64,000 nucleotides of DNA from Octopus vulgaris (Eukaryota), in assembly GCA_951406725.2 (NCBI GenBank), contig OX597815.1, forward strand, positions 126,170,001-126,234,000. The letters are read 5' to 3'. Made by a program: the position numbers and the translations under genes. Below the pieces are notes generated by a model. It was not told the origin of the DNA and did no database searches. It saw nothing but the letters and a program-made list of their open reading frames with translations. This document shows, piece after piece, positions 1 to 64,000 of the stretch (position 1 is the first letter of the stretch; each line of letters begins with the position of its first letter).

Positions 1-402
1 CTTCTGAATTCAATAGAATATCACTTGTTAAGTTTATCTCTACAGATTAGAGCCAGCACTGGTTTTTGATACGACGTTTCGTATCCGAGACGTCAGATAT
101 AAACAAACAATGAAATCGAAAAAAAATTAGCGTTGGCTATAATTTCTATAGAATATCTGTAGAGATGACCTTAACCAGTGATGTAAAGTGCACCGCTAAC
201 AACAGAACACGGTACTGGCTTATAAAAATGTTTAATATACTTTATAGTTGCACATTGAAACGTTAATGACATAACGAAATGCCGCGTCCCAACAAGTCAT
301 TAATCAACAAAATATATCAGTCGATATAATACAGTGTATTTCCACTCTGCTACATACACCAAGAGCAAAACGTTGCCTTCTGCCATTATTAGCACTCATC
401 TT

Positions 403-600
403 AAGGCGACGAGGTAACAGAATCGTTAGCACGCAGGACGAAATGCTTAGCTACGTTCTGAGCTCAAATTCCTCCGAGTTCGACTTTGTCTTTCATCCTC
501 TCGGGGTCGATGAAATAAGTATTAGTTGCGCACTGTGGTCGATGAAATCGACTATGCTCCTCTCCCAAATTTGAGGCCTTGTGCTTATAGTAGAAAAGAA
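403..600 (+). mobile_element. tRNA-derived SINE, family A (Meta-domain-like core)
   Basis: Head aaggcgacgaggtaacagaatcgttagc, B-box-like gagctcaaattcc, core cgactttgtctttcatcctctcggggtcgatgaaataagta; recurs more than 15 times in the window. Confidence 0.8.
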
Positions 601-1284
601 TAATGTAAAACCCATGTAACAATTGTTAGAAATTGTTAATGTTATTAGGCGTAATAACAACAACACCTTTCCTTGAATCCCGCATCGCTTTGGTGGGCGG
701 TTCTGTCCAGTTTAACCCTCAATACAAACTACATGCTAAAGATGCTGTGTAGGCGTCTAACGACTGAAAAATTCTCTCGGCTGATTCCTGAATATATCAC
801 TTCTATGGTGATTGCAAAGTATCTAATAAGTTTTCCCATTATCTCGACAACTGCAGATCAATCAGATATTAATCGTCACTAAATTCTTTGAATTCGCGCC
901 ATAGTAACATACTGTTATGCCATCGATTGTTCTTAATTCTGCAATTTACGTAATTATAATCTTTAGTACCGATAGTCATGCAAACACACACATGCTTCCA
1001 CATAGACATACATATTTGGGCGTGTACATGGATGTTTGTGTATGTGTGTATGTGCGCGTGTATCTGTGTGTGTGTGTGTGCGCGCGCATTAATGTTTCTT
1101 GTTATATCGTATTATATGTAAAAATATTTTAATATTAAACTGAAGGATTATTCAGTACATTTTAGTAGAGTACACGTTTACTAAACTTTGAAAAAGAAAA
1201 GCATGAAAGTGTCTTCAAATTTAGTGGCGAAGGTGCGCAAGCAGTAACATAGAAGTCACATTCAAACTTTCCTTTTAAGAGTTT

Positions 1285-1285
<1 letters not shown>

Positions 1286-1349
<64 letters not shown>

Positions 1350-1405
1350 GTAGACAGATAGAGAGAGCGAGAGAGAAAGAAAAAGGAGATAAAGAGAGAG
1401 ACAAA
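1286..1405. repeat. (GATA)n / (GA)n microsatellite
   Basis: Direct reading. Confidence 0.95.
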
Positions 1406-3089
1406 CACAGATATGAGTGTGTACGAATGGGGACGTTTTATGTAATGTATGTTTACAAAAATATATAGGATATATATGTTACATATGTGTAAGTATGTAT
1501 GTGTGAGTGCGTACGTGCATTGTGTGTGTGTGAGAGAGAGAGCGTATGTGTGTGTATGCGCGCGCGTTTACGAAACTTTCCACTTCACTGACTAAAAAAA
1601 ACACGTCTTACGGCTTCGCGATTTGTTCTTTCATAACGAGCGTTTTCATTCAGGCATGTAATTGATCAGAAATCCGTGATATTTGTTTTAAGACAAAGAC
1701 GTTATTCCCAATGTTAGCCATCGTTTTGAAATTATACAATCAAAGGAATAGCTAGCAAACCACGAAAGACTGAAAGAAAAACAAAACACAGTATTTTCCA
1801 AAAGAGTATGGAAACCTGTAATTTTATCAGGTAAGGTAAAGAAGAAACTCACTTGAGGTTAATACACTCACTCAGACATGTGTGCGCGCACACAACGCAC
1901 AGGCACTCACGTACAAATACATTCAGATAAACATAGGCGGTGTTTATGTATGCGTCTTGTCTGAACATAAATAAGGATCTGAGTTAAGAAATAAGGAAAG
2001 GCTCACTTAAAAAGGTGGTACTGTCAAGAAGCAGGTTATAGCCTAGTTAGTGGGAGAGAATGGGTCACTCCACTCCGAACAAAACTTTTATGAGGGCGGC
2101 ACTTTTGGATCTGCTGTGACGGCAAACTCAGGAGCTGCTCTGGATGACATACATTCTAGCTACACCATTAAAAGCAGATTATCACTCTCTGATGGAAGGT
2201 GTTCTCTCCAAGCAACAACAAAAAATTCCGCCTCAGCTACTGAACTAAACTGGATCTAGCGCAATAGGTCACAGTTTTGTAAAGCATTTATTCCTGAAAG
2301 ACCCCAATTTGAAGAACAAAATCTATTTGCAGAAAAGCGTTTTCTTTAATTTCACAAAAAGTATGATTTATCTCCTCATATATTGTATCCTGAGATTAAT
2401 TACAACAGTCAAATTAATTACGATAGTTTGCAAGATAGCCAGATGGTCATCAGAAATATCTAACACAAGCAGTGCTAAATATTTTGGAAAATTTACTTGC
2501 AACCGAAAGTTTTAGATGAGATAACACCTAAATAATATGGGGTGAGTTTCATACGAGAATTGTTGATTATTAAATATCGGCCATGAATAACATAAATTTC
2601 TTAATGTTTTTCAAAGATCTTTTAACGATCTCTACTGATCGTCTGTTAGGAATTACAGAAAGTTGTAAAAGGATGCAATATAGACCCTAAGACAATAATC
2701 GTATCTTCTGTGGTTAGTAATGTCGAGGGAAGCGTATTCCTATAATGCAGCAATCTCTCTCTCTATCTATCTATCTTTCTCCCCCTCACTTTCTTTCTCG
2801 TCCTCTACCCACTCTCTCTCTCTCTTCTTTTAAATTTTTGACATTAACCACACACGCTTACATGTGCGCATATATATCCACGCTTACACATACACATGCA
2901 TATATATATACATATACATACACATGCACTCACGTGTAGATACAAATACACATATATATACATACAAATATATACCTACAAATACAATCATACGGATATG
3001 TATATATATGTACGCATATGTACACATGCATAAATACAAATATATACATGCATATGTATATATCTACACAAACAGAAGATACTTTCTTG

Positions 3090-3510
3090 GTCAGCTTAAG
3101 AAATTCACATGTGTAGCCAACTATGAAGAACAAATCAAAGATACAGCCAAATAGAAGACCGATCCTGTTTAAATGCCAGCCAGTACCATCTACTACCATT
3201 CCTAGCAGCCCGACAAATACTCTCTCGCGGCAAACACCATGAGTCTATCAATCGCTACTAAATTCAAAACACGATAAACAAAGAAGATGGCCTTGATGTC
3301 GACGATTTTAAGCTAAAGGAGACAACTCTCGTATATTGCCTGAGGAAGCACAACTACATCCTATTATGCAAACAAGCATTTGTATAATCGAATACCTGTA
3401 TTCTTAGAGAACTACGTTGCATCGAAACAATTGTAGCGAATAATAAATAAATGTCCAACCGTACTCCATCTTCTTGAATCCAATCTCTTCAATTTTACAT
3501 TCATACACGA
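3090..3510 (+). mobile_element. Penelope-like element 3' remnant with hammerhead-ribozyme motif
   Basis: Degenerate reading ILSRGKHHESINRY*IQNTINKEDGLDVDDF resembles the C-terminus after the Penelope GIY-YIG domain; followed by CTGAGGA...GAAAC-AATT-GTA and AATAAA. Confidence 0.5.
3336..3439 (+). ncRNA. Putative type I hammerhead ribozyme with enlarged stem II
   Basis: Stem I ttgc/gcga, CTGAGGA at 3340, GAAA at 3424, palindromic stem III ACAATTGT, GUA cleavage triplet. Confidence 0.45.
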
Positions 3511-3513
3511 CGA

Positions 3514-5069
3514 ATGGCTAAACTTAAACTTGGAAGTATTAGATCGGTACCTCCAATGCATCGATTGGTCATCACGCGGGACGAAGTCAAACGTGTTATT
3601 CAAGGCCTCGATGTCAACAAGGGTCACGGCCCTGACGGCATACACCCACGGGTTATCAAAGCGTTGGCTCCGGTCATCTGCGAGCCCTTAACACGTCTAT
3701 TCAATATGTCATTGGCGACGGGTGTTATACCTGCGGACTGGAGAACAGCGATAATCTGCCCAATTTTCAAGAAAGGGAGCCGCGAAGACCCGCTTAACTA
3801 CCGACCGGTTTCCCTTACATCAATAATCAGCAAGATGTTCGAAACCATCCTTAAGAAAAGTATGATGCTCCACCTCCAAAACACAGCCTCTATCTCTGAT
3901 TCCCAACGCGGCTTCGTGCCGAAGAGATCATGCTTGACCAACTTACTGGTAATGGAAGAATTGGTGACGCGCATCCTCGATGATAGTGATGCTGTTGACA
4001 TCGTTTTATTGGACTTTGCCAAAGCTTTTGACTCGGTAAACCACCGCCTATTACTTGTCAAGCTTCAAGCATATAGTTTCCATCCGGATATTGTACGATG
4101 GGTTGGTGCCTTCCTCTCAGATCGCTCCTTCCAAGTCCAAGTTAATGGTTCGCGGTCCGACGTCTCCTGTGCGAGCAGTGGCGTGCCTCAAGGTTCAGTG
4201 CTTGGGCCCTTATTGTTCTTAGTCTTCATAAATGACTTGCCCGACGACCTCACGCAACACACCCTTCTATTTGCCGACGATATCAAACTGGTCGCTCCTC
4301 GCGGTGATATAGAGGATCTTCGTCGATGCCTCCACCAAATTTGGAAGTGGTCTAACGAATGGGACCTGTGTCTGAACGTGTCAAAGTGCTGTCATCTGCC
4401 TGTTGGCTCTCCTCCTGCAACTCAACTTGATTTCGAGCCGGGTCGTCTGCTGCTGGAGAGGACCGATCAGGTAAAGGACCTAGGTATCTTGGTGGATTCC
4501 TTCTTTTCGCCTTCGGCCCAGTGCGTCCATGCTGCCAACAAACACGCGGAATTCTGTTCTTGATTCGACGGTCATTCGGAATGCTCACAGCAGCCATATT
4601 CCTACCACTCTATGTCACGCTGGTGAGACTCATATTGGAGTACGGGATTCAAGCCTCTTCTCCTTATCTCCTCAAAGACATACAGCATCTCGAAAGAGTC
4701 CAGAAGCTGGCTACCCGCATGGTTCATGGTCTCAAAAATTTGTCCTATGAAGAAAGGCTGAGGACGCTCGACCTTTATTCTCTTGAAAAACGCCGCCGCC
4801 GTGGTGATCTCATTCTCGCCCACAACATCATAAGCGGAAAGTGTAACCTCTCGAAAGAGCTGTTCTTCACTCCTGCTCCAGAGCGTCGGCTGCGGGGTCA
4901 TTCCGAAAAGCTCTACCTGCGACGATTTCATCTCAATCGAAGGAGAGGAGCTTTCTCCGTCCGGGTTGCGGATCCGTGGAACAAGCTGCCAGACGAGATG
5001 GTGAAGATGCCGACGACCGCTTTGTTCGAAGCCTCCCTTGACCTCAAGTGGCCTGAACACTTTACATGA
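3514..5069 (+). pseudogene. CR1 ORF2 reverse transcriptase (partial, one frameshift near 4545)
   Basis: ORFs 3514-4563 and 4521-5069 join into a continuous RT plus C-terminal region. Confidence 0.9.
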
Positions 5070-5141
5070 ACACCACCCTGTACTTAACTCCATGTCTCCC
5101 TACATGGCCCTGCTATTTGCTTTTGAGCCAAATTAACTAAC
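3545..5141 (+). mobile_element. CR1-clade LINE, 5'-truncated, relatively young
   Basis: RT motifs GPDGIHP, YRPVSLTS, DFAKAFDSV, SGVPQGSVLGPLLF, LFADD; CR1 C-terminus LERVQKLATRMV..SYEERL..LEKRRRRGDLI..RGHSEKL..WNKLP; short 3' UTR ending aactaac. Confidence 0.95.
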
Positions 5142-5225
5142 ATAATACTATTGATAGTACTGGGTAATTCTGACAGTGAAAGAGCTTTATACAGTACTCT
5201 ACAATGTTTCTAAAGGAATATAACA

Positions 5226-5230
<5 letters not shown>

Positions 5231-5270
<40 letters not shown>

Positions 5271-5463
5271 GTATATATATATATGTATGTATATATATAT
5301 ATATACATAGCTAGCTAGCTAGCTAACGAGATAGATAAATGGATAGATACATACATACATGCATACATACATGCATGCATACATACATACATACATACAT
5401 ACATACATACATACATACATACATACATACATACATACATACATACATGCATACATACATACA
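5231..5463. repeat. (TA)n, (TAGC)n, (CATA)n compound microsatellite
   Basis: Direct reading. Confidence 0.95.
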
Positions 5464-5823
5464 TTTGAGAAAGTGTTCTCTTGAAAAATCCTATAATTCA
5501 GTATCTTATCAATTTTATCTTTTTAACGGCCAAAAAAACTCACCATAGCCGATAAATATTTTTTGTTTTTCTATTCAGAACCAATCGCAAGACAAATGCT
5601 CTTTTTTCAAGGAAGCTTGCAAGAAATACCAGCCATTACACCATTTCACTATACTTAGAAAAATGGTTTTAAAATAACTATTTGCAGTTTTCAATTTCTC
5701 CAAGAATGATAAAGTTTGTGCTGACCTTCAGTGAAATGAGTAAAAGATCTGCAAATATAAGGGCTAAAATAACATTTTTACTTTTTTCTAGCGAAACATT
5801 TAATATTTTACAAAATTCTGTTC

Positions 5824-6440
5824 AACGAGTATCCGCTGAAAAGTTCACAATCTAACCAAGGTTCTGTCATGGAATGTGATCAAATGAGATTTATTTTCCA
5901 ACATAGTTCTCCTTGAAGTCCACACACTTCTTCAGTTGGTGTTGCAGTGCTTGGATACGATTGGTGAAAAGCTTTTTTCTTGTTGCTCAGAAACAACACC
6001 AACAACAGATATGACATCATTATCATCGTGATACTGTTTCCCAGCCAAGTGTTTTTTCATGTTGGGGATAGATGATAATAATATGGGACCAAATCAGGAG
6101 AACAGGGATGAATGATCAACTAGAGAATAGAGAGGAAGATCAAATCCACAGTCACGCACTGCAGCGATTGAAACCAAGAACTTGTCCTGATGAATCAATT
6201 TCCTCTTCATCAGTTTTCCGGTGCGTTTGGTCTTGATACTCAATCGTAACTGTCTCAGCAAGCTGGCATAAAATTCTCCATTGAGGGTGTGGCCCTTTAG
6301 AAGACAATCGATAAACACAATTCCTTTTGCATCTCCCAAAACTAAGGCCATCATTTCCCCTGCAAATGAAACAACTGTGGCCTTTTTTTGAGCTGGTGTG
6401 GAGTAGTATTTCCACTGCATCATACATAACGATTGTCTAC
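5824..6440 (-). mobile_element. mariner transposase remnant (irritans/Hsmar2-like), 3' half
   Basis: KKATVVSFAGEMMALVLGDAKGIVFIDCLLKGHTLNGEFYASLLRQL..IHQD..AAVRDCGF; TIR-like acgagtatccgctgaaaagttc at about 5825. Confidence 0.85.
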
Positions 6441-8581
6441 AACTTGTAACATAAATATATGCATTCACTTTTATATATACTGAGGTGTACACTTTGTAAG
6501 CAAATTAAATCCATTCATTATCACCTTGAATTTTAAATACTTTCTATATTTGTCTTTCAGTATATTCTTAATGTTCTTTTTGTTTCTACTATCGTCCGAA
6601 AATCGAAAATGAGAAACACAGTATCGATTCGTGAGGTTTCAGCTTCATATCTAGTAATATATAAATTTACTACTCGGTTCTCCCACTTTTCTTTCTCGTT
6701 TACACATATTTGTATAATTATCTCTTCTTTTTGCTATTGAGTACTGTACAGAGAACGATAAATATAATCTGAAAACGGAAAAATAGCCGCTGAAGTTTTC
6801 GACAAAAATTATTTCTATTCCATTCTGAAGATACTGCTTGATTTTTTAATTAAATAATTTAAAGATTCCATAAGACTAAGAAGACATGCGTTTATTTTGG
6901 CGAATATTATATTCGAATACAAATCACGAATGAATTTCTAGTTTTTAGAGAATTACAGCAGTAGAAAAATATCTTGTAATCTCGCAAAGATAGTGAAATA
7001 CAAGAAGGTCTACAACTGCTTTCGAAGCTTCTTAAACAAGAGCTCAACTTTATATGATTCGAAAACAATGAAATCACGAAAATGTTATTTGCAATTATGT
7101 TCCATTCACAACAGCTACAGAGCAACACATACATAGCTACACCCATAGATACAACATGCACATACACGCCCACTAACTCACGCACACAGTTTCCTATGTA
7201 TATGTATACACACACACAAAAAGAACATATTATCATATATTGCGGCTCGGCTATAGAATATTATTCTGGAATCTTTTCCATACCACCCACTTTTGTCCAC
7301 TATTTATTCAACATGCAGCTTGCACTGCAACATTCTAACATTGTTTCCAAAGAACTTTCTTTTGTTTTTTCATCTTCACTTTTCCTAGACGAAGGGCCAC
7401 AATCCGAAAGGTACAACATTCCACTGGTTTTTCTCACAACATAAAATTAATTTCTTTGTAGTCCTGTTTGCTTTTGTTGTTTTGTTTCTGAAATCCTACC
7501 TATGTTGCATAGTATTCCTGATCCGATAGAATTTATAACCTTCGGGGATTTAGTTTCTAGTTGACGTATGCGCATTTTCGATGAGTCTACTTTTAATGCT
7601 GCTTCTCATTAATATATTCATCTTCTTCAACACATAGCATGTTCTAATATGTCAAGGTATTGAAAAGATCTATGTAAATATTATGAATCAATTCATCTTA
7701 TAGGTCCAATTTAAAGAGCAGCGCAGTTGAAAAAATTCTTAATCTAATCTCTTTTCATTCCCCAACGAGTCATAGATATAAAATCATTATAAGAAGCTCG
7801 TTTAAACTTAGCTGTTCTTGCTTCCTATATTAAACGTTTTATTCAAAAAGGCAGATCAGTTTAAAAATTAATGTTCCCCCGCCAAGTTATTACTTCATGA
7901 CCCAAACATGAATTATTTTCGAAGAAATTTTTTGGCTAAAGATATAGCGTATAACGTGAAAGTATAAATATGCCGTTTAGAACATAGAATGGCTTACCAG
8001 TAAATACATTTGAGATGCTTTTTTTATCTGCTTAAAAATGATTTCAGAAACCCGAAAAAAGTTCGCCATGATTTACCCAAGTATAACTGGTTTTCGAAAG
8101 GATCCTGCCCATTTCTGCTAAATTACACATGTCCATCTTAGAATATGTTAGTCCACACAATGGTTCGCTTCGATAAACAGCAAGATGTTCTTTGTGTTAA
8201 GTGAAAAGTTCCTCCTGTATGCTGGAAACTTTAAATCAGAAAATCATAAATATCGAATTTTTGCAGTGTTACTCGTGTTACCTGCTGTGTAATTATTTTT
8301 TTTATTGTCTAATGGCTGAAGTTTACTTTGCTGATTTTTTAAAATAGAGTGCATAACCACGAACTTCAATTAATTGTTTCAATTCTTTACTCTTTTACTC
8401 TTTTACATGTTTTAGTCATTTGATTGCGGCCATGCTGGAGCAAAACGACCCCAGGACTTATTCTTTGTAAGCCTGGTACTTATTCTGTCGGTCTATTTTT
8501 GCCGAACCGCTAAGTTACGGGGATATAAGCACACCAGCATCGGTTGTCAAGCGATGTTGGGAGGACAAACACACACACATA

Positions 8582-8966
8582 TCTCTCTCTATATAAACGG
8601 CAGTTTGTCTGTGTGTGTTTCTGTGTGTCTGTTTGCTTGTACCCTCACCCTGACCACGGCTTTCAACCGATTCTGATGAAACTTGACACACACATAGCCC
8701 AATGTCATAATTCAAAACTAACGCAGCGAAAATTTTGAAAAGTTCCCCCAGTTCTGAAAAAAATCGATAAATTCGACATGGGGTCGAGAATCAGAAACAC
8801 AAACCGCAAACTGTCTAGGGGACGCAACTCCACCTTTTTTTACTCTCAAACAAAATTTACCATCATTTTTTTTCCATTTTTTTGCTATTTTTTGGCTATA
8901 ACTCTCTAAAAATGCTTTATAGTTATTTCCCTTACAAACCTGAGCAACACCGGGCGATACTGCTAG
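8582..8966 (+). mobile_element. Non-autonomous Helitron (about 385 bp)
   Basis: 5' TC start, subterminal hairpin cctgagcaacaccggg, 3' CTAG, inserted between A and T with no TSD. Confidence 0.75.
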
Positions 8967-9129
8967 TATATATATATAAACATATATACGACAGTTTTCT
9001 TTCAGTTTCCGTCTACCAAATCCACTCATAAGGCTTTGGTCGGCCTGAGGCTATAGTAGAAGACACTTGCTCAAGGTGCCACGCAGTAGGACTGAACCTG
9101 GAACCATGTGGTTGGTAAGCAAACTACTT

Positions 9130-11394
9130 TATTTCAAAACTTTTGCCATAAAGGCATGATACAGAGTAGCTTGCGGGCTGGACAAAGACATTGATGAGGT
9201 GAATGATGACAAGGATGATATTAATGGGAGAAGACAAAAAACTCCCGCCGATTTTCTGCTTCTCTAAAACATTATTCTCTTATTTTTTCCCCAGAGAAAG
9301 ACAAAACGAGGTAATGAACCTCTTACTTCAGTATTACAATTTCTGGACTAATAGTCCATTTAAGAATTGGGGCGTTAAGCCTCTTAAACACAATAGCATG
9401 CAATAAACATTAAACATTATACAGTAAACATTATAACACTGAGCCTTTTCAACCTCTCGTCATTATTCCTCTCCAACATCGTTTGTGCCCGTATACTCCA
9501 CCATCACCCACGCCTCATTCAAAACCAAGGTGGTATCCGAGCCAGCGTCGCCCGGCCACAAGCGATATTCCTCATTGAGTCCCTGCAGCCTATAACCCAC
9601 AGACACCGTTATGACCTCCACAGCTACCTGCGGAGGCCATTCGGAATCTTGTGTGAAGGTTAAAGGTACTCTCTTATGGTGATTTTCCACCATCTCTTCT
9701 ACGTCTCCGCCTCTGTAGAAGAAGACCAATAGTTCCTCTTCCTCCGGGTTCGAGGTAGCCAATTCTACCGTTGGTGGCACAATTCCCCCAACGGTGTCTC
9801 TTTCCCTGCCAGTGGCACAACCCCTACCGGCAAGGTTCCGGGACATTCTGGTGCTATGTCACCGACTGCCGGCAATGTCCTGTTTCTCTTCCTCTTCCTC
9901 TTTTTTCCCTCTCAACTGAGGGAGGGTGCGTCTCCTCCGTGACCGGGAGATTCACCTCTCCTCCCTCATCCCCAGGATCCTTCGTGAGCACCCATTGTTG
10001 CTCTCCTTCCCTGAGCAGTCCTCTGTCTCCTCAGCCGCCTTCGTTCCCTCTTCTACAGAGGTCACAATTGACTACTCCAGGCCTTTGCTCTGTTCCTGAG
10101 GACAGTTTTTCTTTATATGGCCAGGCTCCAGGCACTGATGACACCTGGCGGGGACGACCCTCAAGAATCACTGGGTACCTGCACCCGGCCATTTTCAAAA
10201 AATCTGACGTAATTAGATTCATGGCTGATTGACCCATCCCAATCAGCCGCAGGAAGAATTTTCACGTCGAGGAACCTGGCTCCGCTGCCACACAGACCCC
10301 GACGGATAGTATCCTCTATCCACTGGGGTTCAAATTCCGGGTGACAAACCACAGACCCAGACACTCGTCAATTTTTTCCCGCAATAAGTGGGAAGAAACA
10401 AAATGTCTTTACTCTCAACGGGCTGGCTCGCAAAACTGCGAGCCTCCTCTGGGGTGTCAAACAGCAACCACACCGTTGCATGATTGATTCCCCTAGAGAT
10501 ATACTTAACGGTTGGCAGATGTTCCGCCAACTCCTGCTCAATCATCTGCTTGGAGAAGACGGTAATGGTGTCGAGAACCTTCGAATACGTTCTCAACACC
10601 ATCGTTCTCTCCTCTTGCTGTCTGAGCCGCTCCTTAGGTGGGACAACCACCCACTCTACAATCTTATCCGTATTTTCTTGCCATGTTTTAAAATAAAAAA
10701 TAAAAAAGCTCCAAAACAATAGTTCACAAAAAAAGGAAATAGAGAATTCAAAAGGAAGCAAAAAGGAAGAAGAAAGAAAAGCAAACAGTTCAATACAAAA
10801 AGTCTCAATAGAAGAAGAAAACAACAGTTAAAAAAAATACAGCAAAAAATATTCTGGGCATTCAGGTACTCCAAGCCCTATGGTACTCCAATTAGAACCT
10901 GAACTGATCCACTTGAAATACAGCTTTCCAACGTAGTTGTAAAATACAAACTATTTACAAACAGCGAACGACTTTTGGTGGCAGGATACGTCACCAAACT
11001 ATACTTCTCACAACGAGAAATAATTTTCCCTTCATGTGAACACTTAAAATACAGCTTTCCAATAATGGTTAATGTTGTTGCAAAAACATACACTGTTAAA
11101 AAGTGAACAACTTTTGGTTGAAGGATACACCCACCAAACTGTACTTCTCACAATGAGAAACAAATTTTCATTTACTATGAACCATATTGCTGAACCGCAA
11201 GTAGACCAGCATCCTGAATCCAGCGAGGATTCCCTGTTTGTAAAACATATAAGCACAGACAACGACCCTCACTGGGTCCAAGAGACAAAAGTCTTACCTT
11301 GCAGCAGCTTCTTTTGGCAGGCTAAGCACTGCCGGCTATCTTCTTCAGTGCACAACACAATGACACATGCGTACACTGACAACAGAGACTCATG
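9130..11394 (-). mobile_element. ORF1(gag)-only non-LTR retroelement (Tx1/L1-like ORF1), inserted in SINE head
   Basis: 16-bp TSD ggtaagcaa(a/g)ctactt at 9114-9129 and 11395-11410; CCHC knuckle CHQCLEPGHIKKNC; AATAAA at the 3' junction; no RT or endonuclease detected. Confidence 0.75.
9463..10684 (-). pseudogene. Gag-like ORF1 with CCHC zinc knuckle (frameshifted)
   Basis: ORF pieces 10330-10824, 10161-10364, 10031-10237 and 9463-9846 are collinear with the homologue at 47700-48507. Confidence 0.7.
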
Positions 11395-12237
11395 GGTAAG
11401 CAAGCTACTTACCACACAGCCACTCCTTCGCCTGCACTCTTTATTAATTGTTTTAATTCTTTATTGAAACGGCATGACTGAAACTTGTCATACTTTTCCA
11501 TTTTTTAAATTTTGATTGCCTCCCTTGCAACGTTTCAACACTATAATTTTAAACCGCACATTTCAGCATTTTTAACAAAAAAAAAATTTATGTATACCCA
11601 CCACGTCTGATTATAGACTTTTTTTGTAAGATATATTCAAGTGCTTCGTCATTCACTTGCAATATTTTTATCGCATACTTTTAACGTTTCAAGTATATTT
11701 CTTTATATTCTAAATGTGAGCATTTAAAGTAAGCTCCAATTGTTAATCGTGTTTCTTCTTTTTCCTTCTTCTTTACTTCGCTTTCCTTTTCATTCTCTTT
11801 AATTTCTACCTCTTCAGTTTTTTTTCTTTTTCTTCTACTCTCCGCTCACTTAGACTGCTTAGCTCTATATTTTCACATATATCTCCCCATTCTTTAGCTC
11901 TCTTGCCTCCATTTTTTCTCCTTTTATCTGTTTCTCTCTTTGAAATTGTAAAATTGCGCAAATAAAGTATCCTCTGACAGTTTTCTTCTTCAACGAGCTT
12001 TATAAAAATGTACAAAAATATGCAAACAAATATGGAATCTAAAATCAAATTTCACCCTTACATTTTATTTTCTGAAAAAACATACTTTAGAAAAAATATA
12101 CTCTACTGATTTCCATAATTACTTCAAATATATATTTTTTTCTCATCAGTATCTATTTATTTCAATGTTTATTGCCGTGTTTGTGGGCATCAAACTTTCT
12201 TATTTCTTCTGCGAGAAGCTAAAAAGAACAGATACCA

Positions 12238-12790
12238 GCTATTTCCAGTTCTGGAAAATGTGACATATATATTCACTAAAAGAAAATAATGTGATTCCAA
12301 ATGGATTCCAGCAACTCTGAATTTTTGCCCTTGTGCTTTGCTGATTCCTATTGCATTGTAGATCAGCATCTAAATCCATAAAACTTGGATGGCATTCATG
12401 TACTGAAAATTTTAGAATTATCCACATTCTTTCGTTAATCCAGAATGTCTGCATATCTTGAACTGAAAAGTGACTTGATCACCTTCGCATATTTACAACG
12501 CACTCAATATATTTGACGGAACTGCAATGGCGGGGCTTTAAAGTTTATTCCAGTAGTAAAATGTACTGGTTTGATTGAAGATCTGGATCCTTTTTTCGCC
12601 GGATTTGCTTCTTTTGTACCCATTGTGACCGTTTTGTGTCTCAGTTAGAAAAAGAAACGGATACCTATTTATGCCTAATCTTTCACGCAAGATGAGTGTT
12701 TATTTAGGACTCCATATGGACCATGAATTATATGCTCCATCTTAATCTCATGGATAGCATGAATGGAGTCCCTATCTGATGTTTTGGTTT
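12238..12790 (-). mobile_element. Helitron RepHel (PIF1-type helicase) fossil
   Basis: 12354 to 12238 reads AIGISKAQGQKFRVAGIHLESHYFLLVNIYVTFSRTGN, matching helicase motifs V-VI (AMTINKAQGQ..GI.L..CFSHGQLYVA.SR) with correct spacing; upstream part is weaker. Confidence 0.6.
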
Positions 12791-13494
12791 AAAATATATC
12801 AGCTTTTTTAGTTCAACCGAACACTTTTCTAAACAAAGCAATATCAGAACATGAGGTAAGTCACATATCTACCCTCCTGCAAAGAGCATAAAAGAATTAA
12901 ATTTCCGAATAATGATTTCAAAGTTAGTTCTCATAATTTTATTACCTTTTACAGAAGACATTTATAATAATATCATGTTGAGGAAGCACGTTCGTGAAGC
13001 AATTAGGTTTCTATTTCAGTCTATTTATTTGGCTTGCACGTGAGCAGATCAGGACTAACAGACTTTCTGACACAAGTAATTACATCTCGAGTGTGCCTTC
13101 CTGGATGTATCTTGTTTTGGCCTTCCTCTGAAAAATGTTAATCTACATTCGCTGGATTTTCGTTATTGTTCAAGATATCTTTTAAATTAGTTTCCACACT
13201 TCAAATTAGATTGATCAAGCCTGATGAAAGCAAGAGATGTTCTAACGAAATGTTTGCACCCGTATCCTGTATTAACTTATAAAATAGTTGGCGGAAATAA
13301 CAGAGTAGACTGATCATTAATCCTTATGCAAAGTTATAATTTGCTGACTCTCTTTTCATAAAATTTTTCGCCACTAGAATTGTATCCATTTTGTTCTTTG
13401 CAAATTATGAATGGATACTACAATTTGTCAGATGAAACTTGTTTTTCTCAAAATCTGGTGAACGACAGTCACATTTCTATGGAACTCTTGAGAA

Positions 13495-13650
13495 GGTGCA
13501 TTACTTTGTGGTTAGAGCGTTGGGCTCGCGATCAGATCCTGGGTTCGATTCGTGAACCTAGTGGTGTATGGTGTCCTAGATCAAAGAAATTAATTTCATA
13601 TTGCTCGATTTGATGCAACTGATATAAGTAACAGGTAAATACTGGATGAT
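13495..13650 (+). mobile_element. Degenerate tRNA-derived SINE, family C
   Basis: gtggttagagcgttgggctcgcgatc..gggttcgattc A/B boxes. Confidence 0.5.
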
Positions 13651-14493
13651 CCCTCAAGCTATCTCACTAGTATATTTCGCTTCATCAAGACAAGAAGAAC
13701 CAAATCGGTATCCATGTCTGCTTGCAACTAGATAGATTCCTCAAAAACCAATTAGCGAAAGCATAGTGGGCGAGGGACATATTGGTTTTAAAGGCCAGCA
13801 ATTCCGGGAGAAGAGGTAAGTCGAATTCATCTGCAAATGAAAATAAAAGATACGACTCTGCACGATAGTTAATTTGTGCCTTTATTTCAAATACCAGGGT
13901 TGATCCTCCTTTTTCAAACTCGGTATCTCCAGAATAACTCCTCATATGCAACAAAGAAAGAAAGCCAGTTAATACTGCTATACTTTATTTAGACAATGAT
14001 TTTAATATTTTTCGTGACATTGATACGGACTGTAATTTTACAATCCATTTGAACAGAAAATGCTACAGTTTCTTCCCTCCAACCTCTTTTATGGCTCCAC
14101 GATGTGCAAATCCTAGTGAAATTCCGTCAATCACAATTACGAATCAGCTTTATAATCTATCTTTCTTTTGCGCGTGTTATATTCAAATTCTACTCTTTCA
14201 AGTACCCATTTTTCCCTTCCTTACTCTTTGGTTTCCTTTTTCTTGAAGATGCTTCTGTCTTTCTTCATTTCCATTTTGTTTTCTTCTTACATTGCTTAGT
14301 GTCATTTTGTTCTTGCATTGTTTAGTTCTTGCATTGCTTATTCTTATCTCATCTATTCAAGAGTTTTTAAATTCACAGTCCCTAGTCTCTACATTCCTTT
14401 TTGATTCATTGCCGGCCTTTTCAAATGATTTCCTTATTTAGAAATCCTGAAACTGATATGGTTTAATGTACGACTTCCTTTCGATCGTGCGGC

Positions 14494-14497
14494 AAAA

Positions 14498-14540
<43 letters not shown>

Positions 14541-14561
14541 ACAAATAAATAAATAAATAAA
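14494..14561. repeat. (AAAT)n microsatellite
   Basis: Direct reading. Confidence 0.95.
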
Positions 14562-15165
14562 ATGACCACCCCGAAACACAACAATATCTGTTTGAACACA
14601 CGATTTCACATCAAAACGAATTGATAAAGGATTAAAATATTTTAAATATTTCAGCTCAAGCACTTTATTGTAATAAATAAGGGAAATATACCTGCTATCC
14701 AGGTAAGTTCTTAAATGTGCAAATATTGTTTTAAAGATCACATTTAATTATTCAACATTAATATTATTCATAAAATCATATAATTTTATGAATATCGTCT
14801 AATGGCAAAGCATACACGGAGAGTTATCATATAAAAGCTTCGTAGGAAGCAATGATTATGGTTTTGCCTATTTTACGTTCAAATAAAATAAAATATAAAA
14901 TATGAAGACTTCCAACGAAAGATGTCTATGACAAAAGCAAAGAATATCTGCCGGAAATCAAACTACTTTGAAAGTCTAATTAATTGATAAGTGACATTTA
15001 TCATTAATTGCAACAAAGATGTCTGTTTTACGGCTTCTTAAGAATTTGCGCTGACTACCGCTGACTTCTTAATTTCATTAAAAAAAATTGCATCACAAAA
15101 TTTTCAAAACATAATAGATTTTAGAAAATAGCCCATACTGCAAATTTTGCAAGTAAATATCGCAG

Positions 15166-15197
<32 letters not shown>

Positions 15198-15524
15198 ATA
15201 CACATACACAGATATACTCCCCTCACACATATATATATAAATTAGAGAGAAAGAAAGAGAGAGACAGAGAGAGAGCGAGAAAGACAATCAGACAGACAGA
15301 AAGTTAGCCGTTTGTATATACGCGCATATATATGCATGTATATATATATTTATACTTATATACATAAATACACACACACATATTCAACACACACACATTC
15401 ACCACACACATACACATACACAAACACACACGCACACATTCACCCGCCCCCAATGTACACAAATACACACACATACGCACACACACAAACACACACATAT
15501 CTTCTCTTATTCAATTCAGCTTAA

Positions 15525-17095
15525 GTATGTAGCCATGCTGAGCCACCAACAGTACCATCACTTTTCCAACGGCCATTCCTATGTCGTTGGCTTTTGATAA
15601 ATGAATTTGATATTACTGCCCTTCTTTGAGTTTCTGGCTGTGATGTAGTTGCAGTTGGGATTTTGGATAGAAGAATATCAAGATGCTTCTTGAAAACATT
15701 TACCTCCAAGTAGATCTTTCGGATTTTTTCAGCAAAATGTTAAGTAGCTGTGAGCCTTTGAATCCCAATCTATTACAATACCTGGACCTTACTCTAGACG
15801 GAATATGTGAGCCATTTGGAACAGCACAGTGGTGTTCTTTCCAGGGGCTGGTATAACTCTCGATATCAAAGTTTGGAGTTGGCTCCAAACTTTTCAGTAT
15901 CTCAAAGAAGCTGAAGTGTTTCACTGATGTAACGTCTTTGGTATACTATCGCTGAATTGCCTCGAGTTCCGCTATTAAATTGACAATGTGGGATGTCCAT
16001 AGTTGAGAGTAGTATCGCAATCGAGCTCGTTCAGTTTCCTGGTCCCTTGTTCTCAAAGTTCTGTGAATCCATCCATACATTCGCCGTTATCTTGATGATA
16101 TGTACATGAAGCGATGTATCGTTGTTCATATCAATCCTCAGTTTCCGCACTGTGTTTCACTCTGGGATTGCCACTCTTTTTGGTCCAAAGTATATCTGTT
16201 GTGACACGTTAGCAGAAACTGGCTGATAGCGGAGCGCTTGAAATTTTCCTGCATTAAATTGCATGTTGTTTTCTTCAGCTCTTTTATATATGGCACCTAA
16301 TCTGTCTCTAGAAGGCTAGCATCGAGAGGACTTTTCATTTTGTGTTGTCGACTTAGCTAGTAAGGGTGGCTGCATGCATAAATGACAACATATCTGAGAG
16401 GCCCACCACAAAGAGCAGCGGCCTCAAGGCGGTTCCCCGAGGCACTCCACTCGCTATTAATGTCTCCTTGGAGAAGGTTCCATTGGCTGCTACTACCTGA
16501 CTTTTGTTTCTTAAAAAGTTATGTAATCACTTTTCCAGTTTTCCAACTATATTGAGTCCTCGCAGATTGTGATACATCATCAAAGATCTTTGCAAAAGCG
16601 AGATTTATCGCATCCACCTTTGAGTAGTTTTAACACCCAATCATAATGCTGCAGAAGCTGTATATGGGAGTTTCTTTTTGAGCCGGAGCCACGCTGAGTA
16701 TCAGGGAGCAAGTCATAATTTTCTAGGAAAGAGATTACCTTCCTCCTGACAATTTGTTCTATGACCTTGCGGACATATGAGATTAGAGGAACAGCCCTAT
16801 AATTTTTAGCATCTGCTCTGCTTCCTCCTTTACAGATAGGATATATTATGTACGCTTTTAATTTTCTGAAAAATCTACCACTTCCAAGAAAGCTCCAGAA
16901 GTGGATTTGAAGTGATCTTGTTAGGGAATCTCTGCATTGTCTCAGGAGGATTGCCGGGAATCCATCAATGTCAGTGGCTGAATTTAAGTTCATTTCATGA
17001 ATGGCTATATCACAACAGTCTCCTCTATCTCGAAATAATTGGTAATTGCTATCCCTTCACGTAGAGGTGCAGTGTCAAAGAACTTCATCGGCATA
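15525..17095 (-). mobile_element. Old degraded CR1-like LINE
   Basis: SATDIDGFPAILL, KGGSRADAKNYRAVPLISYVRKVIEQI, DFAK-like segment, SGVPRGTALRPL, FKKHLDILLSKIP; many stops and frameshifts. Confidence 0.85.
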
Positions 17096-17166
17096 TTTAT
17101 TTGCAAGTGACACGACGGAGATATGAAAACGCTTTTGTATTGCACGTCAGTGAGCCACTTTCTTCG

Positions 17167-17181
17167 ATATATATATATGTG

Positions 17182-17222
<41 letters not shown>

Positions 17223-17410
17223 CATATATATACATATATATATACATATATATATATACATATATATACATATATATATATACATATATATACATACATA
17301 TATATATACATATATATATATATACATATGTATATGTGTACATATATATACACATATATGTGTGTGTGTGTGTGTGTGTATTATATGTATGTTTACGTTT
17401 ATGTATATAT
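17167..17410. repeat. (TA)/(TACA)/(TG) compound microsatellite
   Basis: Direct reading. Confidence 0.95.
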
Positions 17411-17999
17411 ACTAATCGCTAGTTGAAAGCAACTGGATGAAAATGCAATCCCTAGATGTCTATGCAGCAGAAACCTGCATCGGACAGATTTTAATCAAAT
17501 ACACTATAATTGACTGTAGAAATATTTAAAAATTAATAATCTCCGCATTCATTGTCACTCTATATGAATACACACTCACACACACACATACACACACATA
17601 CATACACACACATACATACATACATACATACATACATACATACATACATACATACATACATACATACTACTTTACGTGGAAGATAATTTAATGGCCGATA
17701 ATTCAAAAGAATTGTTACCCCAACAATTTATAAACCAGGAAACTGCACTAATTACAGTAAAATGAGGTTCTGAAAATTCATATAATTCACTAGTTGTGTG
17801 CGACTCAGTCTAGTCTACCGATCACGTCGTATTTGGAATAGAGTAAATTCCAATAGAGAATGTAGCCGGTTCTATGTTAATTTCAGCTCACAACTATCCA
17901 AAACACACGCGCGCGCGCGCGCACAAACACCTGTATAAGACATTTGAAGTAAAACTTGAGAATTGTACATTAAAGAGAGTATTCTGCGTAAATGACTGA

Positions 18000-18447
18000 T
18001 AATCCTTTCTAAAATTGGCACAAAGCCTGAGTTTTGTGGAGGTGGGGGTGGGTTGATTACATCGACCTCAGTTCTCAACTGGTTCTTATTTCATCCATGC
18101 CGAAAGGATGAAAGGCAAAGTCGACCTCGGCGTTATTTGAGCGCAGAACGCAATGCCGCTGACCATTTTGCCTACCGGCGTGCTAACGATTCTGCCAGCT
18201 CATCGCCTTTAATAATAACAGTAATAATCGTTTCTACTAAAGGCACAAGGCCTGAAATTTTAGGAGAGGGGACTAGTCGATTATATCAACCCCAGTGTTT
18301 CATTGGTACTTAAAATATCGACCCTGAAAGGATAAAAGGCGAAGTCGACCTCGGTAGTAGAATTTGAACTCAGAACATAGAGACGGGCGAAATACCCTTA
18401 ATCATTTCGTCCAGCGTACTAAGGAGTCTGCCAGCTCGTCGCCTTAA
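18000..18447 (-). mobile_element. Two tandem family A SINEs
   Basis: gaaaggat(g/a)aaaggc(a/g)aagtcgacctcgg core twice; heads end at about 18210 and 18447. Confidence 0.8.
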
Positions 18448-18509
18448 TAGCTATGATAATAAAAATGTGTAGATGTATAATTCTCTGTCTTTATCTCAAT
18501 GTCTAAGTG

Positions 18510-18860
18510 AAGGCGCATGGCTCAGTGGTTAGAGCGTCGAGATTACGATCGTGAGGTTGTGAGTTCGAATCCCGGACCGGGCTGCGTGTTGTGTTCTTGA
18601 GCAAGACACTTTATTTCACGTTCCTCCAGTTCACTCAGCTGTAGAAATGAGTTGCGACGTCACAGGTGCCAAGCTGTATCAGCCTTTGCCTTTCCCTTGG
18701 ATAACACTGGTGCCGTGGAGAGGGGAGGCCGGTATGCATGGGCGACTGCTGGCCTTCCATAAACAACCTTGCCCAGACTTGTACCTTGGCGGGTAACTTT
18801 CTAGGTGCAAACCCATGGTCAGTGTCATGATTGAAGTGGGTCACGACAAACAACAACAAT
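18510..18860 (+). mobile_element. tRNA-derived SINE family C, full length, (CAA)n tail
   Basis: A box tggctcagtgg, B box gagttcgaatcc, CORE-like ttgagcaagacacttt, tail acaacaacaa. Confidence 0.85.
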
Positions 18861-19127
18861 CTCAATGTCTTGAATATACATTCTCTAAACTGTTTCTAAT
18901 CCAGTGAAGTGACCTCAGGATTTACTCATCGGGTGTGATTGGTTACCTTACATAATTCCCAGTTATTCTATATCATTCGATGCAGTTTGCCAGAACCTGG
19001 CTTATACTAGAGCACTTGAATGGTACCTATCTGGATCTATTATCTCTATCCATTTACTACATACATACATACATACATTCATACGCACGCGCGCGCACAC
19101 ACACACATAACTCTCTCTCTCTCTCTT

Positions 19128-19348
19128 TTACTCTTTTACTTGTTTCAGTCATTTGACTGCGACCATGCTGGAGCACCGCTTTTAGTCGAGCAAATCGACC
19201 CCAGAACTTATTCTTTGTAAGCCTAGTACTTATTCTATCGGTTTCTTTTGCCGAACTGCTAAGTTACGGGGATGTAAACACACCAGCATCGGTTGTCAAG
19301 CGATGTTGGGGGACAAACACAGACACACAAACATATGCACACACATAC

Positions 19349-19412
<64 letters not shown>

Positions 19413-19592
19413 TATATACATATATACGACAGGCTTCTTTCAGTTTCCGTCTACCAACAAATCCACTCACAATGCTTTGGTCGGCCCGAGGCTATAGTAG
19501 AAGACACTTGCCCAAGGTTCCACGCAGGAGGAAAGAACCCGAACCATGTGGTTGGTAAGCAAGCTACTTACCACACAGTCACTCCTGCGCCT
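19128..19592 (-). mobile_element. CORE-like SINE family B, intact, with central (TA)n
   Basis: Head ggcgcaggagtgactgtgtggtaagtagcttgcttacc; core ccttgggcaagtgtctt; tail gaaacaagtaaaaga. Confidence 0.9.
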
Positions 19593-19961
19593 GCAAAAAT
19601 GTTTTATTGAAATGAGTAAAACATTTTTTAAAATTTATGTGAATGATACAGAGATAAAAGTGAACTAAAATGATTCGATAAATTGCATTATATTCAATAA
19701 ATCTTTCTTTACTCTTTTTTGCATTTAAACAAAGATTATCTGAGCTTACTCACACTTCAGATTTTTAATTTACAAAGTTAGTTTTTTCGTTCATAATGCA
19801 TCCAAAAACAATTTCCTACATTTCTATGCATAAAGAAAACAATTTCCTATGTTACATACACACATTTATAAATAGGCAAGGTATATCAATATAGAATACA
19901 AATGGCCGTAATTGTTTCCACCACCAGCACCGCCACCACGAAAATCAACAACAGCAACCGC

Positions 19962-20012
<51 letters not shown>

Positions 20013-20454
20013 TGTGTGTACATAAGTGTGTGTTTGTGTGTTAGTGTGTGTATGTGCATGTGTGTGTGTGTATGTATTGACTTATTCTATCTTTTTCATC
20101 ATTACTAAAACAACGACCTTCAGTCTTAAGTATACATTATTCATTAATGATAAATATAATTTTGCTATGTAATCGAACACTTACATAAAGTACGACCAGC
20201 TCCCTGTAAACTAAATGAGTCCTCAATGCAAAATTTCAGTTACCTATTAAGCGTGTGGCCTACAATATAGAACATACCTTTTAACTTTTACACACGAACG
20301 CGCATGCTCGTACGCACACGCATACACACACACATTCACACACAAATATACACACACACACTCACGCTTGTGCATGCAAATACGCACATACACACAAAGA
20401 CACACGAACACACACATGTGCACTATATGTCAGATGTCGAAATGATAGGAGAGT

Positions 20455-20548
20455 GACGTGAGATGAAGTGTTTTGCTCAAGTACAGAGCGCACTACCCGG
20501 TCCGCGATTCGAACCCATGATCTCACGATCGTGAGTGCAACACCTTAA
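20455..20548 (-). mobile_element. SINE family C 5' fragment
   Basis: Reverse of the tRNA-like head with gggttcgaatc B box. Confidence 0.55.
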
Positions 20549-20593
20549 CTTAAATAACTTAGATTGGTTTCGGCCATTATCAACTAACCCAAT

Positions 20594-20965
20594 GGGAAGC
20601 ACTCCGTCGGTTACGACGACGAAGGTTCCGGTTGATCCGATCAACGGAACAGCCTGCTCGTGTAAGTGGCTGAGCACTCCACAGACACGTGTACCCTTAA
20701 CGTAGTTCTCGGGGATATTCAGCGTGACACAGAGAGTGACAAGGCCGGCCCTTTGAAATACAGGTACAACAGAAACAGGAAGTAAGAGTGAGAGAAAGTT
20801 GTGGTGAAAGAGTACAGCAGGGATCACCACCATCCCTGCCGGAGCGTCGTGGAGCTTTTTAGGTGTATTCGCTCAATAAACACTCACAACGCCCGGTCTG
20901 GGAATCGAAACCGCGATCCTACGACCGCGAGTCCGCTGCCCTAACCACTGGGCCATTGCGCCTCC
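20594..20965 (-). mobile_element. tRNA-derived SINE family D (resembles octopus OR1-type)
   Basis: Head ggaggcgcaatggcccagtggttagggcagcggactcgcgg..ggtttcgattccc; cccaat present on both sides; family name from recall only. Confidence 0.8.
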
Positions 20966-21202
20966 CAATAGCACCACCTGGAAAAGTCTTTTAATGAATT
21001 ATTACGAGACATCATGGACCACTCAAGCAGAGAGTTAATGTTGAGGCGTATCCTTGTGTAGGTGGTCTATCCAGTATTTTGTGGAGGAATTTGTCTAGCT
21101 ACCGTTTGAAAGTTTGGGGGTCTTTTTCTACTTTAATTTCTTTTGGGATGGTGCCCCAGCATGACTGCAACTTTGAAGCTGAAGCATTTTAAAGACTTAA
21201 AG

Positions 21203-21260
<58 letters not shown>

Positions 21261-21565
21261 ACACACACTCACACACACACGCATACACATACAGAGGGCG
21301 GCAGAGAAAGACCAACAGAAAGCCCTAGAGAGGAGGTAGAATTTCTGGTGAACAAATTTCTCTTGTCCGTTCTCTGTAGCTACAAACTTTGTTCATATGA
21401 TACCGATACAAAAGTTCAAAGTATCATCCTCTCTAGTTCAAACTACATCATTTTATGACAGGAGGGCATAATATTTGGTAATTCTTCTCTGGTAAGGTAA
21501 CAGCTAATTATATATTTTTTTGTAATTTTGTAGTGAATGCATATTTAAGTTTAATTCTTGTGTGT

Positions 21566-21611
<46 letters not shown>

Positions 21612-21739
21612 GCGTGTGCGTGTGTATTTGTGTATGTGTGTGCGTGTGTGTGTGAAATGTTCGGATCAACAATCATTAAAAATTAATAGATTCTATAGAA
21701 ATAATCTCTTTTGTCTGTCTAAATAATCGAGATTACTTC

Positions 21740-22350
21740 TGTGGCAGATTCAGTACGATATCGGACAACATGCTTAACATTATTTATTCCGGTTCCTTGC
21801 ATTCCGTTTTCAAATTCTGTTCAGGTCAATTTCGCCTTTTGGAGATCGATAAAATTAACTATCAACCAACTAATGGGGTCGACGTAATCGATTAATCCCC
21901 ACTTTTGATTTTGCTGACCTGGTGACAAAATTTGAAACTATTGTTGTTGTTGTTGTTGTGGTGGTGGTGGTATGTAGACGGCGAATTGGCAAAATCGTTA
22001 GCGCGCCAGATGAAATGATGCCAACGTTCTGACTTCAAATTCCGTCGAGGTGGACTTTGCTTTTATCTTTTTTGAGTCGATAAAATAAGTACCAGTTGAG
22101 CACTGGAGTTGATATAATCGACTTATCCTCTCATCCAGAATTGCTGGCATGGTGCCAAAATTTGTAACCATTATTATTATTGATGAGTAGGCAACGAGCT
22201 GTCAGAATCGTTAGCATGTGTGTGTATATAGTTGATTTTTCCTTTCATCCTTTTGGGATCAATAAATTAAGTACCACTTGCGTACTGGAGTCGATCTAAT
22301 CGACTAGTCCTCTCCACCAAAATTGTGCCTATCAAAAAAGGCTTATTATG
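21740..22350 (+). mobile_element. Cluster of three degraded family A SINEs
   Basis: Repeated gataaaataagtacc..gggtcga cores. Confidence 0.7.
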
Positions 22351-22389
22351 TCGCTGATGATAAGATGTTACTGCTGCTTCTATTGTTGC

Positions 22390-22491
<102 letters not shown>

Positions 22492-22498
22492 TATTATT

Positions 22499-23050
22499 GA
22501 ATGAGAGAGCAGTGCATGCCATCAAAGTGACACTGGGGTAAAATATATGAAGCCCAGTATACCCATCATGACTACCCGTCTGATAAAAGTACACCAGGCA
22601 CATACATCACAACCATACATGCGCGACATGGTGATCTCATATCAAGGTAAACAACACATGACTTTGCAGGTGGGGCCCAGTTGGAATTTTCTTCTGGTCG
22701 AGTAGCCCATCCCGCTCAAATGTCCCTGAATAAGGATTAAGGATGTTGAACGAACCACCTACGTTTCCAAAGGTAAATTAACCAAACCTTCAAGAATTCC
22801 TTTCAACACGCGGCTATGATGCTCCCCACTTATTCCGCTCGTGATCAGAGATGCACATATTGTCAGCCATTAAGGGTCATGCTCAACTGGTTATGGTCAA
22901 ACAACTGACAAGCAAATCTGTGGTATTGGGCAGAATATTTGCTGTAGCCCATCTTCTATACCAAGACAAAACAATGTACATGATAACACTTCCAATCTGT
23001 TAAGATCAGAAGCCATGAGAGTCACTGCCTGGTACTGCATCAGGGCATTT
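22499..23050 (-). mobile_element. About 550 bp non-coding element embedded in (TAA)n, candidate non-autonomous retroelement
   Basis: Complex sequence with sharp boundaries against (ATT)n arrays on both sides; no ORF; strand is a guess. Confidence 0.55.
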
Positions 23051-23058
23051 ATTATTAA

Positions 23059-23112
<54 letters not shown>

Positions 23113-23116
<4 letters not shown>

Positions 23117-23221
23117 TAGTTTTATTTTTATAACGTGCTTTCACTTCACTACTGAGTGTCTTGGGTATGTGCTGTGGTTTGCTGTGATGCTCTTATGGTT
23201 ACTGAATTGAAAGTGCTTTGC
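23113..23221 (-). mobile_element. 3' terminal fragment of the R4/Dong LINE
   Basis: Reverse complement matches 30095-30210 (catcacagcaaaccacagcacatacccaag..gtagtgaagtgaaagcacg..aaactactgaa); flanked by (TTA)n. Confidence 0.85.
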
Positions 23222-23243
23222 ATATATTATTATTATTATTAAA

Positions 23244-23307
<64 letters not shown>

Positions 23308-23308
<1 letters not shown>

Positions 23309-23522
23309 GGCGGCGAGCTGGCAGAATCGTTAGCAGGCTGGACGAAATGCTTAGCGGTATTTCGCCCGTCACTCCGTTCTAACTTCAAATTCCGCCGAGT
23401 TCGACTTTGCTTTTCATCTTTTTGGGATCGATAAAATAACTACCAGTCGAACACAGGGGTCGATGTAATTGACTCATCTCCTCCCCCAAAATTACTGCCC
23501 TTGTGGCAAAATTTGAAACCAT
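23308..23522 (+). mobile_element. Family A SINE
   Basis: aaggcggcgagctggcagaatcgttagc head plus core. Confidence 0.85.
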
Positions 23523-24134
23523 TGTTATTGAGATAACCAATCATCTGTGATTTCTTTCAGCTACACTCCATTAATATTAAGAATCTCTAATTGTATCAGC
23601 TACAGTTTTTCGCTTCGTAATCTTCTTGAAAACATTTCCAGTTCCTGCTGAGGAACTTCCGTGATTTCTATTAATTGTCTTCCCAAGTCTTTACAGACTG
23701 TTTTCTGATTATGTCAGAATTTCCAATTGATTATTTTCATTCAAGCTACTCTGTTCAAACGACGAACTTACTCGCTTGTAGCTCTTTTGAGAATATATTT
23801 TAATACTCTTAGTTTGCAGTTGTTTTCGAGCAAATTAATATTTTATCACAAAATCTTAGTAATGCATGGAACTGTACTTACATTTAACAAATCACAAAAA
23901 TAACTGCAGCTTGTATATTTTTGTTTCCGTTTTTAAATATACTTGTTAGCAAAATGATAATATAGTAAAGACGAACTTCTTACAATGCGTAGTGTGCGCA
24001 CGAGCGCGCACGTGTATGAATGCGTGTGTGCATGTGTGTGTGAGCGTATGTACACGTGTGAATGTGTATGTGTGTGTGTGTGCATGTGTGCGCGTGTGTG
24101 TATGTCTATGTATTTATCAATGTATAAGTGGATG

Positions 24135-24370
24135 TGTGTGTGTGTGTGTGTGTGTGTCTTTGTGTTTGTCACATACTTCATAACGCTCGACAACCGGTGT
24201 TGATTTCTTTACTTCCCCGAAGCTTAGCGGTTCGGCGATTGAGGCTAAATGGAATAAGTACGAAACGTAAAAAGAAGAAAATTACTGATGGCGATTTGTT
24301 CGACGAAGACCCTTCAAGACGGTGGCCCCAACATGACCACAATCCTGTGACTGAAACGAGTAAAAAAGAC
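24135..24370 (+). mobile_element. Family B SINE 3' half
   Basis: acaaccggtgttg..ttagcggttcggc..gactgaaacgagtaaaa. Confidence 0.65.
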
Positions 24371-24480
24371 ATAAGATAAGCTTTTGCTGTTAACCTATAG
24401 AGTCAGTCTATAATGTAAAGAATTCTTTGTCGAGAAATATGTTTTTGATATCGTATTACATTTGTAACGTATACACGGCA

Positions 24481-24603
24481 GACAATTTCACTTAGCGATT
24501 AATAAACGACGATCAGATTCACTTAGCGACTAATATATAACGGTTAGATTCACTTAGAGCTTTATACACAACTGTCAGAATCACTTAGAGATTAATACAC
24601 AAC
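24481..24603. repeat. About 31-bp minisatellite, 4 copies
   Basis: Unit approximately tcagattcacttagcgattaatacacaac. Confidence 0.8.
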
Positions 24604-24787
24604 AATGAAATAGACTTCGGTATGTTGGCATCGCCAGCCGGAATAATTCCCTGAGTAATTTCATTTACTTTTAATAGGAATAATTATATTCTGTCTTTGA
24701 ACCACATCCTGAAGACTAGTTACTTGGGTGGTGCCATGACCACCGAATAGGATTAGGGAAGAAATGTCACTGAGTAATGGCAATGGT

Positions 24788-25020
24788 GAAGGCGCGTGGC
24801 CTAGTGGCTCGGATGTTGTACTCACGATCGTAACATCATGGTTTCGATTCCCGGACTGTGCACTGCGTTTGTGTTCTTGAGTTAAGCACTTCATTTCTCG
24901 CTTCGACAGTTTACACAACAGTCAATGAGTAACTCTGCGACTGATTGGCGTCCCGTTCTGGGAAGTTGATATGAAACCGGTCACTTATACATCATGAAAC
25001 CCGGGAAACTGGCCATTTGA
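24788..25020 (+). mobile_element. Family C SINE, degraded
   Basis: gaaggcgcgtggcctagtgg..ggtttcgattccc. Confidence 0.65.
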
Positions 25021-25139
25021 GTTCTAGGATTCAAAACAGTAATGTCCAAGGGTTGAATGATAATGACAATGGCACGAATCTATTGGCAGAATATGAATCA
25101 TCGAAATTTTGCCATCGAGTCTACTGATTGTTACGTTCT

Positions 25140-25365
25140 TATTTCTTTATTGCCCTCAAGGGGCTAATCAAAGAGGGGACAAACAAGGACAGGCAGAGGG
25201 ATTAAGTCGATTACATCGATCCCAGTGCATAACTGGTACTTAATTTATCGACCCCGAAAGGATGAAAGGCAAAGTCGACCTCGGCAGAATTTGAACTCAG
25301 AACGTAAAGACAGACGAAATACCGCTAAGCACTCCGCCCGGTGTGCTAACGTTTTTGCTAGCTCT
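25140..25365 (-). mobile_element. Family A SINE (alternative tail variant)
   Basis: Core plus tail ccccttgagggcaataaagaaat. Confidence 0.8.
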
Positions 25366-25634
25366 TTCCATACAAACACTTGTTACGCATAGCATATCCA
25401 CTCTTCGGTATTACGTGAGAAATTATATTTCAAATTTGCACTGCATTTATCTAAAGTATCTAAAACATATTTCTTGAAACATATGTAAATTGATATTTGT
25501 TGATACGCATTTGGGAAGAAATTAACAGAAAATTGTATTTCTTATATATAAATCAAGCATATATTATAAAATCGATCATGGGTGTTCAGGTTGAATCTGT
25601 AGAATATATGAATATATGTATATCTTTGCGTTTG

Positions 25635-25668
<34 letters not shown>

Positions 25669-26493
25669 TGTATGTATGTATGTATATTGACAAACACACA
25701 CTCACATATATATATATATATATATTCACCGTGTAAGTACATAGATAATATGTATGTGTTATGTAAATATGTATGCATGTATGTATGAATGTAGGTGGGT
25801 ACGTATGTATGTACCTGCCTATGCTCGTATAAACAGGAAAGAGCTTTTCTGTTAAGCATATAATCAGAACCATGATTTCACTCTGTTATATTTTCAGCTT
25901 GCCAGGTTTTTTATGTTGCTGTCATTGACCACTATTATTACTATCTTTTGCAGATCCATGATAGCGCTGTTTCAAATTTCCATGAACATATTATCATCTA
26001 AAGAAGCCATTTTCTACAGTTTGGTATTGGCTAATGTTAAAAATAATATATATGGTGAAGTGTAGAAATGCGTTAATACCGCAATTTTAAAGCATTTATC
26101 ATCTGTTTTCTTTTAATGTTGACGGTAACGATGCTTTAGAATGTCAATACTGGCGTATTCAATAAGCGTTATTACATTATTAAGAAATCTTATAGACACT
26201 TACAACGAACAGTAGTGAAGGCTGCAAGGATTTTTCTGCAATATGCATTACGTTCTTTTACCACTCCACACCCAGCTTAATAAAAGTTGGGATAGTGAGT
26301 CCAATGTAGCATTTATCTTCATAAATGAGATGTTTCTATTGAAAGTAGCGTACCACATTAATCGTTTATAGTGTGTGTGTGTGCATTTTTTGCTATATAA
26401 CCCCAGATCAGTCCTGATCCAGCATATATATTATCAAATATAAATGAGGTATGCCGGCCGTGATCGCGCTTGTTTTTCAGATATAGTATTTCT

Positions 26494-27627
26494 TCTTTGT
26501 GCCTTTAACCCTCCAACGCGGAGTATAGGCCACTTATAGTTGAATTCCATGTCGCATAATTTTTAGCTTCTGTACTTATACACTGCCATGAATGTCCCCC
26601 TTTCTCTAGTTCCTTTTGTGTTGATCTCCGCCACGAGTACTTAGGCCTACCTCTCCTATATCCATCCGGTTTTCACTGTAAAGCACTTTTCGCTACAGTT
26701 GGTATGTCTTTTCTAATTGTGCTACCAATCCATTTCCACTTTTTCTTAAATATCCGCTCTCTAATCGAAACTTCATTTGTTCTCTGCCATAGCGCCATAT
26801 TGCCTGTGTTCGGGCCATCTAATTTTATGTATACTACGCAAGCATTTGGTGATGAATGATTGTATTTGCTTATTTGACTTAACTGTTGTTCGCCATGTCT
26901 CAGCCCCATACAATAACACCGCTTTTACGTTAGTGTTAAAAATTATTATTTTGTTCTTTATTGAAATTACACTTACGCTCTATACTTTCTTTAAAAGGTG
27001 AAAAGCGGTCCTTGCCTTACTTATTCTCGTCTTAATATCTTCGTCGGTGCCGCCTGAAAACGTTATCTTAAAACCTAAATACATAAACTCGGCTACATCC
27101 TCTAGTTCACCAGTTTCTAGTTTATTACGTTCGCTGTTTTCTTCATTAATGCGCATAATTTTTGATTTGTCGCGGTTGACTTTCAATCCTAGTTTGGCAG
27201 GTTTGCTTCTAATTTTGACGCAGAGTGGAATGCACCGCTTTATATTAACTTTATTGATTTCGAAAAAGCATTTGATAGTGTAGATAGGGAAGGCTTATGG
27301 AAAATTATGCAGCACTAAGGCATACCAGACAAGTATATATCTATAATAAGAGCAACTTTCCAAGGAATGTCATGCCGAGACTTGCATGAAAACGGAGCTA
27401 CGGATAAATTCAAAGTAAAAACAGGTGTTCGACAGGGCTGTATACTTTCTCCCTTTTTATTTCTACTAGTTATAGAATGGATTATGAATGAAACTATGAT
27501 TGAAAGCCAAACAGGCATTGAATGGACGGATGCGGAAGCTCTAAAAGATCTCGACATTGCAGATGATATAGCGCTACTTTCACAAACATATTGCTAAATG
27601 CAAAATAAAACGTCAAAATTAGAAGCA
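26494..27627 (-). mobile_element. RTE-clade LINE with 5' inversion (twin-priming structure)
   Basis: 26494-27220 on minus (LKVNRDKSKIM..FMYLG..DIKTRISKARTAF), 27221-27628 on plus (FIDFEKAFDSV..GVRQGCILSP..DIADD); TSD atagtatttct at 26483-26493 and 27628-27638. Confidence 0.9.
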
Positions 27628-27966
27628 ATAGTATTTCTAGAATTACATTATTTTATGTGACCTTCTTTTGTAAGTCTATTGGATACGCTTTAAGATACAT
27701 TTCAACAGCTATTTCTTGCATGGAAAATGTGTTTCTAAAAGTGCATTCCACATACTCAATATGAATATAATATCCAGACAATATTAACATAATATTAAGG
27801 CAGAATCATTGCGGCTGCCTCTTTTAATTACAGGTTCAGCCATCCTATAAGCTTCCGTACTGTTTCCAACTACCAATTTTATTCACAAGGAAGGGGTCAA
27901 CTGAATGTGCCAAAGACAGTTATACCGCACAACGGAGTCAAAACTTGGCCCACGTGATTCTATAGT

Positions 27967-28125
27967 GAAGGCGCATGGCTTAGTGAGTGGCTAGAACGTC
28001 GAGCTTACGATCGTGAGGTTGTGAGTTCGATTCCCAGACAGGGCTGCGTGTTGTGTTCTTGAACGAAACAATTGATTTCACGTTGCTTCAGTTCACTCAG
28101 CTGTAGAACTGAGTCTCGACGTCAG
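27967..28125 (+). mobile_element. Family C SINE 5' part
   Basis: Close match to 18510-18660. Confidence 0.8.
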
Positions 28126-28171
28126 CCATGCGACTGCAGTCATGCTGAAACGAATAAAAGATTATACTCTC

Positions 28172-28555
28172 TTTCTCTTTTACTCTTTTACTTGTTTCAG
28201 TCATTTGACTGCGGCCATGCTGGAGCACCGCCTTAAATCGAGCAACTCGACCCTGGGACTTATTCTTTTTGTAAGCCCAGTACTTATTCTATCGGTCTCT
28301 TTTGCCGAACCGCTAAGAAACGGGGACATAAACATACTAGTATCGGTGGTTAAGCAATGCGAGGGAGACAATCACAGACACATAAACACACACACGCATA
28401 TATATATACATATATACGACGGGCTTCTTTCAGTTTCCGTCTACCAAATCCACTCACAAGGCTTTGGTCGGCCCGAGGCTATAGCAGAAGACACTTGCCC
28501 AAGGTGCCACGCAGTGGGACTGAACCCGGAACCATGTGGCTGGTAAACAAGCTAC
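28172..28555 (-). mobile_element. Family B SINE, head truncated
   Basis: Matches 19128-19570; stops at ggtaaacaagctac. Confidence 0.85.
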
Positions 28556-28616
28556 ATAAATTTGATTTAAAATTGTTATATTGAATTTTTCCCTGTAAAT
28601 TTTGGAATTATATTCC

Positions 28617-28728
<112 letters not shown>

Positions 28729-28735
28729 TACATAC

Positions 28736-28770
<35 letters not shown>

Positions 28771-28825
28771 TATTAGTTATTAATTATTAATAATAATAAT
28801 AGTTATAATTATTAATAATAATAAT

Positions 28826-30111
28826 AAAGAATATTATAGACGAGTTAGATCAATACTAAAAACAGAGCTCAATGCTAAAAACAAGATAATAAGTATCAAC
28901 ACTTTAGCTGTCCCAGTTATAAGTTACAGCTACAATATCCTTAACTGGACACGAAATGAACTGTCCAAAATAGATAGGAAAACAAGAAAAATACTGACAG
29001 GATCTAGGATGCATCACCCAAAATCTGACATAGAAAGACTATATATACAACGTATAGAAGGTGGTAGAGGCCTTATACAGCTGGAAAACTACTATAAAAT
29101 AACCACCATAGGACTGCAAAAATACCTACTTCAGAAGGAAGGAAAACTGATCCAGATAGCAGCAAAACACGAGCAAAACAAAAAACTGTTCTCAGTATTT
29201 AAGGAAGCTGACAAATACAAACAAGAAATCATACCACCTAATAAACACAAAGAAGAAGAAGAAGATGATCAAGAAACAACAAAAGCTATAAAACAAATGA
29301 AATCCAAACTAAAAATAGAACAGCAACGAGCCATGATAAAACGATGGCAAGAAAAGCCCCTTCATGGTAAATACTGCACTAAACTAAACGCAAAAGAAAT
29401 AGACAAAGAAAAATCCCAGCAATGGTTGAGAAGCTCAGGACTCAAAGCAGAAACAGAGGGATTTTTAATTGCAGCACAAGACCAAAGCCTCCCCACCAGA
29501 AATTACCAAAAACATGTAATGAAAAGAAATATTACAAGTAACTGCAGAATATGTGGAGATGGACAAGAAACAATAAATCATATTATCTCTAGCTGCCCAG
29601 TCTTGGCTAAGAAGGAATATATTCACAGACATGACAGAGTTGGAACCTACATACATTGGAAGCTATGCCAACATTATGGAATAACAACAGAAAAAAGATG
29701 GTATAGGCACACACCAGAAAAGGTCACAGAAAACGAGAAAGCAACCATACTCTGGGATATGCCGATACACACAGATAGAGAAATTAAGGCCAACAGACCA
29801 GATATAGTTGTCAGAGATCATGAAGAAAAAAATGCTTTCTAATTGATGTATCAATACCGGCAGATGACAACGTGTCTCTAAAAGAAATGGAGAAACTCTC
29901 AAAATACAAAGACCTGGAAATAGAGGTAACTAGAATGTGGAACCTGAAAACAGAAACAATTCCTATCATAGTAGGTGCATTAGGCATGATAAAAAAATAT
30001 TCAGACAAATACATAACAAAAACACCAGGACTTACAAACACATATAACATACAGAAAATTGCACTACTAGACACTGCACACATCCTACGCAGAACACTTT
30101 CCATACAATAA
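28826..30111 (+). pseudogene. Dong/R4 ORF C-terminus: RT thumb, CCHC, restriction-like endonuclease (frameshift near 29830)
   Basis: ORFs 29009-29842 and 29872-30111. Confidence 0.88.
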
Positions 30112-30205
30112 CCATCAGAGCATCACAACAAATCACAGCACATACCCAAGGCACACAGAGCTGCGCTCGGTAGTGAAGTGAAAGCACGCTATAAAAATAA
30201 AACTA

Positions 30206-30210
<5 letters not shown>
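28826..30210 (+). mobile_element. R4/Dong-clade non-LTR retrotransposon (RLE type), 5'-truncated, in (TAA)n
   Basis: KEYYRRVRSILKTELN, HPKSDIERLY..GGRGL, WLRSSGLKAETEGFLIAAQDQ, CRICG..ETINHIISSC, RHD, RPDIV..IDVSIP..KLSKY; TAA arrays on both sides. Confidence 0.92.
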
Positions 30211-30285
<75 letters not shown>

Positions 30286-31038
30286 TGATAATAATAAAAA
30301 TAGGGAATATAATTCCAAAATTTACAGGGAAAAATTCAATGTAACAATTTTAAATCAAATTTCACAATAGTAAATAGTAGTAAATACTACTATTTACTAC
30401 TTATTTTATAGTAAATATTATATATATATATATATATATATATTATATGGGCGACTAATTCGAAATTTTACAACCTAAAGACAGAAATATATACGTCACT
30501 AAAGATTAGTGCACCTAGTCACTTTAGCGACTAGGGGCAAAATATTTCATAAGCTCTGTTGTGACTCACCAGGCTAACAATATTATTTAGATCAGTGAAG
30601 GACATCCAGGTATTCTTATGGCAGTGTCCAAGGTTATGGTTCATCACAATTCTATATTTTAAATCCGTGGGTGGGCTCCAGACAAACTGGTTTTCATAAG
30701 AAACAAGTTTAAAATAATGGTCATTACATATTTTCCCTTTATAACAGCAATTTTGACTTACAACTGTTTCTGTGAGTGTTTCTGATTATCTTTTATCTTT
30801 TAATGTTTACATGTTTCAGTCATTGGACAGCGGCCAGGGTGGGTTTAGCTGAACATATCTATCTCAGGACTTATCTTCAAAAGTTTATTTTTCTTATAGG
30901 GTCTCTTTTTTCAGAATGTTATGATTGTTAGTGAGGTGGGTTTAACTAGATTTCCCCTCCCCTTCTAGATATAATGAACCACAATAATTTTCATTGACGA
31001 AGAATATTCCTCCACTATTACATACGTTTAACCTACCT

Positions 31039-31126
31039 CTCTCCGACGACGGGATACTCAGCCTATAGAATCCTCGCTTGACACGATGTTTCAGTAACTG
31101 GGATATTCTAGAAACAGCTGTTAAAG
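31039..31126 (+). ncRNA. Degenerate Penelope-type hammerhead motif
   Basis: CCGACGA (variant of CTGACGA), long stem II gggatac..gatattct, GAAAC-AGCT-GT. Confidence 0.35.
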
Positions 31127-33318
31127 ACTATCTGAACCATTTTCTATATAGCTAAAGTAAATGTCCTTGTCAAGTCTTGCCAAACATGTCAAGTCTTTTC
31201 TGCTTTAATCTCTCTACCTATCTAGCTAGCTATCAATCTATCTATATTTCTATCAATTAATCTATCTATCTCTCTTCCTCACTCTCTCAATTTTCTCTGT
31301 ATATATGTGTGTCTGTATGTGTGTAAGTGTGTGTGTTGGCGCTCACGCGTGTTTGTATAACACTTGCAGATTTTATGTCACAGAAACTATTTATTTTTGC
31401 AGTCCATGTAGAGAAATTGGCTGTCACTTCATCTCACTGGCTTTCCTTTTTCGGCGTGTATTAATTATTTTTCGCAGCATACATGTAAGCAAACTTTCCT
31501 TGACGAATTCATTTCCCGTTTCAAATATAAAATCATAATTCTTATTCTTTCGTTAGTTCATCAATATTCTTGTCTTAATTAATTTTTGCATTCTTTTTAC
31601 AGTAATCTTTTCATCATCAATGCAGTTTTCTGTTCCTGCTCCGTGTTTGCTTTTACAATGACCTTTCTTTTGTATAAACCTAACCGATAATAGCCAAAGT
31701 TGCATTTCAGCCACGTTTTCAATATTCGTCTCATTTTGCACTTCAATTTCATTGCTTTCTCTTCTTAAAAACATGATCTCATTATAATAAAATTATGAAC
31801 ATTTAACCCATCGATTTAGGTAAATATACTCTCCATGCTTCATTCTTTGTTCCCCACGTTTTTTTCTCATTAATTCCTAGCTCCAGTAGAACTATCGTCT
31901 ACACGCTCCCATTATATCACTTTGATTTGTTTCAATACATTCAATTACCTCAAAATTCATCCTTATAAATTCGTATAGTTTTCATTCGATAAGCAATATA
32001 TTTCCTTATTTCAACATTGAAATTTATCACTTCTGAGGAAGTCTTCCAATAGTTGATTAATATGCTGGATAAAACATGTATGTCGTTCTGAAATCATTCT
32101 GTACTGGCTATCACAAAGACACACCATAAACAGTAGTCGCTCAGCAAACCAGAAATTACAGGTAAATGTACATCAGATCACACTCTATACGTTGAAGTTA
32201 AAGTTGTTGTAGATCTATAAAATTCTAGTCAAGAGAATCTAATAATTTTTTTACAGCTAGAACACTTTAATTAAAGTAGATGCGCAAAGACAGGCGGATA
32301 GTTGTATATATAACGAATGAAAAACAATTCAGTGAAGTAGAAAAATGAAAGAAACTATTTTTTTCGTCAGTTTCAACGTATGAGGGTCCAATAGCCAGCT
32401 CTTAGATGATCCATTTTGATTACTTACTTCAAGTGGTGAAGGCTTGTGTAGGATCAGACACACGTTTCGGAAATGCAGACATCAAAATGAATGATAAATG
32501 GTTTATTTACTAATGCGCGAAAATCTTTGTCAAGCTGTAACAGATTAATTAGATGTGCTCTGATCAGCGTTGGATGAAATATAGCTTGCTACTCTAATAT
32601 TAGAGCAACAGGCTATGAGTGGACATGATGAAACGCAACGCCGTACAAATGCAAGCGTCTACGGTCCAATGAGGTCGTTCATGTCCTAGTGCTGTGTTTA
32701 TATCCATATTGTCAATAAGAAGAATTTCTTCTCTCAACACAATTTGCACAGTGTATTAGCGTAGTGTTTTACCATGTATGGAATGTACATGAGCATGTTA
32801 AATATGACTGTATATTATGATAAATACATACATGCATACATACATACATACATGCATACATATATATCTACATATATACATACATATATACATAGATGCA
32901 TAAAAAATACATGCATGCATCCATGCATATATACGTACATACATGCATGCATACAGACATACATACATGCATACATACATCTGCATCTGCCCACAACAAC
33001 TGAAACATTGATTAAGCAATCTATAAAATGAAACGGAAAGGAATTGAAAATTTACAACTACATAAGCTGTCGTTGCTATTATTGGGTTATTGTATGTCTG
33101 CCCTAGGTGACAAGAACTATGACCAAAGACATTCTAACCATGACAATCCAATTTGTATTTATGGGAAAATGTCTCTAACATACAGGTGCAGCGACAGATA
33201 GCAAATATATTAATCAATAGACGTATAAAGAGAGAGACAAACCTGTGCGATATAGTGTGAGAAATAAAATGAAGTTTTGGAGTTGCATATACACACAAAA
33301 GCACATGTTCACACACAC

Positions 33319-33397
<79 letters not shown>

Positions 33398-33974
33398 CTG
33401 ATAGATGCACACATTTACATACATTCACATGTAAACATACATGTATGCATAAAACATACACACATATAGGTATTTTGTATGTGTATATGTATTCATGTAT
33501 GTTTGTATGTGTGTGTGTATATGTATGCGAGTTTGTGTGTTCGTTTGTGCAAGCATACATATATGTAACTATGCTTGTAATATATTTATGTGTATGTATA
33601 TGTGTACATATCTACATGCTAATATGCATTTATATTTATGCGTATTTATGTATTTATATGTGAGCGCTTATGCCTATATGTTTATGCAATTGGTAACCAT
33701 AAAAATATTCTCTATTATTTATTTCTCTGCTTAACAGACATATATTGTTAGTTATTGCATTAGTATGTGCATGTAAAACAATCACATTTCCTCATATATA
33801 AAAAGGACCTACGACTTTTATGTTAGTTTGATAAGTGCAGCAAAGAAAACCTCGAATTTAAATCATTTACGCAGCTCTGCAGCTAAATAAGAAAAATATA
33901 CATTTGCACATGAAGTTCAGTTTCTCGTATCAGTACCTCCAACCCTATCTATATGTAGGTGGGGAGCATGGAGA

Positions 33975-34128
33975 CCTCACTAGTGCTAGTGGCGTGATAA
34001 AAGCACCAAGTACACTCCGTGAAGTGGTTAGCAAACCACGCCAAAATAGACCCTGGAGCACTGTGCTGTCCTTGGATCCATTGGATCCTATTAAGCCGTC
34101 CAATCCTTGTCAGAGTGGAATAGGATGA
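33975..34128 (+). mobile_element. Degraded SINE 3' fragment
   Basis: gtgctagtggcgtgataaaagcacc..ccgtccaatcc..gatgat tail. Confidence 0.4.
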
Positions 34129-34150
34129 TAATTCCCCCCCCCACATATTG

Positions 34151-35769
34151 CAGTTGCGGCCAAAATGTTCAGAACGGCATTGTTTTCGCCACAAAAGTAG
34201 GTATAAGTTTTTATCAAAGTTGTTTTATATTCTATAATTTTCACAGACAATAAATACAATATTACTTGTTATTGTCTGAGATTTTGGTGTAATTTGAGAG
34301 GATAATGCAAAAGTTATGGATGATTTAGTGATTTACTGCAAAACCCATGGCGGCCAAAATGATCAGAACGGTTGAAAAAATAACAAAATAATCAAAAATG
34401 ATAGAGAATACTGGAATTATGTAATATTTAGTGTGAAGCCCTTTAGCTTCAAACACACTTTGACATCTTCGACTGCATGAGGAAATTAAATTTTCAATTT
34501 CTTGCTAAGTGATCTTATTCCATTCTTCCTGAAGGGCATTCCATAATTGCTCGGTTGTTTTAGAATTTCTGGCTTTCGAACGTTCTCCTAGAATATTCCA
34601 CACATTTTCAATAGGATTGAGATCTGGGATTTGAGCAGGCCAATCCATAATAATAACCTTGAGAAAGTTCATGACCACCTTAGCCTTGTGACATGGGGCA
34701 TTGTCCTGCATGAATATGGGTGGTCGCTTAGTTGAATTTCTCAGCACAGGCAAGACATGATCTTTTACAAGTTGTTTATAAACTCCTGCATTTACCTTTC
34801 CATATAATCGCACCAAAGGGCCCACAACATCTCCAGATATCATCCCCCAAACCATGACACTTCCTCTACCGAATTTAACACTAGTTTTAAGGCATTTAGG
34901 CGACAATTTTTCACCTACTTTTCAACGAACGTACCTTCTCCTATCTGAGCCAAATAACATAAACTTAGATTCATCACTGAAATGCACCGTTTGCCATTTT
35001 TCTTGAGACCACAATACATGTTCGGTTGCAAAGCTAAGACGACACTTTTTATTTTTGGGGCTGATCAGTGGCTTCACTGCTGGTGATCTTGCTTGTAGGT
35101 TATGTTCAACTAAACGATGAGACAAGTTTTTCGAGATAACGTTTTCTTCAGTACAATGCTCATTTCCCGAGAAACAGCAGCAGCAGTTTTAAATCTGTCC
35201 TTTTTAACCAACTTTACCATAGCACGATCTTCTCTCTTGGTCGTTTTTCTTGGCCTATCTGTAGACTTTCTTGCTTCACACGAACCACAAACATCAAAGA
35301 CCTTAAGAATACCGTGAACAACACTTTTTGACTTGTTAACAATCTTTGCAATAGACCCAATACTTAAATTATCCTTCTTTCGAAGCTTAATAATCTGCTG
35401 ACGAATTGATAACGGAGTAAGTGGCATTATATTAACAAAGTACACTGCAGATATTCTTACTAATGTTTAGTAAACGAACCGTCACGTAAACAAATTCAAA
35501 ACATTAGAGTTCGCCGGTTAAATATACTAAAACATGGAGTAAAAGCAACCGTTCTGATCATTTTGGCCGCCATGGGTTTTGCAGTAAATCACTAAATCAT
35601 CCATAACTTTTGTATTATCCTCTCAAATTACACCAACATCTCAGACAATAACAATTAATATTGTATGTATTGTCTGTGAAAATTATAAAATATAAAACAA
35701 CTTTGATAAAAACTTATACTTACTTTTGTGGCGAAAACAATGCCGTTCTAAACATTTTGGCCGCAACTG
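34151..35769 (-). mobile_element. Full-length Tc1-like DNA transposon, IR/DR type
   Basis: 224-bp TIRs 34151-34374 and 35546-35769 starting CAGTTGCGGCC, internal DR gcggccaaaatg(t/a)tcagaacgg, TA on the right flank (TG on the left). Confidence 0.95.
34425..35427 (-). pseudogene. Tc1 transposase (DD34E family), disrupted
   Basis: HTH region, DRPRKTT, FSDESKF, SVMVWG, FMQDNAPCH, WPAQIPDLNPIENVW; frameshift at about 35120, stops at 34922 and 34505. Confidence 0.92.
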
Positions 35770-36100
35770 TAAATATATATATATATATATCTATATATAT
35801 ATATATATATACGCACACACATACTATATATAAATATATATTTATATATATAGGTTTGTTTTTATGTTCAGTTCTAATAAAAACAATTTTACATTAATCT
35901 AATGGATTACTCAATACTTTTGTAGAGTACAAATCTATTATTTTAATACAAGCTAAGCCAGCGTTGGACGATAGAAGGACAAATCCGTATTTACCTTTGT
36001 AAGTACGTGTATGTCAGCATATATTGTCGGTTCATATTCCCGACTGTACCTTGGTGATTTTACTATTCAAATACCTGATTCTTTCGAATCCTGAAAATTG

Positions 36101-36104
<4 letters not shown>

Positions 36105-36190
<86 letters not shown>
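36105..36190. repeat. (TA)n microsatellite
   Basis: Direct reading. Confidence 0.95.
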
Positions 36191-36194
<4 letters not shown>

Positions 36195-36344
36195 AAGAAG
36201 GTGAATGAATTATCCTAGTATGGATAATTCGGTTAACCGATACATGGGTAGCAAATTCACGTCAGAAAACACGGTTGAAGCTATATGCCAAGGGCAGGGA
36301 TCCCGTGTTCTCGTGTGTAAATTTGTGTTTTTTTTTAACTATGA

Positions 36345-36440
36345 ATAAATGAAAGAATGGAGTCGAACGACGATTTTAACAAAATTCCTTTACTCAGGAA
36401 TTTTGTTAAAATCGTCGTTCGACTCCATTCTTTCATTTAT
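36345..36440. repeat. Perfect 45-bp inverted repeat with 6-nt loop
   Basis: ataaatgaaagaatggagtcgaacgacgattttaacaaaattcct-ttactc-exact reverse complement. Confidence 0.97.
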
Positions 36441-37599
36441 ATATATATATAGCACCTACACTTTTAATATATATGATTCTGCCATTACTAGCTTTTCATA
36501 GCTTCTGTTTGTCAAATGTATTTCGCTCACAGATATAGAAAAATTAACAGCCTCCATTCAACCGAGCTATCAACTACGAACAGAAATTGTTAACTTCATT
36601 CCATTAGCCAACTATAAATATTTGCTCCAGAAACTTAACTTACTTAACAAAGTCACCTCTACTCACTCCTCTTGACCAATCAACAAACCTCAGCAAATTC
36701 TCGGTCACTGATTCACTTGAGTCTACCAGAGATTAAAAATGGAAATTACTCAGCAGCAACACAGCGCTCGCTTTGCTTGCTGCTGTTTCTTAGCCTGTGT
36801 TATTTTAACAAGCGTTTGCGCGCACATGCATACACACACTTACTTCCACATTCACATACACACACATACACACTCACATACACACTCACATACACACACA
36901 CATTCGCTTTCTCTTTTTCTCTCTCCTTTTGTCTCTTCCTCTCCCTCTGTCTTGTCTATCTCTCCGTCTCTCTTTCCATCCCTCCGCCCCCCCTCTCCCT
37001 ATCTCTCTTGCCTAATCAATTTAGAACACTCTTTCTTTCAGTCGGATACTATCTGTAGGGTAACACAAAACACAAAAATAACCACATTATATATTCTGAA
37101 TTGAACAGTTGTTCTCTATCATTTTATCAAAAGATAATTTTCTTCCGTTTTCTCTATATATTCTATTGGACCGTCGTGTCCAGCATAATCTTTTTTTAAC
37201 AAACAAACAAAACAAAGTTACTGATTTACAATGTTGACAATTATTTTCAATTCTTTGAAACATCTCTTAATTATGTTTATTGTTAAAATATATTTAACAA
37301 TTCTTGTATGTATTTCTGCTGTCATTTCTTCTTTCATTCATTTTTCATTGCATGATATCTCTGTCATTCATCTTTCGTTCTTTTTTTTCTTTCTTTCTTC
37401 CTTCCTTTTTTTTTTCATTTATTTACTTATTTTTCTATTTGCCATCATTTCAGATTTCTCACCTTTTCTTAACTCAGATATAGTTTACATAAGGTTTGAT
37501 TATTCATTTTGGCAGGACTGAAACGAATACAAATAAATATGAAAAATAGAGCAATCTAGATCGTAGATTCATCTTTTGGGTCGAAACATCCAAGTGAAG

Positions 37600-37770
37600 G
37601 AAGTCACTCGGCTTGCTAGAAATAGCAGCCAAATTTCATTCAAAGTGCACCCTACCAAAGAGTGCACATTAGATATCGCAGACCAAGATGCCCATGAAAA
37701 GAAAAGATGGCAAGGGTGGAATGTCCTTGATCATATTCTTACTCGATCAGGGTTGACATGGAAGTTGAGT
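37600..37770 (+). mobile_element. Dispersed short repeat family E (copies also near 26395, 32135, 38480, 55225, 60365, 63105)
   Basis: Shared gctagaaatagcagccaaat..ccttgatcata..ctcgatcaggg motifs. Confidence 0.5.
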
Positions 37771-38639
37771 TGCTTAACCCTCAGTAAATCAACACAGATC
37801 CGTGCCTGTTGACTCATATCACTAATTGCATGAGACAAGCTTAGTATGAAGAAATATTTCCAATAATTTCGTTGCGTTCACGATTTGAAGGATAAAAAAT
37901 TCAAGAGTGTGATTGACGATCTGAGAATGCGGGCTACTGGCGCAATGTTAATATCTCCTTGAACTTAATGCTTATGATTTAATCCCAGCTGTAGCCTTCA
38001 GATGAGTTGAAGAAAATTCGTATAATGATCTAAAGATAATGTTTACTATTCAAAACCATCTATGTCTTGCTTACAGTAAAGCGTGCTTCTAGTGAAACAA
38101 TCTCTGTTTATTTTAAATTTTAGTTTGGCTTTCTGTGTCGAGTCTCTTGATAACGCCTGTTTCATGTAGTGAACCCAAGAACATTTGTTTAATAAGAGCG
38201 ACGGTTATTCACAATGCTATCAGTGCTTGTAACATTAAGCGGGTATGCAATAATTCCACTCTCTGAGCTGAGGTCAGTTGCGGATATTTTGCATTAATGC
38301 AAGCTATCAACACACTCAATTTTCCAGAGCTGAATTATTTCATTCTCATTGTTTACATAGCGGATGTAATGTCGGTGATGGGATATGAACTACTAACTTA
38401 TTGATTCTGCGATAGCTTGGTCAATGTGAATAAGCCATCTCCTGTTTCGCACTAGGAAAAATCGAATGTCACATTGTTATTATTGTTTAGCCCCAAAATC
38501 TATCCTGTCGAGATGACTGAATTATGAGCGAAGGTGTTCCAGCGGCGGCCATTCTTTCTTTTTTTCAAACATAATACACTTAGAAATAAATTATTCAATA
38601 TGTTTTTTGCGTATGGCAGGGTCATAATGTATAATGGAA

Positions 38640-38777
38640 AAGTGAACTTCAAATTCCACCGATATCATCCTTTCTGGTTTGACAAAATAAGTACCTGGGA
38701 TCGATAAAATAAGTACTGGGGTCGATGTAATCGACTTGCACCGAAATTGTTGGCCTTGTGCTAAAATTTGAAACCAT
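38640..38777 (+). mobile_element. Family A SINE fragment
   Basis: gataaaataagtactggggtcgatgtaatcgac. Confidence 0.65.
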
Positions 38778-39579
38778 TGTAGCAGAATTTATTCTTCCCT
38801 TGGCTCATATCATGTCTGTTCTTGAGAAAGGAACGAACGTCACATAATCTCATTTTCAAACTTTTGGACATTTTATTTACTATACCGATATCAGAAACTG
38901 GTAACTGTCACATCAATTCCAAGTGTTTTATACAGTTGTGTTGAAGCAAAGAGCAAATCTAAAGAATTACATCGATATGGACATTAAACTGACTTTGATA
39001 GACATTCAAAGTAATATGATACTGTATTATTTTCAAGTATTTATTCTTTTCAATATCAATAGCATTAAAATTTTTATCGAATATTCATGAACTGGTCAAT
39101 GATAACATTATTGTATTTATTTGAATATTATTTGAATTTGAATAAATACTGTGATTTATAAAATAAATACAATAGCAATGCCGCCGGCGCCCCATAAAAT
39201 AGCTTTATGCAATAAACTATAAAAAAGCAATAAAAACCTGGACGCAATTCGTTCTTTGTTTAATAAATAACCGATACGACGACACCAAAATGCAATTTTT
39301 ATGTGTGTGTTACTGAAAATATGGGTTTTTGAAATCTTTTTAATTAGTCTTTAATGCTTTAATAGCTCCTTAGGCTTATTCATTCGGTGAACTAATTATA
39401 ATACTTTTGCTCTTGTTATTGTAGCCGAGACTCATGGTAACGCACTTGTGAATATTATCATTAGTTGTCACCATGCGTTAAATTTTCTATCCGTTAAGTT
39501 AGATTTCCTTCATCGGTGAGGAAATAGTTTGAACTATGTCTTATATTAAATTTATTACTAAGATATCCTATATGAGTGT

Positions 39580-39715
39580 ATTGGTTTCAAATTTTGGCAG
39601 AAAGCCAGCAAGTTCGCAGGGGATAGATCGATTACATCGATCCCAGTAATCATCTCCGAAAGAATGAAAGGCAAAGTCGACCTCGGGGAATTTGAACTCA
39701 GCACGAAATGCCTAC
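39580..39715 (-). mobile_element. Family A SINE fragment
   Basis: gaatgaaaggcaaagtcgacctcgg. Confidence 0.65.
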
Positions 39716-40007
39716 TCACCGCCTTTCTATATGTGTATATTGACTTTTGAATTTTAGTGTTGCATTGCATTCTGTAACAATGGAATTCAATGGCTTCTTG
39801 TACTTCTTAAACCGGTAAAGAAAACTCCCTCAATGTTGAAAATGTGTGTTGGGGGTGTTTCATTTGTGTTATCTGGATGTTTCAGTCGGCGAGTGAAACT
39901 AGTAGTTATTACAGATTTACCACTTCAGCACTAATAATATGAAATTTCATCGACGAAATTGAATCGCAACACAGCGTCGAATTACGAGCTAGTGATGTTT
40001 ATTTATA

Positions 40008-41283
40008 TATTAATATTTGTTCTTGATTCTGAATTGTGCATGTTTATCTTTAAATTCAGAGGCACATACCTCGGCTCAAACAAAACTTTATTAATAGAAA
40101 TAAACACCACCAGAATCAACACAATTTTGCCAACGCGAAACAAATTTATTTATGCCAGTAGCGTAAAAATTCTGCGCTCTGGTGGCGATGAAGTCGTTGA
40201 AGGCGTCTTTTGGCATCGTCTTGGTTTTTGAAGCATTTCTCACGCAGGAAGTTGTCGAGATGCTTGAAAAAATAGTAGTCGGCAGGCAAGTGGTCTGGTG
40301 AGTATGGCGGATGAGGCAGAGTTTCGTAGCCCAATTCGTTCAACTTCTGCAGGGCCAGTTGTGCGACTTGCGACCGAGCGTTGTCGTGGAGAAGAACTCG
40401 TCCTTTTCTATTGACCAATGCTGGCTGTTGTCGGAGTTTTTTATGCATTTCATCCATTTGCCGACAGTACTTCTCCGCCGTAATGGCTTCGCCTGGATCC
40501 AAAAAGCTGTGATGGATGAGACCGTCCGCAGACCACCAAACAGTAGCATGACCTTCTTTTGGTGCAATTTTGGCTTCAGGAAGTGTCGTGGAGCTTCATC
40601 AGCGTCCAACCATTGAGCTGAATGTCGCCGGTTGTCATAAAGAATCCACTTTTCATCGCAAGTCACAATCCGGTCGAAAAACGGATCGTTCTTGTAACGT
40701 AAAAGCCAACACTTCAAAACGGCATTTTTTGGTGGGGTGGGGGTGTCGTTCAATTCGTGCAGCACCCATTTCTCAAGAATCTTTGTTTTTCCAATCTCTT
40801 TCAAGTGGTTGGAAATTGTTGTATACGTTACATCTAATTCAGAAGCAATCTCTCGAACAGTTGTGCGTGGATTGATTCGACTAAGGCTCTTAGTTGATCG
40901 TTGAAGATGGCCAACCACTACACTTATCATCTTCAAAACTCTCGTCACCGCTACAAAATTTCTTGAACCACCATTGTGCTGTACGTTCATTAGTGGTTCC
41001 TGGGCCAAACCCATCGTTGATATCACGAGCTGTTTCAGCAGCTTTTCGGCCTTGTTTGAACTGGAATAAGAAAATTGTACGATTTTGCTTTTTGTCCATG
41101 TTGTAGTCAATGTTCCGGAAAAAATGACCTAATTATTAAAAAAAAAAAGAGTGGCACGATTAAATAGAGCGAAAAACGGGCTTTAAAATGATATATAAAA
41201 TCAAAGTAATTTAACGAAAATTAATTTGAAAATACATCATTTAAAACCAAACTCTAAAATTTCGCAAGAACTTTCTTGACAAC

Positions 41284-41288
<5 letters not shown>
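40008..41288 (-). mobile_element. mariner element (cecropia/Hsmar1-like), near full length, frameshifted
   Basis: [74 protein letters not shown]; right TIR tattaggttgtcaagaaagttc; left end degenerate. Confidence 0.92.
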
Positions 41289-41337
<49 letters not shown>

Positions 41338-41453
41338 AGAATAATAATATATTTATTTATGTTTGATTTATGATAATATGAGAATGTTATAAATTTGTTT
41401 TGATCAATTAGAGCGTTAATTCCTTATACCATTCAATCTCTCTCTCTCTCTCT

Positions 41454-41500
<47 letters not shown>

Positions 41501-42264
41501 CAGTAATTACTCTGGATAGGCAGTTGGCAAACTTTATATAGTAAAACATACTAAAATAAGCGAAACATAGACGCGCGACTGAGTTGAATGCAGATTTATT
41601 TCCGCCTTTATAACACGTAAAGAAAACGTTGTTGTAGAAATGTGCGCAGCACGTGTACTACAACAGTACTATGCATAGCTTAAATAAAGAGATTGAAAAG
41701 CAAGGGCGAATTATGCCTACTTAATCTACAAAAAAATAAAACATTTGGATTGTGCATATTTTACCATGAGAGGAAAATGTTGCTATCGATCTATCTTATT
41801 CAAGCTAGGCATTGTCTACCTTGCCTACCTAGGCGGCCCGTCCGTGATATACATATATATATATATATATGGATCAAAACAATTTTATTCAAATTCGTTC
41901 CTAGTCTTGAGTTTCAAGCGCGATGCTTGTCGTCAGCCATTTTGAATTTGAATGTGATTCAAATTAAGTAACACATGCTACTTAACTAGGATATTTTTTA
42001 TAACGCCTGAGACTGATGTAAGCGTTCCGAAAAATCATGTGGACGTTAAATGCTAAAATGCATCGAAATTCTATTATCGGTTGACAAAATTCTGTCTAGC
42101 ATTCGAAATTCCGAATTCGACTTGGTTAGCTACTAATGATGATGCACGATACTGTGAAATCGCGATACAGTAGTACCACCGCCAGTGAACAGACGGAATT
42201 TCGTCAACCGATAATAAAATTTCGATGCTATTTAGTATTTGTTGTCTACACGAGTTTAGCTTAG

Positions 42265-42745
42265 TCAGTCTGGCAGTCTCGATGATTTCACGCAAGCACA
42301 CCATCCATTGCGGTTCCCCCATGTATGTTCTTAATTCGTCAGTATTTGCCATTCTACTATCCAGAAACAAGTTGTCCAAATAGGCTGGACGTTGTTTTCC
42401 CCTGTTGATTCTTCTTTCAACTAACAGCCATAGAACCAGCTGACACACAGTTTCTTCTGGGTGCTTGACGCAGTTACTAGCAATTCTTATTCTTCTCTGC
42501 TGAATCTCCTCAGCCACTTTTGATAGATCTTGATAAAGCTGCTCGTTTGTTAAATGAACTCGTCATGTAATATTTAGAGCCATTCTTAACATTCCTGTGT
42601 AGCGACCGTTTATTTGATTTTCAATCATTTTGGTGAGGGTCCAAGTTTCTGCAGTGTAACAAAACTGAATCTACCACAGAAACAAACAGCTTAATTTTCA
42701 TTTAACGTGCCATCTCAGCACTCCAGAATTTTCGAGACGTTTACA
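42265..42745 (-). mobile_element. RTE-like LINE 3' remnant
   Basis: IQQRRIRIASNCVKHPEE..LVLW..RGKQRPAYLDNL. Confidence 0.7.
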
Positions 42746-42978
42746 GCAGTCTAAAGCGTTATAAATAATACAACTACTTTAGGTTGGGTGTGATAATTAA
42801 TATTCGTTACAATTAGTGTTTGAATGCTAATTAATGGATTCGATTCCCGGACCAAACAGAATAGCCTTCCGATCAGGTTGAATGTTGGCCTGCTCACCTA
42901 GCCAGCGGGGCAGCGTCATTCAAAAGCTAAAACTATGAGAACCGCATTGTGACCAGTGATACACACACACACACACAT

Positions 42979-43033
<55 letters not shown>

Positions 43034-43584
43034 TTTTGAAACAAAAGAAAAGAGTACTAAATACAAGGAGCAGTGTTTCTATTTATTTATTAGAAATCTG
43101 TTTCACTCAATTTCCACATAAATTTCCACGTAAAGTTCTCTCGAGCAAAATTTGGTGGCTGAATGAAGCTTACAGTTTATTATGCTTGTGGCTCCTTAAC
43201 TAGGCAGATCCTAATGGGTCAAGTCTGATGACATGGTTAAATATGAAAGATACGAAATATGAATGCGTTCGACTCGTGATTATAAGGTCATGAATTTATT
43301 TAATTTCTGTATCGAGCAGTGAATTGTATCCTTGAGGAAGGCTCTTCATTTTATGCTGATGCAGTACGTTCCATTTTATCGGCTTGCAAGTATATGGACA
43401 CATTAAATAACTTGCGAAGGTATGGTACATACTACAAAGCCATACTTTCTCGCGAATGACGACTGGCTACGTTTCTCTGTGTGTTTGTTTGTGTGTATAT
43501 GTGTGTGTACGTGTGCGCGCACGTGCAAGTGCATTTATGTGCTAACAATTTAAGTGTAGTGGTCGTTTGTAGGAATTGAAATAG

Positions 43585-44158
43585 CCTTTCTACTAGACGT
43601 CTGAAATTTTGGTGAGAGGGCCCTTGACGATTATATCGATCTCAGTGGTCAACTGGTACTTACCTCATCGACCTCGAAGAAGAGGAAAAGGAAAGATGAT
43701 TTTGGCGGAATGGGAACCAGAACATAAAGATAGACGAAATACCTATTTCTTTATTACCCACAAGGGGCTAAACACAGAGGGGACAAAGAAGGACAGACAT
43801 AGGTATTAAGTCGATTACATCGACCCCAGTGCGTAACTGGTACTTAATTTATCGACCCCGAAAGGATGAAAGGCAAAGTCGACCTCGGCGGAAATTGAAG
43901 TCAGAACGTAACGCAGACGAAATACCCTAAGGATTTCGTCCGGCGTGCAAAGGGTTCTTTTCTACTCTAGGCACAAGGCCCAAAATTTTAGGGGAGGGGG
44001 GCCAGTCAATTAGATCGACCCCAGTACGCAACAGGTACTTAATTCATCGACCCCGAAAGGATAAAAGGCAAAGTCGACCTCGGCGGAAATTGAAGTCAGA
44101 ACGTAAAGACAGACGAAATACCGCTAAGCATTTCGCTCGGCGTACCAGCTCACCACCT
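43585..44158 (-). mobile_element. Three tandem family A SINEs
   Basis: Repeated cores with alternating tails. Confidence 0.85.
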
Positions 44159-44534
44159 TGTCGGAATTGCAAAATGGGAATTAACTTGAGCATTTCCCTT
44201 CGATTTGGCAATATGTATGCCTGTGAAAAATAGATTTAGAATAAACTTAAATGTAATACTGTACAATGGTTATGTTCTTCCAAAGAAATAAGCAATAATA
44301 TTTTTTGTTGTTATAATTTAAAACTAAATCACGAATATTAAATATCTGTTGATAATATAGCATTTTCCAACCTTCTATATTTTTCTAACCAATTTTGGCT
44401 GTTGTTAGCTTAATTGAATATCTTTGATATAGCTTCTAAATTTATATCATACAGTGAATTGCATCATCAGTTTGCTGCAAAATTTCACACTTTTTAATAC
44501 ACTGTTTTTCTTTAAGGCGATATATACACACAAG

Positions 44535-44950
44535 AAGGCAGCGAGCTGGCAGAAACGTTAGCACGCCGGGAGAAATGCTTAGCAGTATTTCGCCCGTCGC
44601 CACGTTCTGAGTTCAAATTCTGCCGAGGTCGACTTTGCTTTTCATCCTTTCGGAGTCGATTAAATAAGTACCAGTTAATCGACTTAATCCGTTTGTCTGC
44701 CCTTGTTTGTTCCCTCTGTGTTTAGCCCCTTGTGGGTAGTAAAGAAATAAGAAACGTTTGCACGCCGGGCGAATTGCTTAGCGGTAATTCGTCTGTCTTT
44801 ACGTTCTGAGTTCAAATTCCGCCGAGGTCGACTTTGCCTTTCATCCTTTCGTGGTCGATATATTAAGTACCAGTTGCGTACTGGGGTCGATCTAATCGAC
44901 TGCCCCACCCAACAATAAATTCGGGCATTGTGCCTAGAGTAGGAAAGGAT
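44535..44950 (+). mobile_element. Two tandem family A SINEs
   Basis: Repeated cores; opposite orientation to 43585-44158. Confidence 0.88.
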
Positions 44951-45675
44951 TTATACACACAGAAGTTTTAACCAGAGGTTTCGTGAGAAAGAAGAGACTA
45001 TGGAATTCTTATGCTACGTTCCTAACAAACACATTTGACTGCTGACAATTCCACTTCCTGATATTTTTAATAAGTACTGTGCAATGTTCTGGCTCACCGC
45101 TTTAAGCAGCGAGAAAGGAAAATATTAGCGAAATGGTGATTATTGAGTTAGTCGGCTGTGTTCAATATATTTTTGTGCGTGGGTGAGAATGTGCTCGTGA
45201 TGTATGTATGCATGCATACACATACATACATACATACATACATACATACATACATACATACATACATACATACATACATACAAACAAACATACGCACATA
45301 CACACACACACATACAGAAGATGAGAGTAAAAGTAGGTATACAATTGCTTAATATGAGAGGCACGTTCTTTCATTTCTCTGTTCCTCTCTTAGGAGAAGA
45401 ATACTACTCATATCAAGCAAATGAATACCTCTTTTGCCCAGCTTTGTATGTGTGTGTATTTGTGTGTGTGTGGGGGTATATGGGGTTGGTGTTGTATATA
45501 TCCTTTATCCTTTATTTTTTACTAGTTTCGTTCCTTAGACTGCGGCCATACTCTGACACGCCTTGAAGAATTTTATTCAGTTCTGATATATCTGGGACAA
45601 ATTCCTATCTCAAGGCGGTGCTCCAGCATGGTCGCAGTCAAATGACTGAAACAAGTAAAAATACACATAAGCACA

Positions 45676-45739
<64 letters not shown>

Positions 45740-45806
45740 AACACACATATACATATATCTATGCAAGGATGACACGCAAATTCGTGAAGCGTTTCATAGT
45801 TTTCAT

Positions 45807-45968
45807 TGGCGCAGGAGTGGTTGTATGGTAAGTAGCTTGCTTACCAACCACATGGTTCCAGGTTCAGTCCCAGTGCGTGGAACTTTGGGCAAGTGTCTTC
45901 TGCTAAAGCCGCGGGCCAACAAAAGCCTCTGAGTAGATTTGGCAGACGGAAACTGAAAGAAACCAATC

Positions 45969-46058
<90 letters not shown>

Positions 46059-46255
46059 CTGTGTTTGTCCCCCAGCGATCGCTTGACAACCAATGTTGGT
46101 GTGTTTACATACTGGTAACTTAGTGGTTCGGCCAGAGACTGATAGAGTAAGTACTACTAGACTTACAAAGAATAAGTCCTATGGTCGATTTGTTCGACTA
46201 AAGGCGGTGATCCAGCATGGCCGCAGTTAAATTTCTGAAACAAATAAAAAATAAA
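45807..46255 (+). mobile_element. Family B SINE, intact
   Basis: ggcgcaggagtggttgtatggtaagtagcttgcttacc head, central (TA)(TG), tail. Confidence 0.88.
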
Positions 46256-46334
46256 AGAAATCCATTCATGCATTCATACATGTATAAATATATATATATA
46301 TACATAAATAAGCAGACACAATCGCACACACTCA

Positions 46335-46377
<43 letters not shown>

Positions 46378-46568
46378 GAATATCCGATATTACTACCGGT
46401 ATAATTTAGCATTGTTAAACTTGGGCATGGATATGCAAACATTCTATGCTCATAGGATTCAGGCAATAACAGAATAAACAAGAGTTTATCAGGAATCAAT
46501 TTAAAATAAGCAGAAAATGCAGAAATACTTATTTTAAATTTGATCAAAATGTTCCTCCATTTCCTGCT

Positions 46569-46633
<65 letters not shown>

Positions 46634-47039
46634 TTTGTGTGTGTGTGTGTGTGTCTGTGTGTCTGTGTGTGTGTGTCTGTGTGTGTGTATGTGTGTCTGT
46701 GTGTGTGAGCGTGTGTGTGTGTGTATTATCTTTTACTTATTTCAACCATATTAGACTATAGCTATGCTGAGGCATTGCCTTGAACGGTTTTAGTCGAACA
46801 AATCGACCTCAGAACTTGTGTTTATAAGCTAGGTTTTTCATCTATGCGTCTCTTTTTTGCCGAACTGCTAAGTTACGAGATGTGAGCAGACCAATACTGT
46901 TTGCCAAGCGGTGGCGAAATACAAAGACAAAGCAAAGACACACACACATAGATATATACATAGATGTACACATACATTTACATGCATATATACATATACA
47001 TGTATATATATACATATACATGTATATATATGTATATAT

Positions 47040-47117
<78 letters not shown>

Positions 47118-47122
<5 letters not shown>

Positions 47123-47338
47123 TAATCCAAACATGAAAACAAAAAGAGAAAACACAACAACGCGAGGACGTGGAACAAGTATAGTATTATTCGACGCTCA
47201 GGAAAGGAAAGAAAGAAGGAGTATTTAACGTTTTGAGCGGAGCTCTTCGTCAGAAACATAGGAAAACGAAAGATCCAAGGAAGGGAAGACGGAGGAAAAA
47301 AATCGCCAACGGTACACACGCGGTCACATTTTGAGTGT
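47118..47338 (-). mobile_element. Penelope-like terminal fragment in (TA)n with hammerhead motif
   Basis: Minus strand CTGACGA-a-gagc-tcc-gctc-AAAAcgtt..agcgTC. Confidence 0.55.
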
Positions 47339-47340
47339 AT

Positions 47341-47399
<59 letters not shown>

Positions 47400-47556
47400 T
47401 GCACTCACGTAAATGTATACGGCGGGCTTCTTTTCGGTTTCTGTCTATCAAATCCACTCATAAGGATCTGGTCGACCTGGTGCTATAGTAGACGACACTT
47501 GCCCAAAGTGCCTTCAGTAGGACTCAACCTGGAACAATGTGGAAGAAAGCAAACTA

Positions 47557-49110
47557 TCATTCTTCCCTTCCTTCTCCTTCCGGACGCCCAGTCAAATATC
47601 TAGCCGCCTGCAGAGCAGACCGCGTTGACAGGCGGGAGTTCAGAAAGAAGAAGGCGAAGTAACTTTTATTCAATGTTTGTGTCACGCAGTGTCACAATTT
47701 ATAACACCCGTTCTCGGTCGCCCAAGCCGCCCAAGTATTCATCGACACCCCCACCCCCTGAGATAAAGGAGGATAAAATCCTCTTCCTCTCCGGGGGGGG
47801 GGAGGGGTCTCTGTCTGCTCTGTCAGTGGCACAACTTCCACTGTCTCCCCCGCCACCTTACTTTCCTGTGCCGGGGCCATGTTACGGCTCCGGGGGCAAT
47901 CCTTCTTAATGTGGCCTCGCTCCAGGAACGAGTGACACTCGTGAGTGGGGGATGACCCTCAAGTATCACTGGATACCTGCAGCCAGCCATTTTTAGGAAG
48001 TCCGGGAATACCATTTCGCCTGCGGCCGAAGGTGAAAATTGCTTTTGATCCCTCCCAGTCGACCGCTGGCGTCCTTCTCACATTTAAGAGCCTGGGCCCG
48101 CTATCCCACAAGCCTTGCCGGATGGTATCACCAATCCATCCTGCTTCTGTGCCCGGGGGTAATCCACATACCCAGGATTTTATCACCTTCCTCCCACAAT
48201 AAGTGGGGAGGAACAAAATTTCTTGCCCCTTAAGGGGCTCGCTGGCAATTGTGCCAGCTTCCTCGAGGGTAGCAAACAGTAACCAGACCGTTGCAAATTT
48301 GGTCCCCCGTGAAATAAATTTTATAGTTGGCAGGTTGTCTGCCAACTCTTTCTCTATCGCAATCTTGTCGAAGAGGGCGATAGCACCTCGCGACCTAGAA
48401 TAGGTCCGTAGTACCACCGTCCTCTTCTCAAGATCTTTAATCCACTGTTTGAGAGGGACCACCTTCCCCTCCAAAGCAGCGGCACCGTTTATTTTTGCCA
48501 TGTGCAAAAAAAGTCTTAAAAGTTAAAAGAAAATTTCAAATGTCTAAGAAAAAGTCAAAAAAATGTACACAAAAAGTTAACAAAAACAGTAAAAAAAAAC
48601 AATGAAAGTCCAATAAATAAACAGTTCAAAACGAAAGAAAAAATCAGGAAAGATAGACGGAAAAAAGAAGAACAATTCACACAGCAAAAATTCAATTTCC
48701 TGGCCAAATGTGGATATGGTCCTTGGTATGATTCTTTTTTTTCCGGTAATTGGTAAAATAAATCCAATAAATCCAAACACAACACTGGCTACAGCAATCG
48801 GTAACTGCAACAGTAACTGTAATAGGTTCTAATCATTCGGGCGAGGATATGCACCCCCCCTTTTTTTTTCACAATAAATTCACAATATACAGAAACAGCA
48901 GCCGCCGAGAGCAGCCGAAATTGTCCCAGAGCTGGGCGAAATTTATTAACAAAATATTACAATATAATAAATTACGCTCAGCTCAGATAAATCAAAATCA
49001 CCTACCTCGAAGATCTCTGTTTTTGTTCTTTTTTCTTGTAATTGGACGGAGCTAACAAGCCTACGTCCACTCTGGTTCAGGTTGAAGAAGTTGACTAACT
49101 GCCTATGTGC
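47557..49110 (-). mobile_element. Second ORF1(gag)-only retroelement, divergent homologue of 9130-11394
   Basis: RTVVLRTYS..LPTIKFISRG..ATVWLLF..ILFLPTYCG..WVCGL..DFLKMAGCRYPVILEG..CHSFLERGHIKKDC; degenerate TSD gaaagcaaacta / ggaagcaagctt. Confidence 0.72.
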
Positions 49111-49184
49111 GGAAGCAAGCTTCTTACCACACACATACATCCGCGCGCCCGCATGCACGCATGCACGCACATACATACATACAT

Positions 49185-49317
49185 TATTATGGCTGCCCCC
49201 TCGTTATCGAGTATGGCCATTGCACGAAGCTTAACTGTTACTGGTGCTGTGATCGAATGTGACTTTTTAGCCCAGCCAAAGATCTACAATGTCTTGCACA
49301 GAATTGGCAACTAAAAC

Positions 49318-49318
<1 letters not shown>
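49185..49318 (-). mobile_element. RTE/BovB-like 3' end fragment
   Basis: FSCQFCARHCRSLAGLKSHIRSQHQ* C2H2-like terminus, then a short UTR. Confidence 0.6.
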
Positions 49319-49348
<30 letters not shown>

Positions 49349-49362
49349 CATACATACATACG

Positions 49363-49420
<58 letters not shown>

Positions 49421-50229
49421 AAGAAAGAAAGAAAGAAAGATAGAAAGATGCCAATCAGCAGGAAGAAGTCGATGTGAGAGCATTGCAGTTAATTTTCTTT
49501 CGAATTTCTTTAGGAAGAATATAAAATGTTTCAAAATTTTAATTACAGGTCCCCACAAATCTATATTTTCCCTTACATAACAGTTAAACTAATGTTTGCA
49601 TAGACTATTCTAAGCATGTTTTGTTTTACTCATTTATTTTCCACTCATCTCTTGATGTGCTACAGTGATAATGTTATCAGTTATAAACACTAAAACAATT
49701 GCCTCTAAACTATTTGTTATTTCAATCCGCAAAGATTACATATCAATTTAATCAGTCCTGCTAAGCATGCCAAGCAAACGTTCTTTATTTTATCGACTAT
49801 CTAAGATGAAGCTTTAAAGGAAACCGTTGCATTGATTATTCTGTATCTATTGAGAGGACGTTCATCTTTTAATACAATCTTTCGAAGATTAATGTTTATC
49901 GCGTCGCACGAAATTGTATTGTAAATTTCATCCTATTGTAATAGTTTATAAGGTGGACAGCATGTTGTTGTTATTGTTGATATTATAGTTGTTATCTTGT
50001 AATCCAAGGTCATTCTTGTCAAGTCATCCTGAGTAGATGAACGAGGCATGTCACAAAGATTCCATTTCTGTAGTTATACTAAACCAACATCTAGCAGAAA
50101 ATTATCCTAGACACTGCAGTGATTCAACATAAAGGTTGCGGTGTGACTGCCTGGTCATGCCGAAATTTCTCCACTATTCAGCCTATTTCTTTAAGACCGC
50201 AGATTTTAGTGGTGAACTTAGTGCAGGCA

Positions 50230-50790
50230 ACAAAATAAACGCAGTCAAAATAACTCATGCAGTTCTTAACATATATTATTGTTGGTACGAATCCCACCAC
50301 AGTACTTGGAGCTAGCGATGCTATTGTTCTTGCAGCTACTTCTTTAAGTGCATTTATTTTTATGTATGTCTGAACTTCGTAGGTATTATAGTGTTTTTAT
50401 GGCGTATTGTTCTTGTGTTAGTGTTCTGGGGTGTTGTACATGACTCTGCGGTAGTTGTTTGTGAATAGCTTTTCATGTAATGACATAGACTATGGAAATT
50501 GACTGTTGCTACATGTACCCTTTGGATGTTCAGTATATCTTTAATATTGTAGCATTTTTGTTTCGTTTTGTAGATGGTTGCATTCTTTGGAAAATCTGTG
50601 ATCGTACATAGAGTGCTGGGTAATTTCATTTCGTTGTCAGAGTTCGTTCTGTTGACAAATTTGGTAAAACTATGAACTATGTGACTTACATAGAATTATA
50701 CTCTGCACATTATTATTTGAAAGCATATCGAAATTGACTTCGCTTCCCTTCTTATTCACATCTATTTCAAGTCTATGCAATAATTACCTG
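50230..50790 (-). mobile_element. Possible highly degraded LINE remnant
   Basis: Thr/Asn/His-rich reading resembling LINE ORF2 C-termini; no diagnostic motif. Confidence 0.25.
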
Positions 50791-51889
50791 TCATTATATA
50801 ACATTTGATTTATTGGTCTATATTCTTCTGCTACAATAATTGGTCTTGTGCCCAGTTGACAGAAGCCGATTGAATTGTAAATCAATTATCCATTGCTTTT
50901 ACTATAATCATGTAATCGAGCAGGTGTTATCGTTTCCCCACAATACTGGAGGATCTCCGTCGTTCGTTGGTGGGGATTCATTTGTTTGACCAACCGAATT
51001 ATCTGCCCTTGAATTAATCTGTAAGTAGCTAAGTGTTCCACTGACATATATACCGTTAGAGTTATTCTCAGCCAGAGTTAAACATGACAAAGACAAAGCT
51101 GCAGCCTTTTTAAATTACAGGTAAAATCCACCCGATGGGGTTCTATACAGTTTCCGTCGACCCAGTTTCAGTCACAAAGAATGCGTCGACCCTAGGTTTC
51201 AGAAAATGACGTTTACCGAAGACGCTACGCAATGGGATCGAACCCTTGATCGAAACCTTGACTTCAGAGTTGTTCTGTCCTTACTGTTGGTATACTATTT
51301 ATTCACCGGTGATCATAAACTATATCTGCAGCAAACATTAACTCCGTGGAGATTTGAAAAGATCGAGACTTTTAGGAATTCCCGAAGAAGAAGCAGATAG
51401 CCATCCTTAAAATTTTTAAATTCTGCAAATTATCAAGTGCAGCCATCTGGCCCTTCCCACGTTCCTTACTGCTCACTTGTATTTGCAGATTGTGTAATAG
51501 AGTACGGTAGAATACTTTACCTTTTTATTCTAAGAGGGGTTAGTGATTAAGTTGATGTTATTGTTTATAGGACAAACCTATAATTCTTGACGATCTTTTA
51601 TTCTATATCAAGGAGTTCATTGTCTAATGTATCTGTTTTGCTGTACTTTTTTTTTTACAAGATATGGTTCTGGAACAATTGGCTTCCATTTGTAGCGGGT
51701 CAAGTAAGAGCGTTGTGTAGGGATCACAGAGACCTCTTTGTCTCATAGAAGACATGAAATATTGTTAGACGTCATATAATTAGCTTTTTCTCTTACGACA
51801 AAGAAAAGAAAGAAAGAAAGAAAGAAAGAAAAGAGCAAGAAACCGTTAAAGGTGAAGAATTTGCACAGTTCCTAGAGTGCTAGTAATCC

Positions 51890-52420
51890 GTTTCAGTTTT
51901 TGGTGTTTCGGCTTCAAATCCTTCTGAAGCTGAAATATAAAATACCAATAAATAATAGTATGTGAATATTGGGTTGAAAAACTCTCTTAAATAGAAAAAC
52001 ATCGAAGGCTGTCCTTGGGACTCGAACCTGCATCTCTTATAACCATGAGAACGTGTGGGCTCGGGTTTTCTATCTAAAGAGGGTTTATAACCCAATATCT
52101 ACATGCCATTATTTATAGCTTTGAAAACTATAAATACGTTTTGGGTTTTGAGGACACGTTCTCCTAATAATGTCTCCCTCTTTCACTTCTACCAGTTCTG
52201 AGGTCTTTGTAACGGGTCATGAATATTGCCATTCCTTTTGATCTAGTGATAAAGATATAAAACATCACTAGACATGTTTTTGAGAAGTTGACATAAGCTT
52301 CACTTTTCCCTACCGTGATCCAAATCCATAATCCTCCGGAGTTGAATTTCTCTTTCTCTCTCTCGGAGTGCAAATGTTGTTTTCAGCTCTAGCATTTTTC
52401 TTTACAATTTTCTGTTAGAG
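51890..52420 (-). mobile_element. Possible Penelope-like remnant
   Basis: M*ILGYKPSLDRK resembles the GIY-YIG-end I..KPSLN motif; downstream cagaagg..ccgaaac. Confidence 0.3.
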
Positions 52421-52528
52421 ACTTTTGTATTGTTTTGTTTTTCCCCTCTGGTGTCAATGTAATGTGTGATATTTAATTACGCGACCGATGTAGTCGACTT
52501 GACTTTATGTTCATGTGCCAATGTCAAT

Positions 52529-52581
<53 letters not shown>

Positions 52582-52679
52582 GTGATGGGAATTTTATTAT
52601 CATCGCTGTTGCTATTCTTATTGTATTAGTGGATGGTTTGCCGCCCAAATATATGGAAACAAGTTCGTGTTAAAATCAT

Positions 52680-53850
52680 GGGTGGCTGTTAATGTCCCAC
52701 TGGTCTGGAAGGGGTTTGCATCGTTTCATATTTAAGTGAGACGATTGACTTCCGAAATTATCACGGAATTTCCCTATATAAAACAGTCGAGAGGCATCTT
52801 ACTGACTATAGACACAAGATTCTCAATCGATTGATGGAGAAAATCTTAGTGGCTCTACCGAAAATTCAAAGTTGGTTCAGACATGGAAGAAATACCGTGG
52901 ATATAGGGTTCTGTCATCGTCAGACCCACGAGAAATATGTTGAAAGGGAGTAGACACTCGATGTTGCCTGCGTTGGCCTAACGATAGTATTCTACACAGT
53001 AAACCGGTCGGGTCTTAACAGATACTAAGAATGTTGACCTGTCTAGAAAGGTTTACTCATGTGATCAAATTCCAACGTACTTTTATGAAAGCTCGGGTTA
53101 TGCAGTTTAATCTCAGCTCTACATGGTTCGATTTTATAGTGGGAGTCGAGCAGCACAGTTTGCTAGCGTCGTTATAATATTTACTTTATCAGCGATGCTC
53201 GAGGAGGAGTTTTGAAAGTGTATATACATAAACAAGTTCTTATGCTAATGTGTTTAAAGTGTTGCACTCCAAAGCTAAGACTGAGGCCATACTCGGGTTA
53301 AGGACTTAAGTAGTAGAATCTGACACCGTCATTATAGAAAAGTTATAGCTGGTAGAGAGAAGGAAACCACCTAACCTATCTGTGAAAGACAATCAATAAT
53401 GATGGTGGGCTCAGTTACAAATTAGATTTCTAAGTAAGCAAGCTCAGTTCAGCATTCAGAAGGTTAAGAGGAATAACTAGAAAACAACAAGCACATTACG
53501 GTCCAAGTGAAGTGCAAAATATATCGGGAAATACTTTCATTTACTCATTTATACGGATCGAATGCATAGATATCATATTGTAAGCAGTTAACAAAAAATC
53601 ATGCATTCGTAAGGAAATAACTGACATAGATAATAAAAACCAACTGGAAACACAAGATTTGGGACACCTTCGTCATAGAAAAGGCCAAGTTCTTTACCAA
53701 GAAGTGGGTATTAGGGTGGTGAAACCTCCGTTGGCTTGACTATGTCCAAAGAATATAGAGAAATTAGTTACTGAGATAAATGCTGTATTTGCAGCTGCCT
53801 AACGGTACAAGAAATGAGGGTACACCTCTGCAGAGAGACAAGGATCTGGT
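52680..53850 (+). mobile_element. Old RTE/BovB-like LINE remnant
   Basis: NYHGIS, FRHGRNTVD..RQTHEKYVE, and gaacctccgttggcttgactatgtc (LRWLDYV); heavily decayed. Confidence 0.6.
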
Positions 53851-54678
53851 TATACGCAACACGGGGTGATTAAATATTGATACACACGGATGGACGACAA
53901 CAGCTCAGGACAGAGACCCATGAAAGAGGGTGAATGCTGTTTGATACCATTATTCGTGATTTTATATAAATGGATAGTCATCGTCGATATCGACGGACAT
54001 CCTGTAATGATGATGATAGGAAAGGAATATTCACAAACGTATTCACAAACACCCACAATTCACACATTCAACAATACATCCGTCTACCCCCCCCCCCCCC
54101 CACTACATCCACCCACTCACGCAATTACAGATATAAATAAGCAAACACAAGAGACAAAACTACATAAACAAATAAACAGTGTGTAAATACACATACACAT
54201 GCTTACACACAGTCACGCACACCCGCAACACACACACATGCACGCACGCACACACTCTCATATATACAAATAATACAGAGAAACACAGATCTACTGTAGC
54301 TTATGTAAAAACACGCAAATACTTTGCCTCAGTGATTTGTTGGTATTGTTACTATTAATGTTGTTGTTGTTGTTGTGGTGGTGGTGTGGTTGTAGCTTTT
54401 GTTCTGGTCAATATTCATATTGTTGACTCTCCTGGGAAACCATCGATCGAAATCTATCTAGTCGGGGTCACCCATTATTTGTTGTAACCATGGAAGACAT
54501 TTTGTTTTAAAGGCAGGAAAATATTCGGTTACGCTTGACTGAATAATAGTTTATCGTTGCTTTTGTAGTTGGTCTATTTTTGTTATTTTTGTCTTTGCTG
54601 CTGTTGTTATTACTGTAGTTCCTCTGCTTGCAAGCACTTCAGTCGTGACCATTCTGTCATTTACTATATTATGAGCAG

Positions 54679-55195
54679 TAAGGCAGCGTGCTGGTAGAAT
54701 ATTTGTCAAGCAGGACAAAATGTTTAGCGGCATTTCGTCAGTTTTTTTTATGTTCTGAGTTCAAATTCCGCTGAAGTCGACTTTTCCTTTCTTCCTTTCG
54801 GGATTGATAAAATAAGTACCAGTTGAGTACTAGGGTCGACGTAATTCACTTACCCACTTCCACCGAAAATGCTGGTCTTGTGCAAGAATTTGATATCAAT
54901 ATACTCTAAGCAGTTTCCAATGTGTCCTTTCTTTTTAAAACTAGCTAGCTGTAATTTGATGGAATTATGGTCGATATTAAGGCGGCAAGCTGGCAGAAAC
55001 GCTAGCTCGCCGGGTGAAATGCATAGCGGTATTTCGTCTGTACATTCTGAGTTCAAATTCCGCCGAGGTCGACTTTGCCTTTCATCCTTTCGGAGTCGAT
55101 AAATTAAGTACCAATTGCGTACTGGGGTCGATCTTATCTACTGGCCCCCTCCCCAAAAATTTCGAGCATTATGCCGAGAGTAGAAAAAGGAATTA
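54679..55195 (+). mobile_element. Two family A SINEs
   Basis: Heads at 54679 and 54979 plus cores. Confidence 0.85.
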
Positions 55196-55474
55196 TGATC
55201 GATATTTATGCTCGAAGCCTCTTTGATGGAACAGACATATGATCAAAGACGTTCCAGCTGTGACCGTCCTCCTTGTTTTTCAGAGAGAGTGTACCTAGGA
55301 GAACATAATCAAGGATCCGTTCTCTTTTAAAGCTACTATGGTGTGACGTGAGGGAGACATAGTGCTATTTCTAGCATTCTTGTGCATGAGTGTAAGTGTT
55401 TAAACATGCTTGTATATGTGTGTATGTGTACGATTATGCTGAATGACATGTAAATGGGTAAAGATACTCTTCTA

Positions 55475-55670
55475 GTCTTTTACTCTTCTCTTTGTTTCAG
55501 TCATTTGACTGCGGCCATGCTGGAACACCGCTTTTAGTCGAACAAATCGACCCCATGACTTATTCTTTGTAAGCCTACTACTTATTCTATCGGTCGCTTT
55601 TACTGAACCGCTATGTTACGGGGACGTAGACACCTGCATCGGTTGTCAAGCGATGTTTGCGGGGGGCAAA

Positions 55671-55746
<76 letters not shown>

Positions 55747-56113
55747 CGACGGTCTTCTTTCGGTTTCCGTGTACCAAATCCACTCACAAGGCAGAAGATA
55801 GTTACCCAAGGTGTCATGCAGTGGGACTGAACCCAGAACCATACGGTTGGTAAGTAAGCTTCTTACCACATACCCACTCCTGCGTTACTTTTATATTTCA
55901 TTTTTTACTTGTTTCAGTCACAGAAATGCGGCCATGCTGGAGTACCACATCGGAGAGTTTAGTCAAACAAATCGACCGACCCTGGTTCATTGTCTTTTGA
56001 TTTTTTGTAAACTCTGGGACTTATTCGCCGGGTTCTTTTGCCAAACCGCTAAGTTCCGAGGACATGACTAAACCAAAACCTGTTTTCAAGGAGAAGTGGG
56101 GAATAAAACAAAC

Positions 56114-56146
<33 letters not shown>

Positions 56147-56345
56147 TATATACATACATACATACATACATACATACGTGTGCCTATGTCTGTGCACGAT
56201 ATACTTCCATACAGTTTCCCTCAACCAAATTCCCTTATAGGGCACTGTTCGGCCTGGGATTACAGTAGAGGACAGTTGCCCCAGATGTCGCACAGTGGGA
56301 TAGAATCGAAAACCACGTGGTTGCAAAGCTAACTTCTTCACAACC
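55475..56345 (-). mobile_element. Two tandem family B SINEs
   Basis: 55475-55885 well preserved; 55900-56345 degraded. Confidence 0.8.
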
Positions 56346-56775
56346 CATCCAGGACTGCATCGAAGAAATTTGATCGTATGCACAATCTAGTGCTAAAGAA
56401 GTTAATTTAGTAATCATAAGATTCCCATTTCAGCCCCATTACTTGGTTTTTTGAGTTCATGCCTTTCGTCATAAACCTTGAGCCCTGTGAACAAAATTGA
56501 ATAATCGGAAACTGCGTTGAAACCTCTCGGATCAACTGTAGTTATACTTCAAAGGGCCGATCTTGTAAGACACGTAGTCACACTGGTTCTATCTGAGAAT
56601 AACGCGAGGGATACAACTCTCTAATAAATAATCAGCCATTTCAATGAATCGGCTATTCAGATGAGCGAAGAGCTGAAATACTCATGGTCAAAACCAGCGG
56701 ATATCCATTTGTGTATATTTATGTATATTTATACATTTAAGGTAGCAATCTGTGTACATGAGTATGTGCGTGTGC

Positions 56776-56806
<31 letters not shown>

Positions 56807-57089
56807 GAGGGGAGAGAGAGAGAGAGAGAGGCGGGAGAGAGAGAGAGAGAGAGAGGCGGGAGAGAGATTATATTTCGGAGTTTGTATATGTAAAAAACGA
56901 AACAGCCTGTAATAGTCTTAGAAATGAGAGTTTTATGGTTGTGTATGAATATTATTATATATGTATATGCAAGCGTGCGTGTGTGTCAGTGTGTATGCGC
57001 GCGCACACACACACACAAACACGCACGCACACACTAACACGCACGCACACACATACTCAGGTACAAAAACACACACATTTGTATATAAG

Positions 57090-57163
<74 letters not shown>

Positions 57164-57825
57164 AACACACACACACATACACACACACATACATATATAT
57201 GTATATACACAGAGGGGTGGGAAATGTGTGTGAGTGTGTGACTGAGAAGGAGAGGAAGAGAGACAGACAGACAGTAAGCTCATTTTTGAAATTAATTATG
57301 TAAATCATCATAGGCCATAGATGTTCTCTACTGCTTTTGTATATGTCTAATGCATACATCTGCTAAAGGGCCACAGCTGTGCCGACGACATCTATTGAGA
57401 CAGAAACACGTGCTGCATTAGTCCACTTCACTCCAGGAACAAAAAATTTAAAAAAATTATCTTTTATATATTAATCTGCCGAGAATTCTTGTTTCTTGAA
57501 ATTATCTCTCCTACACTTTCGGCGTCATCGCAATTTACACAAGGCGTTTGTTTACTATCTCTCTGAGAGACGATCATCATATAAATCAAGAATTTATCTT
57601 GTATTATAGTTAATATACCATTATTGTCCATGCCCACATTCAAGCCATTGACTACACAGAATAAATTTGTCTTAAGCTAGCTGGCGGAATCGTTCGCTAA
57701 TCAAATAAAATGTTTATCAGAATTTCTTCCAGCTTTACGTTCTGACTTTAAATGCCGCTGACTTTGCCTTTTATTCATTCAGGGTCGATAGAATAAGAAT
57801 TATTAAAGGTGCTGGTGTGGCTGTG

Positions 57826-58200
57826 TGGTAAAATACTTGCTTCTCAACCACATAGTTTCAAGCTCAGTCCCACTGCGTGGCACCTTCGACAAATGTCGTT
57901 TTCTATAGTATCGGTTGACCAAAGCCTTGCGAGTAGATTTCCTTGACGGAAACTGAAAGAAGCCCAACACATAAATATGTAAATATCTATGCGTATCTTT
58001 ATGTTTCTGTTTGCCCACCACTTGGCAACTGGTGTTAGTTCGTTTACGTCACCGTAAGTTAGCAGGTCGGCCAGAAGGGAATGATAGAATAATTAGCAAC
58101 CTTAAGAAATAAGTACTGGGGTTAATTTGTTTGACGAAACTTGTCAAGGCGATGTCCCAGCACAGCCGAGGTCCAATGACGGAAACAAGGGAAAGATAAA
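57826..58200 (+). mobile_element. Family B SINE, degraded
   Basis: ggtgtggctgtgtggta..cactgcgtggcacc..ggaaactgaaagaagccc. Confidence 0.75.
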
Positions 58201-58216
58201 AAAGACACACACACAC

Positions 58217-58268
<52 letters not shown>

Positions 58269-58269
58269 G

Positions 58270-58303
<34 letters not shown>

Positions 58304-58366
58304 TATTTATATACATTCATACATTCATATATATATATATTATTATCATCATCATTATCATATCAT

Positions 58367-58529
58367 ATCTGAGTTCAAAATCCGTCATGTCGACTTAGCC
58401 TTCCATCTTTTCGGCTTCGATAAACTAAGTACCAATTGCGTACTGGGGTCGATCTAATAGAATGCCCCCCCACCACCACCACCACTAACATTTCGGGCCT
58501 TGTGCTTAGAGTAGAAAATATTATTATTA

Positions 58530-58582
<53 letters not shown>

Positions 58583-58760
58583 ACTATTATTATTATTACA
58601 ATATATTATTATTATATCTGAGTTCAAATTCCGCCGAGGTCGACTTTGCCTTTTCATTCTTTTGGGTCAATAAAATAAGTACCAGTTGAACACTGGGGTC
58701 GATATATTCGACTCATCCCCACCTCCTCCCAAGCTGCCCTTGTGGCAAAAATTTGAAATA
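58367..58760 (+). mobile_element. Two 5'-truncated family A SINEs separated by (ATT)n
   Basis: tctgagttcaaa..cgacttagcc / cgactttgcc cores. Confidence 0.78.
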
Positions 58761-59733
58761 ATAATTATTATATTACACACACAAACACACATTATGTGCA
58801 TGGGTCCAAAATACCCATAAGTATATAATAGACAAAACCAAAAAGAAAGCACACACATATACCCATATGTGTGTGCGCGTATGCACGTGTATATGGACGT
58901 GTGAGTGGAGATTTTGTCTTAGTGTATGTATGCGAGTGGGTGTTCGTTTGGACGGTTCGTTTGGTCTGGTTAAACTACAGGAACTTCGTGAATACTCTTG
59001 AACATGTGAAACAGAAATGAAGAAGGAAAGAGACAAGAGAAGAGTTAGACAACAGGAATTAGAGATTGAGGAACGGCGTGGGGAGACGTCGACGACAGAA
59101 GAGATAACGGAAATGGTAGAGAGATATAGAGAGAAAAGAAAACAGAGAGGAGAAGTATCGAGAGAAAGAATGGGTAGGTGGAGCCATATTGACTAGGAGA
59201 CAAACCAGAATATACAGTGAGTAAAGATTAAAGAACTGCAGAGGACAGCGAAGAATTATAGAATGGTAGGTGCATATGCAATTAAGTCGAAATAGAAACT
59301 CAGAGAAAAGGAAATAGATGAGAGAGAGGGAGAGAGAGAGAAAGTGAGAGGGTAAAGGAGTGAAGGAGAAGAACGTAGTGAAGTGGGCGAAGTAGCACAG
59401 AGAAAAAGAGATAAAAATGGGGGCGGAGAAAAATGTAAACGAAAGAGAGAGAAGAAGGAGTGCAACAAACTCATTTGAGAGAGAACGAGAGAGAACTGCC
59501 AGATAGACAGAGAATACATAATCTGGAAAGCTGCACGTGAAGATGTGTGTGTGTGTGTGCGCGTACGTGTGAGTGTGTGTGTATGTTTGCGTTATATATA
59601 TATATATATATATATACATATGTGTGTGTACATATATATATATATATATACATACGTGTGTGTACATATATATATATATATATACATACGTGTGTGTACA
59701 TATATATATATATATATATACATACGTGTGTGT

Positions 59734-59778
<45 letters not shown>

Positions 59779-59811
59779 CACACACATATATACACTAATA
59801 CTTACTTCTGC

Positions 59812-59846
<35 letters not shown>

Positions 59847-59855
59847 CAGATAGAC

Positions 59856-59923
<68 letters not shown>

Positions 59924-60758
59924 GTTGGAAGAATAGAAAATACATGTGACAGAGAGAGAGTGGAAGTAGCAGGACGCGCGCGCGCGCGCGCGCGTGTGTG
60001 TGTGTGTACATTCACGCGCACATATTCATACTCAGTTACATTCACCTATAAATCCTATAAGGAATATCGGCAAATAAAATGAGTGGGTTTCTTTTTCGCC
60101 TTTTCATTTCCTTATTTTTCTGCATTTATTTTTTTATCATTATTATTATCTTTTTTTTTAATGTATAGATGGAATGGTTAATACTAATATTTACCACTGC
60201 AGCCGCAACCGTCGTCATATGATGTCTGAACGCGCCCCCGCTACCTCAACTCTGTGATAGGATCGGCTAAAGAGGTGTGACTATGACGAAAGCAACTACA
60301 TACAAAAGGCAGTAGCAGACCACCTGTACGCGGTCACGAGCAGTTGAGGAGGAGACCTCTAAATGGTTGCTTGACCTGTTAGAAATTGCAGCCAAATCAC
60401 CCTCGAATTACAACCTAACAGAGTCTCAAAATAAAAAGAGGAAAAACAAAATTTTAAAAAATATATATAAAATATGATGTATTGATGTATTACATAGAGT
60501 TACATACACTAGAGTTGATAAAAAGTAAATAAAGCGTGATATTCATAGTTGGAACGTCTTCTATTGCAAGTACGCTCGATCAGGCTCAGATACGGTTTTC
60601 AACAATTTCAGTAATTACTAATAATTATGATTGTTCTTCATTATTAAAATTCTTATTGTTATTTTTCTGTTTACACGGTCTTTGATGTAATTTTACATTG
60701 TGTTGACCAGTAGGGTCCTCGATCCCTTTGTAAACCCTTATTGGTTAGTGAAGAAACG

Positions 60759-60794
<36 letters not shown>

Positions 60795-60798
60795 GGTT

Positions 60799-61020
60799 AG
60801 GGCGGCGAATACTGCAGACTCGATAGCACATCGACAAAAGTGTTTAGAGACATTTCTCCTGAGTTCTTCGCGTTCTGAGTTCAACTTCCACCGAGGACGA
60901 ATTTGCTTTTCATCTTTTCGGGGTCGATAAAATAAGTACATGTTGAGCACGGGGAGCGATGTGATCAACTGATCCTACTTCCCAATAACTTCTGCGCTTG
61001 TGCCAAAATCTATAACCATC
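60799..61020 (+). mobile_element. Family A SINE, degraded
   Basis: ttctgagttcaac..ttttcggggtcgataaaataagtac. Confidence 0.7.
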
Positions 61021-61385
61021 ATGATATTTAGTGCTTATAATTGGTTATTATTATTATTGACTATGAAGGTCATCAACCGTTGTCGTTGTCATCGTCGCTT
61101 TTCTCAGTATTTTCACCGTCTGCATGAGCAGTATTGTTTATCATCGTCAGAACGACGATAATCCTCATCATCATCACCATCACCACCGAACTCATTGTCA
61201 TCCTCATCGCCGTCGTCGTCGTCGTCATCGTCATCATCATCATCATCATCATCACCGTCGTCGTCATAAATCACCATTCATGAACAGCTGGAGAAAGTGA
61301 TAGCAGCACGTACAAGTTTTGTTGTAGACAGTAGTATCAATAAAGGTGGCGACTGATCTAACAACTGATGCACGTAAATATTCAT

Positions 61386-61391
<6 letters not shown>

Positions 61392-61440
<49 letters not shown>

Positions 61441-61791
61441 AAAAATATATATATGTATATATATCGAGAGAGAGAGAGAGAGAGAGGAAGAGACAGATTT
61501 GAGCATGCCTGGATGCAGAGCACGTGCATGCATGCACACACCGACACACAAACTCTCAGTAACACACATATACGCATATGTGTGTGTGTGGTGTATGTGT
61601 GGGTATACACACACACATATATATAAGCATATATATGCATATATACATACGTATATATATATATATATATATACATACGTATATATACATACGTATATAT
61701 ATATATATATACATATATACATACGTATATATACATACGTATATATATATATATATATATATACATATATACATATATACATACGTATATA

Positions 61792-61847
<56 letters not shown>

Positions 61848-61854
61848 TACATAC

Positions 61855-61901
<47 letters not shown>

Positions 61902-61992
61902 CATATATATATATATATACATATATATACATTCATATATATATATACATATATACATACATAAAAGCATATATATATATATATATATATAT
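61392..61992. repeat. Long (TA)n/(TACATACG) compound microsatellite
   Basis: Direct reading. Confidence 0.95.
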
Positions 61993-61999
61993 GACACAC

Positions 62000-62390
62000 A
62001 GGCGCAGGAGTAACTGTGTGGCAAGAAGCTTGCTTCCCAATCACATTCTTCTGGGTTCAGTTTCACTTCGTGGCACCTTGGGCAAGTGTCTTCTACTATA
62101 GCCTCAGGCCGACCAAAACCTTGTGAGCGACGTTGGTAGACGGAATTGAAAGAAGCTCATCGTGTGTATGTGTATGTGTGTGTGTGTGTGTGTGTGTATG
62201 TGTGTGTGTACTTGTACTCCTACCATCGCTTAGCAGCCGATGTTGGTGTGTTTACGTCCTCGTAACATCGTGGTTCGGCAAAAGTGAGCAATAGAATAAG
62301 CTTACAAAGAATAACTCCTGGGGTCGATTTGTTTGACTAAAGGCGGTGCTCCAGCATGGCCACAATAAAATAATTGAAACAAAAGAATAA
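62000..62390 (+). mobile_element. Family B SINE
   Basis: ggcgcaggagtaactgtgtggcaagaagcttgcttccc head, core and tail. Confidence 0.85.
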
Positions 62391-62610
62391 AACAATATAC
62401 AAACACGCCTGCTTTCATACAAGTATGCACGCGCATATACACCCAGATATTCATATATGTATGTATGTGTGTGTGTGTGTGTGTGTGTGCGGCCACACCC
62501 CCGTAATGTTGTGAATACCCTGTTTTATTCTATTATATTTTTTCCTTATTTATTACTACATTCAATTTTCTTTGCCCTCTCTGCCACTTTTCCTTCATCG
62601 TCGTCTTGCC

Positions 62611-62673
<63 letters not shown>

Positions 62674-63648
62674 TAAATTCCCGTGTCGTCCCCGTCATCC
62701 GTTGCGCCCTGGTAGCAATCAAAGGAAATCATTGTTTTGCAATTTTGGATTATTCCTGGACATCCTGGTTTTCATCCCACTTGATCAAAGTCTGTACTTA
62801 TGGTCAGCTCCATAATTTTTCTTTTTCTTTTAACAAGCTAATTAAAAAACGAAAAAAAAGCGTAGGCTATAAGCTTGACTGAATGTGATGGCTCTGTGAA
62901 ATCGTGATGATTTGGGCGGTAGGGGGTGGAGAGAAACCCGGAAAAGAAGAAGATTATGCAGTAGACTTGTTAGATGCACTCAAGAATGAAACATGAGAAG
63001 CTTATTGTCACTACCATTACAATTACTGCTACTGTCATCACCAATTCCAACCCCTAAACCCATTTGCTGTTAATGCTACCAACGACAATGATGGTTGATG
63101 GAGTTGCTAGAAATAGGAACAAAAGCTCTTTCAAATTATATCCCCGCCCCGCTGCATTGAAATACCGCCAATAAAAAATTAATTGAATAATTAAATAAAG
63201 AACATACATTAGGTAATATAGTTCTTGATAGAGTCCCCTCCAAAAAAAAAAAAAAAGAAACAGACGGCAAGGTCATGATGGGATTTTTTTCCTATCAGAA
63301 GACTGTCCAAACAGGGTTGGCCAGTGGTTAAATGACAACAAAACAATAGTATTCTCCTAACAGCACCTCAACCACCGCCGCCGCCACCGCCACCACCATC
63401 ACCAGTGGCAACATCATCATCATCAACAACAACATCTCATTCCTATATCATCATCATTATCCTCATCTCTTCACAACTCACTCTAAGTCTGCGTCCAGGT
63501 ATATGTGTGCATGTGTGTGTGTGTGTATGTGTGCGCGCGCGTGCGCACACACGTGTGTATGTATTATTCTTTTTTGTCTACTAACATAAGGCAGGTGTTT
63601 GGAAATATTCGTTGCGAACTCAAAACGTCTACCATGTGTATATATAAC

Positions 63649-63679
<31 letters not shown>

Positions 63680-63809
63680 TGTATGTATGTATGTATGTAT
63701 GTATGTTATATATATACATATGTGTGCGTATGTATGTATCTTTAACAAGCATATATACATATAACAAAATATCCAACACGAACTTTAATAACAGAAATAA
63801 AATAATAAT

Positions 63810-63960
63810 CGTCTCAACGATAAGACCCGAAATGATTTTGAGTGGTGGTGAGTGTCTAGTCGATTACATCGACCCCAGTACTCTACTCGTACTTATTTTA
63901 TCGACCCCGAAAGGATGAATGACAAAATCTACCTTGGGAGAATTTTAACTCAGAACGGAA
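63810..63960 (-). mobile_element. Family A SINE fragment
   Basis: gattacatcgaccccagta..tttatcgaccccgaaaggatga. Confidence 0.7.
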
Positions 63961-64000
63961 GAAAAGGCGACATGCAAATGCAGGTTTTGTCAGCTCACAA

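Follow-up and report, generated by a model that had tools for sequence, protein, structure and literature searches.

A decayed ORF1-only element, probably LINE-derived, and a diverged relative in the same site of an octopus SINE head

In a 64,000-nt stretch of the Octopus vulgaris genome (OX597815.1:126170001–126234000, the window), the head of a SINE is split by a 2265-bp insert at 9130–11394 on the minus strand. The reading we favor, at a probability of about 0.62, is that of a decayed ORF1-only LINE derivative, multi-copy in its genome and mobilized in trans by a partner of L1/Tx1 type that prefers one site in the SINE head. A preference for this site had been put forward by the first-pass annotation, and it is supported by a diverged relative that inserted independently at this position, which brings the loci with both flanks read to n = 2.

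The first insertion lies between the two promoter-like motifs of its host SINE (host 1). The 5′ part of the head (11411–11436, minus strand, as all features below), placed by sequence match and motif position, contains an A-box-like motif at 11412–11422 and borders the upstream copy of a target-site duplication (11395–11410). The downstream copy (9114–9129) borders the SINE body (8983–9113), with a B-box-like motif at 9089–9098, and the 3′ tail of the same SINE (8384–8581) follows past its internal microsatellite and an unrelated insert; body and tail were both assigned by sequence match. Repeat comparison gives a duplication of 16 bp, identical at 15 of 16 positions. The head together with the duplication matches the intact SINE head at 19597 over 42 nt (95%), and when the insert is removed, head and body rejoin as a normal SINE copy. 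Within the insert, a 5′ UTR of 710 bp (10685–11394), T-rich ahead of the ATG and containing a tandem duplication of ~131–140 bp at 10905–11182, leads into a decayed ORF1 of ~400 codons (9463–10684), delimited by alignment to a related protein, P0001, with its ATG at 10684 and its last stop at 9463–9465. The 3′ UTR of 333 bp (9130–9462) ends in AATA, and the 3′ junction carries no poly(A) tail. The placement between the boxes, the 16-bp duplication with one mismatch, the orientation shared by insert and SINE, and UTRs of roughly 700 and 330 bp, all described in the first-pass annotation, are borne out by these measurements. The AATAAA that it noted at the junction is present at 9128–9133, overlapping the duplication, and takes its final two A's from the target sequence.

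Comparison of the two ends of the insert as direct and as inverted repeats gave scores within the range of 200 shuffles, leaving no LTR or TIR to be recognized. The 16-bp target duplication and the lack of LTRs and TIRs agree with a LINE-derived non-LTR retroelement, in which the length of the duplication varies. Only 333 bp separate the ORF1 stop from the junction, and no reverse transcriptase (RT) or endonuclease family matched at E 0.1 in nine frames (six of copy 1 and three of copy 2, the second insertion), in agreement with the first-pass annotation, which saw no room for either enzyme. From the ATG at 10684, ORF1 aligns with Octopus sinensis XP_029652367 (P0001, 281 aa) at 63% identity over 261 aligned codons. 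The first-pass annotation had described one frameshifted ORF; frameshifted it is, and the decay is heavier, with at least six frameshifts and one stop over the 280 codons aligned to this closest relative, from which we judge this ORF1 copy to be dead.

The protein family was assembled by a search with the open part of the copy 2 ORF1 against 1.84 billion representatives; it returned 25 hits, P0001 being the best. All named relatives looked up among them are Octopus proteins, and these octopus relatives are diverse, mostly singletons and often fragmentary. Two spurious hits among the 25, the bacterial repeat proteins P0006 and P0010, were excluded from alignment A1. An AlphaFold model of P0001 built on a 25-row alignment contains two beta-alpha domains with pLDDT mostly near 90. 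Foldseek with this model returned tandem-RRM proteins in all top rows (E about 1e-4), and VIA-align assigned RRM folds to residues 14–101 and 102–184, its best match being the La RRM (Z 8.8, rmsd 2.6, 81 aligned) in a comparison where middling Z values are common. The two RRM-like domains, predicted on the relative P0001 and not on the broken insert 1 copy, map approximately to 10155–10645. They are followed by a CX2CX4HX4C zinc knuckle at 10102–10143 (Pfam zf-CCHC, E 1.5e-4, above the cut-off), already noted in the frameshifted ORF by the first-pass annotation. ESM Atlas placed ORF1 with unnamed eukaryotic clusters only (0.91) and an RRM-bearing cluster (0.88). The predicted architecture of ORF1 is thus two RRMs and then a CCHC knuckle, and RRMs directly upstream of such a knuckle define the type-I ORF1 of LINEs (PMC4120745). 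As such, with RRMs ahead of the knuckle and no LTRs, the frame is read as a LINE type-I ORF1 and not as Gag, the label under which it was first described. A retroviral or LTR-element Gag was rejected on the same two counts, the region before the knuckle being modeled as RRMs; Gag entries of the PDB match little beyond the knuckle, at E 0.004 or weaker. HAL1 proper was likewise rejected, with no Transposase_22 Pfam match in the window pieces or the 25 search hits and an architecture of type I.

The closest protein, XP_029652367, belongs to RefSeq as a gene model; it has three accessions and reads through the knuckle without a break. This would suit an origin of the inserts by retrocopying of a domesticated host gene with the RRM-RRM-knuckle architecture. 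We regard this origin as extremely improbable in view of the many diverged copies, the diversity and fragmentary state of the octopus relatives, and an architecture that is typical of LINE ORF1 (PMC4120745).

The host SINE family is ~470 bp long and is represented by roughly ten copies in the window, where the target-site pattern has 8 matches against 0.17 expected. In the copies at 45808 and 55886, which are uninterrupted, 32 nt separate the A- and B-box-like motifs, the spacing found in tRNA. Each box matches its consensus at 9/11 positions in these two of the five intact copies scanned; the best box matches of the other three, which are damaged, fall at other spacings. A further SINE-head match at 20380 proved to be a microsatellite artefact. 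Of the "tRNA-like head" proposed at first, the box geometry is borne out; ARAGORN found no tRNA gene in the window and Rfam no tRNA match in two intact SINE heads, so that "tRNA-like" describes the geometry of the boxes. tRNA-derived SINEs of octopus have long been known (PMC9223172; PMC8967140). The SINE-head pattern had 0 matches in viral contigs and 0 in metagenome contigs.

A profile of the ORF1 family run over the 64-kb window gives exactly two strong hits, both in this SINE site. The second, at 47560–49110, is a diverged ORF1-only element of ~1.55 kb with junctions placed to ~3 nt by profile and sequence; it lies in an older SINE copy and had gone unnoticed in the first-pass annotation. 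Copy 2 has its ATG at 48501, is open to 47962 and has a decayed knuckle near 47940. Its host (host 2) comprises a head (49111–49153) that runs up to the same target site, its last 15 nt being the target copy, an eroded second target copy with the body (47416–47559), and a 3′ tail (46725–46950), each assigned by sequence match. The downstream target copy is eroded, matching the upstream one at 9 of 15 letters, but the junction there falls within ~3 nt. The upstream junction of copy 2 falls 15–16 nt into the target stretch used also by insert 1 and agrees with the upstream junction of insert 1 within 1 nt, and the orientation relative to the SINE is the same at both loci. The tail of host 2 contains an 8–9-nt block also present in the old SINE copies at 57802 and 56362. 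Host 1 has a 17-nt deletion of its own where the 9-nt block of the old subfamily would be, and the lack of the block in host 1 was for this reason discarded as an argument for independence.

Over 459 bp, the ORF1s of copy 2 and insert 1 share 67% nucleotide identity, and across 108 codons dN is 0.28 and dS 1.55 (ratio 0.18, Fisher p 8e-11); the two have diverged under purifying selection. Host 1 shares 91% identity with an uninterrupted SINE and 76% with host 2, and a single clade of hosts 1 and 2 is rejected by an AU test (p 0.018); a maximum-likelihood tree of nine host SINEs has no supported branch. The 76% likeness of the hosts and the rejection of a single clade together argue for two separate insertions. 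A single old insertion could instead have spread as a composite of SINE head, ORF1 and SINE tail, or by local duplication, as the 38 kb between the loci and five changes shared by the host bodies (three of them non-CpG, against 0.93 expected) might suggest. We hold such a history to be very improbable: besides the host comparison, it is opposed by an ORF1 dS of 1.55 accumulated under purifying selection between hosts that are 76% alike, and by 3′ UTRs that cannot be aligned (the score is equalled or exceeded in 64 of 200 shuffles) though the host bodies can. The AATAAA of copy 2 lies ~105 nt upstream of its junction.

With the two insertions taken as separate, the coincidence of their positions can be weighed. 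Given the first, the chance of a second insertion within 2 nt of any of the 8 sites and on the same strand is 3e-4 if insertion is random, and 5e-3 if only T^AAR sites of relaxed L1 type are counted (8/1489 sites). L1 endonuclease prefers a relaxed pyrimidine/purine step. The observed nick site fits that step, and with n = 2 a relaxed L1-type endonuclease acting at any T|A step, without sequence specificity, could have met the SINE head merely as a frequent or accessible place; the unaligned ends of several contig pieces, described below, could be non-SINE flanks of the kind this expects. The low probability of the second hit even under the relaxed motif, the shared orientation and the agreement of the upstream junctions within 1 nt make this account unlikely.

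A related question is whether the SINE is the true target or a stand-in for it. The real target might be a family of tRNA genes or an ancestral sequence resembling tRNA, with SINE heads hit for their likeness to it. The inferred cuts do fall at tRNA-like positions, just past the A box and, by box geometry, at about the anticodon loop; the preference is common to two ORF1 lineages that are far more diverged (dS 1.55) than the SINE copies; and other elements are known to target tRNA genes (PMC3706591, PMC8869645). Against these points, a SINE is the host at each of the two insertions known, the SINE head is too diverged to score as a tRNA, and usable SINE sites are very dense, with ~8 in 64 kb. 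We therefore give the tRNA-target account a low probability and keep the SINE-head site as the preferred target.

The insert belongs to a larger population of sequences. Contigs from 4 of 24 public runs aligned to 9080–11500, covering 30 of 30 bins in all four runs, mostly with tens of distinct contigs per listed place; insert 1 is therefore a member of a multi-copy family, with the proviso that summed contig depth is not a copy number. The pieces listed individually are the longest 32 of more than 200,000, a choice that favors pieces fitting throughout. Among these 32, eight cross from the ORF1 stop into the insert 1 3′ UTR with at least 31 letters on each side. These eight differ from insert 1 at 11–13% of letters, come from all four runs and include three that overlap within run X2. 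The shared join indicates that the form without ORF2 has itself been copied, and together with the lack of RT and endonuclease matches it upholds the description of the element as non-autonomous and ORF1-encoding in the first-pass annotation. The listed pieces tile all of insert 1 except 10203–10214, within ORF1.

These joins also bear on the possibility that targeting is real and that the copies lacking ORF2 are dead-end deletions of a two-ORF LINE, with no ORF1-only lineage behind them. The two copies differ in length and have unrelated 3′ ends, as separate deletions would; loose ends outside those listed could contain ORF2 junctions; and L1-Tx1 elements are common in O. vulgaris (PMC13282606). 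This explanation is nevertheless quite improbable, since at least three contigs within one run, and pieces in four of four runs, share the ORF1-to-3′ UTR join at 11–13% divergence, and the one gap in the tiling of insert 1 lies inside ORF1. Loose ends are where an ORF2-bearing form would show, and among the matches listed they belong mostly to SINE-only contigs.

The same contigs bear on the decay of this copy. The in-frame stop near 10073 is missing from ~95% of depth, and for four of the six frameshifts other copies have one-letter indels in the same place or close by (3–68% of depth). At least some of the breaks are thus private to the insert 1 copy. In run X8, record 25 continues from the 3′ UTR into 40 letters of SINE body and differs at 32 of 234 letters; it may represent another insertion or the orthologous locus. 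Among the listed pieces, unaligned ends are present in X3 record 19 (262 letters), X8 record 25 (95) and X1 record 1 (71), which could be copies with other flanks. Metagenome contigs gave 232 pattern matches, 0 of which were confirmed as ORF1.

The partner that the preferred reading calls for was sought among database proteins. No ORF1–ORF2 fusion or partner appeared among 1563 longer candidates, and a search of 684 candidates returned P0001 itself only; both are weak negatives. Candidate partners exist in O. vulgaris: 13 L1-Tx1 families with recent activity, comprising 421 insertions over 2.29 Mb (PMC13282606, Table 1), and 80 L1-Tx1 consensus families (PMC13282606, supplement). Type-I ORF1 in non-mammalian animals has been called consistent with Tx1 (PMC5203782) and is also found in the I, Jockey, R1, Tad1 and L2 clades (PMC4120745). 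Tx1 membership is accordingly not established by a type-I ORF1, which several clades have in common, in an element that has no RT.

The likely course of insertion can be outlined from the duplication and from known target-primed reverse transcription, on which the nick and cut positions below are based. The partner endonuclease would favor a single position in the head of the SINE that is most abundant in octopus. There, one base beyond the A box, ORF2p of the partner would nick the bottom strand at T|A, a pyrimidine/purine step. The RNA of the element, ending in A, would pair with the exposed T's and then be reverse-transcribed, and a second, top-strand cut 16 nt downstream would yield the duplication. 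ORF1p may have been retained as a chaperone of the element's own RNA, as has been proposed for HAL1 and HeT-A. By parting the A and B boxes by kilobases, the insertion would end Pol III transcription of the host SINE. Read-in from a reconstituted Pol III promoter finds no support, since neither insert has a B-box-like motif above 8/11 in its first 150 nt. Because the SINE is so abundant, the cost to the host of one silenced copy is proposed to be low, and in that sense the SINE could serve as a "safe harbour".

Each part of this arrangement has a counterpart in known systems. Tx1-clade LINEs that target transposons include Tx1L in Tx1D of Xenopus and Tx1-Mar, Tx1-8_Crp, Tx1-4_AMi and Tx1-9_AMi of crocodilians (PMC4494074). 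Like the octopus element, these occupy a fixed position inside an abundant repeat with a target duplication; they differ in encoding RT and in having piggyBac, Mariner, Harbinger or LTR targets (PMC4494074), whereas the octopus element has a SINE-head target, no ORF2 and an unproven clade. In that work, families are classed as target-specific where more than 20% of flanks are of one sequence type (PMC4494074); within the window, both loci (2/2) have their flanks at this SINE site. SINEU-3, paired with Tx1-Mar, is likewise non-autonomous and takes its target preference from a Tx1 partner, but it encodes no protein and targets Mariner (PMC4494074). Dewa, Keno, Mutsu and Dada resemble the octopus element in occupying fixed positions within or beside multicopy small-RNA sequences, namely the tRNA-Leu spacer for Dewa, U2 for Keno, 5S for Mutsu, and tRNA genes for Dada, a DNA transposon that inserts in the A box or anticodon region with 6–7-bp duplications (PMC3706591, PMC8869645).

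Of the ORF1-only elements, HAL1 (half-L1) of mammals is similarly a non-autonomous LINE derivative encoding only ORF1p, and no fixed target is mentioned for it in the passage cited here (PMC5753468). It derives from L1 and has a type-II ORF1 (coiled coil, RRM, CTD), in contrast to the type-I ORF1, mollusc host and shared site of the octopus element. HeT-A and other ORF1-only telomeric elements of Drosophila also need the ORF2 of another family and have a confined target, but belong to the Jockey clade, reside at chromosome ends and serve the host (bioRxiv 10.1101/2025.06.09.658640). The octopus element is instead interstitial, within a SINE and flanked by a 16-bp duplication. ORF1-only telomeric lineages of Drosophila can spawn new ones (bioRxiv 10.1101/2025.06.09.658640). 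Literature searches turned up no ORF1-only or SINE-targeting element in octopus, although Repbase or Dfam may contain a curated entry, and the available text of a gastropod LINE survey contains nothing on SINE-targeting ORF1-only elements (PMC11203168).

What the octopus loci present is not a new principle. Two known habits, that of the transposon-targeting LINE and that of the ORF1-only form, are combined anew on a SINE head; particular to them are the ORF1-only form and the presence of two deeply diverged lineages at one site. A bolder reading, possible but with the odds against it, is that these are remnants of an old, diversified octopus lineage of ORF1-only elements that has done without its own ORF2 through several family births, specialized on the Pol III promoter of the dominant SINE and tracking its successive subfamilies; a protein-coding parasite of LINEs would then be landing in, and silencing, another LINE parasite. 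Should genome-wide flanks agree, the SINE promoter would join the fixed targets of LINE endonucleases, and an ORF1-only, target-confined lineage would be placed outside mammals and fly telomeres. One system would then allow two questions to be tested, namely why some non-autonomous LINE derivatives retain ORF1 and whether an element can keep its target as the targeted repeat is replaced over time. For octopus repeat annotation, nested copies of this kind would be split into calls of unrelated SINEs and an "uncharacterized gene", the label that the closest protein, XP_029652367, carries.

The ORF1 of insert 1 ends in an open C-terminal segment (9463–9858), identified by its open frame. Its structure model has a pLDDT of 42 and is unusable, ESM Atlas returned nothing for it, and 147 candidates yielded neither relatives of the segment nor, as a weak negative, a partner. 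A short acidic-hydrophobic motif of this segment is seen again in copy 2.

The C-terminal segment of ORF1 in copy 1, the decayed ORF1-only LINE derivative that splits the first host SINE, is open over 131 codons (9463–9858), and neither relatives nor a fold were found for it. The closest protein relative of this ORF1, from Octopus sinensis, stops short of the segment; a short motif matching it is retained in copy 2, the diverged ORF1-only element that occupies the same site in the second host SINE. The O. sinensis relative is a RefSeq gene model carrying three accessions (XP_029652367-9), is unbroken through the knuckle, and may represent a younger or transcribed copy. The 5′ UTR of copy 1 carries a tandem duplication (10905–11182) with units of 131–140 bp that are 74% alike, each containing a short inverted repeat, an arrangement that evokes the monomers of L1 5′ UTRs.

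In copy 2, an AATAAA motif at ~47664–47669 is followed by a stretch faintly resembling the target, the 16-bp sequence of the SINE head that is duplicated around copy 1, with ~105 nt further separating this target-like stretch from the resumption of the SINE. This end region (47558–47670) could be a tandem second insertion, truncated, at the duplicated site. Near the 5′ end of copy 2, 27 nt (49059–49085) are 74% complementary to the SINE body directly past the 3′ junction (47524–47550), which may reflect chance or a template switch; the same repeat listing contains no comparable end-to-SINE complementary repeat for copy 1. The internal microsatellites of the two host SINEs each hold an additional, different insert, at 8582–8966 in the first and at 47031–47338 in the second.

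A third SINE copy (28411–28558) lacks its head and is broken off at an almost identical target position. Adjoining it is an inverted repeat (28558–28711 and 30209–30362) that encloses a LINE RT-type fragment with an open frame at 28784–29839 and (TAA)n runs at its bounds, with a resemblance to Dong/R4. Elsewhere in the window lie what we take to be a LINE fragment with RT (3478–5066) and a mariner-like transposase fragment (40343–41128), as well as a young inverted-repeat pair of 227 bp at 96% (34148–34374 and 35546–35772).

Follow-up and report, generated by a model that had tools for sequence, protein, structure and literature searches.

In Drosophila, the targeted non-LTR element HeT-A encodes a Gag-like ORF1 protein and no reverse transcriptase (RT); it belongs to the Jockey clade, adds to chromosome ends, and makes no target duplication. 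In mammals, HAL1 (half-L1) is a nonautonomous LINE derivative of several origins that encodes ORF1p only (PMC5753468, citing Bao and Jurka 2010), and the accessible text of that source states no site specificity for it. Several LINEs of the Tx1 clade reside in other transposons, as Tx1 does in Tx1D in Xenopus and the crocodilian Tx1-Mar does in Mariner-N4_AMi; Tx1-8_Crp and Tx1-4_AMi target LTR elements, and Tx1-9_AMi targets Harbinger elements (available parts of PMC4494074). In the same source, a LINE counts as target specific when over 20% of its flanks are of one sequence type (the Kojima criterion), and the nonautonomous SINEU-3 is described as sharing the target of Tx1-Mar, with 77 of 88 copies flanked by Mariner-N4_AMi and an expected duplication of 16 nt. 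According to the accessible portion of PMC5203782, type I ORF1 is linked to the Tx1 clade in animals other than mammals and is also found in Jockey-group LINEs. A further group, the Dada DNA transposons, targets the tRNA anticodon arm, and the term SINE is absent from the main text, so far as it was available, of both papers that describe them (PMC3706591, PMC8869645).

Octopus genomes are dominated by tRNA-Core and tRNA-Deu SINEs (PMC8967140), and L1-Tx1 families have recently been active in O. vulgaris, for which the available parts of one study give 13 families with 421 insertions and, in the supplement, 80 families (PMC13282606). An octopus element like the one reported here is not described in the accessible portions of PMC3747384, PMC4758252, PMC8967140, and PMC9115989, and four of the eight files of the PMC9115989 transcriptome supplement contained no match to its motifs. 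Among the openly accessible papers listed in our literature searches, we found no description of a target-specific octopus Tx1 or of a LINE inserted into a SINE; Repbase entries or supplements may already name this ORF1 family.

The window analyzed here (the whole 64-kb stretch of DNA, to which all positions refer) is microsatellite- and SINE-rich animal DNA in which the heads of one SINE family, family B, occur as five intact and two split copies. Each split copy holds an insert, termed E1 (insert copy 1) and E2 (insert copy 2), and all of the ORF1 elements lie on the minus strand. From these two fully read loci, we conclude that E1 and E2 are separate, now broken ORF1-only copies at one base of different SINE copies, probably set down there by the borrowed RT and the site-preferring endonuclease of an unseen Tx1-type LINE. 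The features concerned are as follows.

47557..49110, minus strand: E2, an ORF1-only insert of 1,554 nt (junction reading, ORF search)
49111..49150, minus strand: SINE head 5' of E2, degenerate upstream of about 49133 (head alignment)
48502..49110, minus strand: E2 5' UTR, about 610 nt, T-rich ahead of the ATG (sequence)
47700..48501, minus strand: E2 ORF1, ATG at 48501, likely stop near 47700 (profile match, iE 5.8e-52)
47557..47665, minus strand: 3'-terminal ~110 nt of E2, an imperfect pyrimidine/purine hairpin without poly(A) (folding versus shuffles)
47545..47560, minus strand: degraded 3' copy of the E2 target-like duplication, with the core TAGTTTGCTT at 47556-47547
46785..47556, minus strand: body and tail of the SINE hosting E2, about 80% like other copies, interrupted near 47031-47345
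9130..11394, minus strand: E1, an ORF1-only insert of 2,265 nt (profile match, iE 1e-42)
11394-10685, minus strand: E1 5' UTR
10684 to about 9463, minus strand: E1 ORF1, with frame breaks
11395..11436, minus strand: SINE head 5' of E1, 95% identical to an intact head
8384..9129, minus strand: SINE body and tail 3' of E1, interrupted at about 8580-8966
19124..19591, minus strand: empty-site (intact) copy of the same SINE
near 45808 (plus), 55884 (minus), 57810 (plus), and 62001 (plus): further intact heads of the same SINE

The initial annotation, made from the letters alone, held that the two SINEs are split at the same position and that the second insert measures roughly 1.55 kb, and both statements proved accurate. 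The E2 junction strings, gaaagcaaacta at 47545-47556 and ggaagcaagcttcttaccacaca at 49111-49133, lie where it placed them. At the E2 locus the head ends in AAGAAGCTTGCTTCC and is followed by the 1,554 nt of foreign DNA and then by the body, which restarts from TAGTTTGCTT; at the E1 locus the head ends in AAGTAGCTTGCTTACC and is followed by 2,265 nt and then by the body from AAGTAGTTTGCTTACC. Both heads end in GCTTGCTT(A)CC and both bodies restart in TAGTTTGCTT, so that heads and bodies break at the same SINE base, and both inserts are oriented along the SINE direction. Target-site-like duplications of ~15 nt flank both inserts. In E1, the 5' copy (AAGTAGCTTGCTTACC, 11410-11395) and the 3' copy (9129-9114) are identical at 15 of 16 positions; in E2, the 5' copy is AAGAAGCTTGCTTCC (49125-49111), and the 3' copy is degraded (10 of 15 matches ungapped, or 11 with one gap), in line with a host SINE that is only about 80% like other copies.

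No ORF2 lies between the termini of either insert, both being too short for one, and E2 offers no coding room for an RT or endonuclease. The distance from ORF1 to the 3' junction is about 140 nt in E2 and 335 nt in E1. The E1 3' UTR terminates in AATAAA (9133-9128), whereas poly(A) and AATAAA are both absent at the E2 3' junction, where the terminal hairpin has a z score of −1.76 (11 of 200 shuffles were equally stable). Within the E1 5' UTR, 10910-11182 comprises two tandem units of ~131 nt that are 74% alike, as in LINE promoter monomers.

Other repeats populate the window. The microsatellite middle of each host SINE holds an additional, unrelated insertion (47031-47345 and 8580-8966), part of the former being presumably Penelope derived. 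Reverse-transcriptase LINE remains occur at 3514-5069 (plus; RVT_1, E 1.8e-33) and 16580-16993 (minus), and neither showed a link to the ORF1 elements. A young, headless SINE B copy (28167-28558) begins no more than about 2 nt from the target site and abuts one arm of an inverted repeat (28558-28617 and 30303-30361), inside which lie microsatellites and a LINE piece. That piece (28830-30210, plus), a LINE 3' fragment between (TAA)n runs, has a zf-RVT match (E 6e-06) and RHD and PDIVV motifs; we take it to be Dong-R4-like. A Mariner-type transposase fragment lies at 40340-41014 (minus; Transposase_1, E 2.2e-08), and a 227-nt inverted repeat, 96% complementary, at 34148-34374 and 35546-35772, 1,171 nt apart, is probably a young DNA transposon. 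One metagenome match to the head motif, with neither SINE body nor ORF1, was set aside as a chance match.

The initial annotation had also read E1 and E2 as independent insertions by two subfamilies at a conserved site, with unrelated 5' UTRs and genomic flanks, and here the comparison bears it out. The 3-kb upstream flanks did not match at E ≤ 0.01, and the downstream flanks shared four short matches of 31 to 63 nt, so that the flanks beyond the SINEs are not homologous. The 5' UTRs gave no blastn match better than E 0.18; their local alignment score of 75 (shuffles, 57 ± 7) was reached by 5 of 200 shuffles, a likeness that is marginal at most. In the 3' regions, there were no significant frame pairs beyond one 20-residue piece, and the DNA score was at shuffle level. 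Likeness between the two host SINE bodies is 81%, or about 0.23 changes per site; the E1 host body is 91 to 92% like two free SINEs, and the SINE body tree is star-like, with branches of 0.033 and 0.20 for the two host bodies. The two host heads are different SINE variants, TAG..TACC and AAG..TTCC. The divergence of the host bodies, set against an ORF1 dS of 1.56, argues against an old duplicate or a composite unit. Assuming 7 to 12 heads per 64 kb and a tolerance of 1 to 5 nt, we put the chance of a second random insertion at the same site and in the same orientation at about 0.5 to 5 × 10^-4; together with the further ORF1 pieces at the same head described below, this supports SINE targeting over chance, as the initial annotation had proposed. 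We are highly confident that E1 and E2 were inserted independently at one shared SINE site.

Judged by eye to be roughly half identical, the two ORF1 proteins share 59% amino acid identity over 181 aligned codons in four ungapped blocks, the frames of which were chosen by best identity and fit the reading frame of P0001, a gene model from Octopus sinensis that is uninterrupted and 61 to 62% identical to both. Mismatches by codon position number 47, 42, and 89, and pN/pS is 0.35 (bootstrap, 0.27 to 0.47). With a dN of 0.28 and a dS of 1.56 (near saturation), dN/dS is about 0.18, so that ORF1 has been under purifying selection between the E1 and E2 lineages. Every motif originally listed as shared is indeed present in both copies; the motifs stand in differing frames, however, and there are several frameshifts per ORF1, overlooked in the initial annotation, those of E2 falling near 48045-48005 and 47947-47944 and within runs of C and G close to 47790 and 47755. 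Because both ORF1s are frameshifted, these are dead copies, and selection would have acted while both lineages were active. By tblastn and DNA alignment, homology extends from the ATG through the zinc knuckle, which reads CHQCLEPGHIKKNC in E1 and, with the second Cys lost, CHSFLERGHIKKDC in E2 (a degenerate CCHC near 47900-47945); the C-terminal halves showed no alignment beyond the region of the EEE motif (near 47775 in E2) and one short piece.

P0001 is the only close protein relative of the insert that we found, and a word-seeded protein search with it returned only P0001 itself. An exhaustive profile search yielded 78 proteins at E ≤ 0.001, a set with at least one spurious member (P0051, rejected). 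The distant relatives for which an organism name was obtained (12 of the 20 looked up) all come from Octopus species, and on these grounds we treat the window as octopus DNA. In a tree, E1, E2, and P0001 form one clade (support 100/98) apart from 11 other relatives. The proteins P0002-P0081 make up a large and diverse Octopus family of RRM-RRM-CCHC ORF1-like proteins without a Pfam model, and several of these gene models bear uninformative or misleading names. No related loci were found in metagenome, viral, or prokaryote contigs.

In the predicted structure of P0001 (pLDDT 75.6), a CCHC knuckle comes after two beta-alpha-beta domains. Its top Foldseek matches are tandem-RRM proteins (E about 4e-5), and each half matches RRMs at Z 7 to 9 (VIA), which are modest scores. 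The zf-CCHC family was matched in 9 of 39 aligned family members at E ≤ 1, and the Atlas neighbors of the protein are CCHC and ZCCHC3-type RNA-binding (RBD) clusters (0.90 to 0.93). Pfam gave no significant family for either ORF1 piece of the window, and Transposase_22 was not among the Pfam matches listed (25 of 33 families) for P0001 or the 39-member alignment. A PDB sequence search found zinc knuckles only, and a solved LINE ORF1p was absent among the fold-search matches listed, which excludes nothing; no long fused forms (1092 to 3115 aa) were found, which is weak evidence. We regard the protein as a predicted type I ORF1p with two RRMs and one CCHC knuckle.

Further copies were sought in contigs from four public runs (X1, X2, X5, and X8, with three organism labels), aligned to 47402-49310 at 80% likeness. 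In each of the four runs, every one of the 30 bins of this region had coverage, for the most part from contigs unlike the window in some of their letters; summed contig depth serves here as a rough guide only and not as copy number. Among the 15 of 65 joints listed, 11 run from the SINE body to 49111-49113, that is, they are uninterrupted SINEs, while 3 run from within the insert (48222 in two contigs, 48881, and 49041) to 49112-49113; the remaining joint falls in the flank. The insert-to-head joints come from run X5 alone, at 80% likeness, with a short side of 21 to 22 letters and a class that is often repeat derived. In the two 48222 contigs, 32 and 22 letters lie between 48222 and the head and, read by hand, continue the ORF1 frame; the residues before EILFLP are ELANQLLEDS and RFRLVGN, those in E1 and E2 being SFASQPVESK and SEPLKGQ. 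To judge from these letters, the two contigs look like copies of further subfamilies, 5' truncated at different points and joined to the same head within 2 nt.

Elsewhere among the contigs, X1 record 8 (24 differences in about 190 letters) spans the 5' junction to 49130, and X2 record 16 departs from the 5' UTR at 49087 into 331 unlike letters and is possibly an off-target copy. In two contigs among the matches listed, the same end of the head runs into unrelated repeats of the flank (49187 and 49221), which means that breaks near the site are not confined to the ORF1 element. Both window copies are on target, as are five contigs among the matches listed, with one possibly off target, in a search that was biased toward heads. 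Variant contigs lie across 47616-47706 and 47702-47824 (their two-sided alignment being inferred from the distance to the contig end), which suggests, with no contig spanning a full copy, that the short layout from ORF1 to the 3' end is a family trait. The bin 47594-47657 was 3.5 to 13 times as deep as the next bin upstream in X1, X2, and X5 and 2 times as deep in X8, and the most deeply covered part of the E2 5' UTR was bin 48874-48937. An AATAAA in E2 at about 47664-47669 was considered as a family signal and is probably not one, since most of the depth in X1, X5, and X8 differs at 47665. X5 record 21 (48256-48479), a 316-nt ORF1 contig 86% like E2, has a depth of 1790, far above that of the other listed X5 records, and may represent a young subfamily with many copies in organism B. 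The right flank of E2 (49190-49310) is another very abundant repeat, with a summed depth of about 10^6 in three runs.

In the reading that we favor, the element would be transcribed from its own 5' UTR and its ORF1p, with the predicted RRM-RRM-CCHC arrangement, would package the RNA of its own element; action on its own RNA would explain why ORF1 was kept under selection. The ORF2p of the partner LINE would make a first nick at GGT/AAG, on the strand opposite the SINE head, and prime reverse transcription there, the T-rich primer from this nick pairing with an A-rich RNA end, and a cut in the other strand about 15 nt downstream would give rise to the duplication. These steps of target-primed reverse transcription are those of established LINE biology. 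The insert parts the A-box-like from the B-box-like motif and so would silence that SINE copy, and such an abundant SINE would offer a target at which insertions do no harm. Since the element lineages (dS about 1.6) diverged long before the host copies did (about 0.23), the site preference is likely to be long-lived, and its first target may have been a tRNA gene or an older SINE. Because no ORF2 or partner was found, placement in the Tx1 clade rests on the ORF1 type, the duplication length, and the AATAAA.

The age of the lineages relative to the host copies also fits a different account, in which a tRNA gene (the region from D-loop to anticodon) or an older repeat is the actual or the original target and the SINE is hit because its head resembles it. 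The insertion site lies between the A-box-like TGGCTGTGTGG and the B-box-like GGTTCAGTCCC motifs, and Dada DNA transposons set a precedent by targeting anticodon-arm sites of tRNA genes (available text of PMC8869645). All junctions, on the other hand, are SINE heads (at two loci and in five contigs, although the contig query held a head and could show only heads), an intact head had no Rfam tRNA match at E ≤ 10, and ARAGORN found zero tRNA genes in the window. We consider this account unlikely.

A detail of the duplications bears on how the site is chosen. Both 3' duplicate copies (9114-9129 and 47545-47560) read AGTTTG, both 5' copies read AGCTTG, and the C is found at that position in all five intact heads and in the SINE at 28558; moreover, the E2 3' copy agrees with the E1 3' copy at 10 of 10 letters and with its own 5' copy at 8 of 10. 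By a rough estimate from only two decayed copies, coincidence would produce the shared C-to-T difference in a few percent of cases, and the difference hints at an element-borne target copy. It is conceivable, though doubtful, that a long-lived, protein-coding, RT-less lineage is a second-order SINE parasite with an RNA that terminates in the element's own target copy (TAGTTTGCTT is identical at both 3' junctions, and both 5' junctions have AGCTTGCTT), so that RNA-DNA pairing, besides a borrowed endonuclease, picks the site. Were the T constant in young copies, the element would bear target sequence at its 3' end.

Alternatively, the copies could be remnants of two-ORF autonomous LINEs that lost ORF2 individually, by internal deletion or internal priming, with no replicating ORF1-only family behind them. 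E2 does end in a purine run without poly(A), and the 3' regions of E1 and E2 do not align. Yet two separate copies lack any ORF2 while both keep their junction duplications, variant contigs run across 47616-47706 and 47702-47824, the zone expected for ORF2, and the 5' UTR bin is about as deep as the 3'-end bin, unlike in a long LINE that is often 5' truncated, even if depth is a rough measure. We therefore rate individual loss of ORF2 as rather improbable.

Quite improbable, in our view, is a hot spot, in which the SINE head is palindromic, nick prone, or priming friendly for many elements and no sequence-specific endonuclease is involved. A DNA hairpin forms over the site in three of the five intact heads (z −3.26, −2.13, and −1.80), a third SINE (28558) is broken at nearly the same base by an inverted-repeat element, and in two contigs the end of the head adjoins other repeats. 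The other two heads, however, including the AAG..CCC variant closest to the E2 host, fold no better than shuffles (z −0.38 and −1.20); the other LINE and DNA transposon pieces of the window never occur at the site with a duplication, and all ORF1 cases share a single orientation.

Finally, that head, insert, and SINE body form one composite spread via the SINE tail, or that the loci are an old segmental duplicate, is very unlikely and already largely refuted, for although the C-to-T difference common to both 3' duplicate copies would suit it, the SINE parts are far less diverged (81% alike) than ORF1, whose synonymous sites are near saturation, the UTRs are unalignable, the E1 body is closer to free SINEs, the flanks are unrelated, the 5'-truncated ORF1 pieces retain the head that a composite would lose first, and the insert contains long T runs, which halt RNA polymerase III.

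If the targeted insertion of ORF1-only copies by a partner LINE is confirmed genome-wide, octopus would possess an undescribed sequence-specific LINE endonuclease, and the element would provide a natural test of why nonautonomous elements keep ORF1 and of whether a preference for tRNA genes can shift to SINEs. Every insertion would also disable one SINE promoter.

Compared with the described systems, the octopus element is, like HeT-A, a coding, RT-less, targeted element with an ORF1. It resembles the Tx1-clade LINEs in its repeated insertion at one site of a dispersed repeat, its ~15-nt duplication, and its type I ORF1, and differs from them in that the target is a SINE head and the copies are without ORF2, hence without an RT by which to assign a clade. 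Like SINEU-3, it would be a nonautonomous element that inherits the target of its partner, but SINEU-3 is short, noncoding, and U2 derived, whereas the octopus element is 1.5 to 2.3 kb long with a protein under selection. With Dada and the LINEs Dewa, Keno, and Mutsu it shares the use of multicopy, small-RNA-type sequences as safe targets; Dada, however, is a DDE transposon with duplications of 6 to 7 nt, and Dewa uses tRNA-Leu spacers (accessible parts of PMC3706591 and PMC8869645). Like HAL1, the octopus inserts encode an ORF1p-type protein and no ORF2, but their ORF1p is of type I (two RRMs and a CCHC knuckle), where HAL1 proper requires the type II (Transposase_22) protein, their host is a mollusc, and they have a single common target site. 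If confirmed genome-wide, the system would join an ORF1-only parasite with a selected protein to site-specific SINE insertion, two known habits whose pairing we did not find described. It is no new class of system; the habit is known, and what appears to be new is the landing site. It is best read as a rider of the HAL1 type that is moved by a target-specific LINE of the Tx1 type, not as HAL1 proper.
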